A stretch of DNA of 33,228 bases from a virus (IMGVR_UViG_3300027782_000224:1-33228), one strand, 5' to 3'; shown: positions 1 through 33,228, numbered from the stretch's first letter. The notes: generated by a model not told the origin, from the letters alone. Numbers and translations are program-made.

Positions 1-3000
1 TCATAAATTCCACCAGTAATTCTTGCATTACCCTGAACATGTAGTTTTTGTGTTGGACTTGTGGTTCCTATACCGATATTTCCACTATAAGCACCTAAAC
101 TTATTGTTCCATCAGCATTTACATCAATACTTGGAATACCAGAAACATCATTAACTGAGAAAATAGAACCTGATGTTAAGTTATTTGTAATAGAAAATAA
201 CTGACCAGCACTACCTTCCCAACTTAATGTTCCACTATTAAGTTCATATGCTTTTTGAGTAATATGTTGTCCTGTGGAAGACCCAGCAGCAACTAAAAGA
301 TTACCAAGAACATGTAGTTTTTGTAGTGGATTTGTGGTTGCAATACCTACATTACCAGAAACATAAGCACCACCAGTAACCTGAAGTGGTTGTGATGCTG
401 TTCCTGTAGATGTTGCTGCACCAACTATAAAAGTAGAATCATCTTTGAATAGGAAATTAGCATTTCCTGTTGCTGTATTAGAAGCATTTTTATATACAAT
501 TTGATTTGCAGAACCTGCAACAGGTCCAGTAAGACCTTGAGCACCTTGTGCTCCTGCAGTTCCTTGTGCACCTTGAGCACCTGCAGTTCCTTGAGCACCT
601 GCAGTTCCTTGTGCACCTTGTGCTCCTGTAGAACCTGTAGAACCTTGTGCTCCTGCAGTTCCTTGTGCACCTTGTGCTCCTGTAGAACCTGTAGAACCTT
701 GTGCTCCTGCAGTTCCTTGAGCACCTGCAGTTCCTTGAGCACCTGCAGTACCTTGAGCACCTGTAGAACCTGTAGAACCTTGTGCTCCTGCAGTACCTTG
801 AGCACCTTGTGCTCCTGCAGTACCTTGAGCACCTTGAGCACCAACAGAACCTTGTGCTCCTGCAGTACCTTGAGCACCTTGTGCTCCTGCAGAACCTTGT
901 GCACCTTGAGGTCCTTGGAATCCCTGGAATCCTTGAGCACCTTGAGCACCTGCAGAACCTTGAGCACCTTGTGGTCCTTGAGGTCCCCTAACACCAGTAA
1001 GAGTAATAGTCCAAGAAGATGCTGTAGTAGTTCCTAAGTTATAATCAGCAGCAATTGCAAATGTAGTTCCTCCGGTAATTGTAACAATACCTTCAAAAAG
1101 ATTTGCTGCAGTATTAATTGCTCTAACTCTATCACCAGTTACAAAAGCTCCCTGTTGGTTAGTTGTAAGGGTAATAGTACCTGTAGATGCTGGTGTTGCT
1201 GATGTAGTTGAGGTTACATTTGAATACCCAATACCTTGTGAACCTTGTGCTCCTGTAGAACCTTGTGCTCCTGTAGAACCTTGAGCACCTGCAGTTCCTT
1301 GTGCACCTTGAGCACCAACAGAACCTTGTGCTCCTGTAGAACCTTGAGCACCTGCAGTTCCTTGAGAACCTTGTGCTCCTGCAGTACCTTGAGAACCTTG
1401 TGCTCCTGCAGCACCTTGAGCACCTTGAAGTCCTTGGAATCCTTGAGCACCTTGTGCACCTGTTGCACCTTGTGCTCCCACAGCACCTTGAGCACCTTGT
1501 GGTCCTTGGAATCCTTGGGAACCTTGAGCTCCTACAGAACCTTGTGCACCTTGAAGTCCTTGGAATCCTTGGGCACCTTGTGCACCTGTAACACCTTGAG
1601 CACCTTGAGCACCTTGAGGTCCCTGGAATCCTTGGAATCCTTGATTACCTTGTGCACCAACAGCACCTTGTGCACCTTGAGGTCCTTGGAATCCTTGGAA
1701 TCCTTGAGCACCTTGAGCACCCTGAGGTCCTTGGAATCCCTGGAATCCTTGAGCACCTTGTGCACCTTGAGGTCCTTGGAATCCTTGTGCACCTTGAGCA
1801 CCCTGAGGTCCCTGGAATCCCTGGAATCCTTGAGCACCTTGTGCGCCTTGAGGTCCTTGGAATCCTTGTGCACCCTGAGGTCCTTGAGGTCCTTGAGGTC
1901 CTTGGAATCCTTGTGCACCTTGAGGTCCTTGTGGTCCCCTTGCACCTTGTGCTCCTGCAGTTCCTTGAGATCCTTGTGCTCCTGCAGTACCTTGTGCACC
2001 TTGTGCTCCTATTGCACCTTGAGCACCAACAGAACCTTGAGCACCAACAGAACCTTGTGCTCCTGCAGCACCTTGAGCACCTTGAGGTCCTTGAGTACCT
2101 TGAGCACCTGTAGAACCTTGAGCACCTGCAGTTCCTTGAGCACCTGTAGAACCTTGTGCTCCTGCAGAACCTTGTGCTCCTGTAGAACCTTGAGCACCTG
2201 CAGTTCCTTGAGAACCTTGTGCTCCTGCAGTTCCTTGAGCACCCTGAGGTCCTTGGAATCCCTGGAATCCTTGGGCACCCTGAGGTCCTTGGAATCCTTG
2301 GAATCCTTGTGCACCAACAGCACCTTGTGCACCTTGAGGTCCTTGGAATCCTTGAGCACCTTGAGGTCCCTGGAATCCTTGGAATCCTTGTGCACCTTGA
2401 GGTCCCTGGAATCCTTGGAATCCTTGTGCACCTTGAGGTCCTTGGAATCCTTGTGCACCTTGAGGTCCCTGGAATCCTTGGAATCCTTGTGCTCCTGCAG
2501 TACCTTGAGCACCTTGAGGTCCTTGGAATCCTTGAAATCCTTGAGCACCTTGTGCACCTTGTGCACCCTGAGGTCCTTGTGGTCCCTGGAATCCCTGGAA
2601 TCCTTGAGGTCCTTGGAATCCTTGTGGTCCTTGGAATCCTTGAGCCCCTTGTGGTCCTTGGAATCCTTGAGCACCTTGAGCACCTTGAGGTCCTTGGAAT
2701 CCTTGAGCACCTTGAGGTCCTTGGAATCCTTGAGCACCTTGAGGTCCTTGGAATCCTTGAGCACCTTGTGCTCCTGTTGCACCTTGTGCTCCTGTAGAAC
2801 CTTGAGCACCTGTAGAACCTTGAGCTCCTTGAGAACCTTGAGGTCCCTGGAATCCCTGGAATCCTTGTGGTCCCTGGAATCCTTGTGCACCTTGTGCTCC
2901 TGCAGTTCCTTGAGCACCCTGAGGTCCTTGGAATCCCTGAAATCCTTGTGGTCCCTGGAATCCTTGTGCACCCTGAGGTCCTTGGAATCCCTGGAATCCT

Positions 3001-5984
3001 TGAGCACCTTGTGCACCTGCAGTACCTTGAGCACCTTGTGCTCCTGTTGCTCCCTGAGCACCTTGAGGTCCTTGGAATCCTTGTGCACCTTGTGGTCCTT
3101 GGAATCCCTGAAATCCTTGAGCACCTTGTGCACCCTGAGGTCCTTGTGGTCCCTGGAATCCTTGGTTTCCTTGTGCTCCTATTGCACCTTGTGCTCCTGT
3201 AGAACCTTGAGCACCTGTAGAACCTTGAGCACCTGTAGAACCTTGAGGTCCCTGGAATCCCTGGAATCCTTGTGGTCCCTGGAATCCTTGTGCACCTTGA
3301 GCTCCTGCAGTACCTTGAGCTCCTTGAGGTCCTTGGAATCCCTGGAATCCTTGAGCACCTTGTGCACCTTGGGGTCCTTGTGGTCCTTGGTATCCTTGGA
3401 ATCCTTGTGGTCCTTGGAATCCTTGTGCACCCTGAGGTCCTTGGAATCCCTGGAATCCTTGTGCACCCTGAGGTCCTTGGAATCCTTGAGCACCTTGAGC
3501 ACCTTGTGGTCCTTGGAATCCTTGTGCACCCTGAGGTCCTTGTGGTCCCTGGAATCCTTGGTTTCCTTGTGCTCCTATTGCACCTTGAGCACCAACAGAA
3601 CCTTGAGCTCCTGTAGAACCTTGAGCTCCTTGAGAACCTTGAGGTCCCTGGAATCCCTGGAATCCTTGAGCACCTTGAGGTCCCTGAAATCCTTGAGCAC
3701 CTTGAGGTCCCTGGAATCCTTGAGCACCTTGTGCACCTTGAGGTCCTTGTGGTCCCCTTGCACCTTGTGCTCCTGCAGTTCCTTGAGATCCTTGTGCTCC
3801 TGCAGTACCTTGTGCACCTTGAGGTCCTTGGAATCCTTGTGCACCTTGAGCACCTGTATCACCCTTATCTCCAGTTCTTGCAAATGTAATTAATACATCT
3901 GTATTTGAAAATGTAGTTACGCTTCCTGAAACATAAGCACAAGTGACATCATAGTAAGTGGTGTTATCAACTAATGATGCAATGGTATATAAAGCAAAAT
4001 TTTCTGGTGAAAACTTATTAGAAACTTTAAAGTGTCCTTTAATGGTTGATGTAGAATCATCAATAGTTTGTAAAAATGAATCTAAATTAGTTGAGTTATC
4101 ATCAGTATCATTAATGTATAAATGAAGTGCTGTTGAAATATTTGAATCACTAAATCTTAAGTTACCTGTTCCTGGATTTGAGTTAGATGTTGATGAATCA
4201 AAGGTATAATCAAAAGTTTCTCCTCCAAAGTTACCATCTCTACCTTGAGCACCTTGTGCTCCTGTAGCACCTTGAGAACCTTGAGGTCCTTGTGGTCCCC
4301 TTGCACCTTGGAATCCTTGAGCACCTCTTGGTCCTGCTGCACCTTGAACAGAATCATCAAGTGAAATATAATCTATTTGTGTATAGTGATTAGTATTGCC
4401 AGCAGATACATGATAAAGCCTTGCAGAAACAATACCTGCATTAATAAATGGAGCACTATCAATAACGCCAGGTTGGAATTGTGTCCAAGTACTTAATCCG
4501 CTATAAACTTGAACAGTTTCCCATGCAGTTGTGTTCCAGTTATAAAGGTCAACATCAACAGTATGTCCTGAAGATTGTGGATAATTGACATTTAAAGATA
4601 ATCTATTGAATCTTACAACACTTGTAAATCCAACATTAACAATAAATCCTGGAGTAGTTGCAGTATCATAAACTCCAAAGAATCCACTAGTAGTGGTATA
4701 ATCACCAAAAGATGTAACACCTACTGGGTCTGAATTGGTACAATTAAGATTTGCACAAGTTCCATAACTTGGGTCTTTATAAATTGAAGTTGGTAAATAT
4801 ACTGTTGTTTCTGGTGTAGGTCCTTGAGGTCCTTGATATCCCTGAACACCTTGTGGTCCTTGGAATCCCTGGAATCCTTGTGCACCCTGAGGTCCTTGGA
4901 ATCCTTGAGCACCTTGAGCACCTTGTGGTCCTTGATATCCTTGTGCACCTTGAGCTCCTTGTGGTCCTTGAGGTCCAGTAGGTCCTACAGCACCAGCACT
5001 AATGGTAGTTTTGATATATGATTGTGTTCCATCCTCAAAATTAGTGGTTACTGTAATAGTTTGATTTCCTTGAGATGCTATTCTTATTGCATAAAGTTGG
5101 AAAATCAATCTATCAGTAATATTAAGTGTAGTTGCAGTTTGTGTAGTAACTGACCAACTATATTCAGTTAGAGTTGTATTTGTAAAATTCTCAGATAAAG
5201 CACTTGCAATAGTCGTAATACCAGTTCCATTAGATGCACATTTCTCAATAATCATATTGTATTGAACTGTTGCACTAGCCCCACCACCAGTAATAAATGT
5301 ATGAATAGTTGGAATATTGGTTCCTACTGGATAAGTTAAAACTCCAGGGGAGTTTGGTTCTGTAATAAAACTTGCAACTAATACAGGTACATTATCCTGT
5401 GTTAGTGATGTTGTAGCAGTTGATATTCCTCCAGTTGCTGGTTGTTCTAATGCTTTCTTATAACCATTAATGTCTGATGCTTGTGAATATGCAAAGTAAA
5501 AACTTCTTCCAGCATTTCCACCATCTTTACCTTGTGCTCCTTGAGGTCCTTGTGGTCCAATTGCACCTTGAGCACCTTGAGGTCCTACCTGTTGTTCAAA
5601 TGTAATGGTAGCAATACCAGAACCATTAGCAGTTGCAGTAACACCAGCACCTACAATATTCAATGCAGAAATACTATTTGCTGTTCCTACAAGTATTCCT
5701 TCATCATATATGGTAAGACCAGTAATAGCACCTGCTGGAGCAGCACTTACCCAATCAAGTCCTGTTCCTGTAGATGATAATACTTGTCCTAAACTTCCAG
5801 CATCATTGTTTTTATCATATAATACACCTCTAACCCTTAATCCACCATTAACATCTAAGTCAGTAGAAGCAACAGTAGTTCCTATACCAACCTTACCAGT
5901 AACATCTATTACTGTTTGTGATTCTGTATAAGAACTAATTCCTACTTTTAAATTTTTTTGCCTACCACTTAGATTTTTTGCCAT
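1..5984 (-). CDS. Giant collagen-like tail fibre/appendage protein, >=1994 aa, runs off the left edge (not in the ORF track)
   Basis: ATG at 5982-5984 gives MAKNLSGRQKNLKVGISSYTESQTVIDVTGKVGIGTT. The same frame reads GNIGIGTTSPTQKLHVQGNARITGGIY at the left edge. Five Gly-X-Y blocks are separated by globular segments, and GIGTT fibre motifs occur at both ends. Confidence 0.93.
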   Translation of the reverse strand, partial: MAKNLSGRQKNLKVGISSYTESQTVIDVTGKVGIGTTVASTDLDVNGGLRVRGVLYDKNNDAGSLGQVLSSTGTGLDWVSAAPAGAITGLTIYDEGILVGTANSISALNIVGAGVTATANGSGIATITFEQQVGPQGAQGAIGPQGPQGAQGKDGGNAGRSFYFAYSQASDINGYKKALEQPATGGISTATTSLTQDNVPVLVASFITEPNSPGVLTYPVGTNIPTIHTFITGGGASATVQYNMIIEKCASNGTGITTIASALSENFTNTTLTEYSWSVTTQTATTLNITDRLIFQLYAIRIASQGNQTITVTTNFEDGTQSYIKTTISAGAVGPTGPQGPQGAQGAQGYQGPQGAQGAQGFQGPQGAQGFQGFQGPQGVQGYQGPQGPTPETTVYLPTSIYKDPSYGTCANLNCTNSDPVGVTSFGDYTTTSGFFGVYDTATTPGFIVNVGFTSVVRFNRLSLNVNYPQSSGHTVDVDLYNWNTTAWETVQVYSGLSTWTQFQPGVIDSAPFINAGIVSARLYHVSAGNTNHYTQIDYISLDDSVQGAAGPRGAQGFQGARGPQGPQGSQGATGAQGAQGRDGNFGGETFDYTFDSSTSNSNPGTGNLRFSDSNISTALHLYINDTDDNSTNLDSFLQTIDDSTSTIKGHFKVSNKFSPENFALYTIASLVDNTTYYDVTCAYVSGSVTTFSNTDVLITFARTGDKGDTGAQGAQGFQGPQGAQGTAGAQGSQGTAGAQGARGPQGPQGAQGAQGFQGPQGAQGFQGPQGAQGFQGFQGPQGSQGAQGSTGAQGSVGAQGAIGAQGNQGFQGPQGPQGAQGFQGPQGAQGAQGFQGPQGAQGFQGFQGPQGAQGFQGPQGFQGYQGPQGPQGAQGAQGFQGFQGPQGAQGTAGAQGAQGFQGPQGFQGFQGPQGSTGAQGSTGAQGSTGAQGAIGAQGNQGFQGPQGPQGAQGAQGFQGFQGPQGAQGFQGPQGAQGATGAQGAQGTAGAQGAQGFQGFQGPQGAQGFQGPQGFQGFQGPQGAQGTAGAQGAQGFQGPQGFQGFQGPQGSQGAQGSTGAQGSTGAQGATGAQGAQGFQGPQGAQGFQGPQGAQGFQGPQGAQGAQGFQGPQGAQGFQGPQGFQGPQGFQGFQGPQGPQGAQGAQGAQGFQGFQGPQGAQGTAGAQGFQGFQGPQGAQGFQGPQGAQGFQGFQGPQGAQGFQGFQGPQGAQGFQGPQGAQGAVGAQGFQGFQGPQGAQGFQGFQGPQGAQGTAGAQGSQGTAGAQGSTGAQGSAGAQGSTGAQGTAGAQGSTGAQGTQGPQGAQGAAGAQGSVGAQGSVGAQGAIGAQGAQGTAGAQGSQGTAGAQGARGPQGPQGAQGFQGPQGPQGPQGAQGFQGPQGAQGAQGFQGFQGPQGAQGAQGFQGPQGAQGAQGFQGFQGPQGAQGAQGFQGFQGPQGAQGAVGAQGNQGFQGFQGPQGAQGAQGVTGAQGAQGFQGLQGAQGSVGAQGSQGFQGPQGAQGAVGAQGATGAQGAQGFQGLQGAQGAAGAQGSQGTAGAQGSQGTAGAQGSTGAQGSVGAQGAQGTAGAQGSTGAQGSTGAQGSQGIGYSNVTSTTSATPASTGTITLTTNQQGAFVTGDRVRAINTAANLFEGIVTITGGTTFAIAADYNLGTTTASSWTITLTGVRGPQGPQGAQGSAGAQGAQGFQGFQGPQGAQGSAGAQGAQGTAGAQGSVGAQGAQGTAGAQGAQGTAGAQGSTGSTGAQGTAGAQGTAGAQGTAGAQGSTGSTGAQGAQGTAGAQGSTGSTGAQGAQGTAGAQGTAGAQGAQGTAGAQGAQGLTGPVAGSANQIVYKNASNTATGNANFLFKDDSTFIVGAATSTGTASQPLQVTGGAYVSGNVGIATTNPLQKLHVLGNLLVAAGSSTGQHITQKAYELNSGTLSWEGSAGQLFSITNNLTSGSIFSVNDVSGIPSIDVNADGTISLGAYSGNIGIGTTSPTQKLHVQGNARITGGIY
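519..995 (-). repeat. Collagen Gly-X-Y block, ~53 triplets, rich in GAQ/GTA/GST
   Basis: 9-nt periodic sequence running from GVR-GPQ (Gly codon 993-995) to GLT-GPV (Gly codon 525-527). Confidence 0.9.
1233..3872 (-). repeat. Main collagen block, ~293 Gly-X-Y triplets ([15 protein letters not shown])
   Basis: The first Gly codon (3870-3872, GDK) and last Gly codon (1233-1235) are 2637 nt = 293 x 9 apart. No break in register was seen on reading. Confidence 0.88.
4224..4346 (-). repeat. Short collagen block (~13 triplets)
   Basis: [37 protein letters not shown]; bounds approximate. Confidence 0.85.
4818..4986 (-). repeat. Short collagen block (~18 triplets)
   Basis: [18 protein letters not shown]...; bounds approximate. 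Confidence 0.85.
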
Positions 5985-5986
5985 TT

Positions 5987-6328
5987 TTAATTAAGAGTTT
6001 CCAGAACGCTTCCAACAAATTCTAAATTACTTCCATTACTACCAGATAAAATCAATGCATCACCACTTTCAAGAACAAGTTTTCCAGATAAAAGATTGGA
6101 AGTATCATTTCCAGAAATTGGAAAGTTTTTTGCTAATCTTGTGGTAACTGCTATTCCAGCAGTTGTTCTTTGATGAGATAATGTAATATCTTGTGATGTT
6201 GAACCTATATTTGCTACTTGTGCTAACAAAACAACTCCAGTATATCCAACAGGAGCTGTGTATATCCCAACTGGACTTGTTGATACTACTGTAGTTAGTG
6301 TCTTAAAGACATTTAATGCTAATGCCAT
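5987..6328 (-). CDS. Small beta-rich virion protein (113 aa), paralog of 15390..15791
   Basis: MALALNVFKT...GYTGVVLLAQVANIG...GKLVLE...LETLN aligns by eye with the 133-aa protein. Confidence 0.85.
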   Translation of the reverse strand: MALALNVFKTLTTVVSTSPVGIYTAPVGYTGVVLLAQVANIGSTSQDITLSHQRTTAGIAVTTRLAKNFPISGNDTSNLLSGKLVLESGDALILSGSNGSNLEFVGSVLETLN

Positions 6329-6332
6329 TTTA

Positions 6333-8195
6333 TTATTCTCCTCCTAGTGCTAAGATAAATGGGGTCATAGTTGAAAATAAACTTTTAGAATAAAATTTAC
6401 CAGATATAGTTCCTGTTTGTTGGTTGACCACAACACCATCACCAATTCTAAAATTACCTGATTGATCTGTACTTGTAAAAACAACTAGACCACCATTTCT
6501 TCCATCAGTTTCATTTGCTTGAATTGCAACACCACCAGTAGAAGGAAGACAAGTTGCAATTGTTGTTCCTGAACCAATATATTCTAAAGAATGACCTGAT
6601 GCTAATACCCTACTTTGTTTAAAGAATGGAACTGTTGTTCCAAGACCAACAGCATAAGGAACATTTTCATTTACTGTAATAGTACAAATCCCAGAAGAAA
6701 TGGGTGTTGATGATTTAATAGCATAATAAGTTGGAACTAATGCAACAGTAGCTGTTGCAGTATTTATCCCACTATTAGGAGCACTAATTGTAATTGTTGG
6801 AGGAATGTTACTATATCCTCTTCCATTAGATACCATTTCAATTCCAGTCACAGAACCATTAGAAATACTTGCAACAGCAGTTGCACTTACTCCCCAAGAT
6901 GTTGCTGGTGAAGAAATAGTAACTGTTGGTGTTGATGTATAACCTGTTCCCCCAGAACCAACTATAATATTATCTACTGTATAATATAAAGTTTCAAAAT
7001 AAACTACTTGTCCATCATAAGGTCTAATAACATTAATTTTAGCAGTTCCACCAGATACATAAACTTGATTTGGAGTTGTTGATACTCCAACATTACAAGT
7101 AAATTGATTTAATGCTGGGATAGATTTAACCTCAAATACATATCCTTTATCACCTGAAGGATATGTTACAGAACCACCAATACCAGTACAAGTAAAATTT
7201 AATCCATTTAAAGTAACACCCATTCCAACACTAAAGTTGTGATTGGATGAAGTTGTAATAGTAATTAATCCTGTTGTATTGTTATAAACTGCAGTTGAAA
7301 TGCCTAAAGTTGGAACATTTAAATCTAATACAAAAGTATCTGCATTTGCTGCTGCAGCACTGGTAATAATTCCTGTATATTTTCTTGGTCCTATGCCATC
7401 TGCAACAAGAGCATAATTACCAAAAGAAGAGTTTGAGTTTGTTAAATCACAAGCAGCACCAGAACCACAAAAAACAGCAGTATCATTACAAATTGTAAAT
7501 AATGAAACTAACTGAGCATATCCTTCATTTGTAATTGAAACTCCAATACCACCTTGATTGTATTGTGTATAAGAGTCAAGAACCATAGATTTTAATGGTC
7601 CAATAGCATTATTACCATCAATCTTCAGACCAGTGCTATTAGGAATAAAGTTAGTGCAGTTCTGAACATAAGGAGATTGTGCAACATATCTAATAGCACT
7701 TGGATCAAAAGAAAAAATAGCACCAGTATTTGCTGCCCCAACAAAGGACATTTCAGCAATATAATTTCCAGCACCAACATAAAAAAGGTCTCCAGTATTT
7801 TGTGGAGTTATTGTAACTTCTCTTAAACTATCTCCTACAATGCTTACTTGGTCAGGTAAAGTTATTGGATTATTTTCTAAGTAAGTTCCAGCACTAACCT
7901 TAATAACTGTTCCTGCTGTTGCAATTCCAACTGCTCCTGAGATAGTTGCTTTTGCATCTCCAAGTTTTTTTCCTGTGTTTGTATCTGATCCGTCTCTTGT
8001 AACATATAAAATATTAGTAACAGTTGTTCCAGCACCTAATCTTACGATATCTGTGCCTATACCAGTTCTTTCTCTACGAGCATATAACTCTGCATCATAA
8101 GTGTTTAATCCCAGTTCTCCCAAAGGCAAGTCATTTACCGTTGGTCTCTTTCCAGGAACTGCAGATCGTTTAATTCTAATTATAGGTGCAGCCAT
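6333..8195 (-). CDS. Virion structural/fibre protein (620 aa): Mtd_N-like N-terminus plus pectin-lyase-like beta-helix
   Basis: N-terminal IRIKRS...PT...L.LGELGLNTYD. YVTRDGSDTNTG...KATI...VIKVSAGTY.E is typical of a beta-helix start. SD GAGGA lies upstream. Confidence 0.8.
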   Translation of the reverse strand: MAAPIIRIKRSAVPGKRPTVNDLPLGELGLNTYDAELYARRERTGIGTDIVRLGAGTTVTNILYVTRDGSDTNTGKKLGDAKATISGAVGIATAGTVIKVSAGTYLENNPITLPDQVSIVGDSLREVTITPQNTGDLFYVGAGNYIAEMSFVGAANTGAIFSFDPSAIRYVAQSPYVQNCTNFIPNSTGLKIDGNNAIGPLKSMVLDSYTQYNQGGIGVSITNEGYAQLVSLFTICNDTAVFCGSGAACDLTNSNSSFGNYALVADGIGPRKYTGIITSAAAANADTFVLDLNVPTLGISTAVYNNTTGLITITTSSNHNFSVGMGVTLNGLNFTCTGIGGSVTYPSGDKGYVFEVKSIPALNQFTCNVGVSTTPNQVYVSGGTAKINVIRPYDGQVVYFETLYYTVDNIIVGSGGTGYTSTPTVTISSPATSWGVSATAVASISNGSVTGIEMVSNGRGYSNIPPTITISAPNSGINTATATVALVPTYYAIKSSTPISSGICTITVNENVPYAVGLGTTVPFFKQSRVLASGHSLEYIGSGTTIATCLPSTGGVAIQANETDGRNGGLVVFTSTDQSGNFRIGDGVVVNQQTGTISGKFYSKSLFSTMTPFILALGGE

Positions 8196-8255
8196 TCATC
8201 CTCATAGTTGGTATATACCCTAAAGAACCCTTATATAAGAGTTCTAGTTATTTAT
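8196..8255 (-). promoter_or_regulatory. T4-type late promoter (ATAAATA, 8249-8255) followed by a structured leader
   Basis: Near-perfect 22-bp palindrome at 8224-8245, perfect GGTATATACC palindrome at 8210-8219, SD GAGGA at 8199-8203. Confidence 0.7.
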
Positions 8256-8440
8256 TCAAAATCTCCTTCAGATTTTACTCCTCTTTTAGGTTTCTTCAAT
8301 TTTTCATTTTCTGTAGTCAATTCACTTATTACAGATGATAAAGAAGTAATTTTAGCTTCATATATGATTACCTGATTAACAAATTCAGAAACCTTTTTTT
8401 GATATGTAGTTAACAAAGTTTGGTAATCAATATCATTCAT
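8252..8440 (-). CDS. Small coiled-coil protein (62 aa)
   Basis: Heptad-like YEAKITSLSSVISELTTENEKLKK; start overlaps the stop of the upstream gene. Confidence 0.75.
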   Translation of the reverse strand: MNDIDYQTLLTTYQKKVSEFVNQVIIYEAKITSLSSVISELTTENEKLKKPKRGVKSEGDFE

Positions 8441-10269
8441 CAGAAGGTTCCTGCATCTACAGTGATGTTATTCATAAATCTTTCTGAACCAGTACAAGAA
8501 ATAACTTGTGAAGTTCCTGCACAATCAGTAACCCAAAGAGCACCAATTTCAACTGCAGCATATGCATTTGCAGTCAATACATTATTAGATTCAGAAACAT
8601 CAGAAGAAATACCAATTCTTCCTGCACTGTCATCCCAGTAAACTGCTGCTTTCTTTGCTGCTCCATTATACCAGTTAAAGAGAATACCAATATCAATATT
8701 TAAATCTGTTGTTGGTGGGATTAATGTAGTTCCAGATTGAACTAATCCCAAATCAATCAAACTATCTTCAACTTTTAAGTTTGTGGTTTCTACTTCAGTA
8801 GTAGCACCTAAAACATAAAGATTGCCACTAACTGTTAAATTACTAGAAACACCTACATTTCCAGTTCCTGCAGAAAGTGTAATTGCAGTTACACCATCAC
8901 TTGCTTGAATATCATTACCACCAACTTTAATATCACCAGCAAATGTAGTAAGAGTATTGCTACTTAAAGTAATATTTGTATTACCATCACTTGCTTGAAT
9001 ATCATTACCACCAACTTTAATATCACCAGCAAATGTAGTAAGAGTATTGCCACTTAAAGTAATATTTGTATTACCATCACTTGCTTGAATATCATTGCCA
9101 TTAATCCTGAGGTCTCCTTCAACAGTAAGATTATTGGTTGATGGATTAAACTTTAATCCAGCATCAACCCTAATGGTTTCTCCTGTTGTAGTAGTAGAAT
9201 TGCTAACAAATGGAACATAATAATCTGCATCTGTTGAAGTTGCAGTTGTATTAATTGTTGTTGCAGTTGTTGCAGTTCCAGCAATTGCTCCAACAAAACT
9301 TGAAGCAGTTATAATTCCAGAAAATATTGCATTATTCCATCTTTTCCCAGAACCACCTAAATTATAGGTTGCATCAGTATTTGGAAGAATATCTGAATTA
9401 ACATCTGCAGCAAATACAACATTATCAGTATTGCTATCTCCAAGATTAATTGTTCCACCTTGGAAAGTTACATTACCAACAAAAGTAGAAATACCAGCAA
9501 CACTTAAGTTTCCATTAATATTAACTGATTTTTCTACTCCTAATCCACCACCCAAAACCAATGAACCATTATTATATGCAGTTGAATCAACTGCACTACT
9601 AATAGTGGTGATGCCACTAATTAATACTTGTCCATCAGCACGAAGAACACCATCTACAATTAAATCTCCACCAATATCTGCTGTAGTTCCAACTCCCAAA
9701 TAAGTAGCTTGTATACCAGCACCATTAACTGTAAGACCATTATTATCAACCACCAACCCATTGAATGTAGAAAGTCCAGTTACATAAAGATTTGCTCCAA
9801 TATTAACTGATTTAGTTACTCCTAAACCACCTCTAATTTGAACTGCACCATTTGAATATGTAGTGGAATCTGTGGTGTCAGTAAAAGTAGTAATACCACT
9901 AAAAGATGGGTTGGAAATACTATTTGACCAACTTAGTACACCATTTCCATCATTAGATAAAATATTTCCAGATGCACCTTGGGTTCCTGGAAGAGTATAA
10001 GTTAAATCTCCAGCAAGATTATCTGGTGATTTTAATGCAATATAATTAGTACCATTATTTGTTCCTTCTACAACTTTTACTGAACTGCCAACAGATGCAG
10101 TTTCTTTGGTCCAGTATCTATGTGAACCAAAGAACTTGTTGTTGTTTGTGGTACTATCAATACCTACATAAAAATCATAACCATCTGTAGTAAGGGCTGG
10201 TTCACCTGCTCTAAGTCCTGGCAGATTTGCTAAAGCACCCCTTTTAAATTGAAGAATTGGTGCTGTCAT
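8440..10269 (-). CDS. Tail fibre-like protein (609 aa) with Mtd_N-like N-terminus and beta repeats
   Basis: N-terminal LQFKRG...LP.LRAGEPALTTD, repeated NGA(V/L)..GGLGV.KSVNI motifs, a 30-aa tandem repeat, and C-terminal DAGTF. Confidence 0.82.
   Translation of the reverse strand: MTAPILQFKRGALANLPGLRAGEPALTTDGYDFYVGIDSTTNNNKFFGSHRYWTKETASVGSSVKVVEGTNNGTNYIALKSPDNLAGDLTYTLPGTQGASGNILSNDGNGVLSWSNSISNPSFSGITTFTDTTDSTTYSNGAVQIRGGLGVTKSVNIGANLYVTGLSTFNGLVVDNNGLTVNGAGIQATYLGVGTTADIGGDLIVDGVLRADGQVLISGITTISSAVDSTAYNNGSLVLGGGLGVEKSVNINGNLSVAGISTFVGNVTFQGGTINLGDSNTDNVVFAADVNSDILPNTDATYNLGGSGKRWNNAIFSGIITASSFVGAIAGTATTATTINTTATSTDADYYVPFVSNSTTTTGETIRVDAGLKFNPSTNNLTVEGDLRINGNDIQASDGNTNITLSGNTLTTFAGDIKVGGNDIQASDGNTNITLSSNTLTTFAGDIKVGGNDIQASDGVTAITLSAGTGNVGVSSNLTVSGNLYVLGATTEVETTNLKVEDSLIDLGLVQSGTTLIPPTTDLNIDIGILFNWYNGAAKKAAVYWDDSAGRIGISSDVSESNNVLTANAYAAVEIGALWVTDCAGTSQVISCTGSERFMNNITVDAGTF
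8893..9100. repeat. 90-bp tandem repeat, ~2.3 copies, in frame (30 aa)
   Basis: Units start at 8893, 8983 and 9073. The two full copies differ at one base. They encode DIQASDGNTNITLS(G/S)NTLTTFAGDIKVGGN. Confidence 0.92.
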
Positions 10270-10293
10270 TTTTTTTTTACTCTATTTTATTAT

Positions 10294-10301
10294 TATTTAT
10301 A
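10294..10301 (-). promoter_or_regulatory. T4-type late promoter TATAAATA
   Basis: Exact consensus ~25 nt upstream of the ATG at 10269. Confidence 0.75.
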
Positions 10302-10303
10302 TG

Positions 10304-10594
10304 TTAAAAACTTCCTGCATCTAAATCAATCCTATTATCTAAATCAACATCTAATACATTTTCAAAATCTGTTGGAAGTCCAGGTTGAATAGTTTCTGTA
10401 GTTGCTGATGATGAAAGAACTTTATCTGGATTTACAAATTCATATTTTTGTGTTGTTGCATTGTACATCAACACATATTGATCATTTACATTAGTGGAAT
10501 CTATATCTATAAGGTCTGATAGTTTGTTTGCCACGTTAACTAAAACCTCTGTTTCTAAATTGCTAAAAAGTTCTACTTCTACTTCTATTGTCAT
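10304..10594 (-). CDS. Acidic virion protein (96 aa)
   Basis: LSDLIDID...YVLMYNATTQKYEF fibre-type motif; ends DLDAGSF; coupled to the upstream stop. Confidence 0.8.
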   Translation of the reverse strand: MTIEVEVELFSNLETEVLVNVANKLSDLIDIDSTNVNDQYVLMYNATTQKYEFVNPDKVLSSSATTETIQPGLPTDFENVLDVDLDNRIDLDAGSF

Positions 10595-10923
10595 TATGAT
10601 GCAGTTCCTTTTACTATAAGGGTTCCTTCTACAGCTTTTGTAGTTATTCCATTACTTGTAATAAGTAAGTCCCAAATATACCTACCAATTGGTATTTGTG
10701 ATGTAGTAATTTTGGACATAGTTAATCTGACCACACCAGTATTATATGGAAATAATGGTGTAACTAAAAAGGTATAATAAGTATTTGCTGTATAATGTTT
10801 TCTTACTTTAGCTGTAAATGTGTAAGTATCTGTGCCAATTGCTGCACCATCAGTTTTTAATTTTAAAGAAGTGACAAAATCAGCACCTTTATCTATAGTT
10901 AAATTAACTGAGGATACTGCCAT
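10594..10923 (-). CDS. Small beta-sandwich virion protein (109 aa), possible fibre adaptor
   Basis: LTIDKGADF...AKVRKHY...GVVRLTM...GRYIWDLLI...VEG.LIV pattern, typical of small phage adaptor proteins. Confidence 0.75.
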   Translation of the reverse strand: MAVSSVNLTIDKGADFVTSLKLKTDGAAIGTDTYTFTAKVRKHYTANTYYTFLVTPLFPYNTGVVRLTMSKITTSQIPIGRYIWDLLITSNGITTKAVEGTLIVKGTAS

Positions 10924-10936
10924 TGGTTTTTATTTT

Positions 10937-10944
10937 TATTTATA
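10937..10944 (-). promoter_or_regulatory. T4-type late promoter TATAAATA
   Basis: Exact consensus overlapping the upstream stop codon, 13 nt before the ATG at 10923. Confidence 0.75.
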
Positions 10945-11872
10945 GATTAATATTTGGAGGATATCCTGCACTTATAAATGGGTATTTTCTTTGAGGACCC
11001 CAAACCAATCTTACTACACCAGCATAACCATTTGAACCAACAAGGTTGGCACCTGTTGCACTATTTGAAGCTGCTCCTCCTCCACCTCCATTTCTACCAC
11101 CAACACCATTTTCTCCATTATAACCACTACCAGAACCTGCAGTTCCCCCTGAGTTTACTCCTCCAGCACCACCTGAAACAAAAGCACTCCCTTCAGGTCC
11201 AACTCCACCACCTCCATAACCTTTTCCAGTACCACTATATCCTGCTCCACCGCCACCACCTCCACCAACTCCTGCAGTACCATTAGCACCATTTGTATTC
11301 CCACCAGTTCCGCCAATTCCAGCATATCCACCAGCTCCTCCACCACCTCCAGCATTTGGATTTACTACAGGTTCGGTATCTCCTCCACCAGTTCCTCCAC
11401 TGCCACCATTACCTCCTCCATAATTTGTAACACCAACACCTATACTATAAGTTCCACCATTTATTGGATTATCTCCTTCTGCAGGATCAAATCTAAAAAT
11501 ACCACCAAGTCCTCCATTTGCTTGTAAAAGAAGTGTTCCACTACCTATTGTTCCTCTAGTAATGGAACTAATTCCTCCATTTGCACCATCCCTAGTACTA
11601 GCACCTCCAGTACCTGCATCACCTACAGTTATAGTTAAAGTTTCTCCTGGATACACATTAAATTGTCCATAACATAAAGCACCTCCACCACCTCCTTGAT
11701 TTCCTTGTTGTCTTCCTGGGTCTGCACCTGCACCTCCTCCTCCACCACCTATACAGACAGCAGAAATTTTGGTTACATTATATGGAACAGTAATTGTAGT
11801 AATACCAGACGAATATAAACTTTGCTTTGTATTATCATTATGAGACCCTGCGAGGATTGATATAACTGCCAT
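10940..11872 (-). CDS. Glycine-rich domain protein (310 aa), candidate receptor-binding tip/adhesin
   Basis: TVP.NVTKISAVCIGGGGGG...GGGGGAL...VYPGETLTITVG..G.GG...G..GVVRLVW is the typical phage Gly-rich domain pattern. Confidence 0.8.
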   Translation of the reverse strand: MAVISILAGSHNDNTKQSLYSSGITTITVPYNVTKISAVCIGGGGGGAGADPGRQQGNQGGGGGALCYGQFNVYPGETLTITVGDAGTGGASTRDGANGGISSITRGTIGSGTLLLQANGGLGGIFRFDPAEGDNPINGGTYSIGVGVTNYGGGNGGSGGTGGGDTEPVVNPNAGGGGGAGGYAGIGGTGGNTNGANGTAGVGGGGGGGAGYSGTGKGYGGGGVGPEGSAFVSGGAGGVNSGGTAGSGSGYNGENGVGGRNGGGGGAASNSATGANLVGSNGYAGVVRLVWGPQRKYPFISAGYPPNINL

Positions 11873-11875
11873 AAT

Positions 11876-14800
11876 TTATCTTATTCCTGCTCCAGAAATT
11901 ACAAATACATTAGTTGCAACACAAACAAGAGTTGCAAGTCCTCTTTGTTCAAAAGTTGCTCCTGCTAATGTGATAGATGAACCTGCAATATATACAGTAA
12001 CACCAGTAACTACAAATGTTTGATTTCCTGAAGTATTATTGAATAATGTAACATTAAATCCTGTAGATAATCCTGTAGGAATAGTCCAAACAGCACTTGC
12101 ACCACTATTAGAAACAATTTTTCCATTATCACCAGATACTAAAGTATAATTTCCATTTTGAGTTGTTACTGCAAATCCTACTGCTGCAGAAGAAGTCCAC
12201 TGAGTTCCAGTATTAGTAGATTGAAGAATTTGACCTGATGACCCTTGTTGTCCAAGGGAATCATAAAGTGCTCCAGTAATATATGCACTACCTTGAACTT
12301 GTAGTTTTTGTGTTGGATTTGTAGTTCCAATACCAAGATTTCCATCACCAGTAAGTATCATCTTATTGATGAGAGATGTACTCACTCCTACTTGCTCAAA
12401 AGTGCCATTAGTTTGTCCAGAACCAACAATAGTATCAAATCTAATTTCTCCTGCAGCTAAACGAATTCTATCTGGACCACTAACACCACCAACAATATTA
12501 TAAGAATCGTTACCTTTAAACATTAAAAGTTCTGATCTTTGTCCTAATCCACTATAATCATATATTCTTTCACCAATATAGGTATGTGTATATTTTCTAT
12601 ATAGATTAATATCTTCATCTTCACCAAAAGCATTTACACCATCATTACAAGTTCCTCTAAAAGCAATATAATTTGACGTAGTGGAAATACCAACTCTTAT
12701 ATTACCATCAACTTGTGTGTCCCCAACAACTTGAAGTGTTGCTTGAGGATTTGTGGTTCCAATACCAAAATTTCCATTAACTGTTGCTGTTGATGAATTA
12801 AGGTCAAGAATTTTAGTATAAGTTCCACCAGAATTCTTCGGATTAAATGTAATTGAACCACTATTGGTTGAATTAAATATTCCAAAGATACCATCAGTTC
12901 CACCATTTGCAATAATATCTCCAGCAGCATCTGTAGTATTAGTAATATAAAGAGTGTTTCCTAGTGTGGTGATACCAGTTATATTTGCAGTACCAAATAC
13001 GTGAAGTTTTGATGTTGGCGCAATTCCAATTCCCAAATTACCAGTAGAAGCATCATAAGCAAAAACTCTTGTGCTTGCTGCCTTAGCAGTTTGGTTACTT
13101 CCAAGTGCTCCAACCATTACTGGATAAAGAACTGATGTTGAAGTATCATCAATAGCATTAATTAAATTGGAAGGTCCTGGTGTACCTGCACCTTGAGGTC
13201 CTTGGAATCCTTGAGGTCCTGATGCACCTTGAGCACCTTGAGGTCCTTGAGGTCCTGATGCACCTTGGGCACCTTGTGGTCCTAATGCACCTTGGGCACC
13301 TTGTGGTCCTTGTGGTCCTGATGCACCTTGGGCACCTTGTGGTCCTTGTGGTCCTTGTGGTCCTCTTACTCCTTGAGGTCCTGGAACTATACTAGGATTT
13401 CCTGGGTCTCCTTGATATCCTTGAGCACCTTGAGGTCCTTGTGGTCCTGATGTACCTTGAGGTCCAATACCCTGTGGTCCTTGGAATCCTTGAGGTCCTC
13501 TTGCTCCTTGAGGTCCTGCAGTTCCTTGAACACCTTGAGGTCCTTGCAATCCTTGAGTACCTTGAGGTCCTTGGAATCCTTGAGCACCTTGAGGTCCTGC
13601 AGTTCCTTGATCACCTTGAGCACCTTGTGGTCCTTGAGGTCCTTGGAATCCTTGTGGTCCTTGTGGTCCTTGTAATCCAATCCCTTGAGGTCCTTGGTAT
13701 CCTTGAGCACCTTGAGGTCCTTGAGGTCCCCTTGCACCTTGAGCACCTTGTGGTCCTTGTGGTCCTTGTGGTCCTATTGGCCCAACAATTCTACCTACAT
13801 CTACCCAGTTGGTTCCATTATAAATCCATAAATCTCCAGTATCTACAGCAATTACACCATCTCCAGTTGACTGAGGATACCAAGGATATACAGAATCATT
13901 TGCAGTTAAAGTTGTGTGTGGTGCTGATGTTGTAACTGAAGGAACAGTTCCAACAATTCTAACAGATGTTCCTGCAACACCTTGAGCACCTTGTGGTCCT
14001 TGTGGTCCCCTTGCACCTTGAGCACCTTGTGGTCCTTGAGGTCCTTGGAATCCTTGTGCACCTTGTGGTCCTTGATAACCTTGAGGTCCTCCAATTCCCT
14101 GTGGTCCTTGTGCACCTTGTGGTCCTTGTGGTCCCTGGGGTCCTTGATATCCCTGAACACCTTGTGGTCCTTGGAATCCTTGATATCCTTGGGGTCCTTG
14201 AAGTCCTTGAGCACCTGCAGCTCCTTGTCCTTGTGGTCCTTGGAATCCTTGTGGTCCTTGGAATCCTTGTGGTCCCCTTGGTCCTTGTGGTCCTTGAACA
14301 CCTTGAGGTCCTTGAACACCTTGAGGTCCTTGAAGTCCTTGGAATCCTTGATATCCTTGGAATCCCTGGAATCCTTGATATCCTTGTGCACCTTGTGCTC
14401 CTTGTGCACCTTGAGGTCCCTGGAATCCTTGAGGTCCTTGAGGTCCTTGAGGTCCTTGAGGTCCTTGGAATCCTTGATTACCTTGTGCGCCTTGAGGTCC
14501 TTGATATCCCTGAGGTCCCTGAGGTCCTCTTACTCCTTGAGGTCCCTGAAATCCTTGGAATCCTTGAGGTCCTTGAGGTCCTTGATATCCTTGAGGTCCT
14601 TGAACACCTTGAGGTCCTCTAACGCCTTGAGGTCCTTGAAGTCCTTGGAATCCTTGGAATCCTTGAGGTCCTTGAGCACCTGTTTGACCTGAAGCATATG
14701 ACCAAACAAAACCTAATCCTGGTCCTAATGATTTTAAAAATTGGTCCTGAGTTGGAGCACCTACACTTCCAGTACTATCAATAATATCAGAGCTAATTCT

Positions 14801-15352
14801 AACTGTAGAAACTCCAATATCTAGTCCATATTGTGGATTTGTGCTACCAATACCCAATCTTTGAGTACTTGGAATGAATACTAATGTATTTGGAGCAATT
14901 TCAGTTATTGAAGAAATACCACCTGCTCTTTCTGTAGTAAATCCAAGATATCTTGGTCTAGAATCTGTGGGTTCTAGTACATCAGTAGCAGAATAAATTG
15001 TAATAGTAGCAATACCAAGTCCTGGTGATACTGTACCTGCAACACTAACGCCTGGACCTACAAAATTAAGTTGGGTAATGGAACCAATTCCAGCATTACC
15101 GCCAATTATATTTCCTTCATCTCTAACTGTTATTCCTTTTTCTACTATACCTGGAGGAATAGCTACCCAATACCTTTCTCCTGGGTATTCTTGTAAACTA
15201 ACCAACATGTATTGGGAACCAACTGGTAAGTTGTTTCCTGGGGGGTCACCCAAATTTGGCTCAGCTTGATTTAAACCAAGATATTGATATCTATCTGCTG
15301 TTAATCTTGATTGAGGAGTTCTTATAACTCTTCTGCTTAAATACTTTGCCAT
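11876..15352 (-). CDS. Collagen-like tail fibre/appendage protein (1158 aa)
   Basis: Two Gly-X-Gln blocks, several GN(L/F)GIGTTNP..L.V.G motifs, and a C-terminal [10 protein letters not shown]...[15 protein letters not shown] domain. Confidence 0.92.
13170..13785 (-). repeat. Collagen block 2 of the 1158-aa protein (with short interruptions)
   Basis: GPIGPQ...GAGTPGPS with GIG and [10 protein letters not shown] interruptions; bounds approximate. Confidence 0.85.
13964..14689 (-). repeat. Collagen block 1 of the 1158-aa protein (~80 triplets)
   Basis: [12 protein letters not shown]...GVAGTS, dominated by [12 protein letters not shown]. Confidence 0.87.
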
Positions 15353-15354
15353 GT

Positions 15355-15390
15355 TTGGGTTCCACTATCCCCCGTTATAAGGTTATTTAT
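15355..15390 (-). promoter_or_regulatory. Late promoter (ATAAATA, 15384-15390) plus conserved 22-nt leader, copy 1
   Basis: AACGGGGGATAGTGGAACCCAA at 15355-15376, identical to 20075-20096. Confidence 0.8.
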
Positions 15391-15791
15391 TACTGATTTA
15401 ATGTTTCTAATATACTGATAGTATATTTCATATGAGTTTGATTTGCTTGATATCCTGCCAAACTTGAAGAAATACCGGCAATAAGAATACTATCAGTTTT
15501 AAGTGCTGTTCTTTCTAAAACTAATCTACCTTCCAATACAATTAATGAATCATTGGGAGGAACAGGTCCTCTATCAATAATTTCAGTTTTTGTGGTAGTT
15601 ATACCTGTTTGACTTCTTGACTCTCTTTTGTGAGTAAAAGTTGCAGTACCAATTCCAGTTCCCCCAACATTAGCAATTTGAGCATATAAAACAATGCTGG
15701 TATATCCAGTTTTTGTTCTATATACTTCTTGTTCTGTAGTGCTTACTATACCAGTTCTGGTAACATAAGTATTTAATGGTTGTAGTGCCAT
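15390..15791 (-). CDS. Small beta-rich virion protein (133 aa), paralog of 5987..6328
   Basis: MALQPLNTYVT...GYTSIVLYAQIANVG...GRLVLE...LETLNQ. Confidence 0.85.
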   Translation of the reverse strand: MALQPLNTYVTRTGIVSTTEQEVYRTKTGYTSIVLYAQIANVGGTGIGTATFTHKRESRSQTGITTTKTEIIDRGPVPPNDSLIVLEGRLVLERTALKTDSILIAGISSSLAGYQANQTHMKYTISILETLNQ

Positions 15792-15797
15792 AATAGG

Positions 15798-18700
15798 TTA
15801 TTGTTGAAGTGCAATAATTAATGGGGTAACTTCTGCCTGCAAGCTCTTACTAAATGCTTGTCCACTAATAGTTCCAGTATTTTGATTGATAGTTATACCT
15901 TCACTAATTCTAAAGTTTCCTCCTTGATCTGTGCTTGTAAATGGAACTTTACCTCCATTTGTAGCAACAATTTGATTATCAGTTATTGGAACTGCGCCTT
16001 TGGAAGGAATAGCATTAACAATATTTATACCTGTACCAATATATTCAAAAGTAATAGAACTTGCAATGATTTTACTGGACTGGTAGAAATAAACAGTTGT
16101 TCCAACACCAAGAAGGTCTGGACGATCTGGTGAAGCATAAGTAATAAACTGATCAAATGTAACAGTTGTAGTTCCTCCAGCAGAAACAGTGGATGCTGAT
16201 ACTGGATTGAAGAAATATTTTTCCATTACTGCATGAGCAGTTGCTTGAGTTCCTGCTCCTGGAGGTGCAGCAATAGTTACTGTGGGAGGTGTTTCTGTAT
16301 ATCCAGTTCCAGAAATCAGAATAGTAACACCACCAATACTTCCATCCTCATTAATATTATCTTCAAAAACAGCAGCTTCTGCTGGAATAAAGAAATCAGA
16401 ATCTTGGGGAAGGTCTATAACAACTTCTACTGGAATTGTTGGGTCATATCCAGAACCAGGGTCATCTATTACAATGCTGCTTACAAAATAATATTGAGTT
16501 CCAATAACTGCAATTTGTCCATCATAAGGTCTTTGTCCTTTTGGAAGAACTCTTTCTGGAACTGCCTGGGTTCCAATACCAATAATGCTTGTAATAATTC
16601 CAGCTCTTGATGTAATAAATGGTTTAATATTTGAAGAATATAATTTAGATTCATCTTTATATTGTGCAAATGAACCAACTCCAGATTGATAACTAACAGG
16701 AACATTAATATTTTGTGCAATATAAGTAGAAATTCCTGCAATATAACTTACTAAAGCAAGTTCTGCATCTTTTACATATCCAGAACTAAATCCAACTGGT
16801 GGTGGGGAAGTTTCTGGAAGATAAGTTAATGAACCATCTTCAGAATCTCTATATGCTAATCCTGCTTCAATAGAACTAATGTTTGAAAGAGTTAAAATAT
16901 CAGAACATAAAGCATCAACAATAATTTTAGAATCCCTTCTGCAAATAGTTCTTCCAATTGGAGAACCACCATAATCAAAGTATGCTCCATCAATACCAAA
17001 GGGACCATTAGTACTTGTAATAAATCCTACTGCTTCTGAAGCAATAAAATCTTTATTTTCTCTTAATAAATCTACTGAATCAATAAATGCTTGAGATGCA
17101 CCAACACCAACATTAATCACTAAACTATCAACATTATCTCCAGTTGGAGCAGTAGTAACTGTTCCTGTATATTGAAGTGGGGTTGCTCCATTTGATACCA
17201 ATCCATAGTTACCAAAGGATGAGTTTGAGTTATTAAGGTCACAAACTCCACCACTATTACAGTATACTGCAGTATCACAGCAAATAGTGAACAGTGAAAC
17301 TAACTGGGCATATCCAAAGTTGGTAATTGAAACCCCAATTCCACCTTGGTTATATTGAGTAAATGCATCTAGAACCATGGATTTAAATCCACCTGCTCTA
17401 CTGCCATCAATTCTCATTCCAATACTATCTGGAACAAAGTTTGTGCAGTTCTGAACATAAGGTGACTGCCAGTTTTCTTCTGTACCATCAGCATATCCAT
17501 ATCCCATAGTTGGGAATGAAACCATAGCTTTTCCAGGATTGCTTGGTCCAACAAATGATTGTTGGGAAATATAACAACCTCTCTTAACATAATAAAGGTC
17601 TGTTGGGTCTTTTGTTGTAACAAGAGTTCTTCTTAAATCTTCTCCAACAACAGCAACTCTTTCATTAAGTTTAATTGGACCATCTTCTACATAAAGACCA
17701 GCATAAACTTTAATAGTATCTCCTGGTTGTGCTAAAGATGCTGCTTTCTTAATAGTTAAGAATGCATCTCCAGGACCAGTTCCTCCATTAAAATCACTTC
17801 CCAATTTATTAACAAACCATTCATTACCAATTCTTGGTCCTGGTGGTTGCCAAGTTAATTGTCCTGCTGGATAATTAACATTTGGTGCTACTGCTGGACC
17901 ACCATCAATAATAGTAGTAACAATACCTACACAAGAATAAATTGCAGAAACTACATTAGAACATCCATTTGGATTTGTATTTGAATCTCCATCTGGTGCA
18001 AGTGTGGTATCAAATAATTGTGTAATACCCCTAATTGCAGGAGTTCTATTAATTCCGATTAAATTGCCAGGAGTAATTGCTTGAGTAATAATTGCAATAA
18101 AAGTTGCAATTGCTGAGGCAACATTAGCACAATTTGTAGCACCATCTATAATTAAATTATTATTATAAACTTGGGTTCTTGTTGTTCCATATGTCCCACC
18201 CAAAAGAAGAACTGCATTTTCATTTCTCATCACATAGGTTGCTATATCTGCAACCCAATTATAAACTTCTATAGATTGTGCTTCTTCACCAGCAAGAAGA
18301 GTTGGATTATCAATATAAAACTTAGCAGCATCATATACTCTATCATTTCCAGTGTATCTTAAGTTATAAATGATAGCATCTAATATTAAGAGAACATCAT
18401 CAACACATCTTTGATTTCCAGTTGGAATTACAAATGATGGATTATCAGCAAGCATCCTACCAACTGCTATTTCAGCAATGAAGGTCTTGTTTACTTCAAT
18501 TAAATTGGAAGCATCATAGAACCTACCAAAGTATGGACCATACTGATAAGATGTTGGGAACTGTACATTATTGATGATGTACCTAGCCATTGAGGCAATG
18601 GTACTAATTCCAGCAACTGCTGCTGTTTTTACATATCCAGCAGAAAGACCTGATGGAATTGATGGAGAATCATTTAAGTATTGTAGTGCTCCATTATTAT

Positions 18701-20075
18701 AAGATAATCCAGCACCTACTGACTGAGAGTTTCCTCCTCTAGAAATATCAAAAGCAATGGCATCAACAATTAATCCAACATCCCTCTTACATTTTGCTCT
18801 TCCTGTTTGAATACCTGTAGGACCAAAACCATAATCAAAATTAACTCCATTTGTGCCAAATGGACCATATCTACTTGTTATAAATCCTACAACTTCTTCT
18901 GCAATATAATCTTTGTTTCTTACTAACAGATTTGCAGCATCTAAAAATCTTCCACTGATTCCAAGTGCCTGAGAACCAAGTACAGAATATGCATATCCTA
19001 CATTATTATTAGAATCTAATACTTCTCCCCTAACTCTTAAATCCCCAGCAACATCTAAAGTTCTTGTTGGAAGTGTTGTTCCAATACCTACAATTGGATG
19101 AATATTTTTAAGGAAAACATTTTCATTTGAAGTTACTGATGTAACACCAAGATTTTGGAATGTTGCTAAGGTTGCACCAATACCAACATCTAATAATGCA
19201 GTGGTTGTAATTCCTGTAACAAGTAATTGATTTATTTCGGATACTATTACTTTTTCTCTTCCAATAGTAGCAATACCAATAGTTGCCACACCAACCCATG
19301 CATTGGTAATTGTAGCAAAACCAATAGTAGAAACTCCTACATACTCATTGGTAATTGTGGCAAAACCAATGGTAGAAACTCCTACATACTCATTGGTAAT
19401 TGTGGCAAATCCAATAGTTGCTACACCAACCCATGCATTGGTAATAGTAGCAAAACCAATAGTAGAAATTCCTACAAATTCATTCGTAATAGTAGCATAT
19501 CCAACTACTCTTAAATTGCCATTAATATCTACATTATAGTTTGGAGATAATGTATTGACTCCAATATATCCATAGTTATTAATAACTACATTAGAATTAG
19601 AACCTTTTGCTTTAAATTGAAATCCTGTTACTGGATATTCTGTTCCTATACCTACAGAACCAACTCCAGTAATGACAACATAATCAGAAGAACCAGCACC
19701 TACAAACTCAAAATCTTGTTTTGGATTGACTGTACCAACACCAAAAGAACCAATACCAGTAACAACTACGGCATTTGATGCTTGTCCATTAACTTGGAAA
19801 ACTTGTGTTGGATTTGTGGTTCCAATACCTATAGCATCAGAAACAACAGCAGTTCCTATTACATCAAGGCGTTGAGTTGGTGTTGTGGTCCCTACACCGA
19901 CTCTATTTTCTACTAAAACATCATCTTCAACTCTTACATTACCAGCAACATCAAGTAAATACTCACCTGTGGTTTTACCAACAGAAACAGTTTGATTTAA
20001 TACATCTGCATATACAGTGTCTGATCCTACTCTTAGACCAGTTTTAACTCTAAAAAAAGTATCTTCTGAAGGCAT
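15798..20075 (-). CDS. Large virion structural/fibre protein (1425 aa)
   Basis: N-terminal GIGT beta repeats, 15-aa tandem repeats, three helical repeats (DA.NL...NK.FIA.E...C.(R/D)D...I.DA), and a C-terminal half homologous to 6333..8195. Confidence 0.88.
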   Translation of the reverse strand: MPSEDTFFRVKTGLRVGSDTVYADVLNQTVSVGKTTGEYLLDVAGNVRVEDDVLVENRVGVGTTTPTQRLDVIGTAVVSDAIGIGTTNPTQVFQVNGQASNAVVVTGIGSFGVGTVNPKQDFEFVGAGSSDYVVITGVGSVGIGTEYPVTGFQFKAKGSNSNVVINNYGYIGVNTLSPNYNVDINGNLRVVGYATITNEFVGISTIGFATITNAWVGVATIGFATITNEYVGVSTIGFATITNEYVGVSTIGFATITNAWVGVATIGIATIGREKVIVSEINQLLVTGITTTALLDVGIGATLATFQNLGVTSVTSNENVFLKNIHPIVGIGTTLPTRTLDVAGDLRVRGEVLDSNNNVGYAYSVLGSQALGISGRFLDAANLLVRNKDYIAEEVVGFITSRYGPFGTNGVNFDYGFGPTGIQTGRAKCKRDVGLIVDAIAFDISRGGNSQSVGAGLSYNNGALQYLNDSPSIPSGLSAGYVKTAAVAGISTIASMARYIINNVQFPTSYQYGPYFGRFYDASNLIEVNKTFIAEIAVGRMLADNPSFVIPTGNQRCVDDVLLILDAIIYNLRYTGNDRVYDAAKFYIDNPTLLAGEEAQSIEVYNWVADIATYVMRNENAVLLLGGTYGTTRTQVYNNNLIIDGATNCANVASAIATFIAIITQAITPGNLIGINRTPAIRGITQLFDTTLAPDGDSNTNPNGCSNVVSAIYSCVGIVTTIIDGGPAVAPNVNYPAGQLTWQPPGPRIGNEWFVNKLGSDFNGGTGPGDAFLTIKKAASLAQPGDTIKVYAGLYVEDGPIKLNERVAVVGEDLRRTLVTTKDPTDLYYVKRGCYISQQSFVGPSNPGKAMVSFPTMGYGYADGTEENWQSPYVQNCTNFVPDSIGMRIDGSRAGGFKSMVLDAFTQYNQGGIGVSITNFGYAQLVSLFTICCDTAVYCNSGGVCDLNNSNSSFGNYGLVSNGATPLQYTGTVTTAPTGDNVDSLVINVGVGASQAFIDSVDLLRENKDFIASEAVGFITSTNGPFGIDGAYFDYGGSPIGRTICRRDSKIIVDALCSDILTLSNISSIEAGLAYRDSEDGSLTYLPETSPPPVGFSSGYVKDAELALVSYIAGISTYIAQNINVPVSYQSGVGSFAQYKDESKLYSSNIKPFITSRAGIITSIIGIGTQAVPERVLPKGQRPYDGQIAVIGTQYYFVSSIVIDDPGSGYDPTIPVEVVIDLPQDSDFFIPAEAAVFEDNINEDGSIGGVTILISGTGYTETPPTVTIAAPPGAGTQATAHAVMEKYFFNPVSASTVSAGGTTTVTFDQFITYASPDRPDLLGVGTTVYFYQSSKIIASSITFEYIGTGINIVNAIPSKGAVPITDNQIVATNGGKVPFTSTDQGGNFRISEGITINQNTGTISGQAFSKSLQAEVTPLIIALQQ
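19262..19500. repeat. 45-bp (15-aa) tandem repeat, ~5 copies
   Basis: ATITN(E/A)(F/W/Y)VG(V/I)(S/A)TIGF repeated in frame. Confidence 0.9.
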
Positions 20076-20112
20076 TGGGTTCCACTATCCCCCGTTTATA
20101 AGATTATTTATA
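20075..20112 (-). promoter_or_regulatory. Late promoter TATAAATA (20105-20112) plus conserved 22-nt leader, copy 2
   Basis: Identical 22-mer abutting the ATG of the 1425-aa gene. Confidence 0.82.
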
Positions 20113-23100
20113 CAGTCCTCATAATAAAGGCAAGTGCATAGTATGGAGGAAGGTTTTTATCCGTTGCTGGGAAACCTTCTGTTGAAATTGTTGTTCCAAC
20201 TGTGATTCCAGTCGAAGCAAGTCCAGTATCAATAGTTCCTCTACTTCCATTACCACCACTAAAACTAGCACCATTGGTATTTCCATTGGTCAAATTTGTC
20301 CTGTGGAAGTGTCCAGGATCACTAACACTTGAAGTTGCAGTATGACTGTGAGATACTAGGGTTGCATCAGCACTACCACCAATTGCTCCAACAGCATAAC
20401 TACTACCAGCACCAACAAGGAATCTATCTTGTAAGTTTGGTGTCCCATTATTACCATCACAAATTGCCCATCCTGTTGGAATACTTACAACAGAACCAGA
20501 CCACATAATAATTCCACCAACTGGAATAGTTCCATTCCCAACAAATGTTGTTGCTGTAGCAATTCCAGTTACATTAACACCAGAATTTAATGCAGTAGCA
20601 CCAGTAACAGTTAAATCTCCATTAAGCTGGGTATTTTTATTTAAATTGATTGTATTTCCATTGGAAGAAATATTTGAAACAGTTAAAGAATTAATACCTA
20701 CTAATGCTGTAGTAGCATCAATACTAATATTAACTTTTAAAGTATTAACTGTTAAATCATCTAAAGATGAAACAGTTGATGGGGAAGTTCCTATAGAAAG
20801 TCCATTAGATACTAAGATTTCTTCACCAGTTGTAGCATCATATTTTTTACGACCAATAAAGAATTCTCCATTACTATTCATTCCAGTATAAACTACTAAT
20901 CCTCCATCAGAAGGCAATGCTTGTGAAATTAAAGTTTCATCATTTGTCAATACCTTACTTTGATTAGTAGGCATACCAGTTGAATAGTTACCTGGACCAA
21001 ATCCAGTGTATTCAAATGTATGACCTGATGCTCTAAGAATAGAGTTTCTCCTTAGTTCAACAGCAGCAACTTTAAGTCTTCTAACTGCAGTTGCATTAAG
21101 GTGAGTAGTAGGAATTGTTCCAAGTACTCCTCTCTTAACATTAATAGTAGTAGAAGTAGTGCTAGTAACACTATTCTTACTAGTAATCAACATAATTTCA
21201 TCTTCAATTTGAATGAAATCTCCTTTATGAAATGCAATTGCTGGTGTAATTGGAAAAGATGTTACTGTAGGATCTGTTGCAATTGCAGTACTATTAACTT
21301 TTGCAACAACACCATCAGTAAGAGCAAATTGTCTAGTTGAAATATTTTCTGAAGTAGAATTTGTATTTTTAACTTGAGATGTCAAACCTGAATGATAAAC
21401 ATAATCTCCTGCTAAAACACCTGTTGTAACTACATCACCCCTTACTGTAAAAGTATTAACATCAACTTTACTCACAACAGTGAATACTGTATCAATAACA
21501 GGTCCTGCTGCTGTTTGGAATTTTACTTTATTTCCTGGAAGATATGGTTGATTTGAGTTTCCATCATTTGTAGTAATAATTGTACTAATATTTGTAGTTA
21601 AATTATATGAACATGAAGCAATATTTTGTTTTGGTATAGAACAAAGTACTACAGCAGGAGATGAAGTTTCTGTTACACCAAAAGAATTTTCATATACAAT
21701 TGTATTAGTAGTAATTGAAGTAATTGGGAAAACTCCATTATTTTCTGGATATCTAGACCCTAATACTTGAACACATCCCAATACTGCTGGTGTCAATATA
21801 TCAACTACACAAGTAGTGGCATTAGTAGAACCTGGAATTCCTTTTACTGATAATGTGTCTCCAACTGCATATCCAGAACCTGTATTAGTAATTACTATTC
21901 CAGTTACTACATTTCCTGCAACTGTGACTCTTGCTGTTGCACTTTCTCCAGAACCACCACAAAGAGGAACATCAAAATAAGTTCCATTATCATATCCAGA
22001 ACCAGATACTATAGTAGTAACATGTGAAACTCCATGTAACTGATGATTTGTCTGGGTGGTTAAAGTAGAAGTGCTTCCTGATTGTGATATAGAAGAAACT
22101 TCAATCCCACCATTAAAGTCTTTGAGGTATTGAATAAGAGATTCTTTAGTTGAACTTAAAGATGAATCACTTATATCAACCTTACCAATAGTGCTTCTTG
22201 ATGCTGCACTTACCGATGATTCTGGGTCAGAATTTAAATTATCATAATCAACCTTTGGGTAAATGTTGTTTAGATTTTGTGATAATTTATAATCATTAGT
22301 ATTAAATGGAGATACTGATGGTACATTTTTAAATGTATTCAATTCTACATGATAAACACCATCATAAGCATTTTGTACATACTTTTGAATAGTTTTAATC
22401 TTATAAATTTGATTACTATTTGAGGTTGATTCTGTTGTAAAGTATGGTACATCATTACCAATTTGTCTATTTCCACTTAGAATTGTGTATGGAGCAAATC
22501 TAAAGGTATCAGAAACACAATTTCTAGTATTCAACCATGATGGGGTTGAGGATGTAACTGTACTTATAGAACCTGGATTTCTATCAATATTGTAAGTAAA
22601 GTGAATATCACTAACAACACTTGCAACTTCAAAACTACCATTAAATCCTACGCCAGTTCCAAGTCCTACTGCACTTGGTTCATTAGAACTCTTGAGATCG
22701 TAAATATTAACTTTATTTCCTGCTTTTAATCCATGAGGACTACTTGTAACAATATGTGCTGTTGTTGTCAATCCTACTGTAGAAGTCCATCCATCTATAA
22801 CAATTCCCTTATTTCTAACTAATTTTAATACATCAGTACCACCTGTTAATGCTATTTCGGAATTGCCAGTGTTTCCTGCAGCATATGAAGAATCTAAAAT
22901 TGTTGAAGATTTTTGAAGAATAAACCCTGGGGATAATTCTGAAGCATTTTCTGATTCTTTTGGAATTACTACTCTCAATCTATAAATTTTATCTTCTAAT
23001 ACTCTTGAATCAATTCCTCTCTTAATATAACAAATTGGATTTACCTTTCCAATCAATCCATCACGAAATACTGTATTTGTTTGAATAGCAAGATACCAAT

Positions 23101-25225
23101 TGCTATTAGTAGCATCCCATTGCAATGGACTTCCTGGATCTCCTGGAAGAGCATCTGCAACCTGAACCACTAGTTTTAAATTATTTGTTGGTGTTAATCC
23201 AATTTGGTTTTTAATATCAACAAGAGTAACTGAATTTACATTATCAGAAATAGTTAATGTTGTTGATGTCTTATTATTAGAATTGACATAATATACTTTA
23301 TCTGGGTCTAATCCATCTGGAAGAATACCATTTGAAGAAATAATTCTTACTGCTTGTTTTGTAACAATATTAGTAATGTTTCCATCAACTGTAATAATAT
23401 TGGTTGCTGGGTCTATAGCAGTAATGTTATAAGAAGTTTTATAACTAGGAACAATCAATGCAGATTGTTCTGTTGCATCTCCTTGATAATAAATTGTATC
23501 TGATTCTGCACCACCTATAGTATAATTTCTTATGGTTTTTGATGGAGGGGAAAAGAAATCAGTATATCCATTTAAATATACACTAGAACCAGAACCTACT
23601 GTGGTCAGTCCAACATTTATATTTAAATAATTTGCATTGTATTGATCTGTTAATACATCTTTTGGAGGAATAATGTGAGTAACAAATGCAAAGTCATCTT
23701 TTGGTAAGTTGTAATCCTTAAATCCTTTAGAAACTAAAGATAGTGCACCAAAGTTACTATTAGAGTTGGTGATACTTTGGTCACCACCAGTATATGCTAA
23801 AAATTGTTTTGAATATCCAATAGCAAAGATAGATACACACTGAATAAATGCATCATTAGATGCTTTTATATGTACACTTTCCCAATTTGGATTATAGACT
23901 GAATTTGGGTCTTGATGTAATGAAACTGATGAACCCAATTCTGATTGAGTTTTATATGTTCCACTTACTTCATCATATCTTACAAATGCTCTATCATCTC
24001 TTTGTAATGAAATACCAGTAAATTGAGCAGTTACCATGCTCTTGAATCCAGTTGCTTTGGAACCATCAGCATGAAGACCATTCATACCATAAACTGATTT
24101 TAAACTACAGTTAAAAACATAAGGAGAACTGGAATTAACAGTGTCGGAAAGAACTTTAACTGTTGCTTCACCAAATAATGGATTTTTTGTAGTTGGTGGA
24201 GAAGTTAATAAGTATGTAAATTGTGTTGGACTAACAACACTAGATACTATAAAAGAACCATTATATTGCTGTTCGTCTATTAAATTCCCTGTTCCAACGC
24301 CAGTAATTTGAATAGGAGTAAGAGCACTTAAATTATGATCTGTTTGTGTTGTTACTGTAATGGTGGAACTTGTTGGTCCAGTTAGTCCACCAGAAATAAT
24401 TGCAGAAATATTTACAAAACCTTGTCCTAAATCCCCAACAATTTTATTTTCTTCTGTATTTGGTTCAAAGTCAGTAATTCCAACAATAGGTCTCCCTGAT
24501 AAATTATCATATGCAGCACTTAATTTATAATAATAATTTTGTAAATCTGTATATGGTGATTTTGGTAAAATATTCTTACCATCAGCATATTCAAATGCTG
24601 TCAATTTATGGTGGGAATATGTAGGAGCAACTCTATTTGAGGAAGTATTATAAAAAACAGATGATGAAGGATTTCCATCATAGATTGAAAATCCAAAAAC
24701 ATATGATCCACCAGTTAATCTAAAAATAGCAGTACTTGGAACAGTATCATCATCTGGTTGTGGAATATATTTTGGACGTATTTTAGTCTTTCTTAAATCA
24801 GTAGCAACTAAAGATACTCCTTTAGGGACAATAACTCCACCTTCTGCACTATTATAAGGATAAAGATCATTATTTACATCAGTAATATCAAAATTTGATG
24901 CTACTGAAAATTGTATAATTGTTTTTTCTGCGCCATTCACATCCCTAATTACTGACCCATCATAATAATATCCAGGTCTATTATCAATATAGTGAGTTCC
25001 TGGAGAAATTAAAATTGTGGTTTGGTCAAATAAATCATTGTTAATACCAGGGACATAAGAAAACCTAGCAGCTTCTATTAAAGCTCTTTGGATTGTTTTA
25101 AATGGTCTGGTTCTTGAATTACCTCTATTCTCAATAGAATCTGTAGAATCTAACTCATTAGGATCTACATATATTGTATTGCCATTTAAATTTTTTAAAA
25201 AATTCTCTAATCTTGCTAAAGGCAT
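20108..25225 (-). CDS. Large tail fibre/baseplate-associated protein (1705 aa) with a C-terminal tail-collar domain
   Basis: Beta-helix start (IYVDP..RPFKTIQRAL..ISPGTHY). The C-terminal IPVGGIIMWSG...PTGWAICDG..GTPNLQDRF collar motif is followed by HSH and HFH motifs and NLPPYYALAFIMR. Confidence 0.88.
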   Translation of the reverse strand: MPLARLENFLKNLNGNTIYVDPNELDSTDSIENRGNSRTRPFKTIQRALIEAARFSYVPGINNDLFDQTTILISPGTHYIDNRPGYYYDGSVIRDVNGAEKTIIQFSVASNFDITDVNNDLYPYNSAEGGVIVPKGVSLVATDLRKTKIRPKYIPQPDDDTVPSTAIFRLTGGSYVFGFSIYDGNPSSSVFYNTSSNRVAPTYSHHKLTAFEYADGKNILPKSPYTDLQNYYYKLSAAYDNLSGRPIVGITDFEPNTEENKIVGDLGQGFVNISAIISGGLTGPTSSTITVTTQTDHNLSALTPIQITGVGTGNLIDEQQYNGSFIVSSVVSPTQFTYLLTSPPTTKNPLFGEATVKVLSDTVNSSSPYVFNCSLKSVYGMNGLHADGSKATGFKSMVTAQFTGISLQRDDRAFVRYDEVSGTYKTQSELGSSVSLHQDPNSVYNPNWESVHIKASNDAFIQCVSIFAIGYSKQFLAYTGGDQSITNSNSNFGALSLVSKGFKDYNLPKDDFAFVTHIIPPKDVLTDQYNANYLNINVGLTTVGSGSSVYLNGYTDFFSPPSKTIRNYTIGGAESDTIYYQGDATEQSALIVPSYKTSYNITAIDPATNIITVDGNITNIVTKQAVRIISSNGILPDGLDPDKVYYVNSNNKTSTTLTISDNVNSVTLVDIKNQIGLTPTNNLKLVVQVADALPGDPGSPLQWDATNSNWYLAIQTNTVFRDGLIGKVNPICYIKRGIDSRVLEDKIYRLRVVIPKESENASELSPGFILQKSSTILDSSYAAGNTGNSEIALTGGTDVLKLVRNKGIVIDGWTSTVGLTTTAHIVTSSPHGLKAGNKVNIYDLKSSNEPSAVGLGTGVGFNGSFEVASVVSDIHFTYNIDRNPGSISTVTSSTPSWLNTRNCVSDTFRFAPYTILSGNRQIGNDVPYFTTESTSNSNQIYKIKTIQKYVQNAYDGVYHVELNTFKNVPSVSPFNTNDYKLSQNLNNIYPKVDYDNLNSDPESSVSAASRSTIGKVDISDSSLSSTKESLIQYLKDFNGGIEVSSISQSGSTSTLTTQTNHQLHGVSHVTTIVSGSGYDNGTYFDVPLCGGSGESATARVTVAGNVVTGIVITNTGSGYAVGDTLSVKGIPGSTNATTCVVDILTPAVLGCVQVLGSRYPENNGVFPITSITTNTIVYENSFGVTETSSPAVVLCSIPKQNIASCSYNLTTNISTIITTNDGNSNQPYLPGNKVKFQTAAGPVIDTVFTVVSKVDVNTFTVRGDVVTTGVLAGDYVYHSGLTSQVKNTNSTSENISTRQFALTDGVVAKVNSTAIATDPTVTSFPITPAIAFHKGDFIQIEDEIMLITSKNSVTSTTSTTINVKRGVLGTIPTTHLNATAVRRLKVAAVELRRNSILRASGHTFEYTGFGPGNYSTGMPTNQSKVLTNDETLISQALPSDGGLVVYTGMNSNGEFFIGRKKYDATTGEEILVSNGLSIGTSPSTVSSLDDLTVNTLKVNISIDATTALVGINSLTVSNISSNGNTINLNKNTQLNGDLTVTGATALNSGVNVTGIATATTFVGNGTIPVGGIIMWSGSVVSIPTGWAICDGNNGTPNLQDRFLVGAGSSYAVGAIGGSADATLVSHSHTATSSVSDPGHFHRTNLTNGNTNGASFSGGNGSRGTIDTGLASTGITVGTTISTEGFPATDKNLPPYYALAFIMRTV

Positions 25226-25259
25226 TTCAGATTATCCTTCATTTGTACTTCTTCTGTCT

Positions 25260-25275
25260 TATTTATCAATAAATA
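25260..25275. promoter_or_regulatory. Back-to-back divergent late promoters
   Basis: TATTTAT-CA-ATAAATA between divergent genes starting at 25225 (-) and 25298 (+). Confidence 0.7.
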
Positions 25276-25297
25276 GGATTATTAATATTTTTGAATA

Positions 25298-26023
25298 ATG
25301 TCTATTAGTACTGAAACTCAAGCACTCCTTGACTTATATAATCAAAAACTTTCTTTAGATACTCAACAATTATCTCAGATTAATACAGTCCAGACTGGAT
25401 ATACAATTACTACAGGAATTGGATCAACTGACCAAATTAAAATCTGGGGTCCAACAGATGTAATAGCAAACTATAATCCTCCAATTGTAAAATTAGATAA
25501 TAGAATTATTGAAATTAATGATCAAATTAATGTTTTACAGCAATTAGTTTTAGATATAGGAGAAGAAGCAAATGCTGTAGGTTGTGGAACTACTGCGTTT
25601 TTTATTGGATTTAGTACAGTTACTATTGTTAGTGACCAATTGAATTATAGAGGATATACATTTACTACCCCAAATCCATTTTCTGTAATTACTGGAACTT
25701 TAATCAATAGTAATTCTGGAATTGGCACAGAAGATTATATTACACAACCAGTACTTGGAGGGTATTTTGGTCCTATTGGTACAAATGGTATATGTGCTGG
25801 ATATGCAACATCTATTACAAACTTAGAATCACAAATTACAACTTTACAAAATGAAAGAAATCCATTAATAGAAAAAGTTAATTTTTTAAAAGCAGGAAGG
25901 TCACAATATGAACTACAAAATTATGGATTGGAACAATCAAAAGTACAAGTAAATAGTGCCATTAGTGTTAGTAATTCAATTGTAGGATTTCTCCAAGACC
26001 CTGCAAATGCAGAATGGTTATAA
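25298..26023 (+). CDS. Hypothetical protein with coiled-coil segments (241 aa), probably late/virion
   Basis: Only clear plus-strand gene; two heptad segments; late promoter upstream. Confidence 0.82.
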   Translation: MSISTETQALLDLYNQKLSLDTQQLSQINTVQTGYTITTGIGSTDQIKIWGPTDVIANYNPPIVKLDNRIIEINDQINVLQQLVLDIGEEANAVGCGTTAFFIGFSTVTIVSDQLNYRGYTFTTPNPFSVITGTLINSNSGIGTEDYITQPVLGGYFGPIGTNGICAGYATSITNLESQITTLQNERNPLIEKVNFLKAGRSQYELQNYGLEQSKVQVNSAISVSNSIVGFLQDPANAEWL

Positions 26024-26087
26024 AAACCCTACAGGCAATTTTTACCTGGAGATTTTTCGAGGGTATTTTTGGAATAAAAAGTTGATT

Positions 26088-26567
26088 TTAGTTTTGGGTC
26101 TTTTTATTTTTACCTCTGTAAGTTTCTGTTTGTGCATGACAGTTGGGACAAAGTAATCTCAAATTTTCTAATCTATTATCAGTATGAATGCCATTAATAT
26201 GATCTAATTCAATAGGAGTTAATTGTCCCATCCACTCTGTTATACCACAACACTCACACTTATGTTGTTTAAGACCTTCTATGATAAGACGCTGCTTAAG
26301 TTTATGAGATGGATATGTATATTCTCTATCATCAACTAAGAGTGTTTCTAATGATTTTTTGTTCCAATTATGTGTTTTACCTTTTAGGTGACCTTGGCCA
26401 GTAAAATGAGAATCATCAAGATTTAAAGTTTTTATTCTTTTTTGAGAAACTTTATAATTTCCACCTGCTTCTTTTAAATTGAGTTTGGATAAAACTTGTC
26501 TAATACTTGTGGAGGTTCTGACTGCTTCTATAAACTGCTCATCAGTATAAGTTCTTGGTTTTGCCAT
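26088..26567 (-). CDS. Free-standing HNH endonuclease (putative homing endonuclease)
   Basis: CECC...ELDHING...DNRLENLRLLCPNCH (HNH plus Zn ligands) with a helical, HTH-like N-terminus. Confidence 0.92.
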   Translation of the reverse strand: MAKPRTYTDEQFIEAVRTSTSIRQVLSKLNLKEAGGNYKVSQKRIKTLNLDDSHFTGQGHLKGKTHNWNKKSLETLLVDDREYTYPSHKLKQRLIIEGLKQHKCECCGITEWMGQLTPIELDHINGIHTDNRLENLRLLCPNCHAQTETYRGKNKKTQN

Positions 26568-26575
26568 AATGGTAT

Positions 26576-26609
26576 AGGTAAAGGTATTATTATTTATATA
26601 CCTTTACCT
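26576..26609 (-). promoter_or_regulatory. 12-bp perfect hairpin with a late promoter (TATAAATA, 26591-26598) over its loop
   Basis: Arms aggtaaaggtat (26576-26587) and atacctttacct (26598-26609), 8 nt from the HNH ATG. Confidence 0.8.
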
Positions 26610-26614
26610 TTTAA

Positions 26615-26687
26615 TAGGAGTGAGTGGATTCGAACCACCGCTGGAAACATTTTAAGTGTTCTGTCTCTTCCGCTGGACTACACTCCC
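26615..26687 (-). tRNA. trnL: tRNA-Leu, anticodon UAA, 73 nt, short variable loop, CCA not encoded
   Basis: GGGAGTG/CACTCCT acceptor, GTC/GAC D stem, GAACA-CTTAAAA-TGTTT anticodon arm (TAA at 26652-26654), GGTGG-TTCGAAT-CCACT T arm, discriminator A. Confidence 0.92.
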
Positions 26688-26770
26688 AAATTTAGGGAGA
26701 GTAATAACTCTCCCAATTAGCACATTTAAAGGAGGTATTACTCCCCTAAAACCTTCACACGGACCAAAAT

Positions 26771-26799
26771 ATTATACCAAAACCTTACCACTAAGTCAA
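26771..26799 (-). promoter_or_regulatory. Sigma70-type (early) promoter upstream of the tRNA
   Basis: TTGACT-17 nt-TATAAT with an extended TGn. Confidence 0.8.
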
Positions 26800-26966
26800 C
26801 CTTCATAGACCAACTCACCACGAAGTTCTGCAAGTTTTGCCTGAGCAAATGCTTCAACACAAGTCCAATAGGTTTCACCACTCACAAGGTTACCATCAGT
26901 AAAATGAGCAGCAGTATCTTCTTGCAGTCCTTTCAGTTCATCCAGTTGGTCACGATCAATTTGCAT
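26796..26966 (-). CDS. Small hypothetical protein (56 aa; not in the ORF track)
   Basis: MQIDRDQLDELKGLQEDTAAHFTDGNLVSGETYWTCVEAFAQAKLAELRGELVYEG*, directly downstream of a sigma70 promoter. Confidence 0.8.
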   Translation of the reverse strand: MQIDRDQLDELKGLQEDTAAHFTDGNLVSGETYWTCVEAFAQAKLAELRGELVYEG

Positions 26967-26993
26967 TTGATTACAGGGGTTGCTTACCTGTTC

Positions 26994-27048
26994 ATTCTAG
27001 CATCAGGGGCAGCAGTTTTCAAGTTTGGTGGACAGTTCCTGAACTGTC
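26994..27048 (-). promoter_or_regulatory. Sigma70-type early promoter with an upstream palindrome, embedded in the 3' end of a CDS
   Basis: TTGAAA (27017-27022)-17 nt-TAGAAT (26994-26999) with TGn; GACAGTTC-CT-GAACTGTC at 27031-27048. Confidence 0.72.
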
Positions 27049-27662
27049 TGCTTGAGGGTATTGATTTGCTCTTGTTGTTCTTTGATTGCTTCTACAAGAA
27101 CTGCAGTAAGGTTCTGATAATGAAGGACTTTAATTCCTTCTGTATTTTCTTGAACTAAATCTGGTATTACTTGTTCTACTTCCTGAGCAATCATTCCAAT
27201 TTGATGAACTTCATAATCAGTTCTATCATACTCTACACCCCTCAGTTGCAAAACTTTGTCCAATGAATTTTCAAGTGGTTTTATATTAGTTTTTAATTTA
27301 ATATCAGATGTTGTTTGTATTGGTAATCCATGATACTTCCAAACCCCAGATAAATTACCATTTATAGAAGATAAACCAAAACTTGGTGCTGCACTATTAT
27401 GGGCTGGTTCTGCATTTGCTTGTCCACCAAGACCAGTTTTAAATCCAAACAAATGTTCTAATCCTGAAATAACATGAGCACCAATTCCATTATGAAGTCC
27501 TATTTGATTTGTGATTGCAAGGTGATTATTAATACCAAAAGTTTGTAAACTAAATGGAACTGTTGGGTCCATAGAAGGCCAAAGGTCCACACCAGCAATA
27601 GGAGGAGCACCTGCTAATCCTACTTGAATAGATTCTGTTTGTATAGTATTAATGTGTGCCAT
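27003..27662 (-). CDS. Short His-rich beta protein with a C-terminal Peptidase_S74 intramolecular chaperone (219 aa)
   Basis: TSDIKLKTNI...L.GV.Y...GMIAQEVEQVIPDLV...Y..L.AVLVEAIKEQ followed by a coiled coil. Confidence 0.88.
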   Translation of the reverse strand: MAHINTIQTESIQVGLAGAPPIAGVDLWPSMDPTVPFSLQTFGINNHLAITNQIGLHNGIGAHVISGLEHLFGFKTGLGGQANAEPAHNSAAPSFGLSSINGNLSGVWKYHGLPIQTTSDIKLKTNIKPLENSLDKVLQLRGVEYDRTDYEVHQIGMIAQEVEQVIPDLVQENTEGIKVLHYQNLTAVLVEAIKEQQEQINTLKQTVQELSTKLENCCP

Positions 27663-27665
27663 AGT

Positions 27666-28214
27666 TTAAAAATAATCTGGAAATAAATTTTGAAGTAAAA
27701 TATCCGTAAAATCAGATAGACTTGTAGGAATCAATTTTGTTTGTGGTTCACTAATGTTAACACTACTACCTCTAATATTGAGACTTCCCCTACTATGAAT
27801 TGCCATTCTGGTTCTTGCACCAATAGCAACAACAGATCCATCAATTCTTGCAGTATCACCTGCTTCCATTTTTAAGTTTCCATTAGATCTAATTACAAAA
27901 TCTTGGTCACTTCCAGTGGATTCAAATCTAATAGATCTGGCAGATAAAGTTATTTCTCCTCCTCCAGCATCTAATCTAATGTTATTTGCCTTAATTCCTA
28001 AACCTTCTTTACACTGACTGATGATATTATCTTTATGTTTTCCTGTAGATTGACCTTGGATTTCAAATCCACCATCCTCATATAACTTTATACAAGCATT
28101 TGAGGTTGCATGAAGTTCTATTTGTCTTTTTCTTGCTACATTATCATCTGTTCCAATAAAAATTGTACCAGCACCAGCATCATTTAATACATATCCAGTT
28201 TTTGGTTCAGGCAT
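27666..28214 (-). CDS. gp5 C-terminal-like beta-repeat (spike) protein, 182 aa
   Basis: Probable start is the ATG at 28212-28214 (MPEPKTG), overlapping the gp5 stop. Short beta-strand periodicity (NIRLDA..EITLSA..LKMEAG..ARIDG..LNIRG). Confidence 0.65.
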   Translation of the reverse strand: MPEPKTGYVLNDAGAGTIFIGTDDNVARKRQIELHATSNACIKLYEDGGFEIQGQSTGKHKDNIISQCKEGLGIKANNIRLDAGGGEITLSARSIRFESTGSDQDFVIRSNGNLKMEAGDTARIDGSVVAIGARTRMAIHSRGSLNIRGSSVNISEPQTKLIPTSLSDFTDILLQNLFPDYF

Positions 28215-30222
28215 GATCTTCAGCACAAAGTACTACTTTATTAATCTTATTCATATTAGTTTCTACAGAAACTGGTTCAACAGGTTTAAAGTTTAGGATT
28301 GGTTGGAGAATTGCACCTTCACCATCTTCAGTATTTATTGATAGTTCTGGAAACACTTTAATTGCAGAACCTGGATTGATAATCTTAGTCCCAATAATTC
28401 TCCCATCTAGATCTACAGTAGGATAAATCTCAACATCACTATTGCAAGCAATATCAGTAATCAAATCAGTAGATGCATACCCAACACCAGTATTGAGAAT
28501 ATTAATACCAACAATATATCCAATAACCTCAGAACCACTTTCATCAACTGGATTTGTAGTACAAGGAGTAGTAATTGAACTTGGACCAAGATATCCAGAA
28601 CCTGAAGATTCTATGGTTATTGAAGTAACTTGTCCATCAGTAACAGTAGTAGTTGCCACAGCACCAGTTCCATTGCCACAAGGATCTTCAATAGAAACAT
28701 ATGGAGGAGATGCGTATCCAGTTCCAGAATTTTGAATATTAATTCCCATCAACTGACCTAGTGCATCAACAACTGCTAATCCAGTTGCACCAGAACCTCC
28801 ACCACCAAAGAATTGAATAGTAGGCAATCCACAATCTAAATTAATTGCATCACAATAACCATAGGTAGCAGATAAGTATGAGTAAGGAACATCAGAACTT
28901 CCTGCACCAGTAATACCAAGCCACTGTTCTGCTGCCTTTTTACCTTCATCAATTGCTGTACTTGGATAGTTAAGTGTTTTTTGAAACCCATCTATTGTTT
29001 CTTGTGGAATGTATCCCTTATTCATTTGATAATCTAATGCTTCTTTACATTCAGAACCTTCACAACTTAAGAATGAAAGTGCCTGATTTGCATAACTTAT
29101 TGCCAAAGAAGTATAGTTAGCAATTTGTCCTAATACTGGACTTAAGTTAGATGAAATCTCTTCAAGTACTGGAGCAAGTGCATTACTAACTTCATTAGTA
29201 ATTGTAGACATAATACTTCCTACAAATGCTTCTGCTGCACAAATAGGTATACTTGAAACTGCACCAACTAATTGGGTAAGGAAATTAAAAACAAATTCTC
29301 CAAGTTTTTGTTTAATTTTGTCAAATACACACCAAATACTATCTACAATTTTATCAGTAGCAAGTTGTTGAAATAGTTTAAAATCTTTAGGAAGAAGTTT
29401 ATCTATTGCAGTCTTTAACCATTTATAAATTTTTCCAATAATTTTATCTCTCCAGAATTTCATATATTCACTAAACAAATCCGATATTGCTATAGCAACT
29501 TTTTGCACCAATCCAGGAATATCTTGAATTGTATTTAAAACTGGATCAATAAATTCATTTTGTACTTGCTGTACAGTTCTTAAAACTTTAATAAAATCTC
29601 TTAATGCTTTTATTATTTTTGAGTATGTACTTTTTGAACTTTTACAAGTTGGTGGTACTGATAGCACAAAACATGCTTCATGTTTGCCACTACCAACTGC
29701 TGTTGCTTGTTTTCCTACAGTATCTTCTCCTTCTACTTTCCCTGAAGAATCTGGAATGCCACTGCTACTTTTTGATGGTTTTCCAGTTTTTGAATTTTTA
29801 TTATTTGGATTTTTTATTGAATCTTTTTTTGCTTTGAATGGTTTAAACCCATCAGTACCTTTATTAAATCCATTAGGATGTTCAATTTTATAACCAGAAA
29901 ATAGTCCTCCAATAATCACAGGTTGTTGTCCATTATCACCATCCATAAAGAAACCAACAACAGTTTCTCCACCTCTACTATTAAAACTTGCTCCAGTTCC
30001 TCCTTCTCCACATCCAAATTGAAGGGGAACTAATACATGAGCCCAAGGCAATTCATTATCAGTAATTACACTTGCAGCATCAGGATGATACCCTATAATT
30101 CTAACTTTGGCTTTGTATCCATCATCATCAAACCATTTATATTGAGTACATAAACCAATAAACCATCTAAAAGATTCCTTACCTAAAAAGTTAGGACTAA
30201 TTAGGGACTGTTCAAGCATCAT
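28207..30222 (-). CDS. gp5: T4 gp5-like baseplate hub subunit: N-terminal OB fold, no recognisable lysozyme domain
   Basis: FRWFIG...KVRIIGYHP...LPWAHV...GETVVGFFMDGDNGQQPVIIG matches the Gp5_OB signature. A long helical region and GSGY-type beta repeats follow. Confidence 0.85.
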   Translation of the reverse strand: MMLEQSLISPNFLGKESFRWFIGLCTQYKWFDDDGYKAKVRIIGYHPDAASVITDNELPWAHVLVPLQFGCGEGGTGASFNSRGGETVVGFFMDGDNGQQPVIIGGLFSGYKIEHPNGFNKGTDGFKPFKAKKDSIKNPNNKNSKTGKPSKSSSGIPDSSGKVEGEDTVGKQATAVGSGKHEACFVLSVPPTCKSSKSTYSKIIKALRDFIKVLRTVQQVQNEFIDPVLNTIQDIPGLVQKVAIAISDLFSEYMKFWRDKIIGKIYKWLKTAIDKLLPKDFKLFQQLATDKIVDSIWCVFDKIKQKLGEFVFNFLTQLVGAVSSIPICAAEAFVGSIMSTITNEVSNALAPVLEEISSNLSPVLGQIANYTSLAISYANQALSFLSCEGSECKEALDYQMNKGYIPQETIDGFQKTLNYPSTAIDEGKKAAEQWLGITGAGSSDVPYSYLSATYGYCDAINLDCGLPTIQFFGGGGSGATGLAVVDALGQLMGINIQNSGTGYASPPYVSIEDPCGNGTGAVATTTVTDGQVTSITIESSGSGYLGPSSITTPCTTNPVDESGSEVIGYIVGINILNTGVGYASTDLITDIACNSDVEIYPTVDLDGRIIGTKIINPGSAIKVFPELSINTEDGEGAILQPILNFKPVEPVSVETNMNKINKVVLCAEDHA

Positions 30223-30431
30223 ACGTCATATACCCTACATTCTGGAGCATTTGGATTTGAATCACAAAATAATTCCAAAGTATTTGGATCATGGTCATCC
30301 TCTGGATGATTGTTATGATATCTTTCAAGGGAATCCAATTCATCTTCTATATGTCTACGTCTTTGAGATGATATCATCGGATTATTTAGTTCATCTTGCA
30401 CTCTTTTTATGTGTCCATTAATAGTATTCAT
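30219..30431 (-). CDS. cp12: CP12 Calvin-cycle regulator (auxiliary metabolic gene), 70 aa
   Basis: C-terminal LELFCDSNPNAPECRVYD (Cys-x8-Cys) is the CP12 signature. Confidence 0.92.
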   Translation of the reverse strand: MNTINGHIKRVQDELNNPMISSQRRRHIEDELDSLERYHNNHPEDDHDPNTLELFCDSNPNAPECRVYDV

Positions 30432-31807
30432 TGTGGTGGTTCTCCATAAGAATCTTTAATTAATTTAAGTGCTGTCCATCCTTTATGTTGCCCCTGTTCA
30501 AATAAATGAGACAATTCTTTAATTAAATAATGCCCAGATTTTTGCCCATCTTTTGTTCCTTTTTTGCCAGATTCTTTAGTAATATATCCAAAGTTTAATT
30601 CAATTAAATTACCAACAGTCAATTTTAAATTTAGTGGTACAGTTATATTTAAGCTCTGAGAAAATGCTAAATTATATCTTGCAACTGATTGTGCCTGATA
30701 ATATAAAGTATTGTCCTTAGAACCATTTGGTGCTGCTGGAGGATTTGGTGAGTCATTTGCTGGGTCTGCATTAAAGTTATCCAAAATCCTAACCATTAAT
30801 CTTGAAGGATGATCCTTTGAATCCAATCCCAAAGGAATTTGTGGAGGCGTATTTGATTTAGAGGCATGAGACATTAAAGGATAACTTTCTTTTAATGTAT
30901 AATTATAAACATTAAATTTTCTTGCATTAATATCAAAGAAATAATTTTTACTGGAATACATACCAATTCTCAGATTTTCCATGATGTTTACATTCTTTTC
31001 AAAAACTGGCATACTACTTATTCTAAAGTTAGAATCAATACTTGCTGGTGATGGTGCTTGTTCTGTATAAAAATATGTAGCAATACCAACTTTATTTGTA
31101 GTATTTAATTTAAATCCACTAAACAAAGAATCTACACTTCTAAAATTAAATCCATTTTTGTTTTGATAAAAAAGAAATCCAGCAGTTCCTTTTTCTGGAG
31201 TTGATTTAGAAAGTGAATTTTTGGGAATTGCTTTTGGACATAACCAAGTCAATACTGTAAAAGGTCTTTTAATATTACCATAAAATACATAATTATTTGC
31301 AGTGTCTTCTATATTTTCTTTCTTTAAATTAGCATTATCTTTATTTTCATATAATACTTTCTTCAATATATCATATGCAGTTTGTCCAATAGTATTTTTA
31401 TATTTACCTATAACTCTTGAAGTTTCATTCATAAAAACTTCAGCAGGACATAAATCTATAGTGAATACTTCTTTAGTAGATTGTGTTGTTGAACCATGAA
31501 CTTTGTAAATGTAATAAGTATTTTTTGTCTCATCTAAAGTTATAGTTTCTTTTGTTGCTGGGTGTTCTATTACTAAACTTACTCTTTCCCCACCTCTAAT
31601 ACCTTCTCTACCTTGTTCTTTATTTGGTAATGAATTTAAAATACCACTACTATCAACAAGAGTCATAGTAATAAAAATAGAAGGAGAAAATAAATCTTCA
31701 AAATATTGGATAGAAGATATACAGTTAATTAAATCAAAAGGATCTCCACCACCAAGAGGTTCTACAAGAAATTTTGTTATTTTATAATTAAAATATGACT
31801 CTGACAT
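30428..31807 (-). CDS. Baseplate hub/tail protein, gp27-like by position and pattern (459 aa)
   Basis: I.YFEDLFSP...FLFYQNKNGFNFRSVD...ITVP...L.VG..I...SG.YLIKELSH pattern; lies upstream of gp5. Confidence 0.7.
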   Translation of the reverse strand: MSESYFNYKITKFLVEPLGGGDPFDLINCISSIQYFEDLFSPSIFITMTLVDSSGILNSLPNKEQGREGIRGGERVSLVIEHPATKETITLDETKNTYYIYKVHGSTTQSTKEVFTIDLCPAEVFMNETSRVIGKYKNTIGQTAYDILKKVLYENKDNANLKKENIEDTANNYVFYGNIKRPFTVLTWLCPKAIPKNSLSKSTPEKGTAGFLFYQNKNGFNFRSVDSLFSGFKLNTTNKVGIATYFYTEQAPSPASIDSNFRISSMPVFEKNVNIMENLRIGMYSSKNYFFDINARKFNVYNYTLKESYPLMSHASKSNTPPQIPLGLDSKDHPSRLMVRILDNFNADPANDSPNPPAAPNGSKDNTLYYQAQSVARYNLAFSQSLNITVPLNLKLTVGNLIELNFGYITKESGKKGTKDGQKSGHYLIKELSHLFEQGQHKGWTALKLIKDSYGEPPQ

Positions 31808-31809
31808 TA

Positions 31810-33228
31810 TTATACGGTATTAAGGAGAACTCTCTTATAAAAACTATTTAACAGGTCTTGCTCTGATGGTCCTGATAACATCATCATTTCTCCCCCTCCA
31901 CCTTGCATCATTTGTGGTTGTTGATTTTGAACTGGGAATGGAACAACTTGACCTCCTGTATATGCACTTGGAGAATACCTTGTATATTGATTGATAGATG
32001 GAACTCCAGTCAATAAAGACTTAACTTCTGTATAATTTAAGTATTTTGTTTGTTCCCTATCTTCAACAAATCCAACATGAACATGAGGAGCATTATTGGC
32101 TACTCCACTTTTTCCAATAAAATCTCCAGCATTTATTTTAATATTAGATTTATTTTTTAAATTAGCAGCAAGTTCATATAAATGTGTAGCATAAAAATAA
32201 TTTACTTGCTTTCCAGCGTACATAAATGGTTTATCTAATTTAATTCTAACACTATGCTGATCTTGCTTACCTGGCATAAGTGGATTTGCATCTTGTCCCA
32301 TCTGCCTCACATGACCTTTTTCTGCATATTCCAATGTACCACTAATTGGAGAAACTACATTTGATCCAACTGGAGTAGATATGTCCAACCCAGTATCAGC
32401 AGCATATCCACCTGTATTTCTTGCTATATTTTGAGATGGAACTGGATTAACTATTCCAGTTGGTGATGGAGATACTGGACCATTTCCCCCTGGAGTAATT
32501 GGAAGAATTGGTGATGGGGGAGGTGTTTGGTTGTATACTAATGCAAATAATTTAAACTTATTAATAGTTTTTTCATACTTATCCAAACTCTTGGAGAATG
32601 GTTTTAATCCACCACCTTCAGAATTCTTCTTATTAGCACCAGTAATCATATCTGCAAGACCACCACCAAGAAAACTTCCAATTATATTTCCAACTACAAA
32701 TCCAACTCCAGGAATAGGAATAAGTGCTTGACCTATTACACCACCAAGCAATCCTCCAACAAGTGCTGCCCCTGCTCCAACTCCTGCTTGTAGATTAGTT
32801 TGTCCACTTTCTTTTCTATCTTGAAAATCAAGTCCAGCAAAAGCAATATCTAAAATTGGAGCAAATCTACCAACACTTTTAAGTAATCCTCCTGCCACTT
32901 TCTCTGTTCCTTTTGCTGCTGCTTTTCCTGCTGTTCTTTCTACTACTCTTTCTCCAACTCCTTCTACTGTTCTTGTAAGGTTTCTATATTCTTTTGCAGT
33001 TTTTACAGAATACCCACCACCTCTCACTAATGCTCTTTGTGCTGCCTCTTCTGCGCTCAATCCTGCTTTTCTATACCTATCAAAATTCTTTAGGGCAGCC
33101 TCTTCACCTTTGGTAAGATTTTTACTTTTAGAAAGTTTCTTAATTAAATCTTCATATCCTTTTCCAACTCCAACAGATTTTAATGCACTCTTTGCTCCAA
33201 ACTTTAAAAGTTTAGGACCAAATATTAT
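31810..33228 (-). CDS. 5'-truncated tail-associated protein with a Gly-rich hydrophobic hairpin and an M23 peptidase domain
   Basis: The frame is open to the window edge, so the TTG start at 33060 is unlikely. Motifs: GLDISTPVGSNVVSPISG...YATHL...GDFIGKSG....PHVHVG. Confidence 0.82.
   Translation of the reverse strand: MIFGPKLLKFGAKSALKSVGVGKGYEDLIKKLSKSKNLTKGEEAALKNFDRYRKAGLSAEEAAQRALVRGGGYSVKTAKEYRNLTRTVEGVGERVVERTAGKAAAKGTEKVAGGLLKSVGRFAPILDIAFAGLDFQDRKESGQTNLQAGVGAGAALVGGLLGGVIGQALIPIPGVGFVVGNIIGSFLGGGLADMITGANKKNSEGGGLKPFSKSLDKYEKTINKFKLFALVYNQTPPPSPILPITPGGNGPVSPSPTGIVNPVPSQNIARNTGGYAADTGLDISTPVGSNVVSPISGTLEYAEKGHVRQMGQDANPLMPGKQDQHSVRIKLDKPFMYAGKQVNYFYATHLYELAANLKNKSNIKINAGDFIGKSGVANNAPHVHVGFVEDREQTKYLNYTEVKSLLTGVPSINQYTRYSPSAYTGGQVVPFPVQNQQPQMMQGGGGEMMMLSGPSEQDLLNSFYKRVLLNTV

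Follow-up and report, generated by a model that had tools for sequence, protein, structure and literature searches.

The main finding of this work was the identification, at the edge of a contig from an uncultured phage, of a modular fibre gene carrying 293 uninterrupted Gly-X-Y triplets, a block that is real and represents an extreme member of a recurrent class of phage collagen-like fibres. The window analysed here, 33,228 nt long, is the entire contig, and on its minus strand the stretch from 5984 to 3 translates into 1,994 codons without a stop, the reading frame being cut at its 3' end by the contig edge. We hypothesize, with a probability of about 0.6, that the gene encodes a modular three-chain virion fibre, in which an anchored N-terminus would be followed by a thin, flexible and optional collagen tether bearing small domains and used for reversible capture of the host. 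The fibre gene, its upstream neighbours and a second collagen gene are arranged as follows.

3..5984, minus strand: modular fibre gene encoding 1,994 aa or more, truncated at the contig edge (stop-free ORF with PHROG tail-fibre matches)
5586..5984, minus strand: N-terminal region, residues 1-133, conserved across the gene slot (63 viral loci), likely the virion anchor
5514..5585, minus strand: collagen block 1, 8 triplets (translation)
4995..5513, minus strand: non-collagen domain D2, residues 158-330 (73% to a domain in locus L075)
4815..4994, minus strand: collagen block 2, 20 triplets (translation)
4344..4814, minus strand: non-collagen domain D3, residues 391-547 (4 loci; weakly like carbohydrate-binding beta-sandwiches)
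4218..4343, minus strand: collagen block 3, 14 triplets (translation)
3873..4217, minus strand: non-collagen domain D4, residues 590-704, a predicted mostly-beta bead (model pLDDT 86)
1236..3872, minus strand: main collagen block, 293 uninterrupted triplets (GAQ 109, GFQ 65, GPQ 55)
996..1235, minus strand: non-collagen spacer D5, about 80 aa (translation)
519..995, minus strand: collagen block 5, 53 triplets (translation)
3..518, minus strand: D6, a non-collagen module containing GNxGIGT repeats and truncated at the contig edge (weak PHROG tail-fibre matches)
5987..6328, minus strand: 113-aa gene upstream of the fibre gene, PSSM2_294 orthologue (61% identity), kept upstream in most loci
6333..8195, minus strand: 620-aa tail-fibre-like upstream gene, PSSM2_293 orthologue (70% to S-SRM01, 61% to P-SSM2)
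11876..15352, minus strand: second collagen gene (1,158 aa; six blocks totalling 144 triplets), sharing the GFQ/GPQ chemistry of the fibre gene

As proposed in the initial annotation, translation of the main block (nt 3872 to 1236, 2,637 nt, 879 residues) gives 293 in-register triplets with no interruption, no frameshift and no Gly at X or Y, which makes it a collagen-like sequence under the definition of at least six contiguous Gly-X-Y triplets without Gly at those positions. The end of the block had been correctly placed at 3872, whereas 1233, given for the other end, lies 3 nt beyond 1236, where the clean run stops; one extra triplet, GIG, follows directly after the run and reaches nt 1227. 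The reading frame of at least 1994 aa and the four further collagen blocks announced there were also recovered, with 8, 20, 14 and 53 triplets, so that all five blocks comprise 388 triplets, and the ORF matches the collagen family PF01391 with an E-value of 1.8e-173. A chance origin of the run can be ruled out, since four of the five other frames contain no Gly-X-Y run longer than 2-4 triplets; the fifth frame carries the second collagen gene. That the gene had been missed by the ORF track proved right as well, likely because the ORF runs off the contig end, and it is listed only if open-ended ORFs are allowed. A letter-for-letter copy of the protein sequence is present in the ESM Atlas, and the gene has therefore been called elsewhere. 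A contig of the public sequencing run X1 extends 120 nt beyond the window start and, since 35 of those letters match the array, another collagen block probably starts just past this edge.

The count of 293 rests on short-read assembly, and no database record among those aligned spans the array. It is built of only 42 distinct 9-mers, and 69% of its 21-mers and 36% of its 33-mers recur within it; moreover, the contig ends inside a run in 15 of the 30 collagen-bearing relatives described below, and two near-identical loci (L013 and L016) differ by an exact gap of 126 nt, either real or made by assembly. These observations would be expected if the array existed and the assembly had inflated or scrambled its length, an explanation that we consider quite improbable in view of the remaining data. 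The longest exact repeat inside the array is 95 nt and no 99-mer recurs, which rules out a simple large duplication by mis-assembly. Parts of the first 10 kb were found in 20 public runs, half or more of it in 8, and those runs that carry labels are freshwater, lake, river, sediment or aquatic; runs with small shares were left out of the comparison. In X1, which may be the source sample of the window, 203 contigs matched positions 1-6400 at 99% identity or more, 119 of 273 fitted two places, and several break points coincided with those of a graph (k=31) derived from the window sequence, which predicts 193 pieces over the same region, 109 of them multi-place. With each piece placed once, the ratio of observed to simulated depth over the array was 0.81, with an r of 0.82 over 30 bins (0.40 inside the array), while other placement assumptions gave ratios of 0.33-3.2 and a poorer fit (lower r). 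Exact-match contigs reached every one of the 30 bins for X1, and 28 of them for each of the runs X3 and X9. Three relatives (L026-L028), identical over 8,300 nt, each carry runs of 216 and 219 triplets. No independent assembly of the same array was found among viral contigs, and the sole metagenome match (L070), showing no difference from the window, is the window's own contig and hence no independent evidence. An array of roughly 2.64 kb is thus well supported by the short-read data, a support that extends to its approximate length, the exact triplet number being not proven.

The position of the gene offers further information on its likely role. The order of the 620-aa gene, the 113-aa gene and the fibre gene is that of PSSM2_293, PSSM2_294 and PSSM2_295, and the fibre N-terminus aligns with PSSM2_295 at 35% over 85 aa (E 1e-9), being 35-40% identical to the N-termini of P-SSM2 orf295, S-SRM01 QPX48296 and B3 gp331. 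The first of these is listed as tail-fibre-like (PMC1079782). The neighbourhood contains tail-fibre-like and baseplate genes, a gp5-like hub and a CP12 gene (PF02672; 30219-30431, minus strand) embedded among the baseplate and tail genes, and the presence of CP12 amid structural genes supports a cyanobacterial host. This tail-cluster context, together with the fact that the closest cultured relatives infect Synechococcus and Prochlorococcus, suggests that the source was probably an uncultured, freshwater, T4-like cyanophage of picocyanobacteria. The conserved N-terminus would then likely anchor the fibre to the tail or baseplate. A collagen-like protein may also sit elsewhere on a virion, as illustrated by gp12 of SPP1, a collagen-like capsid trimer (PMC7602432); a head or neck decoration serving adhesion or drag seems nevertheless improbable for a gene lying amid tail-fibre and baseplate genes in the PSSM2_295 slot, even if those annotations were themselves made by similarity.

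Other features of the window were recorded along with this context. The second collagen gene has 45 exact 31-mers in common with the main array, so that the two could exchange sequence, and it is directly followed by a gene for a 310-aa glycine-rich protein (PF21722; 10940-11872, minus strand), a possible tip adhesin. In a 609-aa gene, a 90-nt unit is repeated in tandem at 8893-9100, in frame and with 98% identity over 2.3 copies, which suggests a recent duplication. Beside the gp5-like hub lies a 219-aa gene with a Peptidase_S74 chaperone domain (27003-27662, minus strand), and the minus-strand structural cluster is interrupted by an HNH endonuclease (26088-26567, minus strand) and a lone 241-aa ORF (25298-26023, plus strand). 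Octamers of the sequence TATAAATA, which we take to be the T4 late-promoter consensus, occur on the minus strand at 26598, 20112, 16029, 10944 and 10301, several of them just upstream of structural genes; none was found directly before the fibre collagen gene.

Searches with the N-terminus retrieved 63 viral loci. The start of the slot could be located in 58 of them, with collagen present in 30 and absent from the other 28; the loci are redundant, with 34 distinct N-termini, 18 of them with collagen. Long runs occur in this slot, with 220 and 225 triplets in L024 and L025 and 169, 174 and 73 in L038, and six further loci (L013-L018) encode proteins of more than 3,400 aa with up to six collagen blocks. 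In 155 other loci, 15 distinct runs of 100 or more triplets were counted, the longest with 225, and thus 293 is the longest run among the loci retrieved. No run of 100 or more triplets was present among 170 listed proteins of 1,096-3,490 aa (the best 120 of 142, plus 50 of 50), a set in which genes cut by contig ends are under-represented and whose longest run has 95. A complete slot protein of 4,372 aa was observed in L110 (about 1,150-14,270); it comprises six collagen blocks, and its end is S74-like. The domains D3, D4 and D6 are common to the fibre protein and to L024 and L026, where they stand in another order. The Peptidase_S74 chaperone is a mark of trimeric phage fibres. It was detected at the C-terminus of L024 and L026 (E 4e-16) and not of L038 and L022, that is, in two of the four C-termini scanned.

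The arrays of these relatives also allowed the Gly register to be followed between genomes. Of 432 mismatches in three array comparisons (91 and 41 between L024 and L025, and 300 between L024 and L026), none lies at position 1 or 2 of a Gly codon, and the gaps among the L024, L025 and L026 arrays are whole triplets, one of them split 3+6 by the aligner. These alignments, made on the relatives and not on the array of the window itself, show selection on the Gly register in the relatives' arrays; variants in other runs were synonymous in 18 of 36 cases, too few to show selection on the fibre gene. Judged from such comparisons, the slot consists of a conserved N-terminal anchor and an exchangeable, optional shaft of varying length, an insert that would grow and shrink by whole triplets.

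The composition of the main block bears on whether, and how, such a shaft would fold. Gln occupies 245 of the 293 Y positions and Pro none, and Pro is found 55 times at X (19%), a placement typical of prokaryotic and viral collagens (PMC3368898). Only 5 of the 879 residues are charged (0.6%), with a single KGD, and 65 are Phe. Salt bridges of the KGD/KGE type have been proposed as a general clamp of such collagens, and the stability of long bacterial and viral triple helices has been ascribed to salt bridges, glycosylated Thr or a high Pro content (PMC11923368); the former two are almost lacking in the main block. Because Pro does not occur at Y and charged residues are so few, the main block cannot owe its stability to hydroxyproline or to salt bridges, and prolyl hydroxylation was accordingly ruled out as a stabiliser; the relatives are nearly Pro-free. 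This lack of the known stabilisers would suit triplets that adopt another extended state, as single polyproline-II chains, a PPII bundle or a loose spacer, and form no stable triple helix. We regard this as unlikely, because Gly at exactly every third residue and indels of whole triplets correspond to the constraint imposed by the core of a triple helix; a beta-solenoid would be disfavoured by the 55 Pro at X. Under the preferred reading, three chains would wind into collagen triple helices between the folded domains. Stability would then likely come from Pro or Ala at X, from Gln at Y, from axial Gln-Phe contacts and from the folded domains in the role of register clamps.

As to the Gln-Phe contacts, all 66 aromatic X residues of the main block are preceded by Gln at Y, compared with 55.0 and 59.1 in two types of shuffles (p 0.0002 and 0.0006). 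This placement is that of the axial Y-X' Gln-Phe pair, which in peptides adds 2.13 C and has been seen in a crystal structure, and the lateral pair is slightly destabilising, with -0.75 C (PMC9599227); every GFQ also forms the lateral pair. The pattern may be a by-product of the repeat grammar: of the 48 triplets without Gln, 45 have GAQ as the next triplet, a place where Pro, too, is rarer than expected (2 against 9). As such a grammar may by itself yield the pattern, and as units that arose by duplication do not count separately, the p-values of the shuffles overstate its significance. Gln before an aromatic residue was significant by itself in one of six other runs; six runs in relatives, when pooled, gave 47 of 54 against 36.8 expected, with one of the six below expectation, and in the second collagen gene 21 of the 26 aromatic X residues are preceded by Gln. 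The 15 distinct relative runs of 100 or more triplets have no aromatic X at all, so that Gln-Phe contacts are not required by the family, whose common trait is Gln at Y. The runs of 169 and 174 triplets in L038 (7135-10851) consist almost wholly of GTQ and GIQ, with no Pro, aromatic residue or charge, and pose a harder stability puzzle than the main block of the window. As a tentative and rather doubtful idea, we put forward that this cyanophage tether of 250-335 nm is a natural, fibrillar-length collagen in which 66 axial amide-pi contacts between Gln and aromatic residues act as a zipper and take the place of hydroxyproline and salt bridges. In the literature searched, Gln-Phe contacts are described only for designed peptides.

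The collagen blocks are separated by small non-collagen domains. D2 shows feature-based similarity of 0.93-0.95 to viral hypothetical clusters, had no match in PDB, Pfam or PHROG, and gave an empty result in a separate protein search; single-sequence structure prediction of D2-D3 reached a pLDDT of 33, too low for use. The profile of D3 matches domains of a glucanase and a chitosanase (2rv9 and 4zxe), which we take to be CBM32, at a weak E of 0.03, and GH114_assoc appeared below the cut-off in all four members, so that sugar binding by D3 is a lead drawn from one weak and several sub-threshold matches. D4 was modelled from 28 sequences as a mostly beta structure with a pLDDT of 86, and this model had 45 matches in BFVD at E<=0.001, mostly predicted viral collagen-repeat proteins, from phages (S-CAM7 and S-H34 included) as well as from Klosneuvirus, Indivirus and Marseillevirus. 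No clear match to D4 was found among solved structures (none with Foldseek at E<=0.001, best Z 6.5), a result that does not by itself establish a new fold, and no Pfam family was assigned to it. Neither D3 nor D4 had a tblastn match among GenBank phages, and D5 had no family match. D6-type modules recur behind collagen blocks in relatives. Over the whole fibre protein, Pfam reported Collagen alone; PfN is absent, and no propeptide domains were detected by it in the 1,994 aa, the protein's own C-terminal tip lying beyond the contig end.

Previous studies with phage collagens allow a mode of action to be proposed. At a rise of 2.88 A per residue (PMC3368898), the 879 residues of the main block correspond to a contour of 253 nm, and all five blocks to 335 nm. 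The length of about 250 nm given in the initial annotation therefore stands, and it exceeds the tail sheath of the nearest cultured relative, S-SRM01 (about 100 nm; PMC8557907), whereas the word rod suits it less well: gp61 of phage phi24B, a trimer forming a lateral fibre, has a flexible collagen-like shaft that cryo-EM did not resolve, and the authors think that a trigger signal cannot be relayed through it (bioRxiv 10.64898/2026.04.10.717836). For this reason, reversible capture is favoured over triggering, and we propose that the collagen blocks form a thin, flexible tether of about 250 nm in the main block and 335 nm in all five, along which small folded domains would be strung, some of them possibly binding host sugars, and that the fibre catches and holds picocyanobacterial cells reversibly at a distance and does not serve as an injection trigger. 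In the literature searched, virion proteomics, EM or folding data on this protein were not found.

The same dimensions had been taken to suggest a very long search or tether filament for dilute water or for passing a cyanobacterial sheath. Read as a rigid rod that evolved to search dilute water or to penetrate the sheath of filamentous cyanobacteria, this proposal has in its favour the contour of 253 nm beside a tail sheath of about 100 nm, and the freshwater and river metagenomes in which the sequence is carried, and yet we consider it very unlikely. The nearest cultured relatives infect the unicellular Synechococcus and Prochlorococcus and lack collagen in this slot, which leaves the sheath idea unsupported; P-SSM2, from the open ocean, S-SRM01 and B3 are among them, so a need for length in dilute water is not borne out either. 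Collagen shafts on virions, by analogy with the known cases, would be flexible, and an additional 0.1-0.3 um on a host of about 0.5 um would enlarge a diffusion-limited capture radius by no more than some tens of percent, even if drag is neglected. Rather than a rod of this kind, the tether proposed above could plausibly provide a longer reach as an optional, putative aid to adsorption.

Among known systems, the closest in chemistry are gp20 and gp23 of S-CRM01, a cultured freshwater cyanomyophage, annotated as tail fibres with collagen repeat, which have GFQ, GPQ and GTQ triplets, Gln at 61-66% of Y and low charge; they differ in their shorter runs (56 and 66, and 50 triplets), in their gene slot and in their non-collagen domains, which are not homologous. 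The closest in position, P-SSM2 orf295 (1,170 aa), S-SRM01 QPX48296 (219 aa) and B3 gp331 (1,230 aa), share the gene order and a homologous N-terminus, and none has a collagen run of six or more triplets. EPclA, encoded by E. coli prophages, has been shown to be a triple helix of three chains with a melting temperature of 42 C (PMC3368898). The E. coli O157 prophage proteins EPclA-D and phi24B gp61 are likewise phage-encoded, with Pro at X and not at Y, but their collagen spans at most 322 aa, rich in charge, without Phe and accompanied by PfN/PfC (PMC3368898), as opposed to 879 aa, 0.6% charged, with 65 Phe here. By its sequence, then, the fibre protein is not an EPclP, having no PfN and the opposite charge and Phe content, nor is it a fibrillar collagen, with Pro at Y in 0 of 293 triplets. 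The designed GPQGFO peptides (PMC9599227) have the same axial Gln-Gly-Phe arrangement at one pair site in a hydroxyproline-rich synthetic host, unlike the 66 putative sites of a natural sequence with no Pro at Y.

Type I collagen has 338 triplets. The values in the cited literature are 330 and 344, and the closeness of the main block to this length had been presented as a surprise. That emphasis was not sustained: a collagen-like protein of Trichodesmium erythraeum has 383 uninterrupted triplets (PMC2443231), prokaryotic collagen-like chains reach up to 2,000 triplets, with interruptions (PMC11923368), and the relatives reach 216-225. The Trichodesmium protein resembles the main block as an unbroken run of fibrillar length on the prokaryotic side, and differs in being cellular, longer and no modular phage fibre. 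Collagen repeats in the host-recognition clusters of T4-like phages have also been noted (PMC1079782, PMC7029224). Length alone is thus a modest result, since collagen-like phage fibres are known and runs of such length exist elsewhere, and the distinctive point of the main block is its chemistry. Long Gln-rich phage collagens were not found described in the literature searched, which covered few subscription papers. Assemblies often break within genes of this kind, as in 15 of the 30 collagen-bearing loci, and the genes then tend to be missed.

With the main block it can be tested directly whether stability requires more than Gln at Y and Gln-Phe contacts. If true, the Gln-aromatic zipper would add a third mode of stabilisation for long triple helices, and would provide recombinant collagen with a template that carries no charge and needs no modification. 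For the phages themselves, the slot provides a natural series of 0 to 293 triplets behind one anchor, with which it may be asked what reach does for adsorption.
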